This document shows positions 1 through 64,000 of a stretch of 64,000 nucleotides of DNA, piece after piece. Both the position numbers and the translations under genes were made by a program. Under the pieces are notes generated by a model. It saw only the letters and a list, made by a program, of their open reading frames with translations. It was not told the origin of the DNA and made no database searches. Numbering within the stretch: position 1 is the first letter of the stretch; the number at the start of each line of letters is the position of its first letter. The stretch comes from Nitrospiraceae bacterium (GTDB lineage Bacteria; Nitrospirota; Nitrospiria; Nitrospirales; Nitrospiraceae): positions 160,001 to 224,000 of the forward strand of contig JBFWWG010000003.1 in NCBI GenBank assembly GCA_050246315.1, given 5' to 3'.

Positions 1-1
1 T

Positions 2-17
2 TGGCACATCATATGCA
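2..17 (+). promoter_or_regulatory. sigma54 (-24/-12) promoter of the polysaccharide operon
   Basis: TGGCACATCATATGCA = GG-N10-GC with TGGCAC, 67 nt upstream of the first ATG (84). Confidence 0.7.
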
Positions 18-83
18 GTGCTCTCGTCATTTAATGACCATCCTTGATCTATTAAGACGGGTCGACGATCAGAACGAGGCTGT

Positions 84-284
84 ATGGGAAAGTTAGTGCG
101 AGTCGTCATCCAATTGCCGATTGAGCTCAAGAATCAGCTAGACCTTCTGAAGCAACAGGGCTACACCGCCAGCGGTTTCATTCGCGCCGTCCTTGAGCGG
201 GAATTCGCCAAAGTCGAGGAGGACAAGACGGACAAACTCAATCATGCCGTGCGGCCGATCTCCCCCCGCTCCATCAGCGGATAA
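84..284 (+). CDS. small ribbon-helix-helix/CopG-like DNA-binding protein
   Basis: 66 aa; alternating beta strand VRVVIQLP followed by two helices (..TASGFIRAVLEREF); GAGG RBS upstream. Confidence 0.65.
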   Translation: MGKLVRVVIQLPIELKNQLDLLKQQGYTASGFIRAVLEREFAKVEEDKTDKLNHAVRPISPRSISG

Positions 285-287
285 CTT

Positions 288-1292
288 ATGGCCCGTCTCA
301 CCGATCTCATTCGCCACACCGATTATGTCCCACCGCTGGCCGGTCCGTCGCTGACATCGTTGAGGCCGGATGGGCCGCCACCGGTCGCCGTGGAACCCGA
401 CGGCGAGTTGAGCGACCGTGAGTGGTATCAACGTGCGATCCTGGAGGTGTCTCGCATCGGCTGCGCCGTCGCGGAGCAGCGGGAACTTGATCTCAAGCCG
501 TTGACCGAACTGGCCACCGCGCTGGCCAGTTCCACACGGCATCAGGACCATCTGCTGCGACAAGCCGTATCCGGGGCGCCGGTCCTCTCGCCCCTGGCTG
601 CGAATTGCGTGAATGTGGCGATCATGGGGAACCGCTTGGCCCAAGGCCTGGGCTACTCACCGGCCGAATGCGAATGCGTCACGCTCGCCGGCTTGGTTCA
701 TGACGTGGGAATGTTCCTGGTCCCGGACTCACTGGTCGCCAAGCCTCAAGCCCTGACCAGCGGCGAGCGGGCACTGGTCTATCACCACCCCCGCAACGGA
801 GCCATGGCGCTGAGCCAAGTCGACGCTTCCTATCGATGGCTCGCCTCAATCGTGGAGCAGGAACACGAACGATGGGACGGGCAGGGATATCCCCATCGAC
901 TGTCCGGTCCCAAGATCCATCGCTTTGCACAGGTCATCGGGCTTGCGGACGTGTTGGACGCCCTGGTGAATCCGCGTCCTTACCGCCAGACGCTCAGCGC
1001 CCATCAGGCGGTTCACCAGATTGTGACCGTTCAAAAGCATGTGTTTCCTGAGGACCTTTTGCGGTCGCTGTTGAATCGCATATCCCTCTATCCCCCGGGA
1101 ACCAGGGTGAGACTCAGCACGGGAGAGGCGGCTACGGTCGAACGGCTCAACCCTCGCACTCCCCTCAGGCCCGTCGTCCACCTGGTCGATTCGCCCACCT
1201 CGACCGAACAGGTGCTCGACCTGTCCCGCGTGCCCTCCGTCCATATCGTGGAGGTGGTGACCCATTCGTCTTCCGGAGACGCACGGACATGA
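288..1292 (+). CDS. HD-GYP domain protein (putative c-di-GMP phosphodiesterase)
   Basis: HDVG, EHERWDGQGYP and RPYR motifs; typical C-terminal YPPGTRVRLSTGE segment. Confidence 0.85.
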   Translation: MARLTDLIRHTDYVPPLAGPSLTSLRPDGPPPVAVEPDGELSDREWYQRAILEVSRIGCAVAEQRELDLKPLTELATALASSTRHQDHLLRQAVSGAPVLSPLAANCVNVAIMGNRLAQGLGYSPAECECVTLAGLVHDVGMFLVPDSLVAKPQALTSGERALVYHHPRNGAMALSQVDASYRWLASIVEQEHERWDGQGYPHRLSGPKIHRFAQVIGLADVLDALVNPRPYRQTLSAHQAVHQIVTVQKHVFPEDLLRSLLNRISLYPPGTRVRLSTGEAATVERLNPRTPLRPVVHLVDSPTSTEQVLDLSRVPSVHIVEVVTHSSSGDART

Positions 1293-2092
1293 ACCCTTGG
1301 ATCAGGCGCCTCGCCGGACGCACCATAACGTGGGTGCTGATCATGGTGCTGGGGACGGGAACCCTGTCCTGCCGGAACCCGGCGCAATCGACCCTCTCTC
1401 CGTCGAACATGGCCCCGGCTGGGGCGCGGTTTCCACCGCTCCCTAAGGGCGATGCCTATGCAGACGAATCCGTCGTGAGTTCGGATGCCAGAATCGACCC
1501 GGGCGATACGGTCGAGGTGTTGATCCATCGCGGGGCCGGAGAAGAGAAGTTTTCGACCACCGTTCGCGAGTCCGGCCATATCACACTGTCGTTCGTCGAC
1601 ATCGATGTGCGCGGACTGATGGTCTCCGAGGCAGAAGCGAGGATTACAGACAGCGTTCGGCCCTACATGCGGAACCCCAAGGTGCAGGTCTCGCTCAAGA
1701 AGCGCGGTGCCCGCGTGAAGCGGATTTTTGTCTTCGGAGAGGTGCGCAAACCCGGCATGTATCCCATGTCGCGCAACATGACCGTGCTGCACGCCCTGTC
1801 CGCGGCGGACAACTACACGGAAACCGCGTTGGTCGATGAGATCCGGATCATCCGAGGAGACTTGAATCGACCGCAGATCTACACGGCCGATCTGGCCCGC
1901 TTGTGGACCTACGGCGACATGACTCGCAACCTGGCTCTGGAAGAAAACGACGTCGTGTACGTGCCGCGTGAGCACCTGGGCGACGCCTCGGAGACCGCCA
2001 AGAAGCTGATGCCGGTGATCCAGACGGCCGTCGCACCATTCTATCCGTTGTTCGCTATCCCGCTGTTCGTTCCCGCGGCACAGATCCGATAG
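1289..2092 (+). CDS. polysaccharide export lipoprotein (Wza-like; Poly_export + SLBB)
   Basis: Lipobox-like TLSC; IDPGDTVEV Poly_export motif; VFGEVRKPGMY SLBB motif. Confidence 0.85.
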   Translation: MNPWIRRLAGRTITWVLIMVLGTGTLSCRNPAQSTLSPSNMAPAGARFPPLPKGDAYADESVVSSDARIDPGDTVEVLIHRGAGEEKFSTTVRESGHITLSFVDIDVRGLMVSEAEARITDSVRPYMRNPKVQVSLKKRGARVKRIFVFGEVRKPGMYPMSRNMTVLHALSAADNYTETALVDEIRIIRGDLNRPQIYTADLARLWTYGDMTRNLALEENDVVYVPREHLGDASETAKKLMPVIQTAVAPFYPLFAIPLFVPAAQIR

Positions 2093-2122
2093 GACTGCGC
2101 AGGCATGCTCTGAGGAGCAGAG

Positions 2123-4261
2123 ATGGCCCAGTACGAACTCGATGTCCTCGACTATTGGATGATTCTCAAGAAGCGGAGGTATCTGATTCTGCTGGCCACC
2201 CTGCTGGTCATCGGCTTCACATTCACCTTTACTCAGTTTATGAAGCCGACGCCCGTCTACGAGGCCTCTTCGCGCGTGAAGTTCGACCGCAGCACGACGG
2301 TCGCTCAGCAACTGCTCGAATCCATCACCTTCGCCACCGCCAACGATCTGACGACGCAAACGGAGGTCATCAAAGGTTTCCCGGTCATGGAACGGGTCGC
2401 GCAGGCCTTGGCCGTGGTTGAAGCGGACCTTCCGCCCGACGCACGGCGATCGGCGGAGTACCTCAACGCCGTCTACAATCTCGGTCAGCAGATCCAGACG
2501 TCCCGTGAATCGGACACGAACATCATCCGCATCACGGCGACCGCATCGGAACCGGATCTCGCTGAGCACATGGCCAACGAGGTCGCACAGGCCTATCGCA
2601 TCGAAAACATCGCCGCCCGCAACCGCATGGTGACCGAGTCACGCCGGTTCGTCGAAGACCAACTGGCGGCGCTGGAACAGAACCTTCAGGCCTCGGAAGA
2701 GGCGCTCCGCGTCTTCAAAGAACGGGAAGGGCAGGTCTTTCTGGACGAGGAGGCCAAGGCGGCACTCCAGACGTTCACCCAGCTCGAAGGCGAATTGAAC
2801 GCGATCGCCAGACAGGAAGAGGAAACTCGGCGCCAGATCGAGGCGCTCGAAAAACCCTCGTCGTCCATCGATACCAGGATCGGACGGATTTTCACCGAAG
2901 ATCCCTACGCACTGCTGACCAAACTCAATAGCCGCCTACTTGAATTGCTGCAGGATCGTTCCACCCTGTTGATCAACTACACACCGGAACATCCGCAGGT
3001 CAAGGAGACCGAGAGCAAAATCGCCAATGTGAAGAACGAGATGATTCGGGAGCTGCGGTCCAAGGCGGCGAGCCTCACGGACCGGGAGCGCACGCTCGAA
3101 CTCCAGATCGCACATTACCGGGAGCGGTACCTGGCCTTTCCCAAGGCCGCCATCGAGCTGACCCGGTTGGAACGCGAGGTGAAGGTCAATGCGGACCTGT
3201 ACTCGACACTCAAGATCAAGCATCAGGAATTGCTCATCAAGAGCGCCGAGCAAATCGAGGAGGTCACCCTCATTGCCCCGGCAGTCAAACCTCCAAAACC
3301 GACTAACGAGCCTAACGTGCCCTTGAATATGGCCGTGGGCTCGATGATGGGTCTCTTCCTGGGAGTGGTCCTGGCTTTCACCCGAGAGTCGCTGGATACC
3401 TCCATCGGCACCATCGAAGGCGTCGAGGACTTTCTCAAAGTGCCGGTGCTCGGCGTCATTCCCACCTTCGACGAACAGGAGCTCCAACAAGCGGCGAAGC
3501 AGGCTCTCCCGTCCGACGCCGAACAGGAGCTGGTGGAGGGGGTGTCCAAGCTGATCACCTTGCTCGATCCCAAGTCCCTGCTGTCGGAAAGTTTCCGCTC
3601 GCTTCGCACGAATATCCAGTTCGCCAGCATGGACCGACGCATCAAATCTCTCCTCTTCACGAGCGCCGGGCTAGGCGAAGGCAAGAGTACGACCGTCATC
3701 AATCTGGCCATCACGCTTGCGCAAGAAGGCCAGCGCGTCCTGCTCGTGGACGCGGACCTTCGCCGTCCCATAGTCCACAAACGACTCGGTCTCCCGCGGG
3801 ATCCCGGACTCGTCGAAGCGCTGCAGGGAAGCGCGTCGTGGCAAGAGGCGGTGCGCACAGCGACGGATCTGATGATCGGATCGCTGGGCGTGGACCGAGT
3901 CCTCAAGAGCCCGGGGCTCGACAATCTGCATATTCTCAGCAGTGGCTCCGCCGTGCACAACCCCAGCGAGTGCATGAGTCTGGCCAAGTTGAAGCCGCTG
4001 CTCGCCGAGATGCAGGAAGCCTACGACATTGTGCTGTTCGACACGCCGCCGATCCTGCCCGTCACCGACGCGGTCGCCATGAGTTCACGGATCGACGGCA
4101 CCGTGTTGGTCTACCAAGTTGGGCGGATTGGGCGAAATGCGCTGAAGCGCGCCAAATTCCTGTTGGACCATGCGCAGGCCAATATCATGGGGGTGGTCTT
4201 GACGAACGTGAAGGCCGAGATCTCCACCGAGGCCACGTTCTACCGCTACGAATCCCGCTAG
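2123..4261 (+). CDS. wzc: Wzc-like polysaccharide co-polymerase / BY tyrosine kinase
   Basis: Two TMs flanking a coiled coil; ESFRSLRTNI, Walker A GEGKST, Walker A' VDADLRRP, Walker B LFDTPP. Confidence 0.9.
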   Translation: MAQYELDVLDYWMILKKRRYLILLATLLVIGFTFTFTQFMKPTPVYEASSRVKFDRSTTVAQQLLESITFATANDLTTQTEVIKGFPVMERVAQALAVVEADLPPDARRSAEYLNAVYNLGQQIQTSRESDTNIIRITATASEPDLAEHMANEVAQAYRIENIAARNRMVTESRRFVEDQLAALEQNLQASEEALRVFKEREGQVFLDEEAKAALQTFTQLEGELNAIARQEEETRRQIEALEKPSSSIDTRIGRIFTEDPYALLTKLNSRLLELLQDRSTLLINYTPEHPQVKETESKIANVKNEMIRELRSKAASLTDRERTLELQIAHYRERYLAFPKAAIELTRLEREVKVNADLYSTLKIKHQELLIKSAEQIEEVTLIAPAVKPPKPTNEPNVPLNMAVGSMMGLFLGVVLAFTRESLDTSIGTIEGVEDFLKVPVLGVIPTFDEQELQQAAKQALPSDAEQELVEGVSKLITLLDPKSLLSESFRSLRTNIQFASMDRRIKSLLFTSAGLGEGKSTTVINLAITLAQEGQRVLLVDADLRRPIVHKRLGLPRDPGLVEALQGSASWQEAVRTATDLMIGSLGVDRVLKSPGLDNLHILSSGSAVHNPSECMSLAKLKPLLAEMQEAYDIVLFDTPPILPVTDAVAMSSRIDGTVLVYQVGRIGRNALKRAKFLLDHAQANIMGVVLTNVKAEISTEATFYRYESR

Positions 4262-4272
4262 TCAGATGAGCG

Positions 4273-5730
4273 ATGGTCTCCTTACCCGACATCCGGCCGC
4301 GGCCTGATTTCCTGTTGCCGGTCCTGCTGGCCGCGCCGGTTGCATGGCTCAGCGCCACCGCAGCACCGTCGGTGGTCCTGGCCGTCGTGGCCGCCGTCAT
4401 ACCGCTCGTCATCTCGTTTCTCTCGCCGTTGAGTGGGCTCTACATCCTGGTCTTTTCCATGCTGCTGGGCCCCGAATTGCTGGTCGGTCAACTGGGCTCT
4501 GGTGCGTTGCTGGGCAGAGGGGTCACGCTCCGATTCGACGACCTGCTCTTGCTGCTCGTCGCATTCGGCTGGCTGGGACGCATGGCCATTTCTCCCGGTC
4601 AGCGGATCGTCTTGCGGACGTCGTTGAATCGCCCCATCGTTTGGTATGCCATCGGTTGCGTATTCGCCACATTGGTCGGCGTCCTCGCAGGACGGGTGCG
4701 TCCCGCCAGCGGTTTTTTCTTTCTCCTCAAGTATTACGAATACTTTTTCATCTATTTCATGACCGTGAACATCGTCACCGACAAACGGGACATCCAGCGG
4801 CTCGTCACGGCGAGCCTGATCACCTGCGGACTCGTCTCGTTGTACGCGATTGCGCAGATACCATCCGGCGTCCGGGTCTCGGCCCCCTTCGAGGGGCAGG
4901 AAGGGGAGCCCAACACGCTGGGAGGCTATCTGGTGTTCATGCTGGCCGTCATCGGCTCGCTGGTCGTCGTCAGAGGCGCGGTAGGCCGCCGATGGCCGCT
5001 GATCCTGTTGGCTTCGATCGCGGTCGTGGCCTTGCAGGCCACCCTGTCGCGTGCGTCGTTCTTGGCCATGGTTCCGGTCCTGCTGGGCTTCGCCTCCATC
5101 ATCCGGCGACGCCATCCTCTCCTGCTCGTGTGGGCCTTGATCGCTGCCCTCGGCCTCCTATGGCTGCTGCCCCGCCCGGTTGTCGACCGCCTCTCCTATA
5201 CCTTCAACCAGCCGGTGGAGGAGGGCCAGATCAAGGTGGGAACCTTGCGAATCGATACGTCCACGTCCGATCGCCTCCGGTCGTGGAAGCAGGCCGGCGA
5301 GATCTGGCTGACCTCCCCCTTATGGGGCAAGGGCGTCACCGGCGGCCCCTTCATGGATGCGATGTATCCCCACGTGCTGACCGAAACGGGACTGATCGGA
5401 TTGGCGGCCTTCGGCATCCTTCTGTGGAGCCTCTTCCGAGTCGGAATGACCGGGTATCACCTTTCTCCCGATCTCTATATGCAGGCGATCAGTCTGGGCT
5501 TCCTGCTCGGATTCCTCGGACTGCTCGTGCACGCGATCGGATCGAACACCTTCATCATCGTACGCATTATGGAACCGTTCTGGCTTTTCGCCGGGCTGGT
5601 CGTGAAAGGCTACATGGTGGCGAGTCCACCTCGGACGGGAAGCGATCATTATAATTCCGGGTCACGGCCGGATGATCGCTCTACTGAACGCCAGTTCATA
5701 CCTGGTCTCGGACCGGTCATTCCTCGCTAG
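4273..5730 (+). CDS. O-antigen ligase/Wzy-family polymerase
   Basis: Multi-TM; EPNTLGGYL, TLSRAS and PLWGKG motifs typical of Wzy_C. Confidence 0.8.
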   Translation: MVSLPDIRPRPDFLLPVLLAAPVAWLSATAAPSVVLAVVAAVIPLVISFLSPLSGLYILVFSMLLGPELLVGQLGSGALLGRGVTLRFDDLLLLLVAFGWLGRMAISPGQRIVLRTSLNRPIVWYAIGCVFATLVGVLAGRVRPASGFFFLLKYYEYFFIYFMTVNIVTDKRDIQRLVTASLITCGLVSLYAIAQIPSGVRVSAPFEGQEGEPNTLGGYLVFMLAVIGSLVVVRGAVGRRWPLILLASIAVVALQATLSRASFLAMVPVLLGFASIIRRRHPLLLVWALIAALGLLWLLPRPVVDRLSYTFNQPVEEGQIKVGTLRIDTSTSDRLRSWKQAGEIWLTSPLWGKGVTGGPFMDAMYPHVLTETGLIGLAAFGILLWSLFRVGMTGYHLSPDLYMQAISLGFLLGFLGLLVHAIGSNTFIIVRIMEPFWLFAGLVVKGYMVASPPRTGSDHYNSGSRPDDRSTERQFIPGLGPVIPR

Positions 5731-5741
5731 GCAATCTCGTG

Positions 5742-7271
5742 ATGGAGCGCGTCTCCCCCATGCCTGTGCTTGAGCCGGTCAACCGCAGTACCCTCGTCTC
5801 AGGAACAAATCCCTCCGCGAAGGCTCCGTCCGCCAACGACAGGCTCTTGCCTTCCTTCAGCCGCGTCACGGGCCTGTTGCTGCTCAATCGACTGCTCACG
5901 TACGGACTCACGATCGGCAATTCCGTTGTGCTGGCGAGGACGCTGGGGACCGAGCGCCTCGGCCAGTTCGCCTATGCCACGGGCCTCGCGGGACTGTTCG
6001 GTCTGCTGCCACACCTCGGCATCAGCACGGTCATCACAAGAACCGTGGCCGCTGATCCCGATTTCACGGCCGGCATCCTTTTCACCGCGCGAAAGATTCA
6101 GGGAGGCGCAGCGGCAATCGCCTGTGGCTTGGTGGTGCTGACGGGCTGGTGTCTGCCGGTTTCTGCGGCATCGATGATTGACATCGCCCTGGCCGCCATT
6201 CAGATGGCGCTGGCCTCACTCAGTTGGCCCTACCTGGCCGTCCTCGCGGGACGAGCGCGCTACGATCTATTGGCCGGAGTGGAAACCACGATGGCGGCTG
6301 CCGGATCGCTGGCGTTGTTCGTTGCCGCCCTCGGCAGCGGTACCGTGCAGGCATTCCTGTGGTCCCAAGTCCTGGTGAGCATCCTCGCCGCGCTCGTCGC
6401 GCGCCGGGTCGCCGCGCAATTCATCCCAACGGACAGTGGACGCGCTTGCCCCGCCAGCACGTTTCTCCGGACAGCCACCCCGTTCGGACTCACGGCATTC
6501 GTGCAGAGCGCGTACACCCGATGTGACTTCTTGCTGCTGGGCCAGTTCGTTCCCGGTTCGGTTCTCGGCCTCTACAGCGCCGCCTACAAGCCGATCACGA
6601 TGTTGACTCATTTCGGCTCCTCAGCCGCAGGCACCCTGTTCCCATATCTGGTAGACGAACTGCGCGCCGGAACGTCCGGCACGTTCCACCGAGTGATGAA
6701 GGTCTTCGCCGTCACAGCACCGGCTGTCGCGCTGATCTTTAGCGGCCTGGCGACGTCGATCTTGTCCACTCTCTACGGAGAAGCCTTCAACGATGCGGCC
6801 CCGATGTTGTCGATTCTGGCCTGGTCCGCCGCAGCCAACTGGCTCTATGTTCCGCTCTGTACCACCCTGCAGGCCAAGTACAGAGAGTATGCCTGGCTGC
6901 GAGGTCTCACCATTGCGCTGGTCGTGAATCTCATCGTCAATGCGGCGGTCATTCCTGCGTGGGGTGGGACAGGCGCCGCCTTCGCGACTCTGGTCTCGGA
7001 GATGCTCCTATTCTTGATCGGAGCCTGGTTGGTGATGAAAGAATTGGGGCACAGACCTCCGGCGAGCATGGTTGTCGGCATTACTGTCGCAGCGGGGCTC
7101 GGCGCCGGGATTCTCTGGCAGTTGTCCGATTGGGGACCGATTCCCGCAACGACCTGCGCGCTGTTGATATATGTGGGCCTTCTCCTCGCCACCAGAACCA
7201 TCTCCTGGGAAGACGGGCTGGCCGTTGTGGCACGGCTTCGAGAGGCCGGGCAGGGGAGACGTCGATCGTGA
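5742..7271 (+). CDS. wzx: Wzx-type flippase (MOP superfamily)
   Basis: LARTLGTERLGQF, LGLYSAAYK and GAAFATLVSE motifs; ~12-14 TM. Confidence 0.85.
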   Translation: MERVSPMPVLEPVNRSTLVSGTNPSAKAPSANDRLLPSFSRVTGLLLLNRLLTYGLTIGNSVVLARTLGTERLGQFAYATGLAGLFGLLPHLGISTVITRTVAADPDFTAGILFTARKIQGGAAAIACGLVVLTGWCLPVSAASMIDIALAAIQMALASLSWPYLAVLAGRARYDLLAGVETTMAAAGSLALFVAALGSGTVQAFLWSQVLVSILAALVARRVAAQFIPTDSGRACPASTFLRTATPFGLTAFVQSAYTRCDFLLLGQFVPGSVLGLYSAAYKPITMLTHFGSSAAGTLFPYLVDELRAGTSGTFHRVMKVFAVTAPAVALIFSGLATSILSTLYGEAFNDAAPMLSILAWSAAANWLYVPLCTTLQAKYREYAWLRGLTIALVVNLIVNAAVIPAWGGTGAAFATLVSEMLLFLIGAWLVMKELGHRPPASMVVGITVAAGLGAGILWQLSDWGPIPATTCALLIYVGLLLATRTISWEDGLAVVARLREAGQGRRRS

Positions 7272-7315
7272 GCCACTTGCGACTCCGGCAGAACGATCGT
7301 GACGAGGACCATCAC

Positions 7316-8452
7316 ATGACAATCGGAATCGATGCGGGCCCGATGGTCGGACGGGGAGGCATCAGCTCCTACGTCACGGATCTGGTCGGAACTCTCGTGG
7401 CCGGTGCTGCTGAGACGCAATGGCGCCTGTTCCTGCGCCGCAGTTGGCGCGATCACCGGGACGACCGCCGTCTCACAGACTTGGCGCCCACGACCACCGT
7501 GTCCATCCCTGATCGGCTGCTCCGATTAGGATGGCGCTGGCTTCCTCCGTCCTCTATCTCCCTTGGCCGGATTCGGCAGCCGCTCGACGGCTACCTCTCG
7601 ACCTGCCTCATGACTCCGAAACTGAAGCACACCACCATCATCAGCATCATCTACGACCTCATCCCGCTGCGTCTGCCGCAACTCTTTCCGCGCCGTCGGA
7701 TATTTCTGGAGTTGATCCGCGACACGGTGAAGCGATCGGATATGTTGGTCGCCATCTCCCATCGAACCAAAACAGATTTGGTCGAATTGTTAAGAGTGGA
7801 ACCGGGCCGCATCCGGGTCGTGTATCCGGGACGTCACGAAGAGTGGTCGGCCATCTCTCAATCCGTGCTTTCGGCCATTCGTGCTCGCTATGGATTGCCT
7901 TCTCGGTATCTCCTCTATCTCGGATCTCTCGGCGCGCACAAAAATATCTCGACCGTGCTCCGCGCGTTTGCCTTGGCTCGCGATACAGGTCGATTGAATG
8001 TTCCCTTGGTCATCACGGGCGATGCCCGCTGGGGCGAGCAGGCGCTCGAGTTGTTGAACGACCTGCAGCTCCGCCGACACGTCATCCTGACCGGGAGGGT
8101 GCCGGATTCCGACATTCCGGCGATGTACTCCGGCGCCATGGCGTTCGTCTTTCCATCCTTCTACGAAGGATTCGGGTTGCCCGTCCTGGACGCGATGACC
8201 TGCGGCGTGCCGGCGATCGTCTCGACAGGGGGCGCTTTGCCTGAGGTGGTAGGAAGGGCAGGGATCTGCTTGCCTCCCGACTCGATCGAAGCCTGGGCAG
8301 ATACGCTCTGCCGGATCTCTCGCGATCAGGAACTGCGGGAGCAATTGGCGGCAGGGGCCCGCGCACGCGCCGCTCAATTTTCGTGGGCGCGAAGCGCAGC
8401 CGCAATCCGCCAACTGTTTGAGTCTGGACGAGAGGATCGGAACGCCGCATAG
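7316..8452 (+). CDS. glycosyltransferase family 4 (WbaZ/MtfB-like)
   Basis: IGIDA start, YDLIPL, FPSFYEGFGLPVLDAM; alternative GTG start at 7268 overlaps the wzx stop. Confidence 0.9.
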   Translation: MTIGIDAGPMVGRGGISSYVTDLVGTLVAGAAETQWRLFLRRSWRDHRDDRRLTDLAPTTTVSIPDRLLRLGWRWLPPSSISLGRIRQPLDGYLSTCLMTPKLKHTTIISIIYDLIPLRLPQLFPRRRIFLELIRDTVKRSDMLVAISHRTKTDLVELLRVEPGRIRVVYPGRHEEWSAISQSVLSAIRARYGLPSRYLLYLGSLGAHKNISTVLRAFALARDTGRLNVPLVITGDARWGEQALELLNDLQLRRHVILTGRVPDSDIPAMYSGAMAFVFPSFYEGFGLPVLDAMTCGVPAIVSTGGALPEVVGRAGICLPPDSIEAWADTLCRISRDQELREQLAAGARARAAQFSWARSAAAIRQLFESGREDRNAA

Positions 8453-8456
8453 ACTC

Positions 8457-9119
8457 ATGAGCGCCCGGCGCTACGATCGCGACTACTTCGAAGGTCGGAC
8501 CAGACAGAGTCCGCCCCATTCCAAGGAACTGATCTATCCATGGGCAGCCCGGACCAGTCGGTTTTTGTGCCATCGCGTGCCGGCCTCCCGTGCGCTGGAT
8601 CTCGGCTGCGCCAAGGGGTATCTCGTGGAGGCCCAGACTGCCGCCGGCATCCCTCATTCGTTCGGCCTGGATGTCAGTCCCTATGCCGTCACGAACGCCG
8701 ACCACAGTCTTCGGGGACGCCTCCTGGTTGGAGACGCACAGGCGGGGCTTCCCTTCCGGGACGGCGCCTTGGACCTCGTCACTGCCCTGGACCTGTTCGA
8801 ACACTTGGTCGATCCCTTGCCCCTGCTCCTCGACATCCGCCGGATCTTGGCATCCCATGGGCGAGCTTACCTCAAGATCTGTCACCCCAATCATCCGAAC
8901 GCCACGCGCGACCCCACGCACGTCAATGTACAACCGCTGGCATATTGGAAGGGGAAGTTCAGGCAAGCCGGGTTCCGATTCAGGCGCTGCTATGAAACTG
9001 AGTTGAGCGGAGACACGACGTTGATCGAGCGGGCGAAGAATCTGTTCCGATTGGTTCGGGAATGGGCCGCCCTCGGCACACCCGCCGACTACAAATTCCT
9101 GCTGCGAAAAACATCATGA
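8457..9119 (+). CDS. class I SAM-dependent methyltransferase
   Basis: LDLGCAKG motif I; DLFEHL. Confidence 0.85.
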   Translation: MSARRYDRDYFEGRTRQSPPHSKELIYPWAARTSRFLCHRVPASRALDLGCAKGYLVEAQTAAGIPHSFGLDVSPYAVTNADHSLRGRLLVGDAQAGLPFRDGALDLVTALDLFEHLVDPLPLLLDIRRILASHGRAYLKICHPNHPNATRDPTHVNVQPLAYWKGKFRQAGFRFRRCYETELSGDTTLIERAKNLFRLVREWAALGTPADYKFLLRKTS

Positions 9120-9919
9120 GTGCACTGAGCGCATCGGAACAGTGGGATCGCTATTGGACGCCGCAGACGCCCACTGTTCGATCGAAGACCATGAGCCTGG
9201 TGCTCGATCGAATCAAGATGGAATACCTGCGGTCCATGCTGCCTCCATCCGGTTTGAGCTTGGAGGTCGGAGCCGGCTCCGGCCGGCTTTCCTGTTGGAT
9301 GGGGCGGTCGGGCTATCGTACGGTGTGCGTCGATTATTCGGCACAGGCCCTTCAAGCAGCCCGAGCCAATTATGCGGAGGAAGCGATCGCCGGATCGCTC
9401 GTCCGCGGAGACGGATTCACCTTGCCAATCCAGACCAACACCTGTGACGTGGTCCTGTCCACGGGACTGCTGGAACACTTTGCCGATCCGTTTCCGATTG
9501 TGAAGGAAATGGTCCGCGTCCTCCGACCCGGCGGCCTCTTCTACTCGGATATCGTGCCCAGGAAATTCTCGCTCTTTCGGTCACTGGAGTGGTTGACTCG
9601 TTGGAGGCAATACTTGACGGGGACCGCAGAAGTGACGCCGTCTCTGTTCGAGCGACCCTTCTCCACCGAGGAGGTACGGCTCCTGCTGGAGCGCGCCCAC
9701 TTGCGGCACATTCACGTGTTTCCCGCTGGGGTGGTTCCACCCTACCTTCCATTCCTGTCGCGATACGACTGGATGCGAACGCTCCAGGTTCGAGTCGTCG
9801 AACTCACCACAACGTTCTGGCAGACGTGGGACCGGACCAGGGTCGCCGAATGGCTGGGATTCTATTACTTCGCCACGGGGCATAAACCCTCATCTGCCCG
9901 TCATCGCCCCGCTGAATAG
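9116..9919 (+). CDS. class I SAM-dependent methyltransferase
   Basis: LEVGAGSG; GLLEHF; RVLRPGG; ATGA overlap with previous gene. Confidence 0.85.
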   Translation: MSALSASEQWDRYWTPQTPTVRSKTMSLVLDRIKMEYLRSMLPPSGLSLEVGAGSGRLSCWMGRSGYRTVCVDYSAQALQAARANYAEEAIAGSLVRGDGFTLPIQTNTCDVVLSTGLLEHFADPFPIVKEMVRVLRPGGLFYSDIVPRKFSLFRSLEWLTRWRQYLTGTAEVTPSLFERPFSTEEVRLLLERAHLRHIHVFPAGVVPPYLPFLSRYDWMRTLQVRVVELTTTFWQTWDRTRVAEWLGFYYFATGHKPSSARHRPAE

Positions 9920-9938
9920 GAAATCCAGGAGCCGCCCA

Positions 9939-10691
9939 ATGGACGAGATCGAACCGACCGGCACCTATCGGCCGCAATACCGTTTTCGATTTCGGAGCGC
10001 GGTCCGTTGGCTGGACCCTCTCCCGCAAATCAAAGAATGGCTCGCAGGCCTCGTGCGCCGCGTCCTGCGCCGCGTCTTCGAACCGGGCATGGTCACCACA
10101 GAACGGGTCGTTGAGTATCCATTCGTCTTTGAGAACCTCAAGAATGTTCGGGGCCACGTCCTCGACGTGGGCTGCTGTCATAGCCGCCTCCCGATTGCGC
10201 TGGCCTCGCGCGGCTACCAGGTCGTCGGACTGGACTTTCACTCCTATGTGTTTCGGCATCCCTGTCTCCAGGCGATTCGCGGCGATCTCACGTCGCTGCC
10301 GTTTGCTCCGGCCTCATTCGACGCCGTCGTAGCCGTGTCGGTCATCGAGCATATCGGTATCGGCCACTACGGCGAGCCGGAAGCGGCGACCGGGGATCGG
10401 CACGCGGTGCGACAGCTTGCCCGAATCCTCAAGCGGAACGGCCGTCTGATCTTGACCGTGCCGTTCGGAGTCTCCCTCACGAATCACTGGATGCGCGTTT
10501 ATGATTCGCACCGGCTTACAACCCTCTGTGAACCGGTCATGATCGACACCATCGAGTTTGCCGTGGCGCGATCGGGCATCTGGAGGCCGAGCTCGCGCGA
10601 AGAAGCCCAAACCGTAGACTGGACAGGACCGGACCGCGCAATCGCCATGATCGTGGCCACCGCCGCTTTGTCAACAGGGATCGGTACATGA
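9939..10691 (+). CDS. SAM-dependent methyltransferase (DUF268-like)
   Basis: ERVVEYPF, LDVGC, SVIEHIGIGHYGE. Confidence 0.8.
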   Translation: MDEIEPTGTYRPQYRFRFRSAVRWLDPLPQIKEWLAGLVRRVLRRVFEPGMVTTERVVEYPFVFENLKNVRGHVLDVGCCHSRLPIALASRGYQVVGLDFHSYVFRHPCLQAIRGDLTSLPFAPASFDAVVAVSVIEHIGIGHYGEPEAATGDRHAVRQLARILKRNGRLILTVPFGVSLTNHWMRVYDSHRLTTLCEPVMIDTIEFAVARSGIWRPSSREEAQTVDWTGPDRAIAMIVATAALSTGIGT

Positions 10692-11866
10692 AGCGCCTGC
10701 TCTTTCTCGCCCCAAGCCTGCCGTCGCCCACCTTCGGCGGCGGCGCGATCCGGATGTATCAGCTCGTCCGGTTTCTCGGGCAACGGTTCGATCTGGATCT
10801 GATCGCTCCGGAGACGCCGGGGACGGAGGGGAGTGAGACGCAATTGCGGTCTTGGTGCCGAGAGGTCAAAATCGTTCCGCAAACCCAACGGCCCGCTTGG
10901 CGGACAGGCAGCCGTCTGGGTCCCTATGAGAAGGATCCCGCCTTGGCCGAAGCCATCCTGCACCGGCTCCGGGACAGGAGATACGGCGCCCTGCAGATCG
11001 AAAAACCGGCCATGATTCCCTATCTTCCCGCCGATCTGCCCATCCCCTTGGTCTTGGATATCTGGGCCTACGGGCTTACTGGTCCGCTCCGCGCAATGAG
11101 GCAGGAGAAGGGGACGCTGGTCCGAGCACGCAATGCGATTCGGGTGATGCGATTCGGCCTCTTCGATGCGTTCTGTTGGCCCCACACGGCCTGCGTCCTG
11201 GTCGTCTCGGAGGAGGATCGGCGACGTTGTCTCCGCACCAGGCCGGAACGCCAGGTGTTGGTGGTTCCCAACGGTGTGGATTCCTCCGATGTCACCCCGC
11301 CGCTGTCCAACGAGTTTCCTCACGGCGTGATCCTGTTTACCGGAGACTTGACCTTCGGTCCCAATATCGACGCGGCGGAACTACTGGCGTTGCGTCTCCT
11401 CCCGAGGGTTCTGGCCAGCCACCCCGAGGCCGAATTACGTCTGGTTGGACGCAATCCCGGTCCACGCCTGCAACGGTTGGCCGGTCCACGCGTGCGCATC
11501 ATTGCGAACGTGCCTGACATGCGACCCTATCTCCACGATGCCACGGTCTTCGCGGCACCGCATTTCACGGGAGCCGGAACCAGGACAAAGATCTTGGAGG
11601 CGATGGCGGCCGGCCTGCCCGTAGTGACGACGAGCATCGGAGCACAGGGAATCGAGGCGGAAGCAGGCCGTGATCTCATCGTGACGGATGATCTGCCGGC
11701 GCTCGGCGAAGCCCTGTGCGGGTTGTTGGCCGATCCCTGGATGAGAGCCGATTTGGGGCGAGCGGCAAGGCACTTGATCGAAGACCGTTACGATTGGGAC
11801 CGCTGCCTTGCGCCCCTGGAAGGCCTGTACCACACGTGGTTGAGGGAACGGGCGATTGCATGTTGA
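10688..11866 (+). CDS. glycosyltransferase family 4
   Basis: VVPNGVD, GTRTKILEAMAAGLPVVTT. Confidence 0.9.
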   Translation: MKRLLFLAPSLPSPTFGGGAIRMYQLVRFLGQRFDLDLIAPETPGTEGSETQLRSWCREVKIVPQTQRPAWRTGSRLGPYEKDPALAEAILHRLRDRRYGALQIEKPAMIPYLPADLPIPLVLDIWAYGLTGPLRAMRQEKGTLVRARNAIRVMRFGLFDAFCWPHTACVLVVSEEDRRRCLRTRPERQVLVVPNGVDSSDVTPPLSNEFPHGVILFTGDLTFGPNIDAAELLALRLLPRVLASHPEAELRLVGRNPGPRLQRLAGPRVRIIANVPDMRPYLHDATVFAAPHFTGAGTRTKILEAMAAGLPVVTTSIGAQGIEAEAGRDLIVTDDLPALGEALCGLLADPWMRADLGRAARHLIEDRYDWDRCLAPLEGLYHTWLRERAIAC

Positions 11867-12894
11867 CGAGTTCCATTGTGGTGCCCATCTTGAATGCCGC
11901 CCGCACCCTCCCGGTTTGCCTGCGCGCGCTGGACCGACTCTGTCCCGCTCCAGACGAAGTGGTCCTCGTCGATAACGGATCGACCGACGGCAGCCTCCGT
12001 TTGGCCCAGACCTTTGCAGGCGAGCCCCATCCGTTTCGAGTTCGACTTCTCTCGTCTGCGCCATACAGCGCCTCCATCGCGCGCAATGCCGGGTTCAAGG
12101 CCGCGACCGGAGACATCGTCGTATTTACAGATGCGGATTGTTCGCCCGAACCGAACTGGCTCGGGCGTTTGCTCGAATGCTTTGACCATCACCAGATCGG
12201 CGCCGTGGCCGGCCGTGTGGTCGGCCATCCTGGATCCACGTTGCCCGAGCTCTTCAGCACGCTCTATACGCTACGGCTTCCCAAGGAGGCCTCGCTCCAC
12301 GACCGTTGGACTCCGATACAGGGAGGCTTTCCAACCGCCAATCTTGCGGTCCGCCGGATCGTTCTGGAACGAATCCAGGGGTTCGACGAACGAGTGGCCA
12401 TTTATGGAGAGGATTACGATCTCTGCGTGAGACTTTATGCAGATGGCTGGCAACTCCGGTACCGGCCGGAGGCGAAGGTCATTCACCATCACCGGACAAC
12501 ATTGGCCGGGCTCCTGCGACAGGCCTTCGGGTTCGGATTGGGCCATGCCTATCTGATCCACACACATCTCCACAGAGGGATGCGCATTGATCTCCCGAGG
12601 GGCTCAGCCACCTGGAGCCGAGCTCCGATTCCCGGTTGGATTGATTGCGCCTCCGCCGATAAGAAATGCCTGGCGATCCTGGCCTGTTCGCTCATCGTCC
12701 CAGCCCTTGGCTGGCTAGTCCCTGCCTATTGGTTGCTGCTGGCTCTACAGGCACGCCAGCGGGCCGTCGCCGAACAGCTCGATGCCTCATGGATCGCCTC
12801 GGTCGGCCTGGGAGCCCTGCTGATCGCCAAATCCGGAGCGATGACAGCCGGCCGGTGGGTCGGGTCGGTGAGGTACGGAGCGTTCTGTCTATGA
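11860..12894 (+). CDS. glycosyltransferase family 2 with C-terminal TM segments
   Basis: SIVVPILN, VDNGSTD, FTDADC (DxD), GEDYDL. Confidence 0.9.
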   Translation: MLTSSIVVPILNAARTLPVCLRALDRLCPAPDEVVLVDNGSTDGSLRLAQTFAGEPHPFRVRLLSSAPYSASIARNAGFKAATGDIVVFTDADCSPEPNWLGRLLECFDHHQIGAVAGRVVGHPGSTLPELFSTLYTLRLPKEASLHDRWTPIQGGFPTANLAVRRIVLERIQGFDERVAIYGEDYDLCVRLYADGWQLRYRPEAKVIHHHRTTLAGLLRQAFGFGLGHAYLIHTHLHRGMRIDLPRGSATWSRAPIPGWIDCASADKKCLAILACSLIVPALGWLVPAYWLLLALQARQRAVAEQLDASWIASVGLGALLIAKSGAMTAGRWVGSVRYGAFCL

Positions 12895-13901
12895 CGCCAT
12901 CCGTCTCAATCATTCTCTGTTCCAAAGATCGTCCCGACGACCTGACCCGGGCGATCGCCTCCATCCGGAGCTGCGATGAAATCGGACGGCAGGCCGAACT
13001 GGTCGTGGTGGAGGAATGTTCCCAAGCACGCGCCATTCCCGGCGTTCGTTATGTTCACCTGCCACCGTTGGGCCTCGGATTCGGCCATGCGCGCAATACC
13101 GGTTTGATGGCCGCCGGCGGCGACATCTTGCTCTTCATCGACGATGATTGCCGAGCCGTGCCGGGATGGGCCTCCGCTCTCGTCCGCCATTTTTCATCAG
13201 ATCCATCGGTCCTCGGTGTGGCGGGTGCCGTCCTGGTCAAAGACTGCGGCCTGATCGGTCATGCGGAACATATCCTGGGATTTCCGGGTGGCGGGCTTCG
13301 CACCGTGCATGAGGCCAGGGGGCGCGTGATTCCTACCTGCCACCTTTCCACCTGCAACTGTGCCTACCGCCGCACGGCCTTGGAACGAATCGGCGGCTTT
13401 CCAGAAGAGACGACATGGGGCGGGGAGGATGCGTTGGTCGCGGAGCGGATCTCGGCGATCGGCCCCTGTCTGTTTGCACCGGACGCGCAGGTTTACCACC
13501 GGACCCGCGATGGGCTGGGCCAGATCTTCCTCTGGTTTGTCAGGCGAGGACGCAGCGATGTGGCCACCATCCGGTATCACGCCGACCGTCGTCGCTACAT
13601 AACCGGTCTCCTGCGCCATTCCTGGGCCTTCAAAGCGATCCCGCTCGTGGGATTCATGGCCGTCGTGCCAAACCCGATTTCCCTTCTGAGCCTCATGATC
13701 CTGATCTACTATGGGGTTCTACTTCGACGTTATCGCTTTGCCCGGCAATATGACCCCCATCGGAAGGCCCTTTGGTTGGTGCCGATTGTGAAACTCGTCA
13801 TGGATCTGGGCGCCGATGTGGGCCGGATAATGGCCTCGTTCGCGAAGGCCTCGACCGGAACTACACGATCCTCGGCGCCCGAAACGACCACAAGACCATG
13901 A
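12891..13901 (+). CDS. glycosyltransferase family 2 with C-terminal TM segments
   Basis: VSIILCSKDR, ARNTG, FIDDDC, GGED. Confidence 0.9.
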   Translation: MTPSVSIILCSKDRPDDLTRAIASIRSCDEIGRQAELVVVEECSQARAIPGVRYVHLPPLGLGFGHARNTGLMAAGGDILLFIDDDCRAVPGWASALVRHFSSDPSVLGVAGAVLVKDCGLIGHAEHILGFPGGGLRTVHEARGRVIPTCHLSTCNCAYRRTALERIGGFPEETTWGGEDALVAERISAIGPCLFAPDAQVYHRTRDGLGQIFLWFVRRGRSDVATIRYHADRRRYITGLLRHSWAFKAIPLVGFMAVVPNPISLLSLMILIYYGVLLRRYRFARQYDPHRKALWLVPIVKLVMDLGADVGRIMASFAKASTGTTRSSAPETTTRP

Positions 13902-15016
13902 CGGATCACCCGGTTCCCGTGCTGTATGTCTCGCATCATGCCGATATCACCGGCGGGGGAGAGATCAGCCTGCTCGCACTCCTGAAGGGCCTCGACCGTG
14001 AGACCTGGGCCCCGGTTGTCGTCGTTCCCGGCGAAGGCCAGGTGGCCGAACATTGTCGCGCCATGACCGTTCCCACTCATGTCGTTCCCATGCCCTCGTG
14101 CCGGTGGCCAAGCGCGGCCATGCGAGCCGGCGTCAGAACCTTGCGACGGCTCATCGAGGACTCACGCGCGGAGCTGGTGCATGCCAACGGATCGCGAGCC
14201 ATGGTCTATGCAGCCCTGGCTCGCCGAACGACAAGGGCGCGGGTCATCTGGCACGTTCGTGTGGCGGATTCGGACGGCGTGCTGGATCGCCTACTAGCCG
14301 CATCCGCGGATCACATCATTGTCAATTCCCAGGCGGTCGGGGGCCGCTTCCACTATGTCCCGCAGAAGAAGCTGGCCTGCATTCACAACGGGGTTGATCC
14401 GGCCGACTATGGCATGGTGCCAGCGGCGGATCGATCGGCGTTCCGCCGGAGTTATGGGATTCCCGCGGACGTTCCCGTTGTGGTCAGCGTCGGGCGCTTC
14501 GTGCCCTACAAGGGCTATCGGTTTCTGATTCAGGCGGCGCACCGTCTGGTAGGCCGCGTGCCGGAAATTCATTGGCTGCTGGTCGGCGACGGCGAGGAGC
14601 GAAGCGGGCTTGAACGGCTTTCCAAGGATCTGGGTCTCGAACGAATCGTGCACTTTACCGGCTGGCTTTCGCGTCCGCAGTTCGCGCTCTCGGCGGGCGA
14701 CCTCTTCGTGTTGCCCTCGCTCGGCGAGCACTTTGGGCGGGTGCTTCTCGAAGCCATGGCCATGCGCAAGGCGGTGGTGGCGACCAATGCCGGGGGTGTT
14801 CGGGAGATCGTGAAAGCAGGCTTGACCGGCGTGCTCGTCCCGCCATCCGATTCGCAGGCACTGGCCGAGGCGGTGCAGGGGCTGTTGGCCAACCGGTCGT
14901 TGGCCGACTATCTCGGCATCAACGGGAGAGAGCGAGTAGAAACCTATTTCACGCTCGATCGACATCTCCAGGCGGTGGGGAACCTGTATCGATCGTTGCT
15001 CTTCGGTCAACCATGA
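13898..15016 (+). CDS. glycosyltransferase family 4
   Basis: GGGEISL, IHNGVD, EHFGRVLLEAMA. Confidence 0.9.
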   Translation: MTDHPVPVLYVSHHADITGGGEISLLALLKGLDRETWAPVVVVPGEGQVAEHCRAMTVPTHVVPMPSCRWPSAAMRAGVRTLRRLIEDSRAELVHANGSRAMVYAALARRTTRARVIWHVRVADSDGVLDRLLAASADHIIVNSQAVGGRFHYVPQKKLACIHNGVDPADYGMVPAADRSAFRRSYGIPADVPVVVSVGRFVPYKGYRFLIQAAHRLVGRVPEIHWLLVGDGEERSGLERLSKDLGLERIVHFTGWLSRPQFALSAGDLFVLPSLGEHFGRVLLEAMAMRKAVVATNAGGVREIVKAGLTGVLVPPSDSQALAEAVQGLLANRSLADYLGINGRERVETYFTLDRHLQAVGNLYRSLLFGQP

Positions 15017-15861
15017 CGGCTTGCAATCTCTGCGGAGGCACGGCCTGGACTGTTCTGGATGACCTGGCGCTCACCAGGGTGGTGCGTTGTTCCTGTGAGC
15101 TGGTCTTCGTCACACCCTTGCCGGACCGGCCGACCATCGAATCGACCTACGACGCCCACTACTACCAAGAATGGCAATCCCAGGCCGCCGAACGCCGACG
15201 CATGTGGATCACGCGCATGCAACTGGTGGAGTCCCTGTGGCCTGGGGAGGGGACTCTCTTGGATATCGGCTGCGGCGAAGGGACATTTTTGCGGTTGACC
15301 AGAAGCCGTGGTTGGCATGGTGTCGGCACAGAGTTGTCCGGCTTTGCCTCCCAGGCCTCGCCTGATCTGACGATTCATCACGGAGAGGTCTGGGAAGCCG
15401 GACTTCGCCCCGGCTCATTCGACGTCGTGACCTGCTGGCACGTCATAGAACACGTCAGAGATCCCTTGCGTCTCCTTTCAGAAGTTTTCCGGCTACTCCG
15501 TCCAGGAGGTCTCTTGTTACTGGCAACTCCCAACGGGCGTGATTATCTGTTCCGCCTGGCCTATCTGGTCGCCAGAGGACGTTGGCCTCCGCTTTACGAA
15601 CCAGATGAACGGGAGCTGCATCTCTATTACTTCAACGCGGCCACACTACGGGCCTTGGCGGAAAAGGCCGGGTTTCGGGATCTGACGATCGGCTATGACG
15701 AGGGGGCCGCAGTGACACCGGCCAAACGGCTGGTAGACCGGCTGGGCTATTGGTGGTACCGCGCGACCGGCCTGCATTGGGGCATGGGTCTCCAGCTTGT
15801 CGCGCGCAGGACGGGAGGATCGGAGGCGTCTGCCAGACCACGATCTTCGGGGCCATTATGA
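15013..15861 (+). CDS. SAM-dependent methyltransferase with N-terminal Zn-ribbon
   Basis: CNLC...CSC; LLDIGCGEG; WHVIEHV; LRPGG. Confidence 0.85.
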   Translation: MTACNLCGGTAWTVLDDLALTRVVRCSCELVFVTPLPDRPTIESTYDAHYYQEWQSQAAERRRMWITRMQLVESLWPGEGTLLDIGCGEGTFLRLTRSRGWHGVGTELSGFASQASPDLTIHHGEVWEAGLRPGSFDVVTCWHVIEHVRDPLRLLSEVFRLLRPGGLLLLATPNGRDYLFRLAYLVARGRWPPLYEPDERELHLYYFNAATLRALAEKAGFRDLTIGYDEGAAVTPAKRLVDRLGYWWYRATGLHWGMGLQLVARRTGGSEASARPRSSGPL

Positions 15862-16961
15862 AATTGGGCATCGATGGGCGGGAGCTGCAGAGAGGGATGC
15901 GGACGGGAATCGGCCGCTACCTGAGGGAAATCCTGCGGGCACTCGATCGCCATAAGTGGGATTGCATCGTCTACGGCGAGCGGTCCACCGCTCTGCCTCA
16001 AGACCTAGCCCACATCCCGGTGAAGCGGCTGGCCGCGCCCTGGACATCCTGGTGGGATCAGATTACTCTCCCGGCGTCGCTTCGCGCGGACGAGGTGACG
16101 GTGTTCTTTTCCCCCTATTACAAGTGCCCATTGCGGACGACTTGTCCCACCGTCATCACCATTCACGACCTGCTGTTCATCGGATATCCGGGCGCCCATC
16201 GCCCGATCCACGACCGCGCCATGACGCGTCTCGCGAAACTCTATGCTGACCGAGCGACCAGCATCGTTGCCGATTCCGAATTCTCGAAGCAGTCGATCGT
16301 CGATCGTCTGGGTGTCGATGCCGCAAAGGTGACGGTCGTGCCGGTCGGTCTCGGACCGGAGTTCCGTCCGACTCCGATTCAACCGGATCTCCTGGCCCGC
16401 TACGGCATCACCGATCGTTATGTGCTGACAATCGGCAATTTCATGCCTCACAAGAATCTCCGGCGATTGGTGCAAGCCTTTGCCCGGTTATCGTCCGGGC
16501 TCCGCAGTCGCTACCACCTCGTACTCGCGGGGCGGGGCTCCGGCGCTGCTTCTCTTCTGAAGCAGGAGGCGCGCACGTTGCAGATCGAAGACCGTTTGTG
16601 GTTTCCCGGTCCGATCCATGATGAGCACCTTCCCATGGTGTATAGCGGGGCCGACTTGTTCGTGCTGCCATCGCTGGCAGAGGGCTTCGGACTTCCGGCG
16701 CTGGAAGCGATGGCTTGCGGAACAGCGGTCGTGGTTTCGAATCACACGTCGCTCCCCGAGGTCGTCGGCACCGCAGGAGCCTTGTGCGATCCGACCGATC
16801 CAGGATCGTTGGCTGCGACCTTGGAGCGAGTGTTGGAGGACCGGAGCCTTCGTGAGGACCTTGGCCGAAGAGGTATCGAGCGCGCCCGCCGTTTTACTCC
16901 CGATCGCACGACTGGGCAAGTACTTCATATCATCGAACGGGCGGCAAAGTTGGCGGCATAA
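15858..16961 (+). CDS. glycosyltransferase family 4 (WbaZ/MtfB-like)
   Basis: LGIDGR..TGIGRY, TIHDL, EGFGLPALEAMACG. Confidence 0.9.
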   Translation: MKLGIDGRELQRGMRTGIGRYLREILRALDRHKWDCIVYGERSTALPQDLAHIPVKRLAAPWTSWWDQITLPASLRADEVTVFFSPYYKCPLRTTCPTVITIHDLLFIGYPGAHRPIHDRAMTRLAKLYADRATSIVADSEFSKQSIVDRLGVDAAKVTVVPVGLGPEFRPTPIQPDLLARYGITDRYVLTIGNFMPHKNLRRLVQAFARLSSGLRSRYHLVLAGRGSGAASLLKQEARTLQIEDRLWFPGPIHDEHLPMVYSGADLFVLPSLAEGFGLPALEAMACGTAVVVSNHTSLPEVVGTAGALCDPTDPGSLAATLERVLEDRSLREDLGRRGIERARRFTPDRTTGQVLHIIERAAKLAA

Positions 16962-16981
16962 CAGATGGCAAGGAGCCGTTC

Positions 16982-17923
16982 ATGATCCGGGCTGTGCCCT
17001 GCGCCTGTCGCGACAATATAGCGGAGGTGATGAGAATACGGTCCGGAATGCGATTGGCCCAGTGCCGAGCCTGCGGCCTCATCGCCCGTCCGGACGCTCC
17101 CCCTCCGCACGCGCTGGAACGTTTCTATGACCGCGAGTACAACCGGTGCTTCGAGGCCGAACAGTCCGGTACGAGAGACAATCTCCAGGTCCATGCGCTC
17201 CGGCGCATCGAGTCGCGCGTCCGGAATCTTGATCGACAGCCGAACACCCACCCGGCTCCTCAGGGTCATCTTATTGATGTCGGCTGCGGAAGAGGCCGAC
17301 TGCTCCACCTGGCGAGGCAAGCAGGATGGTCGGTCGTGGGATTCGATCCGTCCAGCGACAGAGAGATTCCCGGTGCTGCCGAAATTGAAATTCGCCGTGC
17401 TTCATGGCCTATCGTGAACATCGCCGACGACTCAGCGGATGCCATCGTCTTTCTCAATGTGTTGGACCACCTGCCCGACCCCCTCCTGGCCCTACAGGCG
17501 GCCTGGCGGGCGCTTCGTCCCGGCGGCGCAATCTACGTTCGAGTGCCCAACGGCCCGTTTCATCTCCGCCTATTGACCGGGCGTTGGGGGCGGACGCTGT
17601 CGGCCATGACCGTCTTCCACCTCTACGGATTCGGCCGACGTTCGCTCCAGCATTTTCTCGCCCGCACCGGGTTCGAACGGATCGATATCCGCACGGCTCC
17701 CTTGAGCGAGGGGGACGCCTATGCGAGTGGGACAACGCGACGGACGGCCCGGTCGGTGGCGAAGCATGCGTTGAAGGCGGGCTACAACTTGTCGGCCTGG
17801 GTTGGGCTCGACCGATGGCCCTGGGGTCCGTCGATTGAAGCCCTCGCGTCAAAACCGAACCGATCGCCGGATCTCATGGGGCGTGTCGGCTCCCGTTCTG
17901 AGACACAGGATCGCGCAGGATGA
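16982..17923 (+). CDS. SAM-dependent methyltransferase with N-terminal Zn-ribbon
   Basis: CAC...CRACG; IDVGCGRG; VLDHLPDP; LRPGG. Confidence 0.8.
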   Translation: MIRAVPCACRDNIAEVMRIRSGMRLAQCRACGLIARPDAPPPHALERFYDREYNRCFEAEQSGTRDNLQVHALRRIESRVRNLDRQPNTHPAPQGHLIDVGCGRGRLLHLARQAGWSVVGFDPSSDREIPGAAEIEIRRASWPIVNIADDSADAIVFLNVLDHLPDPLLALQAAWRALRPGGAIYVRVPNGPFHLRLLTGRWGRTLSAMTVFHLYGFGRRSLQHFLARTGFERIDIRTAPLSEGDAYASGTTRRTARSVAKHALKAGYNLSAWVGLDRWPWGPSIEALASKPNRSPDLMGRVGSRSETQDRAG

Positions 17924-18123
17924 GAACCACCTTCACAAGTCGATGGAAGCAACAGCTCAAGTGGGGGGAGGCGACCGTCCTGCTGGCCCTGTTGACCGCG
18001 CTATTGGTGCTCGGCCTCAGTTATTTCATCCGTACTTATTACCAGCACGACCTCAAGGACTATCATCCCTTCGATTCAGAGCGAGAGTTTCAACTGCAAC
18101 AGGCCAAGCCAGAGAAACGGTGA
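17920..18123 (+). CDS. small single-pass membrane protein, unknown function
   Basis: 67 aa, one hydrophobic helix; ATGA-coupled to the upstream gene and fills the gap before asnB. Confidence 0.6.
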   Translation: MRTTFTSRWKQQLKWGEATVLLALLTALLVLGLSYFIRTYYQHDLKDYHPFDSEREFQLQQAKPEKR

Positions 18124-18130
18124 CCGGACC

Positions 18131-20053
18131 ATGTGCGGAATTTGCGGCGTCATGGGTGCCAACCCGTCGGCATTGCTGGACCGGATGCTTCCGGCCCTGC
18201 GGCATCGCGGGCCCGACGAAGAAGGACGCTATGTATCGCATAACATGGCCATCGGCGCGCGCCGTCTGCAGGTCATCGATCCGCAGGGCGGCCATCAACC
18301 CATCTCCAATGAAACCGGAACGGTCTGGGTCGCGCTCAATGGGGAAATTTACAACTACCGAGAACTCCGAGACGAGTTACTGCGGAACGGACACCGCTTT
18401 GGCTCCCAATGCGATACGGAAGTCCTGGCCCATCTCTACGAGGAGGAAGGACTTGCCGGCATCAAGCGGTTGCAAGGTATGTTCGCGTTCGCCCTCTGGG
18501 ACAGGGAACGCGAGACACTCCTGCTGGCCCGCGACCGAATAGGCATCAAGCCCCTCTACTATGCGACAGACGCAGGGGAGGCGGGCAGCCGGTTCCAGTT
18601 CGCATTCGCCTCGGAACTCCCCGTGCTGGCCTCTGCGCTGGACCGATCGCAGCCGGAACCGGAAGCCCTCCTCGATTATCTGACATGGCTCTATGTGCCG
18701 AGCCCGCGGACCCTGTACCGCGGGATCCAACATCTTCCTCCCGGACACCTGTTGCGGTATCGGCACGGACAGGTCGAGATCGTCCGGTACGCTGCGATCG
18801 ACGACCCGGGTGTGAGGCCTCTCTGGTCATCGCCCGCCGAAGCCCGCGAACAGTTCATCGAGCTGTTCCGCGAGACGGTGAAGGCCCATTTGATCAGCGA
18901 TGTGCCACTCGGACTGTTTCTCTCCGGAGGTTTGGATAGTTCGGCCATTCTCGCCATGATGCGCCAGGTGACTAGCGGGACAATCCGCACCTTTTCCATC
19001 GGGTACGCGACCCCATCCGATCAGTCGTACAATGAGCTGGAACGGGCGCGGGCCGTCGCGGCGCATTTCGGTACCACCCATTCTGAATCAGTTCTCGACC
19101 CGGACATCACAATGCTCCTGCCGCGCATCGCGGCCGCTATGGGCGAGCCCTTTGCCGACTCCGCGGCGATCCCGACCTATTTGTTGTCTCAAGTCGCCCA
19201 TCAGTCCGTGACCGTCGCCCTCTCCGGCATCGGTGGGGATGAACTCTTTGGCGGCTATCCCCGACATCTGGGCATGAGGGCGCTGACTCCGTATCTCACC
19301 TTGCCGAGATCGCTCCGGGCCGCTCTGTCTGCCCTCGCGACAGGGCTCCTGCGGGAAGGGGTGGACGGACGGGATCAAACGGGACGGGTCAAACGATTTC
19401 TCCGGTTCGGCAATGGGGAACCCGTCGAACAATATCTCTCATGGACGTCTTTCCTGCCGCCGGAGTGGGGGATTCGGGCCTTCGAACCGGAGTTTCTTGC
19501 ACAGGTCTCCGGGTACGTCCCGTTGGCCCGATCGCGCGCCCTCTTCCAGAGCTGGCCCGGCAAGACTCTGGCCGACCAGGCGATGGGACTCGACCTCCAA
19601 ACCTATCTGCCGGACGATCTGCTCCGCATGGCGGATCGTCTGAGCATGACCCATTCACTGGAGCTCCGTGTCCCCTTCTGCGACCACCGGCTGCTGGAAT
19701 TCGCCAAGGGTCTCTCCGTCTCGATGCGATTCGAGGGCTGGCGCCTCAAAGGATTCTTGAGGACCGCGCTCGAGCCGTGGCTCCCGGCCTCTGTGCTGGC
19801 AGGCCCGAAACTGGGTTTCCGCGTTCCGCTCGCCCGCTGGCTCCGAGAGGACCTTCGCGAGCTGCTGCAGGATCATCTCACGACCTCCTCCGGCATCCTT
19901 CGGAGTATGCTGCGTCCCGCCTACGTGCAGTGGCTGCTGGATGAGCACCTCAGCGGACGGCGCAACTTCACCGATCAGCTCTATGCGTTGTTGATGCTTG
20001 AAGTCTGGATGGCACAAGGAATCGAGAGGTATGAATATACTGTTGCTCGCTGA
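18131..20053 (+). CDS. asnB: asparagine synthase (glutamine-hydrolysing)-like amidotransferase, polysaccharide-associated
   Basis: MCGICG Ntn Cys, HRGPD, NGEIYN, LSGGLDSS, SGIGGDELFGGY. Confidence 0.92.
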   Translation: MCGICGVMGANPSALLDRMLPALRHRGPDEEGRYVSHNMAIGARRLQVIDPQGGHQPISNETGTVWVALNGEIYNYRELRDELLRNGHRFGSQCDTEVLAHLYEEEGLAGIKRLQGMFAFALWDRERETLLLARDRIGIKPLYYATDAGEAGSRFQFAFASELPVLASALDRSQPEPEALLDYLTWLYVPSPRTLYRGIQHLPPGHLLRYRHGQVEIVRYAAIDDPGVRPLWSSPAEAREQFIELFRETVKAHLISDVPLGLFLSGGLDSSAILAMMRQVTSGTIRTFSIGYATPSDQSYNELERARAVAAHFGTTHSESVLDPDITMLLPRIAAAMGEPFADSAAIPTYLLSQVAHQSVTVALSGIGGDELFGGYPRHLGMRALTPYLTLPRSLRAALSALATGLLREGVDGRDQTGRVKRFLRFGNGEPVEQYLSWTSFLPPEWGIRAFEPEFLAQVSGYVPLARSRALFQSWPGKTLADQAMGLDLQTYLPDDLLRMADRLSMTHSLELRVPFCDHRLLEFAKGLSVSMRFEGWRLKGFLRTALEPWLPASVLAGPKLGFRVPLARWLREDLRELLQDHLTTSSGILRSMLRPAYVQWLLDEHLSGRRNFTDQLYALLMLEVWMAQGIERYEYTVAR

Positions 20054-21272
20054 CGTCTCAGCCGCACGGGTGATCGGCGGCGCCGAACGCATGTTACGGC
20101 AGCAGGCACTCGGCCTGGCTGAGAAGGGCCACCAGATCCAGCTCGTGACCAGGGCTCCGGAAGGCGATCCTCGTCTTTTCGTAAGAATCGGGCCGGTGCA
20201 GGAGCATCGGTTTGTCGTGTCAAGATCCAACGAACTGTCCTTCATCCTCTCCTCCATGCAACGGTCGGTCGAGTGCTTCGATCGAACTGTGGGGCTGGCC
20301 AGGCCGGACCTTGTGATCGTGTATCAATCAGCCGCTGGGATCGGACCCTTGCTGCGACGGGCGGACGTGCCGCAATCCTGGATCTATATGTGCCTCTCCC
20401 TGGCCCATGAAGAATATGTCTCGCGGGCGCCGCAGGCCGACGCGCCGGCGCAACAATTCAGACGGACGGCCAACAGCCACGCGCGTTTCCTGGTCGAGGA
20501 CTACGTCATGCATCGCTGCAGGCGAGTCGTCGTCATGAGCAAGTTTATGAAGGAGCGCGTGATGCATGCGCATCGGATTTCGCCGGACACAATCAGTCTC
20601 ATCCCCGGGGCGGCGGATCACGAACAATTTCGCCCTCCCGAGGATCGCATGCAGGTCCGCCGGTCCCTGGGGCTGCCGGAGGACCGAACGATCCTCTTCA
20701 CTCTACGGAATCTCGTGCCCCGAATGGGACTGGAACAGCTCATTGACGCAATGTCGCTCCTGGGCGAGGAGGGGAGGGATCTGCTCTTGCTCATTGGCGG
20801 CGAAGGTCCCTTGCACCAAGCTCTGTACGATCGGGTCCTCCAACGAGGCCTCGCCGATCATGTGCGGCTCTTGGGGTTTGTCCCGGAAGACCGACTCTGC
20901 CGCTATTATCAATGCGCCGATCTGGTTGTCATGCCGACCCTCGAGCTTGAAGGCTTCGGCCTGGTCACGGTCGAAGCACTCGCGGCCGGCACCCCGGTTC
21001 TCGGCACCCCGGTTGGAGCGTTGCCGGAGGTCCTCAGGCGGATTGATCCGTACCTGATCACGGATGGACCGGCAGCCTCTGATCTGGCCGATGGGCTGGG
21101 CCGATTGCTACGTCGGTTCCGAGAGCTTCCAGGAGAACAGGAGCGCTTGGCGAGAAAAGGGCGCCGCCTCATCGAGCAGGAACTGAATTGGCCCAGGCAG
21201 ATCGACGCCCTCGCGTCGTTGCTTGCCGAACATGGGAGAGGCGATCGCGCAACCGACCGTCGCGCCGCTTGA
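20031..21272 (+). CDS. glycosyltransferase family 4
   Basis: IGGAER, LEGFGLVTVEALAAGTPV. Confidence 0.9.
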   Translation: MNILLLADVSAARVIGGAERMLRQQALGLAEKGHQIQLVTRAPEGDPRLFVRIGPVQEHRFVVSRSNELSFILSSMQRSVECFDRTVGLARPDLVIVYQSAAGIGPLLRRADVPQSWIYMCLSLAHEEYVSRAPQADAPAQQFRRTANSHARFLVEDYVMHRCRRVVVMSKFMKERVMHAHRISPDTISLIPGAADHEQFRPPEDRMQVRRSLGLPEDRTILFTLRNLVPRMGLEQLIDAMSLLGEEGRDLLLLIGGEGPLHQALYDRVLQRGLADHVRLLGFVPEDRLCRYYQCADLVVMPTLELEGFGLVTVEALAAGTPVLGTPVGALPEVLRRIDPYLITDGPAASDLADGLGRLLRRFRELPGEQERLARKGRRLIEQELNWPRQIDALASLLAEHGRGDRATDRRAA

Positions 21273-21283
21273 GCAAAATCCAA

Positions 21284-22495
21284 ATGATCCCCTATCCCGT
21301 CATCCATGTCATTACCAGGCTGGACTACGGCGGTTCCGCCGAAAACACCATGCTGACCATGATGGGCGAGGACCGGACTCGTTTTCGGCCGATGCTCGTC
21401 ACCGGTGATCCGAATCGTTGGTCCGCACAAGGAGGGATGGAGGCGACCTGGCAACAGGGGCATCGACTCAATCAGGCGAGGGTACCCTGGATTATTCTCA
21501 AGGACCTCGTGCGGCATCCAAGCCCGATCCGCGATCTTAAGACACTCTGGACCCTCTATTGTCTTTTTCGCCGCACAAGGCCGACCATCGTCCATACCCA
21601 TACGTCCAAGGCCGGCGCGCTCGGCCGAATGGCTGCCTGGCTGGCGTCCGTGCCGGTGATCATCCATACGCCCCACGGGCATGTGTTCTACGGACACTTC
21701 AGCCGCCCCGTCTCCTGGTTATGCCTGCAGATTGAACGAATCCTCGCCCTCCTCACCACGCATCTGATCGCCCTGACCACGGCCGAACGACAGGACCACA
21801 TCATTCGCCGAGTCGGACGGGCGGAGGATTGGACGGTCATCCCGAGCGGAATCGATCTCGCACGCTTTCGCTCGATTCAGCCCAGAGCTGACCAACGGCC
21901 GGCCTTGTTGGATTGCCCCGTTGATTCCACCGTGGTGGGAACGGTCGGGTGGTTGACCGAAGTGAAGGGTCATCGCCGCCTCATCGAGGCCTTGGCCCGC
22001 CTTGCGCCCGCCAGGCCTTCGTTGTACCTGGCGATTATCGGCACCGGTGAATTGTATGATTCCCTGGTGGCGTTGGCCAAGCATTTGGGCATCGGCGATC
22101 GGGTCAGGTTTCTCGGCCACCGCCACGATGTCGCCGAATGCCTCGCTTCTCTGGATCTGTTTGTGTTTCCTTCTCAGAACGAAGGGATGGGCCGGGCTCT
22201 GATCGAAGCCATGGCCGCGGCACTCCCGGTGGTGGCCACCAGCGTCGGGGGGATCCCGGGCATCATCGAACACGGCCGCACGGGTCTGTTGGTTCCGCCG
22301 GACGATGGCGCGGCGCTGGCCGCCGCGATGGCCGAGCTGCTGGACGACCGGGTACGGGCGAGAGCGATAGGACAGGCCGCACGCGAGAGCGTCGGCGTGG
22401 AATTCAACGTCGCCAACATGGTCAGGGCTATCGAGTCCGTGTACACCCATTGCCTACAACCGCCATCCTGGCCTCGGACTGTCACCAGTCCGTGA
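21284..22495 (+). CDS. glycosyltransferase family 4
   Basis: VITRLDYGGSAE, VHTHTSKAG, HTPHGH, EGMGRALIEAMA. Confidence 0.9.
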   Translation: MIPYPVIHVITRLDYGGSAENTMLTMMGEDRTRFRPMLVTGDPNRWSAQGGMEATWQQGHRLNQARVPWIILKDLVRHPSPIRDLKTLWTLYCLFRRTRPTIVHTHTSKAGALGRMAAWLASVPVIIHTPHGHVFYGHFSRPVSWLCLQIERILALLTTHLIALTTAERQDHIIRRVGRAEDWTVIPSGIDLARFRSIQPRADQRPALLDCPVDSTVVGTVGWLTEVKGHRRLIEALARLAPARPSLYLAIIGTGELYDSLVALAKHLGIGDRVRFLGHRHDVAECLASLDLFVFPSQNEGMGRALIEAMAAALPVVATSVGGIPGIIEHGRTGLLVPPDDGAALAAAMAELLDDRVRARAIGQAARESVGVEFNVANMVRAIESVYTHCLQPPSWPRTVTSP

Positions 22496-24090
22496 TCATT
22501 GTGGTCATGATGGACGGGTCGCTTGGACAAAATCGGACTCGGCCGAGAGCCTGGTCTCCCGTCTTGTTCGGTCTTGGCCTGGTCATGGCATTGAGCTGGT
22601 CTCCGAGCACCTCCGTTTCGGCCGAAGAGCCGATTCAACTCTCGGTCGCGGTCCATGTTCACAGCGAGGCCAGCACCGGCACACTCTCGCTGGAGTCGAT
22701 CGCACAGAGAGCCGAACAACTTGGCCTCGACGCCGTCATCTTCACGGAGAACTTGGTCCTTCGATACGAGTATGGACTCCCGCCGTTTCGCAGTCTCCTT
22801 CGGTTTGTTCGAGAATTTCCTTCCCTGATCGACTACGGCATCACGCGTTACGTTGCCGAACTCAATGATGTGCAATCGCGGCACCCCGCAGTCATCCTCG
22901 TCCCCGGCATCGAAGCCGCGCCCTATGCCTACTGGACCGGCTCCCTCTGGTCCGGCGACCTGACCCTGCACGATACCCAGAAGAATCTCTTGGTCTTCGG
23001 CCTGAAAGACCCAGCCCACTATCGACAGCTTCCCGCAATCGGCAATCCGGCTGCCTATCATGTCACCGCAGAGGCGGTGATGGTGCTGGTGCTGCCGCCG
23101 CTGCTCATGACGCTGGCGACCGTGATGGGATTGAGGGACCGACGCGCGCTCCGCGAGGGCCTCGTCGCTCGTCTGAGCCGCCCGAGGCTGGTGGCCATGT
23201 GCAGCTCCGCAGCGGTCGGCGCGACGCTGCTCTGGGCCGCTTGGCCTATCGGCCGACCTCCCTATCCCATCTATGACAGCGGGCAGGGCTACCGCCCGTA
23301 CCAACAGTTCATCGAGGCGGCGCGCGACGCCGGAGGATTGATCTTTTGGTCGATGGTCGAAGCGCGGGATCACGAGATCCATTCGTTCGGACCGTTGGGC
23401 GATGTGACTGTGACGACCGAACCCCATCCGGACGCGTTGATCCTGACCGACCACTATACCGGGTTCGGCGGACTCTACCAGGAAGCCCATCGCGCGATTC
23501 AGCCGGGACAGATCTGGGACCGGACCATCGAACTCTTTCTCCGCGGCGAACGACCGGCACCTCCCGTAATGCTCGGCGAAATCGCCTTTCATGCCCCGGA
23601 CCATGCAGGCAAGGATCTCGATCAAGTCTTGTCGATCGTCTCAGTGCGAAGCCGGACGACGGATGCGTTGTTGAGTGCCCTGCGAACGGGCAACCTCTAT
23701 GCCGTCGAGCGTCGGAAGAAGGAGTTCGCTCTCCGTCTGGAGACCTTTCGGATAGAATGCGACGGGGGGCGCCGTCATGCCTCGATGGGGGAGATCCTTG
23801 ATCCGGAAGGTCAGCGCGACGTGGTGATTCGAGCTTCGATTTCGGCAACGGATCGGCAAGCCCATCCCATTACCGTCACTCTCATCCGGTCAGGGGAAAC
23901 CTTGTCGCGACAGTCCGGCACCACCCCGCTCACGATCGACTTCCCGGACAAGACCGCGCCGGCCGAACGGTGGCTGGCCTATCGCATTCTGGTCGAAGGG
24001 GAGGGAGAACTCGTCAGCAACCCCGTCTTCGTCGGACCCATGCCTTCGACACAGCTCGCCACGACCGCTTCCGGCGAGGCACGCTTGTGA
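22492..24090 (+). CDS. PHP-domain (CehA/McbA-like) metallohydrolase with signal peptide and two internal TM helices
   Basis: VHVHSEASTG, IFTEN and PGIEA PHP motifs; hydrophobic insert ~23070-23250; C-terminal YRILVEG..LVSNPVFV; exact start uncertain (GTG 22492 / ATG 22508). Confidence 0.65.
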   Translation: MIIVVMMDGSLGQNRTRPRAWSPVLFGLGLVMALSWSPSTSVSAEEPIQLSVAVHVHSEASTGTLSLESIAQRAEQLGLDAVIFTENLVLRYEYGLPPFRSLLRFVREFPSLIDYGITRYVAELNDVQSRHPAVILVPGIEAAPYAYWTGSLWSGDLTLHDTQKNLLVFGLKDPAHYRQLPAIGNPAAYHVTAEAVMVLVLPPLLMTLATVMGLRDRRALREGLVARLSRPRLVAMCSSAAVGATLLWAAWPIGRPPYPIYDSGQGYRPYQQFIEAARDAGGLIFWSMVEARDHEIHSFGPLGDVTVTTEPHPDALILTDHYTGFGGLYQEAHRAIQPGQIWDRTIELFLRGERPAPPVMLGEIAFHAPDHAGKDLDQVLSIVSVRSRTTDALLSALRTGNLYAVERRKKEFALRLETFRIECDGGRRHASMGEILDPEGQRDVVIRASISATDRQAHPITVTLIRSGETLSRQSGTTPLTIDFPDKTAPAERWLAYRILVEGEGELVSNPVFVGPMPSTQLATTASGEARL

Positions 24091-24794
24091 AAGTCACCAT
24101 CCATCAGCCGCAATTCTTGCCCTGGCTGGGCTATCTGGACAAGATCGCCCGCGCCGATCTGTTCGTCGTGCTGGATCAGGTTCAGTTCAAGAAACAGGAG
24201 TGGCAGAACCGAAACCGAATCAGGACGGCCTGTAAGTGGCAGTGGCTGACGGTGCCCGTGCTTCAGCGATTCGGTCAGCGCATCGACGAGGTTCGTGTGA
24301 ACCGGCAAGTTGATTGGCGACGCCAGCACCTGCGCGCCTTGACCATGCACTACGCGAAAGCTCCCTATCAGAACCATGTCTTGGCCGGGCTGCGGTCGCT
24401 CTATGAGGCCGATTGGGAGCGGCTGGTCGATCTCAACCTGGCCGTTCTCCGTTGGCTGATGGAGACGTTTCACATCACGACACCGATCCGATTGGCATCC
24501 GAGCTTTCCGCGCGGAACCATCCGACCGATCGATTGATCGACATCTGCCGCGCGGTAGGAGCTTCCACGTACCTGGCCGGACCCGGTGCCGAACAGTATT
24601 TGGATCGCCCCCGCTTCGAGGCCTCCGGCTTGGAACTTGAGCTGCAACGGTTCCGCCACCCGGTCTATGCCCAATGCTATCACCCATTCATTCCCGACAT
24701 GAGCGCCCTGGACCTGCTGATGATGGAGGGCCGATCCGGCTTCCGCACACTCGTGGGTGAAGATCCGGTGCGCGGAGGCATGCAGTATGCGTAA
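24087..24794 (+). CDS. wbqC: WbqC-like protein
   Basis: IHQPQFLPWLGY, LDQVQF..WQNRNRI, MSALDLL. Confidence 0.9.
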   Translation: MKVTIHQPQFLPWLGYLDKIARADLFVVLDQVQFKKQEWQNRNRIRTACKWQWLTVPVLQRFGQRIDEVRVNRQVDWRRQHLRALTMHYAKAPYQNHVLAGLRSLYEADWERLVDLNLAVLRWLMETFHITTPIRLASELSARNHPTDRLIDICRAVGASTYLAGPGAEQYLDRPRFEASGLELELQRFRHPVYAQCYHPFIPDMSALDLLMMEGRSGFRTLVGEDPVRGGMQYA

Positions 24795-24843
24795 TGGTAT
24801 CGCATGATTCCGTCGCCATAAACGAGGAGAAGCAATTACTTCC

Positions 24844-25506
24844 ATGACCCCGTCGGTGATCCTTCCACCCGGCAACGGCCAAGCGAACGCCATGCGACTC
24901 CTGGCCATCGGTGCGCACCCGGACGACATCGAGGCCGGTTGCGGAGGCACCCTGATCAAGTACGCGAAGAACGGGCATCGCGTGTTTCTCATGGTGATGA
25001 CGGAAGGGGAGTTGGGCGCGTCGCGCGGTATTCGGCGCCAAGAGCAACAACGTGCGGCCAAGGCCCTACGCGCAGAGCATCTGTATTGGGGTGGATATCG
25101 CGACACCCAGTTGCCGGGCGGCCGGAGCCTCATTCAGAAGCTCGAGCGGATCGTCAAGACCGTCCAGCCCCATTTCATCTTCGTCCATTACTTCGACGAC
25201 ACGCATCAGGATCATCGGCACTTGGCCGAAAGCACGATCACCGCCACTCGCTACACCAAAAACGTGTTGTTCTACGAAGGCCCGACCACTCAAAATTTTT
25301 CACCCACGGTCTTCGTGGACATCGACGAAGTCTTGGAAGACAAGATCGGATCGATCCGCACCCACGCATCACAAGTGGCCAAGACCAATATTGAAGGGTT
25401 GTCGATCGTCGATATCATCCGTTCGGCAGCGCACTTTCGTGGCATTCAAGGTCGTGTGCGCAACGCGGAGGGCTTCGTGCCGCTTCGGCTGTTCATCAAT
25501 GTGTAG
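24844..25506 (+). CDS. PIG-L/LmbE family N-deacetylase
   Basis: AHPDDIE and HQDH motifs; real start may be ATG 24892. Confidence 0.9.
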   Translation: MTPSVILPPGNGQANAMRLLAIGAHPDDIEAGCGGTLIKYAKNGHRVFLMVMTEGELGASRGIRRQEQQRAAKALRAEHLYWGGYRDTQLPGGRSLIQKLERIVKTVQPHFIFVHYFDDTHQDHRHLAESTITATRYTKNVLFYEGPTTQNFSPTVFVDIDEVLEDKIGSIRTHASQVAKTNIEGLSIVDIIRSAAHFRGIQGRVRNAEGFVPLRLFINV

Positions 25507-25524
25507 GAAACTCTGGGAGCAAGA

Positions 25525-26622
25525 ATGATCCCTCACTCCAAACCCTCTCTTGAACCGGTTGACGAAGAGGCCGTGATGGACGTGCTGCGCTCCGGCCAGA
25601 TCGCGCAGGGTCCGATGGTCGCCCGCTTCGAGCAGCAGATGGGGGAGTTTCTCGGTCTCCAGGGCGGCGTGGCGGTCAATTCCGGCACGATGGCGATCGA
25701 GCTGGCACTCCGTGCACTCCACATCGGCGAGCATGACGAGGTCATCGTGCCCAGCTATGTCTGCTCGGCCCCATGGCAAGCCATCACACGCGTTGGGGCC
25801 AGGCCCGTCTTGGCGGACATTGATCCAGAGACCCTGAATATCGACCCGGCCTCCGCCCGGCTGGCGCTCACGACCAAGACACGGGCTATTCTCGTGCCGC
25901 ATCTGTTCGGCCTGCCGGCCGATCTCGACGCCTTGCAACAGTTGGGTGTACCGCTTATCGAAGACTGCGCCCAGACGCTGGGATCAACGGTGGGAGGTCA
26001 ACGGGTTGGATCGGTCGGGACGCTGACGGTTTGCTCATTTTATGCCACCAAGCTTCTCTGCGCCGGCGAAGGAGGCATGGTCTTGTCCAACGACACGACT
26101 CTGCTGGAACACATCCGCCAATTCCGCGAGTACGACGAGCGTCCTGTGCTGACCTTGGGGTCGTCCAACCTCAAGATGTCGGATCTCCATGCGGCGCTCG
26201 GATGCTCGCAACTCCGGCGGCTTCCCGAGTTCATTTCCAGACGCCGCCGGATTGCGGAGGTCTATAGCCGCGCCTTGCCCAACAACCCGGCCGGCGAGCG
26301 GTTGATCGGTCCTTCCGTCCCGCTCGGCCGTACGCATGCCTATTTTCGGTACGTCCTGCGCGTAAAGTCCGATGCGCCCGGCGTTGAGGCGGCCGATCTG
26401 GCAGATTCATGGTTGGCTCGGTTTCATGCCGCGGGTCTTCAGGCGCGTCGCCCCGTGTTTCGCCCTCTGCATCACTACTTAGGACACAAGGGGTTCCCCG
26501 CAAGTGAGGACGCCTATCGAACCACCCTGTCGCTCCCGATCTATCCCGCCATGACCGAGGAGACTTTGCGCCGTTGCCTTGCGACAATCCGGGAGGTCTG
26601 TGGTGAAATCGATCGAGCTTGA
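25525..26622 (+). CDS. DegT/DnrJ/EryC1/StrS PLP-dependent sugar aminotransferase
   Basis: NSGTMA, IEDCAQ, SFYATKLL (PLP lysine), LSLPIYP. Confidence 0.92.
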   Translation: MIPHSKPSLEPVDEEAVMDVLRSGQIAQGPMVARFEQQMGEFLGLQGGVAVNSGTMAIELALRALHIGEHDEVIVPSYVCSAPWQAITRVGARPVLADIDPETLNIDPASARLALTTKTRAILVPHLFGLPADLDALQQLGVPLIEDCAQTLGSTVGGQRVGSVGTLTVCSFYATKLLCAGEGGMVLSNDTTLLEHIRQFREYDERPVLTLGSSNLKMSDLHAALGCSQLRRLPEFISRRRRIAEVYSRALPNNPAGERLIGPSVPLGRTHAYFRYVLRVKSDAPGVEAADLADSWLARFHAAGLQARRPVFRPLHHYLGHKGFPASEDAYRTTLSLPIYPAMTEETLRRCLATIREVCGEIDRA

Positions 26623-27766
26623 TCCAGCCCTCTCTCCTCCGACGACGACCTTCCATTGGACCGGCGCCGCGAGTCTCACCGGATTGGCGTTCGCCGCCCT
26701 CTTGCTGACACCAGCCGTTCATGCCTGGTTTATCGAGCAGGGGGAACGATGGCTCTACATCCTGTTGCTGGCCTTTTGGTGCAGTTTCACCGTGACTCCC
26801 ATTGCAGCCTGGGCCGGACATCGCTGGGGTTTGGTGGATGTCCCGGCGGCCCGCAAAATTCACCGGCATGCCACTCCGCGCACAGGCGGTGTCGCCGTGT
26901 ATGTGGCCATGTTGCTCGCCCTGCTGATGAATTCGATCCTGGTCGGATGGATGGCGGCGATCCTGATCGCCGGCTCATTATTGTTCACCCTCGGCCTGCT
27001 CGACGATGCCCGCGAAGTGCCGGCGGGCGTCAAACTCCTCGTGCATATTCTGGCGACCGGTCTCGTCATGGGGTCGGGAACCGTGTTGACGCTCTTTCCT
27101 TCGTCTCCTCTGGGAGATGCCCTCAATCTGGCGCTTACCCTCCTGTGGATCGTCGGCATCACCAGCGCGTTTAATTTTTTCGACGGCATGGACGGCCTGG
27201 CCACCGGCCTCGCGGTGCTGATCGCCGGATTCATGGGATTCGTGGCCTTCGACACCGATCAGCCCGGATTGGGCTGGTTCGCCGTGGGCATCGTCGGAGC
27301 CTCCCTAGGATTTCTTCCATACAACTTCCGTCCCGGCCGTTCGGCACTGATTTTTCTCGGCGACTGCGGATCGACCTTCCTGGGCTTCACCCTGGCTTGC
27401 CTCGCGGTGAAAGGCAACTGGGCGGATCAGAATCCCATCGTTTCCTTCAGCAACCCGCTGTTGATCTTCGGTGTGTTGATCTACGACATGGTCCACATCA
27501 CGATCGCGCGTATTGTTACGGGTAAGATCACCTCCCTGCGCTCGTGGTTGGAATACGTCGGAAAAGACCACCTTCACCATCGCCTGGAACGGGTGCTCGG
27601 AAGTCGAGTCGCCAGCGTGATGTTTATCTACGGCCTCACCATCTCCCTCGGTCTCGCCGCCATTGTCCTCCGAAAAGCCGACACGGTTGAAGCGCTGCTG
27701 CTGCTTGGACAGGCAACCATGATCATTCTCATGGTCACCGTGCTGGAGCAGCGCACTCGCGGATAA
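26603..27766 (+). CDS. wecA: undecaprenyl-phosphate GlcNAc-1-P transferase (WecA/MraY family)
   Basis: RKIH..TPRTGG, GLLDD, NFFDGMDGLA, IFLGDCGS, HLHHRL. Confidence 0.88.
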   Translation: MKSIELDPALSPPTTTFHWTGAASLTGLAFAALLLTPAVHAWFIEQGERWLYILLLAFWCSFTVTPIAAWAGHRWGLVDVPAARKIHRHATPRTGGVAVYVAMLLALLMNSILVGWMAAILIAGSLLFTLGLLDDAREVPAGVKLLVHILATGLVMGSGTVLTLFPSSPLGDALNLALTLLWIVGITSAFNFFDGMDGLATGLAVLIAGFMGFVAFDTDQPGLGWFAVGIVGASLGFLPYNFRPGRSALIFLGDCGSTFLGFTLACLAVKGNWADQNPIVSFSNPLLIFGVLIYDMVHITIARIVTGKITSLRSWLEYVGKDHLHHRLERVLGSRVASVMFIYGLTISLGLAAIVLRKADTVEALLLLGQATMIILMVTVLEQRTRG

Positions 27767-27780
27767 ACAGCGGCCGAACT

Positions 27781-27836
27781 GTCATCCGTCATCGGTCATT
27801 GATCATTCATGACTGGCGACCGATGCCCCATGACGA
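27781..27836. repeat. 7-bp-period tandem repeats arranged as an imperfect palindrome
   Basis: GTCATCC GTCATCG GTCATTG ATCATTC followed by ATGACTG GCGACCG ATGCCCC ATGACGA. Confidence 0.7.
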
Positions 27837-27866
27837 GTCCTCCCCCGTCCTGTTACAATCGCCTCC

Positions 27867-28886
27867 ATGGTTCCGACGGTGGAATGGAAAGACGGCGTCG
27901 TCCGCCTGCTGGATCAAACCAGGCTCCCGCTCCACGTAAACTTCCTCGACTGCAAGGACTACTTTGCCGTCGCTCAAGCCATACGAGAACTCCGCGTGCG
28001 CGGAGCTCCCGCCATCGGCATCACCGCCGCGATGGGAGTGGCCCTTGGAGCTCAGGCCCTCCTAGCCTCCGGATTCGACCGGTTTCGGGGAGAACTCTGG
28101 ACCATTTGCGACCATCTGGCTGCGACAAGGCCGACCGCCGTCAATCTCTTCTGGGCCATCGAGCGGATGAAGCGGGTAGTGGATCGACACCAGGGCAAAC
28201 CGATTCCCGATATCAAACGGGCCTTGATCGAAGAATCTCAAGCGATCCTCGAAGAAGATATCCAAATGTGTAAAGACATTGGACATCACGGTTCTTCGTT
28301 GATCGAGAGCGGTCAGACCATCCTGACCCACTGCAACGCCGGCGCGCTCGCGACCGGGGGATATGGGACTGCGCTGGGAGTCGTCCGCGCGGCCTGGGAA
28401 CAGGGGAAAAAGATTCGCGTGATCGCCGACGAAACCAGGCCGGTGCTTCAGGGGGCCAGGCTCACGGCCTGGGAACTCATGCAGGACGGCATTCCCGTCA
28501 CGTTGATCACCGACAACATGGCGGGCGCCTTGATGAGGCAGGGCAGGATTGACCTCTGCGTGGTCGGCGCCGACCGCATCGCCGCGAACGGGGATGTCGC
28601 CAACAAGATCGGGACCTACTCCGTCGCGGTGCTGGCCAAAGCCCACAACATTCGATTCTATGTCGCAGCCCCGTCATCCACCATCGATTTGAACACCGCA
28701 TCGGGCGACAAGATTCCGATCGAGGAGAGGAATACGGAGGAAGTGCGGACCGCGCTCGGCAGCACACACCTCGCGCCACCAGAGGTCGAGGTCTACAATC
28801 CCGCCTTCGACGTCACTCCGGCCGACCTCATCACCGGCATCATCACGGAGCGGGGAGTGGTGGAGCCCTCACGGCTCGTGCCCTAG
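27867..28886 (+). CDS. mtnA: S-methyl-5-thioribose-1-phosphate isomerase
   Basis: [52 protein letters not shown]. Confidence 0.95.
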
Positions 28887-28955
28887 CCGCGGGTGATCTC
28901 GATAACTGGAATTTCTCTCCTTTCGAGGTATCTGCGGCTGTGACAGATGTTAAAG

Positions 28956-29027
28956 TTGAGACCTGACCCTTTCTACTCTCTTTCTACTCTTTCTCTTTCT
29001 TTGACTTTCTACTCTTTCTACTTTCTA
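28956..29027 (-). repeat. GGGTCAGGTCT-type (REP-like) motif with adjacent stuttered TTTCTAC(TC) repeats
   Basis: TTGAGACCTGACCC followed immediately by TTTCTACTCTC TTTCTACTC TTTCTC TTTCT TTGAC TTTCTACTC TTTCTAC TTTCTA. Confidence 0.75.
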
Positions 29028-29099
29028 TGTTGGTCTGTCGGCCCCGATCTAGCCGGAGGGATGGTCGAAACGGTCGATCAGCTCCACCACCGCGTGTGA

Positions 29100-29438
29100 T
29101 CAGTAGGCGTTGTGCGGCACTTGTACCTGATACTCGTGAGCCAACTGATCGGCTTTCTGGGCCTGTAGCGCATAGGTTCTGGCCAGGTCTTGACTCTGTC
29201 TTGCTGCCTCGGAATCCGAACCCAGCGCTTGGGCTCGCATCTCCGCCTCACGAGCGTAGCGGTCGGCCATGACGTTCAGCTCGGCTGCCTGCTGACGATA
29301 ATGAAACATCAGATCCTGCATGCAGTGATGATCCGCTCCACAAGCCGCTCGTACGGCATCAGGCCCTTCACTCGAACAGGCGGCTACGAGGCCGACCAGA
29401 CAAAGCAGTGCACCCGAGGCCAAATAGCGGGATATCAT
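29100..29438 (-). CDS. hypothetical lipoprotein
   Basis: Lipobox LVAAC; helical Ala/Gln-rich body; AGGAGG RBS upstream on the minus strand. Confidence 0.7.
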   Translation of the reverse strand: MISRYLASGALLCLVGLVAACSSEGPDAVRAACGADHHCMQDLMFHYRQQAAELNVMADRYAREAEMRAQALGSDSEAARQSQDLARTYALQAQKADQLAHEYQVQVPHNAY

Positions 29439-29634
29439 CGTGCACCTCCTGATTCCGACCAGTGAGATCGCCCAGCATCAAGACTCCTACCAGCGCGGCG
29501 CGCCGATAGGAGTCATCAGCCGGACATCCCGGCGTACTCAGGTGAATCCCATCACATCTATTCTGCTCTAGTTCAATTCACCAACTCTTATAGCCTTTAT
29601 CCGCTTTTCTCAGAAGTCATCACCTTTCCTCAAG

Positions 29635-29650
29635 AGCAATCCCTAGGCCG
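29635..29650 (-). promoter_or_regulatory. possible sigma54 promoter for the lipoprotein gene
   Basis: Minus strand CGGCCTAGGGATTGCT = GG-N10-GC with TTGCT, ~200 nt upstream of the start. Confidence 0.4.
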
Positions 29651-29774
29651 TGACCCTCCCCAACAGAATCAATGCAGTGCTTTCAGTGGTTCGCAATCTG
29701 GAGCTATTTCGCACCGTTCCATCTGTGCGCAAACGCTCCCATAGACATCGTCCTGATTCCAGCGAGGTATGAAC

Positions 29775-29836
29775 AAGGGGAGTAATAGGGGGCAAAGGGG
29801 AGTAATAGGGGGCAAGTAATAGGGGTCATGTCTTGA
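29775..29836 (+). repeat. GGGGTCATGTCTTGA (REP-like) motif preceded by two perfect 20-bp tandem copies
   Basis: AAGGGGAGTAATAGGGGGCA x2 (29775-29814), then AGTAATAGGGGTCATGTCTTGA. Confidence 0.8.
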
Positions 29837-30006
29837 TTCTGACAATACATAGGCATTTCCCTCTGAGATAGTGTCCGGGGTTGAGAGGGGGAAGGGACAT
29901 TCTCTTGCTCCGTTGATCCATCCAGCCGGCTTTGCTCGCATCCCGGCCATGCCTCGCACGTCCAAGCCTCAGTGCGTGGGCGCAACAGCTCGCGCTTCGT
30001 CTGGGG

Positions 30007-30049
30007 CTTGCCACCATTACTCATGACGATTCGTCACGAAATTGTGGAG
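30007..30049 (+). repeat. degenerate end fragment of the CTAG-ended MITE family
   Basis: CTTGCCACCATTACTCATGACGATTCGTCACGAAATTGTGGAG resembles the 49430 end CTAGCCCATATTATTCATGACGGTTCGTCGCGAAACCGCGAG. Confidence 0.55.
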
Positions 30050-30173
30050 CCGGCATGCGAGCCGGTTGCCAGGGGGTGAGTTCGCTCTTGTGTTCGGGGT
30101 CGATTCGGATTACGTTGCGCATGAAACAGCCCATTGACGTCATGAATCTCATCGCTCCTCAGGACGATCTCGT

Positions 30174-30779
30174 ATGGACACGGGCTTCGACTGGATCACG
30201 CGGCATGGCTGTGTCGGGATCTTCCTGCTCCTCATGCTCGGCATCGTCGGGCTGCCAGCACCCGACGAAACGCCGCTCACATTCGTTACCTACTTGAGAT
30301 TAAAAAGTGATCTTGCCCTACTGCCGTCTATGGGGGCCGCCGCTCTTGGCCGCTCGACCGGCATCAGTCTGAACGATGGAATCGGACGGAGCGCCGGCTC
30401 GCATGTGGTGATGACGCTGAGTCTCAAGCTCCATCTCCGTCCTGAGCAGGTTGCCCAAGGACAGGCGTGGCTGTAGCGGTGGAGCAAGTCGGCCCTGAGC
30501 ATCGCCTATTTCGTGCCGGGGGTGCGGTTTTTGACCGCCTGGCTGGTCGGCGCATCGAACCTGCCGTTCGCCACCTTTGCCGCATTGGCCTCTTGTGGCG
30601 CAATCCTGTGGTCGGCCACCTCCATTGCCCTGAGCACCGTTCTCAGGGAAGAATGGCATCGACAGTCTTCCTTGGTGCCTCGCATCGGCGCCATTCTGGC
30701 TGCCGGCCTCGTGTTAGCGATTACCGTGAGATTGCTCATCAAGAGACGGCGCCTTCACTCAGATCCTTCGATCACGTGA
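30174..30779 (+). pseudogene. dedA: DedA-family membrane protein interrupted by an in-frame TAG
   Basis: LGIVGLPAPDET and FVPGVR DedA motifs lie in one frame, separated by TAG at 30474-30476. Confidence 0.8.
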
Positions 30780-30863
30780 GGAGAAGATAATGGGGAATGT
30801 CCCTGGCCGTACAGGCTCTCCCGAGCGCTACGGGGCGCCGCAGGGACATGCAGGAGCCCATAC

Positions 30864-31865
30864 TTGCTGAGGGGCCGGCCTATACAGTGGCTGGTTCTCG
30901 CGAGCATCGTCTGGACGCCGATTTCCACATGGGCCGATGAGGTGATCACGCGCAACGGTGATCGCCTCACCGGCGAGGTCCTGACGATGGAAGATAATGT
31001 TCTGAGTCTTCACACGGAATACGGCGAGATGAAAATCGATTGGGGAAAGGTCGTCCACGTGACGAGCACCAAACCGATGAAGGTCCGAGTGCTTGGAGAA
31101 AAGAAAGGTCCACTCTCCGATTTCTTCTTGGGCGGGCATGAATTTCGACATGTCACGGAGCTCAGGGAGGATGGCCCGATTCCCTTATCTGACGTCAAAG
31201 GCATCAATATCGGGCACATCCGGCATGACGGCACGGTCACGATCGGGGGCAACCATACGACCGGCAACACCAACACCAAGGCAGTCAACGCCGTGGGCCG
31301 AGTCACGATACAGGCTCATCGGCAGCGACTCTACCTGGAAGGCAAATATAATTATGGAGAGGCCAGTGGTGCAGTGACGGCCCGGAACTGGGCAGGCCAA
31401 TTGAAATATGACTATTTTTTGACCGAGAAAGTATTTCTCAATACCTCCAACATGATTGAACATGACCGGTTTCAAAACCTGCAGCTCCGCACCACACTCG
31501 GCGCCGGCCCGGGATATCAATTTTTCAACACGGATCAGGTCTCTCTCTCCACCGCCGTCGGCCTGGCCTATGTCGACGAAGACTACACAACCGTACCTCA
31601 GACCGAAACACCGTCTGCCCATTTGGGATGGCGGCTTGATTTCACTCTATGGTCTCGATTCAAGTTCTTTCAACGCTTCGATGGCTATTATGACTTGAGA
31701 TACGGCAATGCCATCCGCATCACCTCGGCCCAAGGGGTCCGCGTCCCTATCTATCAGACGCTCTATGTCGCGCTCGAATACGACTACCGGCTGAATACGC
31801 AACCGGCGCCAGGGCGGGTGAAGGGAGATGATTCCTACATCTTCGGCATGGGATTTGAGTTCTAG
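30864..31865 (+). CDS. DUF481/YdiY-family outer-membrane beta-barrel
   Basis: Signal peptide ending WAD; NGDRLTG; GNTNT; EHDRFQNL..RTTLGAGPGYQF; C-terminal aromatic FEF. Confidence 0.8.
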   Translation: MLRGRPIQWLVLASIVWTPISTWADEVITRNGDRLTGEVLTMEDNVLSLHTEYGEMKIDWGKVVHVTSTKPMKVRVLGEKKGPLSDFFLGGHEFRHVTELREDGPIPLSDVKGINIGHIRHDGTVTIGGNHTTGNTNTKAVNAVGRVTIQAHRQRLYLEGKYNYGEASGAVTARNWAGQLKYDYFLTEKVFLNTSNMIEHDRFQNLQLRTTLGAGPGYQFFNTDQVSLSTAVGLAYVDEDYTTVPQTETPSAHLGWRLDFTLWSRFKFFQRFDGYYDLRYGNAIRITSAQGVRVPIYQTLYVALEYDYRLNTQPAPGRVKGDDSYIFGMGFEF

Positions 31866-32077
31866 CCCGCATTATTCACGACAACTTCTACTGCAACCGC
31901 CGAGATGCCGCTGCGACAAGGTTGGCCGAACCTAACGGGGGCCTACCGGGCGGGCTCGCCGCCCACTCCCTCGACATACTGTTGCAAGTATGCCTCGGGA
32001 CCTCGCGGCTCCGCACGCCCGTCTCGCGCGGCATCTCCGCGGTTTCGTCACGAAGTCTCGTGAATAATGCGGGCTAG
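31862..32077. mobile_element. 216-bp MITE-like element with perfect 20-bp terminal inverted repeats ending in CTAG
   Basis: CTAGCCCGCATTATTCACGA (31862-31881) and TCGTGAATAATGCGGGCTAG (32058-32077); internal arms GAGATGCCGC/GCGGCATCTC also pair; no transposase. Confidence 0.85.
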
Positions 32078-32217
32078 TCGTCTGTTTGAGGAAAGCCCAA
32101 CCCGTACCGAGAGTCCTATTCCTCCACACACGCCGTGGCCGCCTTCAGTCATATGTCCACGATGAGACGCATGCTTTGAAAACGGTCGCCGATCAATCGC
32201 AGCGGGCAGCACCGCTC

Positions 32218-32246
32218 TTGCCTTATTCCCATCACTCTGGTATGGT
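32218..32246 (+). promoter_or_regulatory. sigma70-type promoter of vapBC, probably leaderless
   Basis: TTGCCT-N17-TATGGT with TGG extension; ATG 7 nt downstream; no SD. Confidence 0.55.
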
Positions 32247-32253
32247 TTTCCAT

Positions 32254-32484
32254 ATGAAGACCACCCTTGTGATTAACGACACGATCATGAAGCGGGTGAA
32301 GGCCGAAGCCGCCCGCCAAGGCCGGACCATATCGGAACTCGTGGAATCCGCCCTTCGTCAGCTTCTCGAATCTCCTCGCCCGAAACGCCCCGACCTTCCG
32401 CCCCTTCCGAGTCACAACCTTGGCGGAGCGCTCGTCGACATCGCCGACCGCGATGCACTCTATCAGGCCATGGAAGGGCGGTGA
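32254..32484 (+). CDS. vapB: type II antitoxin (RHH, VapB-like)
   Basis: MKTTLVINDTIMKRVKAEAARQGRTISELVESALR; overlaps the PIN gene start. Confidence 0.85.
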   Translation: MKTTLVINDTIMKRVKAEAARQGRTISELVESALRQLLESPRPKRPDLPPLPSHNLGGALVDIADRDALYQAMEGR

Positions 32485-32921
32485 TGTTCGTCGTCGATGC
32501 GAACATCTTCGTCTACGGCTTGAATACCGCCTGCGAGGAGCACGCGACCTGCCGAACCCTGCTCCACACCTGGCGGATGCAGACCACACCGTGGTACGCA
32601 ACCTGGGGTATCCTTTACGAGGTCCTGCGCGTGGCCAGCCACCCTCGGGTGTTCAGAACCCCCCTGACCGTCGATGCCGTCTGGGAATTTGTGGGAGGCG
32701 TGATGGCCGCCCCAAGTTTCAACCTCTTGGTGGAAGGCCCGCGACATGCCGAAGTAGCACAATCGACATTGGCAGATGTGAAGGGTATTCGCGGAAATCT
32801 CTTGCACGACACCCATACGGCGATCTTGATGCGGGAACATGGTATACGCCGCATCTATACGCGCGATACGGACTTTCACCGGTTTCCGTTCTTGGAGGTC
32901 ATCGATCCATTGACGAGCTAA
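32484..32921 (+). CDS. vapC: PIN-domain ribonuclease toxin (VapC)
   Basis: VVDANIFVY, GNLLHDTHTA, IYTRDTDFHRF acidic PIN motifs; alternative GTG start 32481. Confidence 0.88.
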   Translation: MFVVDANIFVYGLNTACEEHATCRTLLHTWRMQTTPWYATWGILYEVLRVASHPRVFRTPLTVDAVWEFVGGVMAAPSFNLLVEGPRHAEVAQSTLADVKGIRGNLLHDTHTAILMREHGIRRIYTRDTDFHRFPFLEVIDPLTS

Positions 32922-33012
32922 ACCATCTCGATCGGTGCCGCCCGTGCCGGCATCCACGCGGTGACGATCACGGCCCCTGTTTTCATCACAACGACAAAGG
33001 AGAGCTCCACAC

Positions 33013-33435
33013 ATGAGCGAACGTACACTTGCGATCATCAAACCCGACGCCGTGAAGAAGAACGCGATCGGAGACATCATCGGTCATTATGAGAAGGTCG
33101 GGTTGCATCCGGTCGCGATCCGCATGATGCACTTCTCAAAAGCCATCGCACAGGGATTCTATGCCGTCCATAAGGCTCGGCCCTTCTTCGATAGCTTGAC
33201 CACCTTTATGTCCTCCGGCCCCGTTGTGGTCTTGGTGCTCTCCGGAGAAAATGCCATTAAAAAGCATCGTGACTTGATGGGAGCGACCGATCCAGCCAAG
33301 GCCGACAAGGGGACATTGCGGGCCCTCTACGGCACCAACATCGAGTATAATGCCGTCCATGGTTCCGACGGACCCGACACGGCGCAGTTCGAAATCGGCT
33401 ACTTCTTCCCCGGCATGGACCTCGTCAGCCGATAG
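33013..33435 (+). CDS. ndk: nucleoside-diphosphate kinase
   Basis: [19 protein letters not shown] catalytic His. Confidence 0.97.
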
Positions 33436-33493
33436 AATTTCATCTACGCGCTACATCGCACTCAGCATAGATCGGCAGGGAGAGCCTCACCGG

Positions 33494-35077
33494 ATGCGCG
33501 GAGATGCCATTCTCAAGCCGCACCATCATCGGAGGCCGCATCCGCCGAGAAGGCTTGTTCCCTTGGTTGCACCATGTCTCCTGTTGCTGACCCTCTTCAT
33601 GACCGGCTGTCCGGCTCAACGGTCGATGCCAACGACCGCCCCGGTCCCGGCTCCGGTTTCGCGAACGGTCCAGACCGAAGCGGAAGTGCGCGCGCTGGCC
33701 GAGGCTCGTGCGCACTTCGACGCGGGACGGTACGGGGTCGCAGTCCGGCTCCTCCGCCATTTCCTTGAGCTGCACACCCATTCACCGACCATCCCCGAAG
33801 CCCGCTGGCTGCTCGGCCGCTCCTACGAAGAACTCGGGGAGTGGCATGCGGCCTTGGCTCAATACCGGCTGGTGGCAGCGGAGGCCACGCGCCCGCCTGG
33901 TCTCTCTCCGGCCATGAACACCCAGGTGCGCGATCGGTTGAGCCTGCTCACCAGACGGCTTGGGCGGGCGGCGCCGGGCACGGCCGGATCGGTCGCGATT
34001 TGGTTGGACCCGTCTGCGATTCCGGAGCCGGGATTGCGCGCACAGTGGCTGAGCACCTTCATCGCCGAAGGTGTGACCACGCTGGTCTTCGATGTCGGGC
34101 CCCTGGGACCGGGCGACGCTCCCGGAACAAACCACGAGCGACCCGGCGCCCAAACCGCGCATGGTGTCTATTTCCGCACGACCTGGGCGTCCCTCAAGCG
34201 GGACCTGTTTGGAGAGATGCTGCCGTTGGCCCGCGATCTTGGCATCACGATCTTCGCCTCGATGGACATCACCAATATTCCCTGGCTCGATCCGACGCTG
34301 GGCTGGACCACCTACGTCTATGACGACCAAACGCGTCAGATCGTGCCGAGCATGGCCTTCGATCCGTTGCACCCGGCCATCCAGGAATATCTGACGGGAC
34401 TCTTGACCGACCTGGTCCGGCTGCAGATCGACGGGCTGTTCCTCCGCATCGGGGAGCGCACCGGCCCCCGTTATCACGTCAGCGGCAGAGGGCTCGACCA
34501 ATTCGGCGCACAACTGCCGGCCAATCTCGACCCGAAAGCCCTGTTGATCGTCGGCCGCAGCCTTCCGCTATCAACTCCTGGATCGTCTTCCGCATCACAG
34601 ACGAATCCCTCGGCTCCCTCGGACCAGGCGACGATTTTCTGGAGATGGGCCGGTTGGCAGGCACGTCAGCGTCTGGCCATGCTGCTGGCTCTCCGTTCGT
34701 CGCTCCGCCGCTATCAGAGCGGACTCCAAGTCGTCCTGGCACTTCACGATACGGCGGTGACCAAACCGCTCGATGCGTTGATTGAGCACGGTGAAGATCT
34801 GTTGGAGACAACGACCCACGGCCTGCCGGTGGCGATTCCCTTTCCCCCGTCACGGACCATCTTGACTTCTGCCGATCCCGACGAAGGCTGGCGTTTTGAA
34901 TACCTCAGCCGCTTGGTCAATATGATCGGCTCGCCGGAGCGGATTTGGATTCTCGTCCCGGTCGCGGCGCCGGACCGCGCGAGTGTCGTCCGCGAACTGC
35001 ACACCTCCGTTGTAGAATTCGCTCGCACGAGAGGCTTGAATATCCTGTTCGTCCCGCAACCCGCACGGGGCCGGTGA
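33494..35077 (+). CDS. lipoprotein with BamD/YbgF-like TPR and a PgaB C-terminal (GH153-like) TIM-barrel
   Basis: Lipobox MTGC; TPR EARWLLGRSYEELG; GVYFRTTWASLKRDLF, FDPLHP, IDGLFL and FWRWAGWQ segments resemble the PgaB C-domain. Confidence 0.55.
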   Translation: MRGDAILKPHHHRRPHPPRRLVPLVAPCLLLLTLFMTGCPAQRSMPTTAPVPAPVSRTVQTEAEVRALAEARAHFDAGRYGVAVRLLRHFLELHTHSPTIPEARWLLGRSYEELGEWHAALAQYRLVAAEATRPPGLSPAMNTQVRDRLSLLTRRLGRAAPGTAGSVAIWLDPSAIPEPGLRAQWLSTFIAEGVTTLVFDVGPLGPGDAPGTNHERPGAQTAHGVYFRTTWASLKRDLFGEMLPLARDLGITIFASMDITNIPWLDPTLGWTTYVYDDQTRQIVPSMAFDPLHPAIQEYLTGLLTDLVRLQIDGLFLRIGERTGPRYHVSGRGLDQFGAQLPANLDPKALLIVGRSLPLSTPGSSSASQTNPSAPSDQATIFWRWAGWQARQRLAMLLALRSSLRRYQSGLQVVLALHDTAVTKPLDALIEHGEDLLETTTHGLPVAIPFPPSRTILTSADPDEGWRFEYLSRLVNMIGSPERIWILVPVAAPDRASVVRELHTSVVEFARTRGLNILFVPQPARGR

Positions 35078-35081
35078 TTTC

Positions 35082-35110
35082 TTGACAAATGGGGAGGGCT
35101 GCACTACGAT
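35082..35110 (+). promoter_or_regulatory. sigma70 promoter of gcvH-lpdA-comEA-tyrS
   Basis: TTGACA-N17-TACGAT. Confidence 0.7.
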
Positions 35111-35174
35111 CCCGCGTTCTCCCCGCATGTGATGCGCGTTGACCCACACCATAGCGAACCGGAAGGACGGACGT

Positions 35175-35558
35175 ATGACCCCAGCAGATCTCCGCTACCA
35201 TGAAGAACATGAATGGATCCGTGTCGCCGGCAAACAAGCCACCCTGGGGATCAGTCATTTTGCGCAGGATGCGCTGGGCGACATCGTATTCATCGACCTG
35301 CCAAAGGTCGGCCTACAGATGAAGGCCGGGCAGCAGATTGGAGAGGTCGAGTCCACCAAAACGACCTCCACCATCTACACGCCCGTCAGCGGCACGGTCA
35401 CGAGTGTGAATCTCGACCTGAAAGACCATCCCGAAGTCGTGAACAGCGACCCGTATGGCAAAGGCTGGATGGTCGTGATCGACTTGAGCCAACCGGCTGA
35501 AGTCGAGACCTTAATGACGGCCGCCCAGTACGACACCTTCCTCGCATCCAAAAAATAA
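35175..35558 (+). CDS. gcvH: glycine cleavage H protein (lipoyl carrier)
   Basis: YHEEHEWI, GISHFAQDALGDIVF, VESTK lipoyl lysine, NSDPYGKGW. Confidence 0.95.
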   Translation: MTPADLRYHEEHEWIRVAGKQATLGISHFAQDALGDIVFIDLPKVGLQMKAGQQIGEVESTKTTSTIYTPVSGTVTSVNLDLKDHPEVVNSDPYGKGWMVVIDLSQPAEVETLMTAAQYDTFLASKK

Positions 35559-35570
35559 CCCGTACACGAC

Positions 35571-36998
35571 ATGTCCGTTCCGATACACATGGTCATCGTG
35601 GGCGCAGGCCCCGGTGGCTACGTGGCGGCGATCCGTGCCGCCCAGCTCGGCCTCAAGGTCACGGTTGTGGACCGCGAGGCGCTGGGGGGTGTCTGCCTCA
35701 ATTGGGGCTGCATCCCCAGCAAGGCCCTGCTGTCCATCGTAGACTTGGGAGACAAGGTCAAGAAGGCCTCCGACCTGGGGCTTACGTGTAGCGGTCCCCC
35801 CACCTACGACCTGGCCCGCATGGTGGCTCGGAAGAATACGGTCGTGGCCGGGCTCGTCAAGGGCATCGCCACTCTCTTCAAACATTGGCACATCGACTAT
35901 GTGGAAGGGAGCGCACGGTTGCTCGATACACGGACGGTACACGTGACTTTGAACCGTGGAGGGGAGCAGCAGATCGCGGCGGATGCCATCATCCTCGCCA
36001 CCGGCTCGTCTTGGCCCGACCTTCCATTGTTCCCGATCGATGGAAAACGGATCCTCTCCAGTCGGAACGCCCTGGATCTCGTTGAGTCGCCTTCAAGCCT
36101 CCTGATTGTCGGCGCTGGAGTGGAAGGCTGCGAGTTTGCATCTCTGTTCAGTGGACTCGGCACGCAGGTCCTGATGGTGGAGTTGCTCCCTCGTGTCCTT
36201 CCGTTGGAAGACGAAGAAATCTCCACCGCCATGGATCGTGAGCTTCGCAAGCGGGGCGTCACGATTCACACCGGCACCCAGATCACCCAACTCCAGAGCC
36301 ATGACTCCTCCGTGACCGCCGTACTCGCCGACGGCACACACCTCACAGCCGAGAAACTACTGGTCTCGGTGGGACGGGGGTTCAATTCCCAGAACCTCGG
36401 ACTCGAGCGGGTGGGCGTGGCGCTCGGGCGACGCGGAGAGATCCTCATCAATGAGCGGCTTGAAACCAACGTGCCCGGCATCTATGCCATTGGAGACGTG
36501 ACCGGCAAGGCCATGTTGGCCCACGTGGCCTCCGCACAGGGCAAGGCGGCGGTTGAGAATGCCTTGGGACGGAATCATCGGATCAACTACGACGTCATCC
36601 CTGCCGGCATTTTTACGTTGCCGGAGATCGGGCGGGTCGGGCTGACGGAAGGGCAGGCCCGTGAGCGGGCCCGGAGCCGCGGACAGAATCCCGATGCGGC
36701 CGTCAAGGTCGGACGCTTCCGCTACGCAGGATTAGGGAAAGCCCAGGCAGTTGGGGATACGGTCGGGTTCTATAAGATCATCAGCGACGCAGAGAGCGGC
36801 GTCATTCTCGGCGCCCACATCATGGGGTCTCACGCCGCCGACCTCATCCATGAAGCCGCCTTGGCGATAGAGATCGGAGCCTCCATCGATCAACTGGCCC
36901 GTATGATCCACGCCCATCCAACCTTGGCGGAAGGCCTCATGGAAGCGGCCGAGGACGTCGATGGGCTGGCGATTCACCTGGTCCGCAAGAAGGTCTAA
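35571..36998 (+). CDS. lpdA: dihydrolipoyl dehydrogenase
   Basis: GAGPGGY, GGVCLNWGCIPSK, HAHPTLAE. Confidence 0.95.
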   Translation: MSVPIHMVIVGAGPGGYVAAIRAAQLGLKVTVVDREALGGVCLNWGCIPSKALLSIVDLGDKVKKASDLGLTCSGPPTYDLARMVARKNTVVAGLVKGIATLFKHWHIDYVEGSARLLDTRTVHVTLNRGGEQQIAADAIILATGSSWPDLPLFPIDGKRILSSRNALDLVESPSSLLIVGAGVEGCEFASLFSGLGTQVLMVELLPRVLPLEDEEISTAMDRELRKRGVTIHTGTQITQLQSHDSSVTAVLADGTHLTAEKLLVSVGRGFNSQNLGLERVGVALGRRGEILINERLETNVPGIYAIGDVTGKAMLAHVASAQGKAAVENALGRNHRINYDVIPAGIFTLPEIGRVGLTEGQARERARSRGQNPDAAVKVGRFRYAGLGKAQAVGDTVGFYKIISDAESGVILGAHIMGSHAADLIHEAALAIEIGASIDQLARMIHAHPTLAEGLMEAAEDVDGLAIHLVRKKV

Positions 36999-37004
36999 CC
37001 TGTG

Positions 37005-37613
37005 ATGGAGATCGATCAGCCAACCTCCTCGGTCGGTCGCTCCATCACGATCGGCCGTTCACTGCTGATCAAGCTGGTCCTGTTTGCCGGGGCAACGGGA
37101 CTCATCAGTTGGCTCTTGGTCCACATGCCGGCTCCGCTTCCCTCGTTGGAATCCGGCACTCGCTCTCCTGAGCCGATCGTCGTGACGATCCCCGAGGAAC
37201 CCACTCTCTCCGCCACCAACGTCACCGCTCTATCGGATACCGCACCACCAGCACCCGCACCACACATCACCCAGGGAGGCTCGCAGTCCCGAACTCGACA
37301 GGCCGCTGGCGTCAGGCCATCCGCACCGGCCGTGACCGCACGGATCGCGCAGCGACTCGACCTCAATCGAGCGACACAGGCGGAGCTTGAACGGCTCCCC
37401 GGGATTGGGCCGGGATTGGCCAAACGCATCCTGGACTACAAACGGTCGCATGGACGGTACAACAGCGTGGAGGAATTGCGCGACGTGAAAGGAATCGGCG
37501 ACAAGCGATGGAGAAGGCTGGAACCGCTGCTAATGGTGACTGCCACCGCTCCCGCTCCAACGGCCTTGTCTCCGCTCGCCACCACGGCCCCGAAGGGCAA
37601 TGGCGCCATATGA
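37005..37613 (+). CDS. comEA: ComEA-family helix-hairpin-helix DNA receptor
   Basis: N-terminal TM, Pro-rich linker, LDLNRAT..LPGIGP..VKGIG. Confidence 0.85.
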
Positions 37614-38836
37614 ACGAACTCTCACGCCAACTGGACTTGATGCTCCGAGGCTCCGTGGAGGTGATCCAACGAGCGGACCTCGAAGCCAAGGTGGCTCGCT
37701 CGCTGAAGGAGGGTCGGCCCTTGCGAGTAAAAGCCGGCTTCGATCCGACGGCGCCGGACCTCCATCTCGGCCATACGGTGTTGATCCACAAACTGAAACA
37801 CTTTCAGGATCTCGGCCATCAGGTCCTGTTCTTGATCGGCGACTTCACCGGATTGATCGGCGACCCGACCGGCGTCTCCGAGACGCGCAAGGCCCTGACC
37901 AAGGAGCAGGTCCTGGAAAACGCTGGAACCTATCAGCGTCAGATCTTCAAGATTCTCGATCCCGCCAAGACCTCTATCGTCTTTAACAGCGACTGGATGG
38001 GACGGATGACGGCGGAAGGGCTCATTCAACTCGCTGCCCATTATCGCGTGGCTCGAATGCTGGAGCGGGACGACTTTCACAAACGCTACCATGAACAGAA
38101 GCCGATCAGTGTCCATGAATTTCTCTACCCGCTCGTGCAGGGCTATGATTCGGTGGCGCTGAAGGCCGATGTGGAACTCGGTGGGACGGACCAAAAGTTC
38201 AACCTGCTGGTCGGGCGGGAGTTGCAGCGCGACTACGGACAGGAACCGCAGATCGTCCTGACCATGCCGCTCCTGGAAGGCACCGACGGCGTCAGAAAAA
38301 TGAGCAAGAGCCTCGGTAACTACATCGCGTTGGAGGATGCGCCGGCCGACATGTTCGGCAAGCTCATGTCGATCAGCGACCCTCTGATGTGGCGCTATTA
38401 CGAACTCCTCACGAACGAAGATCTCGCGCAGGTGCGTGTCCGCCATCCGATGGAGGCGAAACTCTGGATCGGCGAGCATATCGTGGCCCGCTATCATGGC
38501 GCTGAGGCGGGGAGGCAGGCTCGTGAATCGTTTCAGCAGAAATTCCGAGAGCGGGAATTCCCCGACGAACCCGACGTGCGTTTGATCCTGACCTCCGCGG
38601 ACGTGAAAGATCCTAGTGCACCCGCGATCGCCTTCACGGAGCTGATCGCGAAGACGGGATTGGTGTCGTCCAAGAGCGAGGCGCGGCGGCTCTTGGCCCA
38701 GAGCGGTATCGAATTGGATGAGCGGAAACTGACGGACATCAACGGCGTGCTCACGCTCCAATCGGGCCGACCCTATCGACTCCGCGTCGGCAAGCGGAAA
38801 TTTGCCCTGATCGAGTTCAACCCCACACCGACGTGA
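37610..38836 (+). CDS. tyrS: tyrosine--tRNA ligase
   Basis: [13 protein letters not shown] (HIGH), [14 protein letters not shown]-terminal S4 domain. Confidence 0.97.
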
Positions 38837-39198
38837 ATCGTCTTCTACGACTCCTCATCCTCATGCTGGCCCTCGTCGCCTGCTCCATGCCGGACTGGGA
38901 CATCCCCTCCGGGTTGGAATCGGAGTCGGCGGTCCGACAACGCGTGCTGGCCCTTATTCCTGTCGGTACGCCGCTCATCGATGCTAAGCAACGAATGGAA
39001 TCTAATGGGTTTACTTGTGTCTTCCAGTGGCATGGCCTATGGGACGGGAGGCAGGATGCGTCCTATCTCTATTGTCATCGCGAGGAGGGTGGCCTAATAC
39101 ACGCGCGACAGTGGCAAGTGGCCTTCCCCATCCATACCGGAACCGTGATGGAAGCGTTGGTCGTCTCCGGCATGATCGCTCCCCCGCCTTCGCCTTGA
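38833..39198 (+). CDS. hypothetical lipoprotein
   Basis: GTG start overlapping the tyrS stop; lipobox LVAC. Confidence 0.6.
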
Positions 39199-39246
39199 CT
39201 TGACCGGCAGGTGCAGCGTAGGATCGCCACACCACTTCTCAGACGA

Positions 39247-39321
39247 GCGGGCGTAGCTCAGTGGTAGAGTCCTAGCTTCCCAAGCTAGTTGTCGTGGGTT
39301 CAAATCCCATCGCCCGCTCCA
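39247..39321 (+). tRNA. tRNA-Gly (anticodon CCC)
   Basis: Acceptor GCGGGCG/CGCCCGC, anticodon arm CTAGC-TTCCCAA-GCTAG, T-loop TTCAAAT, encoded CCA; TTGACT-N18-TAGGAT upstream (39195-39224). Confidence 0.97.
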
Positions 39322-39393
39322 TACCACACTTCGTGTGACCCGGCGGCTTTTCAGGCACAGCCTCTCATCATTGTCGCCGCCGAAGAAACACCT
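39319..39393 (+). repeat. 75-bp imperfect direct repeat, copy 1 (starts at the tRNA CCA)
   Basis: Ungapped alignment to 49494-49568 with 60/75 identities by hand count. Confidence 0.75.
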
Positions 39394-39730
39394 ACAGCGA
39401 TTATTAAATCGTTGCATCCTAGTGTGTCCCTCCGACTCTCCAGGCGTAGCTTTCCTGGTTGATGCCGGCGGGGAATACCTCCAGGGATTCCGGTCTCCTC
39501 GTTTAAACCACCAACCTTCGGTTGAACCGGGCGCTCTTCATCACACTTTCGTGATATGTCGCGCCCGGAGAGACACCTTCAATACCTCCCCATGCTTATA
39601 GCTACGCCTGATCCGATGGATATCTTGCATCGTATCGTAACTGCCGCAACCGGAGAAATCCCTCAAGAGTTTCATCCATTCTCCGCAGTATGACCCGCCG
39701 GCTCTACTTCGTCTCCTGGTCCGTATTATT

Positions 39731-39757
39731 TACGAACCGTCATGAAATGCGGGCTAA
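39731..39757. repeat. isolated end of the CTAG-ended MITE family
   Basis: ACGAACCGTCATGAAATGCGGGCTAA matches the reverse complement of the 49430 end, with a short deletion and a few substitutions. Confidence 0.6.
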
Positions 39758-39919
39758 GACAGTTATTCCGCTCCGCCCAACTTGTCATACGATCCTATTC
39801 CAAAAAACCAAGCTGTTACATCGACCTGTTCTTCAATCCATACAATCGCGATAGTGAGTCATTCGGTGCCAGGCTCATCAACCGGCGACAAATCCATCGG
39901 TTATGGAATCAATCCCTGT

Positions 39920-39935
39920 TGGCAAAGGATTTGCT
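39920..39935 (+). promoter_or_regulatory. sigma54 promoter
   Basis: TGGCAAAGGATTTGCT = GG-N10-GC, ~95 nt upstream of ATG 40031. Confidence 0.7.
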
Positions 39936-40030
39936 CATTACCGGTACGAACGATCGTTCCCGCAAAAGACGTCATGCAGTGAAACGGAATGGGCGACCGA
40001 GTGGATCATCATCTTCGAGGAGGTGACGCC

Positions 40031-40339
40031 ATGAGCAAAGTCATAGTTGCAATCGTCGCGACCGTTGCTTTCACCTTCACCGGTCTGACTGTCGCGCCCG
40101 CAGATGCGACCACGACGTTTGTGCGAAGCACCGTCGAACACATCGATCTCGTGAAACAGACCATCACATTTCAAGCCCGTGATGGGCAAAGCTGGACACT
40201 CCGAGTCGAGAACCCAGAACTCCTCAAGAAGGACTCGTTGGCCAAAGGAGATCAGGTCACCATCGAAGTGAATTCCCGCGACGAGGTGAAGACCATTCTC
40301 AAGCTGTCGCAACCGAATGAGCCGGCCCGAGTGGAGTGA
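40031..40339 (+). CDS. small exported beta-rich (OB-fold-like) hypothetical protein
   Basis: GAGGAGG RBS; signal peptide ending ADA; STVEHIDLVKQTITF...LAKGDQVTIEV. Confidence 0.7.
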   Translation: MSKVIVAIVATVAFTFTGLTVAPADATTTFVRSTVEHIDLVKQTITFQARDGQSWTLRVENPELLKKDSLAKGDQVTIEVNSRDEVKTILKLSQPNEPARVE

Positions 40340-40446
40340 CGAGAGAGAGACATCGAGACAGGATAGCCGCGCACAGAAAGAGGCTTCGTCCGACTGTGAA
40401 GACACTCTTACCACCTCATTCATCGCCGACACCTTACGGAGGCACT

Positions 40447-40983
40447 ATGAACTGCCGATTCCCGCAACGAGCGAACACAAACTGTTCTCCGCTCCTACCC
40501 CTGCTGATCGCCGCCCTCTGCGCCGCTTGGCCATGGGTACTCTGGTTTGAGCGACCGGCCCTCGCGGCGGATCAGGCGACAATTGAGGAAGGCGCGACGG
40601 TTACCTTCTCATACCGTTTTACGGTGCCTGGAACCGTTCCGACGATCTACAGCGACGTAGGCACGTTTGTTCAGGGTCAGCACCAGATTCTCCCCGTTGT
40701 GGAGCGAGAGTTGGCGGGCTTGCACCCGGGAGATGAAAAATCAGTCGAGGTGACACCTGAGGAAGGCTTTGGGCAATACGATGAACAAAAGAAGGAGAAC
40801 GTGCCCCGAACATCCTTACCCGATGGGGTGAAGGAAGGTGATGTGGTGAAAGACCAAACCGGTCGTGTCGCCACTATCGCGACGATCTCGGACAAGGATG
40901 CCGTGATGGATTACAATCATCCGTTAGCCGGCAAGCGGTTCGTAATGCAGATCAAGGTCCTGAAGGTCGAGAAACGGTCGTAG
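40447..40983 (+). CDS. FKBP-type peptidyl-prolyl isomerase, SlyD-like, with N-terminal signal
   Basis: PEEGFGQYD and DYNHPLAGK motifs; GGAGG RBS; hydrophobic leader ending ALA. Confidence 0.85.
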   Translation: MNCRFPQRANTNCSPLLPLLIAALCAAWPWVLWFERPALAADQATIEEGATVTFSYRFTVPGTVPTIYSDVGTFVQGQHQILPVVERELAGLHPGDEKSVEVTPEEGFGQYDEQKKENVPRTSLPDGVKEGDVVKDQTGRVATIATISDKDAVMDYNHPLAGKRFVMQIKVLKVEKRS

Positions 40984-41192
40984 CGTCTTCATCCGCGTCA
41001 CCCGGCGCACTCCGCATGAGATGCGTGCGTTCGCATGCAGGGTGTGTCGTGTGCTCTGTAGGCCGTGCCATCCTCCCGGCATTCGTCACCACAAATGATC
41101 TTCCCGGCGTGCAGCGGCGTTTCGCCGTCGATGAATGCCTCTGCTCAAGCAGAGCGAAGCGAACCGGGGTCGCGAGAGAGAGGAGGCGGACC

Positions 41193-41528
41193 ATGCACGA
41201 ACTCTTGACGTATCTCAAAGCGCGCATCGAATGGTGCCAGCGGCAGGGCAAGACCGCCGCCGACGTGCACGAGCAGCGCGGTTGGTGGGCGGAAGAGGCC
41301 GGACTCGTCGATGCCCTCCGCGGAAGGCCAAGCCCATCCTCTTCCCCTGATTCCTTCGGTGAACATCTGGCACGCTATCACCTCGGGCTACAAGAAGGCT
41401 CTGCCATCATGCGCCTGATCGAGCCGCATACGAAGCAGGAAACCGGCGACGGAGGTCATCAGGAAAAGCGCAGGAATGAAAAGAGTGAACACCAGAACGG
41501 AGGATCGAGGCCCGGTCAGCTCCCGTAG
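41193..41528 (+). CDS. hypothetical protein
   Basis: GAGGAGG RBS before the ATG; helical, GWWAEEAGLVDAL. Confidence 0.6.
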   Translation: MHELLTYLKARIEWCQRQGKTAADVHEQRGWWAEEAGLVDALRGRPSPSSSPDSFGEHLARYHLGLQEGSAIMRLIEPHTKQETGDGGHQEKRRNEKSEHQNGGSRPGQLP

Positions 41529-41788
41529 CCCTCCGGCTTGAGAGCCTCCTCTCCAGACGGAACCGAGGAGACTCCACAGGACTCATCTGGATAAACTATG
41601 CCGGGTGACGGACAAGTTGCTCCCGCCTAAGTGTACGATTCCACGTGATTTTGTTCCTCTCGCGCCTCCCATCCAAGCCAAGTCATTCACGCTCGGTCAA
41701 AACGCTACGATGGAATCTCTCCGGCTGTCCATGGACAATTCCTTGTCGATACAACAGCTTACAAGAATCGATCGGAAGCGGAACGATT

Positions 41789-41804
41789 TGGCCCGTCGCT
41801 TGCT
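41789..41804 (+). promoter_or_regulatory. sigma54 promoter of the MFS pair, with a possible IHF site upstream
   Basis: TGGCCCGTCGCTTGCT = GG-N10-GC; TACAACAGCTTA at 41750-41761 resembles the IHF consensus. Confidence 0.7.
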
Positions 41805-41846
41805 CTCTTTCCTTCCGCGAATGGCACTCACGTTGAGGAAAGAACG

Positions 41847-43202
41847 ATGACCATGACGACCGAGCAGATTGGCTGGAGAACCGATCGTCACCAGCAGCGC
41901 CAAGGAGAAGAAAGCCCTGGGCGAATGGATTCTCCACAGGAACGAAGTCGTGGTTGGCAACTCGTGACGACCAGGAACTTCGGCCTGCTCTGGTGGGGAC
42001 AAGTGACATCTCAAATCGGGGAGGGGTTGAACAAGGTCGCATTGCTCTGGTTCGTGTACGAACTGACCGGGTCGGTGCTGAAGATGACCATGGTCGGGTT
42101 GCTGCAAACGGTTCCTCCGTTGGTGCTCGGGCCGCTCATCGGCGTGTATCTCGATCGGCTGTCCAAGAAGCGCGTCATGATGTGGGTCGACGCGATTCGT
42201 TCGGTCTTAACATTGTTGATCCCGGCCCTGTATACCGCGGATTTGTTGACTCTCCCCGGCCTCTACGTGTTGATCTTCGCCACATCCGTGGTATCCACCG
42301 TCTTTGGACCGGCCCTGGTTTCCTCCGTCCCGTTTCTGGTCCGCAAAGCGGAGCTCGTATCGGCCAACGCGCTGATCCAGGGCACCAACAACATCGGCAT
42401 GCTGATCGGGCCGGCCGTGAGCGGCCTGATGATCGCGTTGATCGGCGCGGACAATGTCCTCTACGTCAATTCCTTGACCTTCTTGATTTCCACAACCTGC
42501 CTGGTCCCGATCCGGATGGACGAGCCGACCCGAAAGCCTGTAACCGACTCCGCTCCCTCTGTCACACTGCTCCAAGAGCTGATGATCGGGTTCCGTTTCG
42601 TGTTCGGCCACCAGTCGACGATTTTCCCCCTCGCGGTGATCTCCGCCCTGTATAATTTGGGAACGAGCGCCTTCGTGTTTGTGCTGCCGGTTTACGCCAA
42701 GGAACTGCTCCAAGTCGGACCGGTCCAGCTCGGGTGGATCTGGTCGGCATTGGGTAGCGGGATGCTTGTGGCCTCCACATGGCTGGCCTGGAAACGGCAT
42801 GGCGATCCGCAACATCGAATGCGCATCGTGGTGCGGGGAATGACCCTCGGAGGCTTGGCGCTGTGTACACTTGGTCACTTGGAAACACCGCTGATCGCCG
42901 GAGCACTCGTGCTGATCGTCGGCGGCAGCATGGCGGTTCTCAATCCGGTGGTGTGGGCTCTGTTGCAGGAACAAACTCCTTCACACCTCATGGGGCGAGT
43001 GTTGACGACGTTCAGTACCGGCTCGATGGCCGCAGCGATGGCAGGGATGACCGGCTTCGGGTTCGTGGCCGACAGGGTCGGACCGGCTGCCAGCTTGATC
43101 GGCCTCGGGCTCGTCCTGTTGCTCACTGCCGTCGTCGCATTGCAGATCGCCCGCCACCCAGCAGTACGTCACGCGGCGGCCATGAGTTCGGCCGTCTCAT
43201 GA
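41847..43202 (+). CDS. MFS transporter (DHA3/EntS-like)
   Basis: RNFGLLWWGQVTSQIG, GVYLDRLSKK motif A, LMGRV. Confidence 0.9.
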   Translation: MTMTTEQIGWRTDRHQQRQGEESPGRMDSPQERSRGWQLVTTRNFGLLWWGQVTSQIGEGLNKVALLWFVYELTGSVLKMTMVGLLQTVPPLVLGPLIGVYLDRLSKKRVMMWVDAIRSVLTLLIPALYTADLLTLPGLYVLIFATSVVSTVFGPALVSSVPFLVRKAELVSANALIQGTNNIGMLIGPAVSGLMIALIGADNVLYVNSLTFLISTTCLVPIRMDEPTRKPVTDSAPSVTLLQELMIGFRFVFGHQSTIFPLAVISALYNLGTSAFVFVLPVYAKELLQVGPVQLGWIWSALGSGMLVASTWLAWKRHGDPQHRMRIVVRGMTLGGLALCTLGHLETPLIAGALVLIVGGSMAVLNPVVWALLQEQTPSHLMGRVLTTFSTGSMAAAMAGMTGFGFVADRVGPAASLIGLGLVLLLTAVVALQIARHPAVRHAAAMSSAVS

Positions 43203-43338
43203 TTCTCGTTCGGATTCGTGCCTCGTTCCCGGCCTTCAACATCCCTTGTTCTCTCCCATATGCTCGGCAGGATTTCACGGACGCCCCGATCGTCACCCCC
43301 CATCTCGAGTCGATCCAGGATGCGGGAGCCTGAGCCTG

Positions 43339-44658
43339 ATGCCGGGGGAGCACGTGATTGGCCGCCTCGACGACGCGCCGGGCCTATCCCCCGATCGCGC
43401 CAGGACCGAGCGTCACCGCTGGCTGTTGACTCGTGACTTTGGCCTGATCTGGTCGAGCCAAATTCTGTCGCAGATTGCCGACGGCGTGAGCAAATTAGCC
43501 TTGCTCTGGTTTGTGTACTCTGTCACCGGCTCCGCGATCAAGACCACCATCATCGGATTGCTTCAGACGCTGCCCGCCATCATCCTGGGCCCGCTGATCG
43601 GAGTCACCGTCGACCGTCTTCCCAAGAAGGCGGTGTTGATCGGAAGCGATCTTGCCCGCGCGGTCCTGATCGGTCTGATCCCCTGCATCTTGTCCGTCGA
43701 ACGGTTCACGCCAACCATGCTGTACGTATTGACGTTGGGATACGGCATCGCCAGCGCCCTGTTTGTCCCCGCCTTGTCCGCCTCCGTTCCTTCGCTGGTA
43801 GACCGATCGCGGTTTACGGCGGCCAATGCCCTCCTCCAAAGCACCACCAGCATCGGCATCATCGCTGGACCGGCGATCAGCGGCCTCGGTATCGCCTATG
43901 CCGGTTCACAGGACGTCTTGTGCCTCAACGCCGTGACGTACGTCGCCTCCGTCCTCTGCCTCTTGCCGATTCGATTCTCGGGCTCGACAGGCGCCTCGGC
44001 GGCTTCCAGCTCCTCGCCAGGAATACTCGCGGATCTCCTGGCCGGGCTGCGCTACGCGCTCGTCTCGCACCGCGCCGTCCTCGTGCTGATCCTGCTCGCC
44101 TCGCTCTATACGTTCGGAGCCGGTGCCTTCACGACCCTGTTTCCGGTCTATGGCCGGCGCCTGCTCAATCTGGGGCCCATCGAGGTCGGGTATCTCTGGT
44201 CCTGGCTGGGTGTCGGCTTGCTGATCGCGTCACTCGGTCTCGTCCGACTATCGGACCGGGACATGGCGACGCGCCTGCAGGCCGTGACGGTCAGCAGTCT
44301 CTTGGGCGGGGCGGCACTCTGTGGGCTGGTGTGGGCGCAGAATTTGTCCGCCGCCACACTCTTGGTTCTCGTGATCGGCCTGGGACTCGGCGTCTGGACA
44401 CCCATTGCTTGGAGCATGGTCCAGGAATTGTGTCCCGCTTCGTTACTCGGCCGAGTGATGGCCATTTACACCGCAGTCGCCACCGCAACCGCCATGGCCG
44501 GTATGACGTTCTTCGGATGGGTGACGGAAGCCTTCGACGAGTCCGTGAGTGTGATCGGGATCGGCATGGCGTTGACTGTCCTGGCCGGGGCTTCATATTG
44601 GTTCAAATCAAGCCTCGTGCGCTCGGACGGAGGTCTCGTCAATGGCCGGCGATCGTGA
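43339..44658 (+). CDS. MFS transporter (DHA3/EntS-like), paralogue of the upstream gene
   Basis: RDFGLIWSSQILSQIA..SKLALLWFVY, GVTVDRLPKK, LLGRV; start uncertain. Confidence 0.9.
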   Translation: MPGEHVIGRLDDAPGLSPDRARTERHRWLLTRDFGLIWSSQILSQIADGVSKLALLWFVYSVTGSAIKTTIIGLLQTLPAIILGPLIGVTVDRLPKKAVLIGSDLARAVLIGLIPCILSVERFTPTMLYVLTLGYGIASALFVPALSASVPSLVDRSRFTAANALLQSTTSIGIIAGPAISGLGIAYAGSQDVLCLNAVTYVASVLCLLPIRFSGSTGASAASSSSPGILADLLAGLRYALVSHRAVLVLILLASLYTFGAGAFTTLFPVYGRRLLNLGPIEVGYLWSWLGVGLLIASLGLVRLSDRDMATRLQAVTVSSLLGGAALCGLVWAQNLSAATLLVLVIGLGLGVWTPIAWSMVQELCPASLLGRVMAIYTAVATATAMAGMTFFGWVTEAFDESVSVIGIGMALTVLAGASYWFKSSLVRSDGGLVNGRRS

Positions 44659-44742
44659 ACCGTGGGGTCGCCGCGACGGGTCGACCGGGAGGTCAACCCG
44701 TTGCCAGGTGGGGCGGGACCTTCGCGACCGGCCGAGGATGGC

Positions 44743-45369
44743 CTATTTCGCCGGTTTCAAGGCGTCCCGCTGGCGCTGGAGTTCGGTTTTCAATTGCTCG
44801 CGTTCCTGCATGAGCGTGGCAACCTTCGTGCTGAGCGCGTCCCGCTCGGCGGCCGCTTCCTGCAGCCGACTGATCTCCAGCTCCTGCTCTTCCAGCCGTT
44901 TTTCCAGCTCAAACGCGCGTGCGGCAGATGTTTCCAATTCTCCCATCCGTTTTTGAATCCGCGCAATCTCATCCTTCGTCGTGGTGGTGCCCGTCATCAG
45001 TTTCTGCTTCTCCTCCCGAAGCGTGGCAACCTTGACCTGTTCCACCGCCAGTTTCGTCTCTACATCCTTGGCACCGTTGCGAGCTTCTGTGAGTTCGTTC
45101 AGCAGTTTCGCCTTCTGCTGGTGTACGGCATCGAGTTCGGCCATCGCCTTTTTTTTGAAGCTTTCACAGGTCGCCGCCGCTTGGGCTTCACTTTTTCGAA
45201 CCTCGGCTTCCGCCTTGCGCGCTTCGATCTCCGCCTTTCGCGCCTCGGCTTCGTTTTTGCGGGCCTCATCGAGATTCGTCAACAACTGTTGATGGGTTGC
45301 TCTCGGAACACAGCCGGACACCAGCAGTCCGCCTGCACAGACCGCGGCGACCACAATTGGGACCATCAT
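44743..45369 (-). CDS. coiled-coil lipoprotein with 4x heptad repeat
   Basis: Lipobox VSGC; EARKNEA/EARKAEI/EARKAEA/EVRKSEA; GGAGG RBS. Confidence 0.75.
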   Translation of the reverse strand: MMVPIVVAAVCAGGLLVSGCVPRATHQQLLTNLDEARKNEAEARKAEIEARKAEAEVRKSEAQAAATCESFKKKAMAELDAVHQQKAKLLNELTEARNGAKDVETKLAVEQVKVATLREEKQKLMTGTTTTKDEIARIQKRMGELETSAARAFELEKRLEEQELEISRLQEAAAERDALSTKVATLMQEREQLKTELQRQRDALKPAK

Positions 45370-45549
45370 GTCGCTCTCTCCTCCTCCAGCGGCGCAGACG
45401 CGTTGCGCACACGTCCACGTTGGAAGTCATTATGCGCTTTGCGATGGTCAAATGCCACCCGACGGAGCATGGTTCATCGTCGGGTCGAGGCTGCCCGGCC
45501 GCGAAGAGATGACGGCATGGTAGATCGAGGTCGGATGCCGCGTCTTCCG

Positions 45550-46056
45550 TCAGTCACGCGAGGTGGGAGGAGTCGGTTCCGTCTCACGCAACAGGACGCG
45601 GAGGCTGGTTAGAAATTCCCGGTTGCAGAACGGCTTTCGAATCCACTGCAGGGGTGCGGCATGCGGCAGATGAAGCGTGGGGGCAAGCGGCGCGCCGGAA
45701 GGGACCTGCACCGTCGCCAGGAGCACCGGGATGGGCTGCGGACGCACACGCATCCAGGTATTCAACTGATCAAGCGACCCGTCGTTCCATTCCAAAGAGA
45801 CCGTATCGATATCAATGACCAGGCAGCGGACGCGGCTGGGACGGCAGCGGACCACGATCGCCTTGATCGTCGTCACCACTTCGCTGTTGATGCTCGCCTG
45901 GTCGAGCAGTTCGGACATCATGGCGGCTAAGGTTGCATCCGCCTCGACGATCAACACGATGCGATCGGAATGGCCCCGGCGGCGAGCCGCTCGTTCGCCG
46001 GCGATCATCCGAGTGGACGAACCGGTTTGCTCAGCCGGTGGGAGGCTACCCATCAT
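45550..46056 (-). CDS. atypical single-domain response regulator receiver
   Basis: IVLIVEAD, LVIDID (phospho-Asp position), LLAT, WIRKPF; start uncertain. Confidence 0.65.
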   Translation of the reverse strand: MMGSLPPAEQTGSSTRMIAGERAARRRGHSDRIVLIVEADATLAAMMSELLDQASINSEVVTTIKAIVVRCRPSRVRCLVIDIDTVSLEWNDGSLDQLNTWMRVRPQPIPVLLATVQVPSGAPLAPTLHLPHAAPLQWIRKPFCNREFLTSLRVLLRETEPTPPTSRD

Positions 46057-46146
46057 GGAGATCCCTGCGTTCGTAACTCGCAGACAACCCGTCCGCTCAG
46101 CTCATCCAGCCGGCACGAGTCGGCGGCTGCTGACCGTGTGCTGATA

Positions 46147-46162
46147 CGCAAAAATGGTACCA
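46147..46162 (-). promoter_or_regulatory. sigma54 promoter of the receiver/coiled-coil genes, divergent from the HK-RR pair
   Basis: Minus strand TGGTACCATTTTTGCG = GG-N10-GC. Confidence 0.6.
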
Positions 46163-46322
46163 ATCGAGGCTCACGCTCCTGTCGCATCCCGATGCGCGCA
46201 TTCTCAGATCGGCATTGGGGCGACGGCTTTGCGAGTCGGCCGATCTCCTCGAATCGGACCTGAACCCGCGAGGTGGCCGGGTCGTTTGCACAATGAAAAT
46301 CGGCGCAGTATATAGTATCGGC

Positions 46323-47957
46323 ATGACGGACGATCGCTCCCCAATGGGATTGGCGGCGAAAGCTTCGTTGGTCATTCTGCTCATCGTCGGACTGTCGGCG
46401 GTCGCGATGGAAGCCGTCGATCGCTACTATGTCCAGCAGGTGATTCAAGAACATTATCAGGACGAAGTCATGGGGGTGGTGCGCCAGGTCGGCGCAGGCA
46501 TCACCGCCCGGACCGACTTTGCAAACCAATCGGCGCGCGAATTAGAGCTGGTCAAACTGCGAGCAAGCCGACCCGATTTGGTCAATATCAGCATCTACGC
46601 GCTATCGGACCTCGGGCTCAGTCTGTTGGCCCACGCTGGCCAGGCACCCGCTGCCACCTTCGCACAGGCACCGCCTCTCGCCATGCACGCCATCGAGAAG
46701 GACTTGTCCTTGAGCGATCGACAAAGTTGGGCGACGGACCATCGGCTGAAGATTACGGCGCCCATTTCCGTCGATGGTCGGCGGGTCGGAGCGGCTTATG
46801 CTGAATTTTCGACGTTGGATTTTGACAACCTCCTGGATCTCATCCGGCGCCTCTCCTTTTCCCTCAGACTGCTCACGTGGCTCGGCGTGGTCCTGGCCAT
46901 CAACTTTTTCGTGTACCTGGCGGTCCATCGCCCGACCCGATCCCTGTTATCCGCCGTCAAGGCGGTCACATCCGGTAACCTCACGACGACGGTACCGGTT
47001 GCCAGCCGCGACGAGATTGGGATGTTGGGCCAGGAGTTCAACCGGATGGTTGAACGAATCCGGCTCACCACGGAGGAGAACGCGCACCTGTACGAAAAGG
47101 TGAAGCATGCCAACGAAAGCCTCGTACGCAAGGTGAGAGACGCTACGGCCGAACTCCGGCAGAAGAACCAGGAACTGGCCCGCACTAATGAGTTGCTCTC
47201 GACCGTGCAGCGAGAGGCTGCGCGCGCGCAACGGCTGTCGGTCATCGGTCAACTCGCAGCCTCTGTGGCCCATAAGATCGGCACCCCGTTGACGGCACTG
47301 TCCGGCCACATTCAGTTATTGCAGGAAGATCCTCAACTCAGTGCGGAGGCTCGGGCGCGTCTGCGCACGGTGGAAGCCCAGATTGACCGGACGATCAAGA
47401 TCATCCAAGATCTGCTCATCTACGCTCGCCGTCCCGAACTGGTGAAGACGATCCTCGATGTCAACGAGAGCATGCAGGAATGCCTGGCGCTCTTACGACC
47501 CGAGATGGATCGGCGGAAAGTCGATACCATTCTGCAGTGCAATTCGACCCTGGGCAAGGTGGAAGGAGATCAACAGCAGCTTCAGGAAGTATTCTGCAAT
47601 TTGATCGAGAATGCATTGGATGCCATGCCGAAAGGGGGCACGTTGACGATTCGCACGGCCCCCACCAGATTGCACCGGGCAGGAGAGATGAGCGACCAGG
47701 TTGCGATCGAGATCGCCGACACCGGACAGGGCATTGCCCCCGAGTATACGGAGAAGATTTTCGAACCATTTTTCACGACTAAGACGGCAGGACGAGGCAC
47801 AGGGCTCGGCCTGGCGATCGCCCACGATACGGTCAAGGCCCACGGCGGGGCCATTCATGTGCACAGCGAACTTGGGAAAGGAACGCACTTTCAAGTGCTG
47901 CTCCCGATCGCAAAAGGAGTCCCTGATGCCGGATCCGCCTCGCGTCCTGGTCGTTGA
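46323..47957 (+). CDS. membrane sensor histidine kinase (periplasmic sensor, HAMP, HisKA, HATPase_c)
   Basis: [27 protein letters not shown]-box, [27 protein letters not shown]; alternative ATG 46293. Confidence 0.92.
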
Positions 47958-49344
47958 CGACGACGTCGACACCTTGCTGCTCCTCGAAGAGATCCTGACG
48001 AAAGAAGGGTACAAGGTTCGGACGGCCGAGCATGCCGAATCCGCATTGAGCCTCGCCGCGCAGGAGGAGGCGGATGTCGTCGTCACCGACATCCAGATGC
48101 CGGGGATGGACGGATTGGCCTTGCTGTCGGAATTGCAGCGGCGGCATCCCCAGACCTTGGTCGTGCTGGCTACGGCGTTCGGCTCGTTGAAGACTGCCGT
48201 CGATGGCATCAAGGCCGGCGCGTTCGACTACCTCGGCAAACCCTTTGTTGTGGACGACATCCGGTTGGTCGTCCGGCGGGCGATCGAGCACAAACGGGTC
48301 ATCAACGAAAACGCGGCACTGCGGGAGCAACTCAAGGAACGCTATCGGTTCGACAATTTCGTGGGTAGTTCAGCGGGAATGATCGCCGTCTATAAGATGA
48401 TCGCCCGGGTAGCCCAGAGCGACAGCACCGTGCTGATCCAGGGAGAGAGTGGGACGGGGAAGGAGTTGGTCGCCCGTGCGATCCATGCCAATAGCGCCCG
48501 CTGTTCCGGTCCGTTCGTCGCCGTGGACGCCGGGACGCTTACAGAAAGCCTGCTGGAATCCGAGTTGTTCGGACACGAGCGCGGTTCGTTTACCGGCGCC
48601 CTGACCACCAAAAAGGGCCTGTTGGAACGGGCTCATACCGGCACCTGCTTCTTGGACGAGGTCGCGGACATCTCGCCGACGCTGCAAAGCAAACTCCTGC
48701 GGGTGATCCAAGAACGGGAAATTCGACGCGTCGGCGGCAGCGATCCCATCAGCGTGGACGTCCGCATCCTCGCCGCCTCCAATAAAGACCTCAAAAGCCT
48801 GGTGGACTCCGGAAAATTTCGAGGCGATTTGTACTATCGGTTGAACGTCGTGACCATCGTTCTGCCCCCCCTTCGGGAACGGACGGATGACATCCCGCTC
48901 CTGGTCCAGTTCTTCGCTCAGAAATACGGCTCCGCTCAAGGCAAGCCGGCAATCGGTATCTCGACAGAAGCGATGGATCTGATCACGACCTATTTCTGGC
49001 CCGGTAATGTGAGGGAATTGGAGCATGTGATCGAACGAGCGGTCGTGCTCACTCCGCATCCCGTCATCTTTCCCGAAGATCTCCCCGAAGCTCTTCGCGA
49101 GCATCCAATGGCGGATAGACAGTCGCGCAGCGGATGGGTGACCCTGGATCAGTTGGAACGAGACTATATTCTGCGGGCCTTGGCCGCTCACCAACAGGAC
49201 CAGGGAAGGACGGCTGACCTCCTCGGCATTCACCGGAAAACCCTCCAGCGTAAGCTTCGCAAGTACGGCCTGGCGGAAGCCGGAGGCATGGAAGAGGCTA
49301 CTCCGGCCGAGGAACCGGCGATCGAACAGGAGGAATCCCTATGA
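47926..49344 (+). CDS. NtrC/AtoC-family sigma54-dependent response regulator
   Basis: REC (VVDDD, TDIQMP), GESGTGKE, ESELFGHERGSFTGA, WPGNVRELE, Fis-type HTH. Confidence 0.95.
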   Translation: MPDPPRVLVVDDDVDTLLLLEEILTKEGYKVRTAEHAESALSLAAQEEADVVVTDIQMPGMDGLALLSELQRRHPQTLVVLATAFGSLKTAVDGIKAGAFDYLGKPFVVDDIRLVVRRAIEHKRVINENAALREQLKERYRFDNFVGSSAGMIAVYKMIARVAQSDSTVLIQGESGTGKELVARAIHANSARCSGPFVAVDAGTLTESLLESELFGHERGSFTGALTTKKGLLERAHTGTCFLDEVADISPTLQSKLLRVIQEREIRRVGGSDPISVDVRILAASNKDLKSLVDSGKFRGDLYYRLNVVTIVLPPLRERTDDIPLLVQFFAQKYGSAQGKPAIGISTEAMDLITTYFWPGNVRELEHVIERAVVLTPHPVIFPEDLPEALREHPMADRQSRSGWVTLDQLERDYILRALAAHQQDQGRTADLLGIHRKTLQRKLRKYGLAEAGGMEEATPAEEPAIEQEESL

Positions 49345-49429
49345 ACTGGACCAAAGGGCCATATCTGTGAGCCTGCGGCTGCGTTGACGTGAACGACCAC
49401 GTCACTTGACACGTCGCTTGAATGGACGG

Positions 49430-49639
49430 CTAGCCCATATTATTCATGACGGTTCGTCGCGAAACCGCGAGGTCGCCACGCGAGAGGGGCTCGCCATACC
49501 GCACTCCGTGTGAGCCGACGGCTCACCGGGCAAAGTCCCTCTTCATTGTCGCCGCCGGAGAAATCCCTTCGATTGGCCGACCTGTCGTAGCGGCGAATGC
49601 ACGGTTGCAGCAGAGGAGGTCATGAAGAATGTGGGCTAG
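49430..49639. mobile_element. 210-bp MITE-like element, same family as 31862-32077, opposite orientation, different core
   Basis: TIRs CTAGCCCATATTATTCATGAC / GTCATGAAGAATGTGGGCTAG (19/21); subterminal arms homologous to the 31862 copy; core matches DNA directly after the tRNA. Confidence 0.8.
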
Positions 49640-50006
49640 ACTCCGGATCGAAGCAACCCCGCCCGCTCACTGTATGGATCTGACTCTCATGAATACGGTT
49701 CCAATTTCTCTCTCCTTCCCCTCGCGGCACCGGACGGAATGTGCCTCGAATAGACAAACTATTCCCTGCCAAACTACTGAATAACGCACGCAATTCGCTC
49801 CAGCACTCCGGCCGTTCATGACAGCAAGTGACTACCACGAGGCCGACCTTCCTGTGAGGCCGACACTCGATGATCCCTTCGTCAACAAATCAGCCCGTTA
49901 GAAGGCAGCGCCTCTCGCCGAGTCAGGTCCGCAGTTTGCACATCCTCTCGACAGCATGTCGGGGCGAGCCGTGAAGCCGTCGAAAGAGGAGTTGGGTCGC
50001 GACCAT

Positions 50007-50319
50007 CGAGCCTGCATGATCCACATCCACGATGACTTCTACGGCTACCGTCGTCCGATCCATTGCGGGAGAAGAGCACCGGGTGCCTCGGGTGCGACAA
50101 GGTTGGCCGCACCTGAAGGGCGGCCAACCGCGCGAGTTCGCTCCTCACCCCCTCGGCATGCTGTTCCGAGTAGGCCTCGGAGTCTCGCGATTCCGCACGG
50201 AGGTACCCATTGCGGCGAGGTATCCCTTGCCCTCCAGTTCGCAAGCGGTCGGAGCCATGGGTCCAACGCGTTGCACCTCCGCGGTTTCGTCACGAAATCT
50301 CGTGCAGCATGCGGGCTGG
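50007..50319. mobile_element. degenerate, expanded copy of the CTAG-ended MITE family
   Basis: Shares TGCGACAAGGTTGGCCG, CCTCGGCATGCTGTT..AGTAGGCCTCGG and CTCCGCGGTTTCGTCACGAA..CTCGTG..ATGCGGGCT with the 31862 copy; carries two insertions. Confidence 0.75.
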
Positions 50320-50405
50320 GGAGACTAGTAAGGAACCTGCGGGGCCAGGGCCACAAGACTGTATCCGGTTCCACGAGATGTCCTTTCACCTAAGGAGACA
50401 CATTC

Positions 50406-51518
50406 ATGAAAATTGCACAAGTCGCGCCCCTTTGGGAAAGTGTTCCGCCGACCCTTTATGGAGGCACGGAACGGGTAGTCTCGTTCATCACCGAGGAATT
50501 GGTGCGCTTGGGGCATGATGTCACGCTGTTTGCCAGCGGTGATTCGGTCACTTCCGCTCGTTTAGATGCCATCTGCCCTCGGGCCCTGCGCTTGATCGAA
50601 GGCGTGTTCAATCGTGATGCCCCGTTGATCTCGCTCATGGAGCGCGCCTTCGGCGCCTCTCGATCGGCCTCTGATTTCGATGTGATCCATTCTCATTTGG
50701 ACTTCATCGGATTTCCCTTGGCTCGTCGTTGCTCCACCCCGGTGGTGACCACCTTCCATGGACGGTTGGATCTTCCTGAACTACGACCGGTCTTCGACGA
50801 GTTCGCGGAGCAGGCGGTCGTTTCGATTTCCGACGCGCAGCGCTTGCCGGTTCCCTGGCTGAATTGGCAAGCCACGGTGCACCACGGGTTGCCGAAAGAT
50901 CTCTACACCTTTCATCCGGAGCCGGGAAAGTACCTGGCGTTCCTCGGTCGTATCGCCCCGGAGAAAAGACCGGATCATGCGATTGAAATCGCCAAACGAG
51001 TGGGCATGCCGCTCCGCATTGCCGCCAAGGTCGATCCGGCCGATCGGGAGTACTTCCGTGCCCAGATTGAGCCGTTGCTCGACCATCCGCTGGTGGAGTA
51101 CATCGGCGAAATCACCGACCCGGAAAAGGATGATTTTCTGGGCCAAGCCTACGCCTTGTTGGCACCTTACGACTGGCCGGAACCCTTCGGACTGGTCTTG
51201 ATTGAAGCGCTGGCCTGCGGCACGCCGGTTCTGGCCTATCAGCGGGGTTCCGTTCCGGAAATCGTTGACCACGGCATCACCGGCTTTATTTCCGAATACC
51301 TAAGCGAGATGGCCGATTCAGTCGAACAGGTGGCACAAATCGACCGTGCCCGCTGCCGCCAGGCTTTTGAACAACGTTTCACCATCGAACGGATGGTCCG
51401 CGGATATCTCAAGGTTTACGAGCAATTGGCCGGATCTCGCAGGACGCGGCTTTTGCGAAACGGCCGCGGAACTCCCCATGCCATTCCCGCGATGAGGACT
51501 CAGACCGTCATGACCTGA
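50406..51518 (+). CDS. glycosyltransferase family 4 (AviGT4-like)
   Basis: MKIAQVAPLWESVPP.LYGGTERVV, WPEPFGLVLIEALACGTPV; TAAGGAG RBS. Confidence 0.92.
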   Translation: MKIAQVAPLWESVPPTLYGGTERVVSFITEELVRLGHDVTLFASGDSVTSARLDAICPRALRLIEGVFNRDAPLISLMERAFGASRSASDFDVIHSHLDFIGFPLARRCSTPVVTTFHGRLDLPELRPVFDEFAEQAVVSISDAQRLPVPWLNWQATVHHGLPKDLYTFHPEPGKYLAFLGRIAPEKRPDHAIEIAKRVGMPLRIAAKVDPADREYFRAQIEPLLDHPLVEYIGEITDPEKDDFLGQAYALLAPYDWPEPFGLVLIEALACGTPVLAYQRGSVPEIVDHGITGFISEYLSEMADSVEQVAQIDRARCRQAFEQRFTIERMVRGYLKVYEQLAGSRRTRLLRNGRGTPHAIPAMRTQTVMT

Positions 51519-51687
51519 CCGCCTCGGACGCTTGGGGACGAGCGGTCGTTCGGAGGGATCCGACTGCAACCGATCTGCGCGAGCGTTTCGAAGCCGAGCG
51601 GGGCCCTGCTCGTGAGGCGTGAGAGCCCGGCACGCATCAGCGTCCTCGGGCCAGTGGGACGTGACCAGAAGACCGAGGAGGGATGTT

Positions 51688-51867
51688 ATGCGATGTCAGC
51701 GATGCGGCGGGCATATGGTGCAAGAATGGTTTTCGGAGTTCTACGACCGTCGAAGAGGCGACCATATTCAAGGATGGCGCTGCATCAACTGCGGGCACCT
51801 GTTCGATCCGGTGATCCTCTATCGCCAACGGACCATGCCCGCCGCGCCGATGGCTCTCGACACGTAG
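51688..51867 (+). CDS. small zinc-ribbon protein (59 aa)
   Basis: MRCQRCGG...GWRCINCG; GAGGAGG RBS. Confidence 0.7.
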   Translation: MRCQRCGGHMVQEWFSEFYDRRRGDHIQGWRCINCGHLFDPVILYRQRTMPAAPMALDT

Positions 51868-51938
51868 ATCCCTGCACCGATCGGAATCTGGCTCGCGATG
51901 CTCCAGTATCCTTCGTCCCTGAATCCATGCGAGGTGAC

Positions 51939-53633
51939 TCACGCCTCTGTACGGAATCCGTACAGCAACGTGATATTGATCCGCCTGGTCAAATAAGTAT
52001 CTTTGAATCGGACGTCATCGGTCTCATGAAACAGATCTGAATTAAAGATCACCGCCCGGTTACAGCGGTAGGGGATGCGGACCATCTTAGCGCCGGTTTT
52101 TTCGAGAAAGTCTAGAATCATTCCGCGATTCTTCTCGCTGTTGTAGGCTTTGAAGTTCCAGTCGCGCGGAGCCTCCTTGTCCCAGACCACCAGCCCTCCG
52201 GTCTCCGGATCGAGGTTCGCCTCATCCGGTGTGATCCAGAAATTGACGTTCACAGCGGCGGCGTCGGCATGCATCCCCAGCCCTCGCCTCGCGCTGTCGT
52301 GCTTGAACGACCAGGCCTGAGTCAGCCGGTGGTCCTTGAAGATCGCGGGAAAACGGAGACGCAACTCTTCCGCGATCTGAAAGAGCAGAGGGGAGGCGAG
52401 TCCATCGCCGATAAAGGCGCCGAGATAGCCGTTCTCGTACTCCTTCTTCCAAATCGTGGCCTCCAGACAGAACCGTTGCATACCGGCCAAGGCCTCCGGC
52501 GTGAGAAGGTGATCCACATACATGATCTCCGGTTTCTGTCGGTGGTACTCGGCTTCGATCGCCGGCACATCCAACTGCGGGTTCAGCGCACCGGCCGCCA
52601 GGGACTCGGCCTGACTTGGAAAGACGATGCGGTTCAATGACGGCGCGATGGCGGCCGCGTCGTCTTCATTCAGCGACACCCATGTGGACTGAGGCGCCGC
52701 CATATCGGCCTTGTCGCGAACACGCGTCAGCCGATCCAGATAGTCCCTGGAATCAGGCCCCAACCGTCCTTCGCCCATCAAGTATGCGACCTGCTCCGCT
52801 TCATGCTTCAACCTCGCTCGCGAGATGGTCCCTCCGGCGACAGGCCGGCCATGGTCATGTTTGATCTCGGCCGAACGCCTCAGGCTGGCGACCGAGGCCT
52901 CGATCTGCCCCTTCCAGAGATACACCAGCCCGAGATGGTAATGGCCTTTCGGATTCGCCGGCTCGGTGCGAACGACACGCTGGAACGCCGCCACTGCTTC
53001 GTCGAGGCGACCGCTCTCCATCAAGGCGAGCCCCAAGTTATTCTGTGCCTCCACATGTCCGGGCTTGAGACGAAGCGCCTCCCGGTAAGCTTCGATGGCC
53101 TCGTGCACCAGTCCCTGTTCCTTGAGCGCCACCCCGAGACCGTTATGAGCCTCCACAGCGGCAGGATTCGCCACGAGGGCGCGGCGATACGACTCCACGG
53201 CCTCCTCCGATCGTCCTTGATCTCGCAACAGATTACCGAGATTGACGAGGGCGTCGACATAGCGGGGGAATCGGCTGATGGCCTCGCGATAGGCTTCCTC
53301 GGCCTCCGCGACAGCGCCTTTTCGTTGGCTCACGACACCGAGATTGAAATGGTAGGTGGATTGGGAATTGTCCGAGCAAATCGCTCGCCGAATCAACTCG
53401 CAGGCCTCATCGAGTCGCCCCAACCGATAGACCACCAGCCCGAGCAAATGAGCCGCTTCGGCGTGCTCTGGTTGCTGTGCCAGAACGGTTTCATAGAGTC
53501 TGGCCGCCTCCGATAGACGACCGGCCTGGTGATGCGTGCGACCCTCCTGGAGCAGCGGGGCCAGAGCAGTCTGTGCCTGTCGCCCCCCTCCGCGCTGGAG
53601 CTTGTCCTCGCGCCGCCGATCCGCACGGTTCAT
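51939..53633 (-). CDS. TPR-repeat protein with C-terminal 2OG-Fe(II) oxygenase-like domain
   Basis: ~7 TPRs; MHADAA (HxD), VNVNFWITP, AVIFNSDLFHET (distal His), RINITLLYG. Confidence 0.75.
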   Translation of the reverse strand: MNRADRRREDKLQRGGGRQAQTALAPLLQEGRTHHQAGRLSEAARLYETVLAQQPEHAEAAHLLGLVVYRLGRLDEACELIRRAICSDNSQSTYHFNLGVVSQRKGAVAEAEEAYREAISRFPRYVDALVNLGNLLRDQGRSEEAVESYRRALVANPAAVEAHNGLGVALKEQGLVHEAIEAYREALRLKPGHVEAQNNLGLALMESGRLDEAVAAFQRVVRTEPANPKGHYHLGLVYLWKGQIEASVASLRRSAEIKHDHGRPVAGGTISRARLKHEAEQVAYLMGEGRLGPDSRDYLDRLTRVRDKADMAAPQSTWVSLNEDDAAAIAPSLNRIVFPSQAESLAAGALNPQLDVPAIEAEYHRQKPEIMYVDHLLTPEALAGMQRFCLEATIWKKEYENGYLGAFIGDGLASPLLFQIAEELRLRFPAIFKDHRLTQAWSFKHDSARRGLGMHADAAAVNVNFWITPDEANLDPETGGLVVWDKEAPRDWNFKAYNSEKNRGMILDFLEKTGAKMVRIPYRCNRAVIFNSDLFHETDDVRFKDTYLTRRINITLLYGFRTEA

Positions 53634-53781
53634 GGCCGCCTCCTCTGATACCCGCTCGACGGAACAGGAACGTGCCAGCGTAGCGCAAACTGATGTGGCC
53701 GGTCAAAGTCGTCGGGGGCAACCTCTCGTGGCAAGGCTGTTCTGCAGAATGTGTCGGCTCGTATGATCCGGTAGGAACGAG

Positions 53782-55200
53782 CTATCCGGCCTTGGCGAGG
53801 ACCGGCCGCTGCCCGCGCTGTTTCACGATGTCGAGCGCCGCGATGCGATAGGCTTCTGCGTAGGTGGGAAAATTGAAGATGCCTTCGACGAAGGTCTCGA
53901 CGGAGTTGCCGTTGATCAAGGCCAACTCGCCGAGGTGGATCAACTCGGTCGCGTTCTCTCCGATGATCTGCACGCCCAACAACCGATGCCCGTCCGGCCC
54001 CGCGATCATTTTGAGTAACCCTTGACCGGAACCGGCAATCTGTCCCCTGGCTACTTCTGAGAAGTCCGCTCGTCCCACCACGATATTCCCATACCGTTCG
54101 CGAGCGCGTGATTCGTCCAACCCCACGCAGGACAGCTCGGGAATAGTGTAAATGCCCATCGGAATCAAATGATCCGCGGCGCTGACCGCCATCCCCAACG
54201 CATGACACATCGCGCGGCGACCTTGCTCCATGGCGGAGGAGGCCAGCGATGGAGGGCCGGCCATATCTCCCACCGCATAGATATGCGGCACTGGCGTTTG
54301 ACAGTGTTGATTGACCGACACGTAGCCCTTGCCATTTGTCTCAAGACCCGCCGCTCCGAGGTTGAGATCCTCCAGATTGGGCTGTCGGCCGGAGGCCACC
54401 AGCATTTTTTCAGCGACGATCTCCTCACCGTTCTCGAGCGTGGCCACCACGGAGAGCACCCCGTCCCATCGGACAGTCTTGACCCGCTGCCGCCCGCAGT
54501 ACCGGCCTCCGTACCCCTCGAAGCTGGCAAGAAACCGTTCTGTCAACTCGGCGTCGATGAACTGCAAGGGGCGGGGAGCCGCATCAATGATCGTCACCGA
54601 CACGCCCAAAAGAGAAAAGATCGAGGCGTACTCGCATCCGACCACACCCGCTCCCACAATCGCCAGTGACCGCGGCAGATAGATCATCGACAGGATGGAA
54701 TCGCTGTCCAGGATATGTTCGTGATCGACAGGAATGTTGGCCGGATGCCTCGGCCGAGAGCCGGTGGCCAATACGATGAGCTCAGCGTCCAGTTCATGGG
54801 TGAGTCCGGCTACGGTCGTCAGGGCAAGGCGATGACTGGACAGAAATCGAGAACAGCCGTGCAGCACAGCAATGCCGTTGCGACGCAATTGGTCGCCCAT
54901 GTATCGGCCATGGGCGGAGACCACTTCCTCAAGCCGCTGCATGAGCATGCCGACCTCTACACCCTCGCGCAGTTTGCAGTCGAAGACAGCAGCCCCGCGC
55001 TTGACCCGTTCGAGGCTCAAAGCAGCCTCCCGCAGCGTCTTGCTGGGGATAGTCCCTCGGTAGACACAGGCTCCGCCCACCCCCGGCTCCCGCTCGATGA
55101 CGGCCACACGCTTCCCGCATTTGGCCGCCATGATGGCAGCCTTTTGACCGGCCGGTCCGCTCCCGATCACCAGCACGTCGTATGTGGTGACGGTGCTCAT
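53782..55200 (-). CDS. sthA: soluble (Si-specific) NAD(P)+ transhydrogenase
   Basis: GSGPAGQKAA, GGACVYRGTIPSKTLRE (single Cys), FNFPTYAEAYRIAA. Confidence 0.93.
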   Translation of the reverse strand: MSTVTTYDVLVIGSGPAGQKAAIMAAKCGKRVAVIEREPGVGGACVYRGTIPSKTLREAALSLERVKRGAAVFDCKLREGVEVGMLMQRLEEVVSAHGRYMGDQLRRNGIAVLHGCSRFLSSHRLALTTVAGLTHELDAELIVLATGSRPRHPANIPVDHEHILDSDSILSMIYLPRSLAIVGAGVVGCEYASIFSLLGVSVTIIDAAPRPLQFIDAELTERFLASFEGYGGRYCGRQRVKTVRWDGVLSVVATLENGEEIVAEKMLVASGRQPNLEDLNLGAAGLETNGKGYVSVNQHCQTPVPHIYAVGDMAGPPSLASSAMEQGRRAMCHALGMAVSAADHLIPMGIYTIPELSCVGLDESRARERYGNIVVGRADFSEVARGQIAGSGQGLLKMIAGPDGHRLLGVQIIGENATELIHLGELALINGNSVETFVEGIFNFPTYAEAYRIAALDIVKQRGQRPVLAKAG

Positions 55201-56060
55201 AGCGACAAGCTGTCCACGACCATCTCCACCTTATCCTTCGCGGCGACCAGGGCATCAAGGTCCTTCGGATAGAGGTTCAAGGCCGCAAAGGCCTGGTGCT
55301 TCCTAAGCGCAGCTTCATCCACCAGGGCTGGATCGAGCAGGAAAGTCGCCAGTCGATCGGCCACGCAGGTCATCATGACTTCCTGCTTGAATGACTCCGC
55401 CTGATCGTATTGCCGGTAGTGTGCAATCGATTCCCGCGCCTGTTTGGGCAGTTGCCATTTGTCGGCCAACTGCATCCCCAGAGCCACATGATGGGCTTCG
55501 ATCACCTCATCCAAGAGATCCGGCTCCAACGGGATCTTCAGTTCCGCGCTCAGACCGACGCAAGAATTCAGAACGACCGGCTTCCCCACGGCATGCAACA
55601 GGCCGCACACATACGCGCTTTCCATGTTCAGCCGCTTGAGCTTCGCCACCTCCTTTGCATAGACACCGCTCGCCAGCGAATGTTTCCAAAGGAACTGCAT
55701 GCGGCGATCATGCCCTGGCGCCACGAAGGTCCCCGCCTTGAGCGAGACGGTCAAGGCGATTTCCGACAGCAGGGTCATACCCAGCATCGACACCGCATGT
55801 TGAAGTGATACGATCGGCGTCCGTGGCATGTAGGCCGGCGAATTGGCGATGCGTAACACGTGCGCGGCGAGGGCCTGGTCACGATGGATCAGTCCCGCCA
55901 ACTTGGCCGCATCGGAATCCGGATTGTTGACCAGCGCCAGGATTTGCGTTGCCACGTTGGGCAGTAACGGCAACTCGATCTTCTCGTTGCCGATGCGCTC
56001 GATCAGCGCTTGTTCGATCGGTTCGTAGGCGGTAGGTCCGGCGGTACGGGGACTGCTCAT
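55197..56060 (-). CDS. HDOD domain protein
   Basis: LPLLPNVA, DQALAAHVLRIANSP, AVSMLG, WKHS, GLLHAVGK, HHVALG..WQLP. Confidence 0.9.
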   Translation of the reverse strand: MSSPRTAGPTAYEPIEQALIERIGNEKIELPLLPNVATQILALVNNPDSDAAKLAGLIHRDQALAAHVLRIANSPAYMPRTPIVSLQHAVSMLGMTLLSEIALTVSLKAGTFVAPGHDRRMQFLWKHSLASGVYAKEVAKLKRLNMESAYVCGLLHAVGKPVVLNSCVGLSAELKIPLEPDLLDEVIEAHHVALGMQLADKWQLPKQARESIAHYRQYDQAESFKQEVMMTCVADRLATFLLDPALVDEAALRKHQAFAALNLYPKDLDALVAAKDKVEMVVDSLSL

Positions 56061-56218
56061 GTCAACCTCGTGCCGGTTCAGATAGCTTCGTGCGGCGGTA
56101 ACAACTCACTGTCTTGTCGGTGATTCCGGCCGCAAACTTTACCGAGTCCGGCCCGAGTCGGTCTCTTGTTCTGGCCATGCCGGTATGGTAATGACCGAGA
56201 GTGACGGAGGAACACTCG

Positions 56219-57151
56219 ATGGCGTCTGAGGCGAGGACCAAATTGACCTATGCCCTCTATCCAGGTTGTGCTGCCAAAGGCGCGACCCCGGAGTTGTATC
56301 AATCCACCATGGCGATCCTGCCGAGGCTGGATCTCAAGGTGGTCGAGTTAGCCGCCGCCTCCTGTTGCGGCGCTGGAGTGCTCACCGAAGAAGATCCTGA
56401 TGCGGCCCTGGCGCTCAATGCGCGCACGTTTGCTCAAGCCGAGCAGCTCGGCCTCGATATCATGACCATCTGTGGTACTTGCCAGGGCGTCATGAGCGCC
56501 GCCAATCGACGGCTCAAGACCGAGCCGGGACTGCTTGACCGTATCAACGGGATTCTCGGACAGGAGGGCATCAATTATCGCGGCACCGTGCAGGTCAAAC
56601 ATCTGCTCTGGATTCTGGTCAAGGATGTGGGGCTCCAGCGTCTGCGCGACGAAGTTCGCCTACCCCTCCAGCAACTGCACATCGCGCCGTTCTATGGTTG
56701 CTCGATCCTGCGACCCTCTTGGCATCTTGGATTTGACGACCCAGAAAATCCCACCTCGTTGGAACGTGTCATCCGCGCGGTCAGCGCCGAGCCGATCGTG
56801 TATGCCGGGCGGACCAAATGTTGCGGCTTCCCCATCATTCTAGAGAAGGAAACCATTGCGGTAACGATGGCGGGCCAGAATATGAAGGAGGCGAGGGAAT
56901 CGGGAGCCGATGCTATGGTGACCCCCTGTCCGCTCTGCCACATGGGCCTGGACATTTATCAAGAGCGAGCAGGCCAGTCCGTAGGCACGACCCTGAATCT
57001 ACCGATCCTCCACCTGCCTCAGTTGCTCGGACTCGCAATGGGGTTGTCGGCCAAGGATCTGGGACTGGCCCGTCATTTGGTCTCCGTGGAATCGCTGGTG
57101 CGTAAAATCGAGCGGCCCTCCGTGGCTGTCATTCCTAAAGGAGCCGATTGA
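56219..57151 (+). CDS. CCG-domain Fe-S protein (SdhE/HdrB-like)
   Basis: YPGC..SCCGAG..TICGTC and FYGC..KCCG..TPCPLC tandem CCG domains; GGAGG RBS. Confidence 0.85.
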   Translation: MASEARTKLTYALYPGCAAKGATPELYQSTMAILPRLDLKVVELAAASCCGAGVLTEEDPDAALALNARTFAQAEQLGLDIMTICGTCQGVMSAANRRLKTEPGLLDRINGILGQEGINYRGTVQVKHLLWILVKDVGLQRLRDEVRLPLQQLHIAPFYGCSILRPSWHLGFDDPENPTSLERVIRAVSAEPIVYAGRTKCCGFPIILEKETIAVTMAGQNMKEARESGADAMVTPCPLCHMGLDIYQERAGQSVGTTLNLPILHLPQLLGLAMGLSAKDLGLARHLVSVESLVRKIERPSVAVIPKGAD

Positions 57152-57468
57152 TGAAGACCATCAAACTATCTGATTATCAAATATTTAGCTCTGATAAGAT
57201 GAAGAAGAACAATATCTTTCAGACCACGCGGTTTTTCTGCGATGTGTACTGTTTCGAGCCTGGCCAGGAGCAGAAGGGCCATGTGCATGGCGAGCAAGAC
57301 AAGATCTATCTCGTACTGGAAGGGCAGGGAACATTTCAGGTTGGACAGGACCGGCAGATCCTCGGCCCAGGGGAGGGGACCATGGCTCCGGCCGGAGAAC
57401 CGCATGGAGTCCTGAACCATGGCAACCAGCGGTTACGAGTGCTCGTGTTTGTTGCGCCGAATCCATGA
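57151..57468 (+). CDS. cupin-2 domain protein
   Basis: EPGQEQKGHVH..YLVLEGQG..APAGEPHG. Confidence 0.85.
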   Translation: MKTIKLSDYQIFSSDKMKKNNIFQTTRFFCDVYCFEPGQEQKGHVHGEQDKIYLVLEGQGTFQVGQDRQILGPGEGTMAPAGEPHGVLNHGNQRLRVLVFVAPNP

Positions 57469-57602
57469 GCCGCATTCTTCACGAGCAGACGTGACAAAAC
57501 CGCGGAGATGTTATCCGTTGGATCGCATTGTGAATCATGAGGGTCAATGAGCCGCGTCAATCGTCAGCTGACCTTCATCGGGCGGGGGTTTTCGTTTGAC
57601 GA

Positions 57603-57990
57603 TTAGCGATCTTCCCGTTCCAGGGGGATTGTGACACTGATCGCTCCGGCCAATCCACCCACATGCCGGCCCTCCCTGAGGTAGCCGGAAATATCCTCCA
57701 CGCCTTTTGGCTCTCCGTGACAGCCCATACATGCGGTCTCGTAGTAGATCGGCACCAGCAGCCGCAGGGTACGGCCGCCGTCCGCCAGCTCGCTCGACGG
57801 GTCACGACTCCCAGGCATGGCGGCGAATTGTCCAAGAACCGCTTCCTCATAATAGGGATCCGGCTCATTCTTTGGGTTACGGGGTGATAGAGCCGTCTGC
57901 TTGAGGCGCACCGCCGAGCCGACAGAAAAGCGCCTGGCTGCCCGGCTCCCGAAGGTGGCGGGAATAAAATTCTTGCATCCAACCCCTCGT
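57603..57990 (-). pseudogene. N-terminally truncated DUF3365/Tll0287-like c-type heme protein
   Basis: FIPATFG, PRNPKNEPD, CMGCHG heme motif, GAISVTIP; no signal peptide or N-terminal half. Confidence 0.65.
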
Positions 57991-57999
57991 CGGCAGCTT

Positions 58000-58712
58000 C
58001 TCAAGGATCACGTCAACCGGCGGGTTCTGCGATTCGTAGGCCGCGGGAAGCAAATCACATAGGACCACGTCATACATCGCTAAATGCTCCTTCGCATACA
58101 CAGGGGAGCTTCTCAACCCCGGAACCGCCACGCGGACTCCCTCGAATGCGCGGCTGACCCGTGTTCGGACCTCGCCGGCCTGGGTCGCTGCCTGAAGGCG
58201 AGCTTGGACTGACTGCGCAAGCTCCCGGCTTCGTACCATACCTCCGATGGCGCCGTCATCGTCGTAGGGGATGGAGTAAGCGATGCCGGCGGCCTGTTCC
58301 ATCGGGACATTGGCGTAAAGTTATTCCAACGGGGATTCAGGAACACCGAATGTTGGTCCGTGGTGAACTCTTCGGTGCGAACGCTGAAGAATTGATAGAT
58401 GGCCCGAAGCTCGAGATCGCCGTAACGCAGCGCCGTGAACCCAGCCTGAATGCCGATCTCGCGGTCACTGAGGGCAAAGGTCTGTTTGCGGATGGCGATG
58501 TCGAGGTTAATCGGCTTGATCGGCAGAAGATCCAGCAACGCTTCTTGAGCCGAGGCAGGGTCAGCAATGGCCGACAGGAGGCTCAAGACAAACGGCACCG
58601 CGTACCGATGGTTGCCACAGGACAGGGGACGAGAGACCACGGAACCCCTCCGTCCCGTTTCGTGGGTGCTCAGGATTGCCGAACACCTACTCTGTCGCGA
58701 CAGGAACAACAC
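58000..58712 (-). pseudogene. fragmented exported/outer-membrane protein gene(s)
   Basis: Signal-like LSLLSAIADPASAQE then beta-strand-like sequence to FLNPRWNNF (~58320), after which that frame turns low-complexity while another frame (58302-~57990) reads protein-like. Confidence 0.4.
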
Positions 58713-59043
58713 CGGCGGTGATGCAGGATTGCATCACGCTGGCTTGGCAGTCTCTCTGTGCGGTCGAGCCTGTCAGCTCACCCACGTGACGGACCAGATC
58801 ATCCGCCGTCACCAATTCAGGATCCACGTCGATCAGAAGATGTCCAGGCAGGCTCCGCCCGTCCAGGAATCGTACCCCTGGAAGTCTCTTTAAGGTGGTT
58901 TCGATATCCTGGTTGACCGACTCGCACTCGGATCCGGCTATCATCAGCGTCACCCGTTGAAGCGGAGAGGCGGCCAACACTGTCGTGGTTATGACTGCCG
59001 TCAGCAGCACGAGCGCGAAGAGAACGGCGAATGTGTCTCTCAT
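58687..59043 (-). CDS. exported HMA-fold (heavy-metal-associated-like) protein
   Basis: Signal peptide; VTLMIAGSECES..IETTLKRLPGV ferredoxin-like pattern; C-terminal CQASVMQSC; GAGG RBS. Confidence 0.55.
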   Translation of the reverse strand: MRDTFAVLFALVLLTAVITTTVLAASPLQRVTLMIAGSECESVNQDIETTLKRLPGVRFLDGRSLPGHLLIDVDPELVTADDLVRHVGELTGSTAQRDCQASVMQSCITAGVVPVATE

Positions 59044-59100
59044 TGATGATGACCTCTTCAGCCAGGAAGCCGAACTCACTGTTTGACCGCATCGAACCAG

Positions 59101-59130
59101 GCCCGGCCGGCCGCAACCGGCCGGCCGGGC
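59101..59130. other. 12-bp GC-rich hairpin just 3' of nirK (mRNA stabiliser or terminator-like, no U-tract)
   Basis: GCCCGGCCGGCC-GCAACC-GGCCGGCCGGGC. Confidence 0.6.
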
Positions 59131-59135
59131 AGGTG

Positions 59136-60149
59136 TCACTCTGGCATTGGATGTGGCACTTGAGATGGCGTGATCTCCGTTGGAGGGACGGCCAACGTCC
59201 AAGGCACCAGCGGCATCAGCGGTAATTGCTGAGCATCAGGCGAGGCCACCAGCACCGCAATAGCTCCCCGCAACGCTCCCGTGAGCGAATGGGTGACCAC
59301 CGGGTAGGCGCCGGCCGACTCCACGACCACGTCGAACGTCGACGCACTGCCGGGACCCACGACATAGGTCTGGACACCCGTCAACTTGTTGGCCGGGTTT
59401 CCGCTCTCGTAAACGTGATCCCAAATTTCCCCGATCGGGTGCAAGGCGGAGAACTCGTTCGGCCCTGCGTTCACGAAATAGATCCGAACACGCTCGCCCG
59501 GCTTGGCTTCCAGCTTTCCTCCGTTGGTGACAAACGGATGGTACTTGAAGAGGCCGCCGTTGAACATGACTCCCTCAAACTTCCGATCGAACATCGCTTG
59601 GACGTCGCTGGGATTCTTGTAGTACTCGGACTGCACGAGCACGTACTCCCGGTCGGCCTTCGGCCATACTTTGGCGTCCTTCGGATCGACAATGACCGCG
59701 CCGAACATGCCGCGAGCAATGTGCTGGATCATGGGCGGCGCCCCACAGTGGTAGAAAAAAATCCCTGGCTTTCTCGCCTCGTAGGTGAAGCTGATCGATT
59801 CCCCCGCGTTAATCGCGCGGTAGTTCTTCAGGAAGTCGACCTCCGCCGCGTGGAAATCCATCGCATGGGCATTCTTGTTGGTGGGCGGATTCGTCAAGGT
59901 AAACTTGATCGTATCGCCCTCGGTCACACGGACGACCGGGCCCGGAACCTGCCCGTTGAACGTCCAAGCGGCATACTTATCGCCGTCGCCGTCGATCACG
60001 ATTTCGGTTTCTACCGCTACCATATTGATCTCATGGGTTTTGGCCGATGCCGGTAGCACCGACCCAGTCCCCATCAGCAAGGCTGCGATTCCTGCGAGGA
60101 AGCACCGCGAGCCTTCATGCTTCCAGAGACCTCGATCCTTTATCATCAT
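59136..60149 (-). CDS. nirK: copper-containing nitrite reductase
   Basis: Signal peptide; WTFNGQVPGP, HAMDFH, YHCGAPPMIQHIARGMFG, LHPIGEIWD, VVTHSL (type 1 and type 2 Cu ligands). Confidence 0.93.
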   Translation of the reverse strand: MMIKDRGLWKHEGSRCFLAGIAALLMGTGSVLPASAKTHEINMVAVETEIVIDGDGDKYAAWTFNGQVPGPVVRVTEGDTIKFTLTNPPTNKNAHAMDFHAAEVDFLKNYRAINAGESISFTYEARKPGIFFYHCGAPPMIQHIARGMFGAVIVDPKDAKVWPKADREYVLVQSEYYKNPSDVQAMFDRKFEGVMFNGGLFKYHPFVTNGGKLEAKPGERVRIYFVNAGPNEFSALHPIGEIWDHVYESGNPANKLTGVQTYVVGPGSASTFDVVVESAGAYPVVTHSLTGALRGAIAVLVASPDAQQLPLMPLVPWTLAVPPTEITPSQVPHPMPE

Positions 60150-60209
60150 GTTCTGCTCCCTTCTGACTGATTGTGTGAAGTGATGGAAACCCTGTCAGGC
60201 ACAGGCGGG

Positions 60210-60251
60210 ATTATATGAAGTATCGCCAGCTACAAATATGATCTGCGTCAT
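60210..60251 (-). promoter_or_regulatory. class II Crp/Fnr-dependent promoter of nirK
   Basis: Minus-strand TATAAT at 60215-60210; palindrome ATGA-TCTGCG-TCAT at 60238-60251 centred 29.5 nt upstream of the -12 base, i.e. at -41.5. Confidence 0.75.
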
Positions 60252-60284
60252 GTTTCTACCGACAATGTGTCGAATGAACGAGGA

Positions 60285-60989
60285 TCAAGGAAGGGCACTG
60301 GAAGGATCGGATGCGAACGAGCGGAGGCCAGGAAGATCGAGGATCATCAAATGTTTGGCTGTTCCGGACACCAACCTGGCCTTCTTGAAACGGCTCATGA
60401 TGCGGATTGTCGTCTCCGGCGTAATCCCCACCATGTCTGCCAGGTCCTGTCTGGTCAACCGAACATCGAGCCGGATGCCCTTTGGTTCGCGGACACCGAT
60501 GCGTTCGGCGAGACCGACCAGGAGCGAGGCCAGTCGCTGGTCGGAGCGATCAAGCGCTAAAATCTTGGCTCGTTCCTGCACTTCCATCAGCCGCTTGCCG
60601 AGATACTTGATGACTTCAAGCGCCGCCTCTGGATTATTCTTCAAGGTATTGAAATACTGTTCTTTATTCAGACGAAGGATGCTGACATCACCCATCGGCG
60701 CCGCCGTCCCGGGATGCTGGCCTCCATCGAACACCACCGCTTCGCAACAGAACAGATCTCCCGGCATCAACACCTTGAGCGTACATTCCTTGCCGGCAGT
60801 CGTCGCCCTCACGCACTTGACCGTACCTTCCTTCAAGATATGGAAGTACTCGGCTTGGTCGCCCTCCCGAAAAATGTACTCGCCTTTTCGGTAGCGTTCT
60901 TCTTTGACTTGTTTCCAAATCTCCTGGCGATCCTGCTCTTGCAGCAGGTCGATGAGGGGCAACTCTCGCCGGGAAGAGGGAGGCTTCAC
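60285..60989 (-). CDS. Crp/Fnr-family transcriptional regulator
   Basis: IFREGD..LKEGTVK cNMP-like domain, DQRLASLL, LTRQDLADMVGITPETTIR HTH. Confidence 0.92.
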   Translation of the reverse strand: MKPPSSRRELPLIDLLQEQDRQEIWKQVKEERYRKGEYIFREGDQAEYFHILKEGTVKCVRATTAGKECTLKVLMPGDLFCCEAVVFDGGQHPGTAAPMGDVSILRLNKEQYFNTLKNNPEAALEVIKYLGKRLMEVQERAKILALDRSDQRLASLLVGLAERIGVREPKGIRLDVRLTRQDLADMVGITPETTIRIMSRFKKARLVSGTAKHLMILDLPGLRSFASDPSSALP

Positions 60990-60997
60990 GGAGGTGA

Positions 60998-62872
60998 TTA
61001 CGTCTTCAACAGGTCCATGACGGCCTGCACGATGGACCGAACCCCGATGCCGAAATGATCGATGAGTTCCTCGGGCTTACCGCTGCGCGGAATCTCGCGG
61101 ACGGCGAGTTTGATGACCCGCACACCCTCGTCCGACAAGGCTCCCACCACCGCATCGCCGAGCCCGCCATGGGCATAGTGGTCCTCAACCGTCACCATCC
61201 GCATCTGGGTCGCGTGCGCACAGTCAGCCAACGTCGCCCGATCGACCGGCACAATGCTGTAGAGATCGACGACGCGGACAGACACACCTTGCGCCCTCAA
61301 CTGATCATACGCCTTCAACGCTTCAAACAACGTCACGCCGGCCGCCACGATCGTCACCTGATCCTGCTGGCTTTTTCGCAGGACCTTCGAGCCTCCGATC
61401 GTGAACAGTTCATCCGGTCCATAAATCACCGGTGATTTGGGACGGCCGGCCCGCAGATAGACCATCCCTTGGTGCGTCGCCGCTGCCTCGACCAACCGGT
61501 ACATGCTCGTCCCATCGGACGGGTAGAGCACCGTGATGCCGGGCTGAGCCGCCATCATCGCCAGGTCCTCAAGTCCCATCTGGGAGGCCCCGTCCTCGCC
61601 GATGCTCACCCCGACATGCGTCCCCACCAACTTGACGTTGGCCTGGCTGATCGCAGCCATCCGGATGAAGTCGTAGGCCCTGGTCAAAAAGGCCGCAAAG
61701 GTGGCCGCGAACGGAATTTTCCCGCAGGTCGAGAGTCCCACCGCCGTCCCGATCATATTCTGTTCGGCGATGAAGTTCTCAAAGAAGCGGGATGGGAACT
61801 GCTTACCGAACTTGTCTGTATAGGTCGAATTCTTGACGTCCGCGTCCAGCCCGACAACGCTCGGATCAGCCTCGCCCAACGCCTGCAACGCGACGCCGAA
61901 GGCCTCCCTGGTCGCGACCATGTCGCCGATCTTGTAACCGGGTGCGGCGAATGTCTTGCCGCTGACCGCTTCGCGCCCGGCCGGAGTAGGACTTGGTATG
62001 ACGGGCGCAGCCCCATTGCCGGAGACAAACTGTTTCGACAACTCGGCGATGGCGCGATCGGCCTCCTCACCCTTCCTAAGCGGCTTGCCGTGCCAATCCG
62101 GCTTATCTTGAATGAACGAAATACCCTTGCCCTTGAGGGTCTTGGCCAACAACACCGTCGGACGTCCTTTCGTCGCCGCCGCTTGACCGAAAGCCTGAAT
62201 CAACGCCGCGATATCATGCCCGTCCACCGAGATCGCATTCCACCCGAAACCGGACCAACGCGCCCGATAGCCCTCCAGATCATGCTGGAGCATCGTCGGA
62301 TCGCTCTGTCCGAGTCGGTTGATATCGACGATCGCGCAGAGGTTGTCCAACTGGTGTTGCCGGGCGATCTCAACCGCTTCCCAGACCGATCCCTCCACGG
62401 ACTCTCCGTCGCCCAGGACCACATAGGTCCGGTAGTCGCTGCGATCGAGATACTTGGCGTTCAAGGCCATCCCGACACCGGCCGCCAACCCCTGACCGAG
62501 CGATCCGGTCGCCACATCAACGAAAGACAACCGCGGCGTCGGGTGGCCTTCCAGATCCGAGCGCAGCAACCGAAGCGTCAACAGTTCGCTTTTGGGAAAC
62601 AGTCCGACCTCTGCCCAGGCCGCATAGAGCAGCGGTGCCGCATGGCCCTTCGATAGGATGAACCGGTCTCGATTCGGATGGCGAGGCTGCTGAGGGTCGA
62701 ACCGCATCACATGAAAAAACAAAGTCGCGACAATATCGGCGGCCGAACAGCAACTCGTCGGATGTCCACTTCCCGCCTCAGTGGTGGCGCGAACGCTCTC
62801 GATCCGCAGGCTGGTCGCCTTGTTTCGAAGCATGGTCACGAGATCGGATGACAAGATCGTGCTACCAGGCAT
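60998..62872 (-). CDS. tkt: transketolase
   Basis: SGHPTS, LSKGHAAP, EGHP, TGSLGQG, GDGESVEGSVWEA (TPP motif), IAEQNM, GEDGASQ. Confidence 0.95.
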   Translation of the reverse strand: MPGSTILSSDLVTMLRNKATSLRIESVRATTEAGSGHPTSCCSAADIVATLFFHVMRFDPQQPRHPNRDRFILSKGHAAPLLYAAWAEVGLFPKSELLTLRLLRSDLEGHPTPRLSFVDVATGSLGQGLAAGVGMALNAKYLDRSDYRTYVVLGDGESVEGSVWEAVEIARQHQLDNLCAIVDINRLGQSDPTMLQHDLEGYRARWSGFGWNAISVDGHDIAALIQAFGQAAATKGRPTVLLAKTLKGKGISFIQDKPDWHGKPLRKGEEADRAIAELSKQFVSGNGAAPVIPSPTPAGREAVSGKTFAAPGYKIGDMVATREAFGVALQALGEADPSVVGLDADVKNSTYTDKFGKQFPSRFFENFIAEQNMIGTAVGLSTCGKIPFAATFAAFLTRAYDFIRMAAISQANVKLVGTHVGVSIGEDGASQMGLEDLAMMAAQPGITVLYPSDGTSMYRLVEAAATHQGMVYLRAGRPKSPVIYGPDELFTIGGSKVLRKSQQDQVTIVAAGVTLFEALKAYDQLRAQGVSVRVVDLYSIVPVDRATLADCAHATQMRMVTVEDHYAHGGLGDAVVGALSDEGVRVIKLAVREIPRSGKPEELIDHFGIGVRSIVQAVMDLLKT

Positions 62873-63047
62873 CAACGGTCCTCTTTCGTGGATGGGTGGA
62901 GGCGGATGATCGACAACTCAACGCGACCTGAAGGTGATGGTCAAAGGCTAGCAAAAGCGGAGCGGATGAGTCAACGCGACGGCTTCGCGATGCCGATCAT
63001 CCTGTGCATGAATCAGCACGTCCGTAAGAGTTCCATTTGCGCGGCAA

Positions 63048-64000
63048 TCAAAAGAATCGCAACCACAGATACAGGTGACTGATCAGGATCGAGCCGAACA
63101 TCACGGGCAGGCCGAAGAGCGAGAATCGCCAGAAACTGATCGGATAGCCGGCTCGCCGCGCGATATCCACAATCACGACGTTGGCCGACGCACCGATGAT
63201 GGTCCCGTTGCCGCCGAGGCAAGCGCCGAGCGCCAGCGCCCACCAGATCGGTATGACATCGGGCTGACGGACCAACGTCGTGTAGTCCGTCACCGTCGGG
63301 TGCAGCGAGCGCGCCAGATCCACAATCAACGGGTTCATCGCCGCCACATAGGGGATATTGTCCACGATGGCCGAGAGCATCGCCGATCCCCACAGCACCA
63401 CGAACGTCGTGCCCACAGTATTGCCACGCGTCATCTCGACCAACTGGTTGGCCAGTTCCCGGATTGCCCCCACTTTGACGAGCGCGCCGACCAGGATGAA
63501 CAACCCGATGAAGAAAAATATCGTCTTCCATTCGACATCCGTCAGGGAGTGAAGATCTTCCAGCCCCTTTTCCTTGGTCTTGGCGTGGCCGGCCAACATG
63601 AACAGGCTCGCGCCCAGCAGCGCGACGGTGGCCGGCTCCAGATGGAGCCAACCGTGGAAGCAGAAGCCGATATTCACTAACGCCAGGAGCCACACGCATC
63701 GCCTCAGCAACGATCGGTCCCGCACCGCTTCCATCTCCTTGAGCGCCATCATGGATTCGCTCAGGTGCGGCGCCACGGTCAGCGTGCGGCCGAAGATGAA
63801 CCAGAGCCCGCCGAGGAACACCGCCATGATGATCACGGCCACCGGCCCCAAGACGAACAGGAATTCGAGATAACTCAAGTCCGCCTTGCTCGCAATCATG
63901 ATATTAGGCGGATCGCCGACCAACGTGCCGGTGCCGCCGATATTCGATGCCATCGCCTGGGGGACCAAAAACGGAATCGGATTCAGCTCCAGCCGCTTGG
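63048..64000 (-). CDS. ArsB/NhaD/P-protein-type ion transporter (5' end outside the window)
   Basis: SNIGGTGTLVGDPPN, SAIVDNIP, LGGNGTIIGASANV. Confidence 0.88.
   Translation of the reverse strand, partial: KRLELNPIPFLVPQAMASNIGGTGTLVGDPPNIMIASKADLSYLEFLFVLGPVAVIIMAVFLGGLWFIFGRTLTVAPHLSESMMALKEMEAVRDRSLLRRCVWLLALVNIGFCFHGWLHLEPATVALLGASLFMLAGHAKTKEKGLEDLHSLTDVEWKTIFFFIGLFILVGALVKVGAIRELANQLVEMTRGNTVGTTFVVLWGSAMLSAIVDNIPYVAAMNPLIVDLARSLHPTVTDYTTLVRQPDVIPIWWALALGACLGGNGTIIGASANVVIVDIARRAGYPISFWRFSLFGLPVMFGSILISHLYLWLRFF

Follow-up and report, generated by a model that had tools for sequence, protein, structure and literature searches.

The 64-kb stretch of Nitrospiraceae DNA analysed here (the window) contains two inverted copies of a motif, S1 and S2, which are probably orphan terminal inverted repeats (TIRs) of a Nitrospira-lineage TIRtron, each accompanied on its outer side by junction-spanning tandem duplications for which a mechanism involving a TIR-associated tyrosine transposase (TIRYT) acting in trans is proposed. 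On sequence grounds the motifs are assigned to the ends of the already described TIRtron class, here in relatives of nitrite-oxidising Nitrospira. An odd intergenic structure is explained in this way by a named, little-studied class of mobile DNA, and no new machinery is needed. The features referred to below are as follows.

28941..28969, minus strand: S1, orphan TIR of right-end (IRR) type; tip GGGTCAGG at 28969-28962, body leftwards in the direction of mtnA
28970..29027, minus strand: stutter array 1, irregular AGTAGAAAG / AGAAAG reiterations abutting the S1 tip, one unit with GTCA
29100..29438, minus strand: putative lipoprotein gene, 112 aa, lipobox-like LVAAC; outside both repeat ends
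29482..29565, minus strand: fluoride-riboswitch-like leader of the lipoprotein gene; aptamer 29565-29500, overlapping hairpin 29514-29482 (inverted repeat I3)
29775..29821, plus strand: stutter array 2, two exact 20-mers AAGGGGAGTAATAGGGGGCA and a third AGTAATA unit abutting the S2 tip
29822..29846, plus strand: S2, orphan TIR of left-end (IRL) type; tip GGGGTCAT at 29822-29829, body rightwards

The two motifs and their arrays

The sequences AGTAGAAAGGGTCAGGTCTCAA (28977-28956, minus strand) and AGTAATAGGGGTCATGTCTTGA (29815-29836, plus strand) are alike at 16 of 22 positions, as counted from the letters, and the ungapped likeness extends further 3' to about 30 nt in total. Both conform to the pattern GGGTCA[G/T]GTCT[C/T][A/G]A[C/T]T[T/C]T[A/G]ACA, and in its 3' half the two sequences differ at five positions, each time by a transition. 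With up to three mismatches allowed, the 22-nt degenerate pattern matches the window twice, against a mean of 0.03 after shuffling (two or more matches in 0/100 shuffles), and the exact 11-mer GGGTCAKGTCT occurs in the window only at S1 and S2. The outer tips of the two copies point at each other, 853 bp apart. The opposite strand of the motif encodes ...VK(V/I)(K/E)T-stop; translation of the plus strand at S1 gives ...DVKVET-stop, with TGA at 28964-28966. In the alignment of related copies S1 continues as ACATCTG, which is the IRR type, and S2 as GACAAT, the IRL type common to loci L001, L003, L009 and L012. S1 and the IRR in locus L005, which has a complete element (see below), agree at 25 of 29 positions (hand count).

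At both sites the repeats lie only 5' of GGGTCA, and the units are unlike between sites. Tandem Repeats Finder gave overlapping irregular arrays with periods of 7-16 at 28969-29027, and 2.0 exact copies of a 20-mer at 29775-29815, where a tip-like GGGGGCA closes each unit of array 2. Arrays 1 and 2 each have a longest exact junction repeat of 11 nt; the window is probably from a MAG, and the repeat numbers are those given by the assembly. The motif pair, its 16/22 identity and the one-sided stuttered flanks are present as an earlier sequence-only reading of this DNA had described them. Its proposal that the arrays grew locally also stands, given that the units are site-specific and take in the motif tip and that stutter recurs at independent ends elsewhere.

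No Y1 transposase was found among the 68 ORFs of the window (Pfam) or by tblastn with a family member, in agreement with the same reading; nor did tblastn reveal transposase remnants beside S1 or S2, the best match (E 7) lying elsewhere in the window. Because the Y1 gene is absent from the window, its two copies are regarded as orphans of the family. Copies of the tip heptamer show no enrichment in the window (6 observed, 12.6 expected). Neither the window nor any of the loci has, at up to 2 mismatches, an 'empty target site' in which the tip is joined to its own complement. Blastn of window positions 24-36 kb against the relative loci found only a 211-bp repeat common with L002, and none of these loci is syntenic with this region.

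Relatives and complete elements

A scan of 185,579 species-representative genomes with the 22-mer gave 15 places, 12 of which are related and have the same consensus GGGTCAGGTCTTGA[CT]TTTGACA; nine have titles beginning with Nitrospir and three are proteobacterial MAGs. The matches in Dehalococcoidales (L007), Peribacillus (L008) and Streptococcaceae (L015) depart from the consensus at 3-4 positions and lack any further family feature. These three were set aside, about four chance matches being expected by our own arithmetic with equal base frequencies assumed, and were excluded from the duplication statistic, the hexamer count and the distal-flank control given below. By this strict scan there are 1-2 places per representative genome, and the 64 kb of the source genome holds 2 copies.

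L005 contains a complete 1.0-kb element (4010-5022) with TIRs at 4010-4031 (plus strand) and 5001-5022 (minus strand), the IRL having 2 mismatches. Its sole gene, ORF 4057-5019, encodes a REP-associated tyrosine transposase of the Y1/HUH type, 320 aa long and with a tail like DnaA-C, scoring 41.4 bits with Pfam Y1_Tnp (cut-off 23) and 89.3 with NCBIfam REP_Tyr_transpos (cut-off 80). The IRR encodes transposase codons 316-320 (VKVKT) and the stop. The suspected link of the motif with Y1/HUH (RAYT-like) enzymes is confirmed by this locus, in which the motif forms both inverted ends of the transposase gene. HYH at residues 60-62 and YVVLNP at 119 align with HMH and YIYINP of TnpAREP 4ER8, the only PDB relative of the transposase. 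The match of the ORF to PF08299 (Bac_DnaA_C), at 29.7 bits, is below the gathering score of 31.5; a precomputed PF08299 label is carried by most of the best 120 homologs, and 90 of these 120 have a KT C-terminus. The coding pattern ...[VI]x[VI]xT-stop is found in 17/17 motif copies. In L001, the motif lies 26 nt upstream of a transposase N-terminus with 92% identity to that of L005, and L004 includes a mini-element of 188 bp (5001-5188).

Among 15 plasmid loci (L016-L030), a TIR pair was found by script in six (L016, L017, L020, L021, L022 and L026), and L018 and L019 have the GGGGTCAG tip on the left side only. The script found no TIR in L023, L024, L025 and L027-L030; these seven, relatives at 28-42% identity, may be members of other subclasses and are outside the count of 32 ends used below. 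Five plasmid elements begin with GGG(G)[TA]CAG. The TIRs are inverted repeats of 19-32 nt, and inspection by eye revealed no direct repeat, as expected of a target-site duplication, across the elements in L005, L004, L016, L020 and L021.

Other identities considered for the motifs were rejected. ECF- and sigma-70-type promoter readings, made by eye, place the would-be -35 in sequence that is not common to S1 and S2; an integron attC site, a dif/Xer site, an IS91/ISCR end and a tRNA fragment have no sequence support and are superfluous given the transposase link.

Comparison with known systems

Di Nocera, De Gregorio & Rocco (2013, PMC3733652) describe TIRYT genes flanked by TIRs with the tip GGGGWSAS, some overlapping the 3' end of the gene, and report solo, dimer and grouped TIR families. 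In Quentin et al. (2018, PMC6006769), subclass 2.1 of TnpA-Y1 has Bac_DnaA_C; TIRtrons/TIRYT and TnpA-Y1 subclass 2.1 are the same. The family consensus tip GGGGTCAG agrees with GGGGWSAS at 8/8 positions, and S2 (GGGGTCAT) and S1 (aGGGTCAG) at 7/8 each; the fourth G is present in 9/16 aligned copies. The family further resembles the TIRtrons of these papers in having a Y1/HUH gene between long TIRs with the 3' TIR overlapping the gene end, a putative C-terminal Bac_DnaA_C/HTH domain (in L005 a match below the Pfam cut-off), and solo, dimeric or grouped TIRs that are dispersed. An inverted repeat flanking a Y1 gene is partly visible also in L001, whereas the window differs in having two orphan ends without the gene. 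The sequence-only reading had put forward a possible repeat-addition system that leaves telomere-like scars; a new system or telomere-like mechanism of this kind is not supported. The motif falls in the TIRtron/TIRYT class described in both papers. Neither the Nitrospira-lineage TIR (GGGTCAGGTCTTGACTTTGACA) nor a one-sided stutter of tip plus flank is mentioned in those TIRtron descriptions (PMC3733652, PMC6006769), and no TIRYT is known to have been assayed biochemically.

REPtrons (RAYT / TnpAREP) have a related enzyme, and there too the gene lies between inverted copies of the repeat on which it is thought to act. However, the present motif differs from REP/BIME sequences in having no abutting GTAG and no stable hairpin, its copy number appears low by the strict scan, and the stutter mostly copies the first nucleotides of the repeat rather than whole units. 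With IS200/IS605 elements (IS608, ISDra2) the family shares Y1 HUH chemistry, the absence of target-site duplications and a cleavage point marked by a short conserved sequence. The ends of IS200/IS605 elements are asymmetric and lack TIRs, with hairpins in subterminal position, whereas the ends here are inverted repeats. We know of no flank stutter in IS200/IS605.

Stutter at ends across the family

Stutter was scored as the longest exact repeat that ends within the tip and has a second copy no more than 60 nt away, with a cut at 11 nt or longer. Such a junction repeat is present at 9/32 ends (7/26 and 2/6), or at 7/30 when the two ends in the window are left out. The background rate is 0.35% of 33,878 windows of mostly coding DNA, and a binomial calculation for 5/24 ends gave 2e-8. 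The mirror control on the inner side gave 0/32 at 11 nt or longer, reaching 8-9 nt at two Skermanella ends, and distal outer flanks gave 0/96 even at 8 nt or longer. One-sided stutter, in which a stretch of flank is duplicated together with the first nucleotides of the tip, is a recurring scar of the TIR class, found at about a quarter of ends and in several phyla. It is absent at 23/32 ends.

Stutter is also found in finished plasmids from cultured bacteria, namely Legionella adelaidensis, Pseudoalteromonas, P. aeruginosa, Iodobacter and Skermanella rosea. In the L. adelaidensis plasmid (L016), flank and GGGTC form an exact 14-nt duplication, CACTCTGGAGGGTC being present twice, and in L004 the flank-plus-tip unit AGTTTTGGGGTCA is present three times. 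The orthologous locus of Skermanella sp. TT6 is without the ~54 extra nt. By our own tally the partial tips most commonly end after GGGGWCA.

A simple count of same-orientation GGGWCA hexamers gave 7 in the outer flanks against 1.2 expected, and 4 on the inner side; this signal is weaker than that of the duplication statistic and less confined to one side.

Origin of the arrays

A complete element of about 1 kb carries a single TIRYT gene, for a Y1/HUH enzyme with a DnaA-C-like helix-turn-helix at its tail. Its left TIR begins GGG(G)TCAGGTCTTGACTTTG, and its right TIR is an inverted copy of the left one that supplies the final five transposase codons (VKVKT) together with the stop codon. The window has a right-end-type copy (S1) adjoining mtnA and a left-end-type copy (S2), with an unrelated lipoprotein gene between them. 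The following course of events is proposed. TIRYT, assumed to be supplied in trans, would bind the TIR body and either nick or block the polymerase in the conserved tip, most commonly with a break after GGGGWCA. The 3' end that is freed or stalled in this way would realign with the flank, from a few to ~20 nt further back, and be extended again, so that every cycle would add one flank-plus-tip copy beside the TIR, and later slippage would give rise to irregular arrays.

As the likeliest cause of the stutter we infer that the transposase nicks or stalls at the tip, and re-copying of the flank by an enzyme that cuts at the motif is plausible. The break positions scatter over tip positions 1 to 10, so that a single nick site is not proven. 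More tentatively, and with rather less than even confidence, the stutter may be read as a direct heritable footprint of TIRYT, recording a nick or arrest in GGGGWSAS, mostly after GGGGWCA, with the flank re-copied at each event. Were this footprint reading true, the arrays would mark the TIRYT cleavage site and record orphan ends that are still visited in trans; stutter would serve as a sequence-only assay for active TIRtrons, and a new site-specific source of tandem duplication beside genes would be recognised. The stutter offers a testable guess at the cut site of uncharacterised HUH enzymes and a cheap marker of their activity.

The alternative that fares best accepts the orphan TIRs and ascribes the arrays to plain replication slippage in low-complexity, A+T-richer intergenic DNA, without involvement of a transposase. 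The arrays are indeed irregular and purine-rich, the local G+C content falls to 0.48-0.52, the window has many short tandem repeats (45 rows from Tandem Repeats Finder at low threshold), and most ends have no stutter. Ordinary slippage could extend arrays after a first duplication. As the sole cause it is unlikely, however, as the repeats take in the TIR tip and are confined to the outer side in the comparison with inner and distal controls, and the same geometry with unrelated units is seen in five phylogenetically distant plasmids.

Less probable still is that the arrays are the debris of successive insertions of elements or solo TIRs at the same spot, mostly deleted later with their tips left behind. 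Whole TIR copies do occur in some arrays: there are four in the array of Pseudoalteromonas, the complete left TIR and its leader recur at 82 nt in P. aeruginosa, and S. rosea has one diverged full copy; the TIR dimers and groups reported by Di Nocera et al. (PMC3733652) fit as well. A new insertion would not, however, duplicate the flank along with the tip, as seen in L016, in L004 and in the doubled 20-mer of the window, and complete elements have no target duplications.

The earlier suggestion that S1 and S2 together bracket a 0.75-kb lipoprotein cassette and may mobilise it has in its favour two inverted copies of a rare motif within 0.9 kb, and the enclosed gene is a rare orphan with relatives in only four protein clusters, one of them named Nitrospiraceae. 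We consider it very improbable. Complete elements have the GGG tip outermost and the body inward, yet both tips in the window face the interval and both bodies point away from it, so the interval lies outside both ends; a right-end S1 followed by a left-end S2 is the order expected of two neighbouring elements, not of one.

An equally slight chance is given to the motifs and repeats being regulatory DNA of the host, such as an operator, an iteron or promoters for the lipoprotein gene or its neighbours. The motifs are intergenic, on either side of a putatively riboswitch-controlled gene, and the left-end TIR read outward holds TTGTCA, which by eye is -35-like. Against this, the promoter and terminator scan gave 0 sites, RNA folding of the motif at both sites and on both strands was no better than that of shuffled sequences (z +1.53, +1.79, +0.57 and -0.03), Rfam gave no match on the motifs at E<=10, the repeat units at S1 and S2 are unlike, and elsewhere the motif forms the ends of a transposase gene. 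Finally, assembly artefacts of metagenome bins are hardly credible as the source of the stutters: the window and most related loci are from MAGs, many family members are on 1-3-kb contigs and repeats are hard to assemble, but the same structures are present in the finished plasmids from cultured strains, and the arrays are irregular, unlike collapsed or expanded perfect repeats.

The interval between the ends

With orphan TIRs as the preferred reading, the former cassette is no more than DNA that happens to separate two independent ends, and the lipoprotein gene and its leader, judged by their position relative to the tips, are taken to be neighbours that are neither part of a mobile element nor its cargo. 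The interval between the arrays (29028-29774, 747 bp) has one ORF, and the 112-aa putative lipoprotein matched no Pfam family. A third TIR-like stretch at 29180-29201 within this ORF (5 mismatches) was taken as a chance likeness, as four homologs align ungapped across it and leave no room for an insertion.

The interest of the interval lies in the leader. Compared with the fluoride riboswitch model RF01734, it scores 28.2 bits, below the gathering threshold of 34, with an E of 4.5e-5 over 3 kb. The leader retains the conserved GGCUGAUGACUCCUA in full, and has UA--C in place of AACC. The fold has a z-score of -4.19, and the leader before the orphan lipoprotein gene is probably fluoride-responsive.

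The motif pair in the window

In the window, the motif represents two TIRtron ends, an orphan pair, and belongs to a class already known, the TIRtrons being ~1-kb elements whose sole gene encodes TIRYT, a Y1/HUH, REP-associated tyrosine transposase.

Features of the window (coordinates, strand, description)
28941..28969, minus strand: S1, orphan TIR next to mtnA; AACATCTGTCAC, right-end kind in the alignment of 16 copies
29822..29846, plus strand: S2, orphan TIR; GACAATAC, left-end kind in the same alignment
29438..29100, minus strand: putative lipoprotein ORF, 112 aa, the sole ORF in the 747 bp separating the arrays

Re-reading of the window at 28977-28956 on the minus strand (AGTAGAAAGGGTCAGGTCTCAA) and 29815-29836 on the plus strand (AGTAATAGGGGTCATGTCTTGA) bore out the motif sequences and positions described in an earlier sequence-only reading. 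The motifs are identical at 16/22 positions, and their likeness extends ungapped 3' as far as ...ACA, ~30 nt in total, with five differences in the extension, every one a transition. On the opposite strand, S1 closes an open frame as D-V-K-V-E-T-stop and S2 as V-R-I-K-T-stop; as both copies terminate an open frame, most of the transitions are silent or conservative changes. The 22-nt degenerate pattern GGGTCAKGTCTYRAYTYTRACA, allowing ≤3 mismatches, matched twice in the 64-kb window (shuffle mean 0.03; two matches reached in 0/100 shuffles). Tandem Repeats Finder resolved 29775-29815 into two exact 20-mers, and over 28969-29027 it reported irregular, overlapping arrays with periods of 7-16. 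At both sites the repeats are confined to the 5' side of GGGTCA, and the units are unlike between sites.

When species-representative genomes were scanned for the 22-nt pattern, 15 places matched (L001-L015), and nine of these bear the title Nitrospira, Nitrospiraceae, Nitrospirae or Nitrospirota. The same consensus, GGGTCAGGTCTTGA[CT]TTTGACA, is present in three proteobacterial MAGs (L001, L006 and L014). L007, L008 and L015 are 3-4 positions off the consensus and look like chance matches, of which about four are expected by simple arithmetic. Two of these, both from Firmicutes (L008 5001-5070 and L015 4950-5022), are nearest to the S2 variant, resemble each other beyond the motif and continue into a promoter-like ...TGTTATAATAAGG; this stretch is probably an unrelated conserved promoter region.

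The complete element and its transposase

The link of the motif to Y1 transposases, suggested in the sequence-only reading, proved right. At the Nitrospiraceae locus L005 the motif forms both ends around a Y1_Tnp gene.

Features of L005
4057-5019: transposase ORF, 320 aa, its last five codons and stop formed by the motif
4010-4031: inverted second motif copy, 2 mismatches, 26 nt upstream of the ORF start

The L005 protein scored 41.4 bits with Pfam Y1_Tnp and 89.3 bits (cut-off 80) with the NCBIfam model 'REP-associated tyrosine transposase', and its tail scored 29.7 bits with Bac_DnaA_C, slightly below the cut-off. Among proteins whose structure has been solved, its sole relative is E. coli TnpAREP (4ER8), with which the HUH and tyrosine motifs align. 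Exactly this architecture is described by Di Nocera et al. 2013 (PMC3733652) under the name 'TIRtrons' encoding 'TIRYT', with GGGGWSAS common to the TIRs, some TIRs overlapping the gene's 3' end, and solo, dimeric or grouped TIR families in some genomes. The GGGGTCAG of the Nitrospira-type TIR matches the published GGGGWSAS. Quentin et al. 2018 (PMC6006769) assign 20/26 TIRYT to subclass 2.1, with Bac_DnaA_C or HTH tails, and describe TIRYT genes as lacking flanking REP-like hairpins.

The transposase family is large: E≤0.001 was passed by 8000/8000 scored candidates, many of them named 'REP element-mobilizing transposase RayT' at source. A KT C-terminus is present in 90 of the best 120 homologs, which makes the overlap between right repeat and gene end an old one. 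At L001 the motif precedes a transposase N-terminus (2-208) with 92% identity to the L005 N-terminus; the L001 contig is titled Gammaproteobacteria, and this identity suggests either a binning error or recent horizontal transfer. An internally deleted element of 188 bp is found at L004 (5001-5188). An Iodobacter fluviatilis plasmid (L026 1861-1884, minus strand) carries a solo TIR near-identical to the Nitrospira type (GGGGTCAGGTCTTACATTTGACA) that adjoins a different TIRtron with its own TIR, AATAACTGGGGTCAGAGCAAA.

Orientation and origin of S1 and S2

Two continuations past ...GACA were distinguished among the 16 aligned copies, TCTGACAA for the right end, which enters the transposase C-terminus, and ATTG for the left end. 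In complete elements the GGG tip (the outermost TIR nucleotides) lies at the outer extremity, and in the window the body (the remainder of the TIR) runs left to mtnA in S1 and right to a DedA-like ORF in S2. The interval therefore lies outside both ends, and the proposal that the pair mobilises enclosed cargo finds no support; nor does that of a telomere-like repeat-addition system, the motif being of the TIRtron/TIRYT class. As first read, the 64-kb window contains no Y1 transposase, and no remnant of one was found there. S1 and S2 may be all that is left of two elements that decayed, or they may have arrived as two solo TIR insertions; for the right-end type, remnants of 23-52 codons in relatives (L002, L010, L011 and L013) favour decay.

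Stutter outside the tips

At the scan loci, DNA directly outside the tip often duplicates the flank along with the tip's first nucleotides (stutter). The test set comprised 15 loci with TIRYT homologs in finished plasmids (L016-L030); six have a TIR pair with the tip GGG(G)[TA]CAG, two have the left tip only, and five of these eight show stutters.

Stutter units
L004: AGTTTTGGGGTCA, three copies
L001: GAGCCGGAGCAGCAAG(G), three copies, plus two additional GGGGTCA
L005, right end: ATGCAAAGAGTG, two copies
L009: second GGGTCAGG, 16 nt out
Legionella adelaidensis plasmid: exact 14-nt CACTCTGGAGGGTC, two copies
P. aeruginosa plasmid: GAATAAAGGGGACA, two copies
Pseudoalteromonas plasmid: irregular array of ~190 nt, whole TIRs and tip-only units
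Iodobacter plasmid: AATAACTGGGGT, two copies at a solo TIR
Skermanella rosea plasmid: one tip-only copy and one diverged whole copy

In Skermanella sp. TT6 the orthologous locus is without these two copies, ~54 nt immediately outside the left TIR (L019 521-720 versus L018 541-720); the two loci are flanked by MazEF and sulfotransferase genes. In the P. aeruginosa plasmid (L020 539-700), the whole left TIR and the transposase-gene leader are duplicated at 82-nt spacing, and a tip-only stutter is also present at the distal copy. Partial tips most commonly stop after GGGGWCA, although some stop as early as the first G and some as late as position 10 (tallied by hand).

The statistic was the longest exact repeat ending from the tip's first G to 8 nt inward, with the earlier copy ≤60 nt away. 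Junction repeats of at least 11 nt occurred at 7/26 ends and 2/6 further ends, against a background of 0.35% of 33,878 windows. At the inner-side mirror position at least 11 nt was reached in 0/32, with 8-9 nt at two Skermanella ends, and windows 150-300 nt farther out reached at least 8 nt in 0/96. Without the two window sites that raised the question, the count is 5/24 ends (binomial P = 2e-8).

Possible origin of the stutter

The arrays are local, polar, tip-including duplications that recur in unrelated genomes and can vary between close relatives; the earlier view that they grew locally was right, the units differing per site. We infer that the TIRYT enzyme causes them. A nick within the tip, or an enzyme-bound tip halting a polymerase that approaches from the outer side, would place a 3' end some few nucleotides inside the tip, and its realignment upstream and renewed extension would give units exactly as observed, the arrays later being reshaped by ordinary slippage. 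The tip is conserved across enzymes of 30-46% identity while the TIR body differs, which suggests that the tip contacts the catalytic domain and the body the C-terminal HTH. CA or CAG is common to tip and flank at the L004 junctions, consistent with realignment on microhomology.

In the literature text available to searches on TIRtron, TIRYT, RAYT with TIR and tandem, and the motif's 10-mer, no description of tip-plus-flank stutter at TIRYT ends was found; papers containing the 10-mer were, among the matches listed, unrelated by title. The stutter is a modest lead, both as a hallmark of the family and as something that may point to where cleavage occurs.

Neighbourhood of the orphan ends

Directly upstream of the lipoprotein ORF, whose gene has just 4 clusters in a 5.8-billion-protein set, lies a fluoride-riboswitch-like aptamer (29430-29570, minus strand), which scores 28.2 bits with RF01734 (E 4.5e-5), short of the gathering score of 34. 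A 15-bp hairpin overlaps the aptamer's 3' arm, and in the minimum-energy fold of the leader its 5' half is paired onto the Shine-Dalgarno region (z = -4.19). Adjacent plus-strand ORFs at 30174-30476 and 30513-30779 look, by eye, like a single DedA-type membrane protein split in two, which would mean a broken gene; neither half had a significant Pfam family. A MITE-like element of ~211 bp, whose 17-bp terminal inverted repeats (GCCCGCATTATTCACGA) match perfectly, lies at 31866-32076, between a DUF481 gene and the next ORFs; it had no match in Rfam, and two copies, 74-78% identical and in opposite orientations, are present at L002. The left 27 kb (288-27766) is a single-strand polysaccharide-biosynthesis cluster with Wzz/tyrosine-kinase, Wzy-like and flippase-like genes, many glycosyl- and methyltransferases, an asparagine synthase, a DegT aminotransferase and a WecA-like transferase, and S1 and S2 are located at its downstream border, past mtnA.
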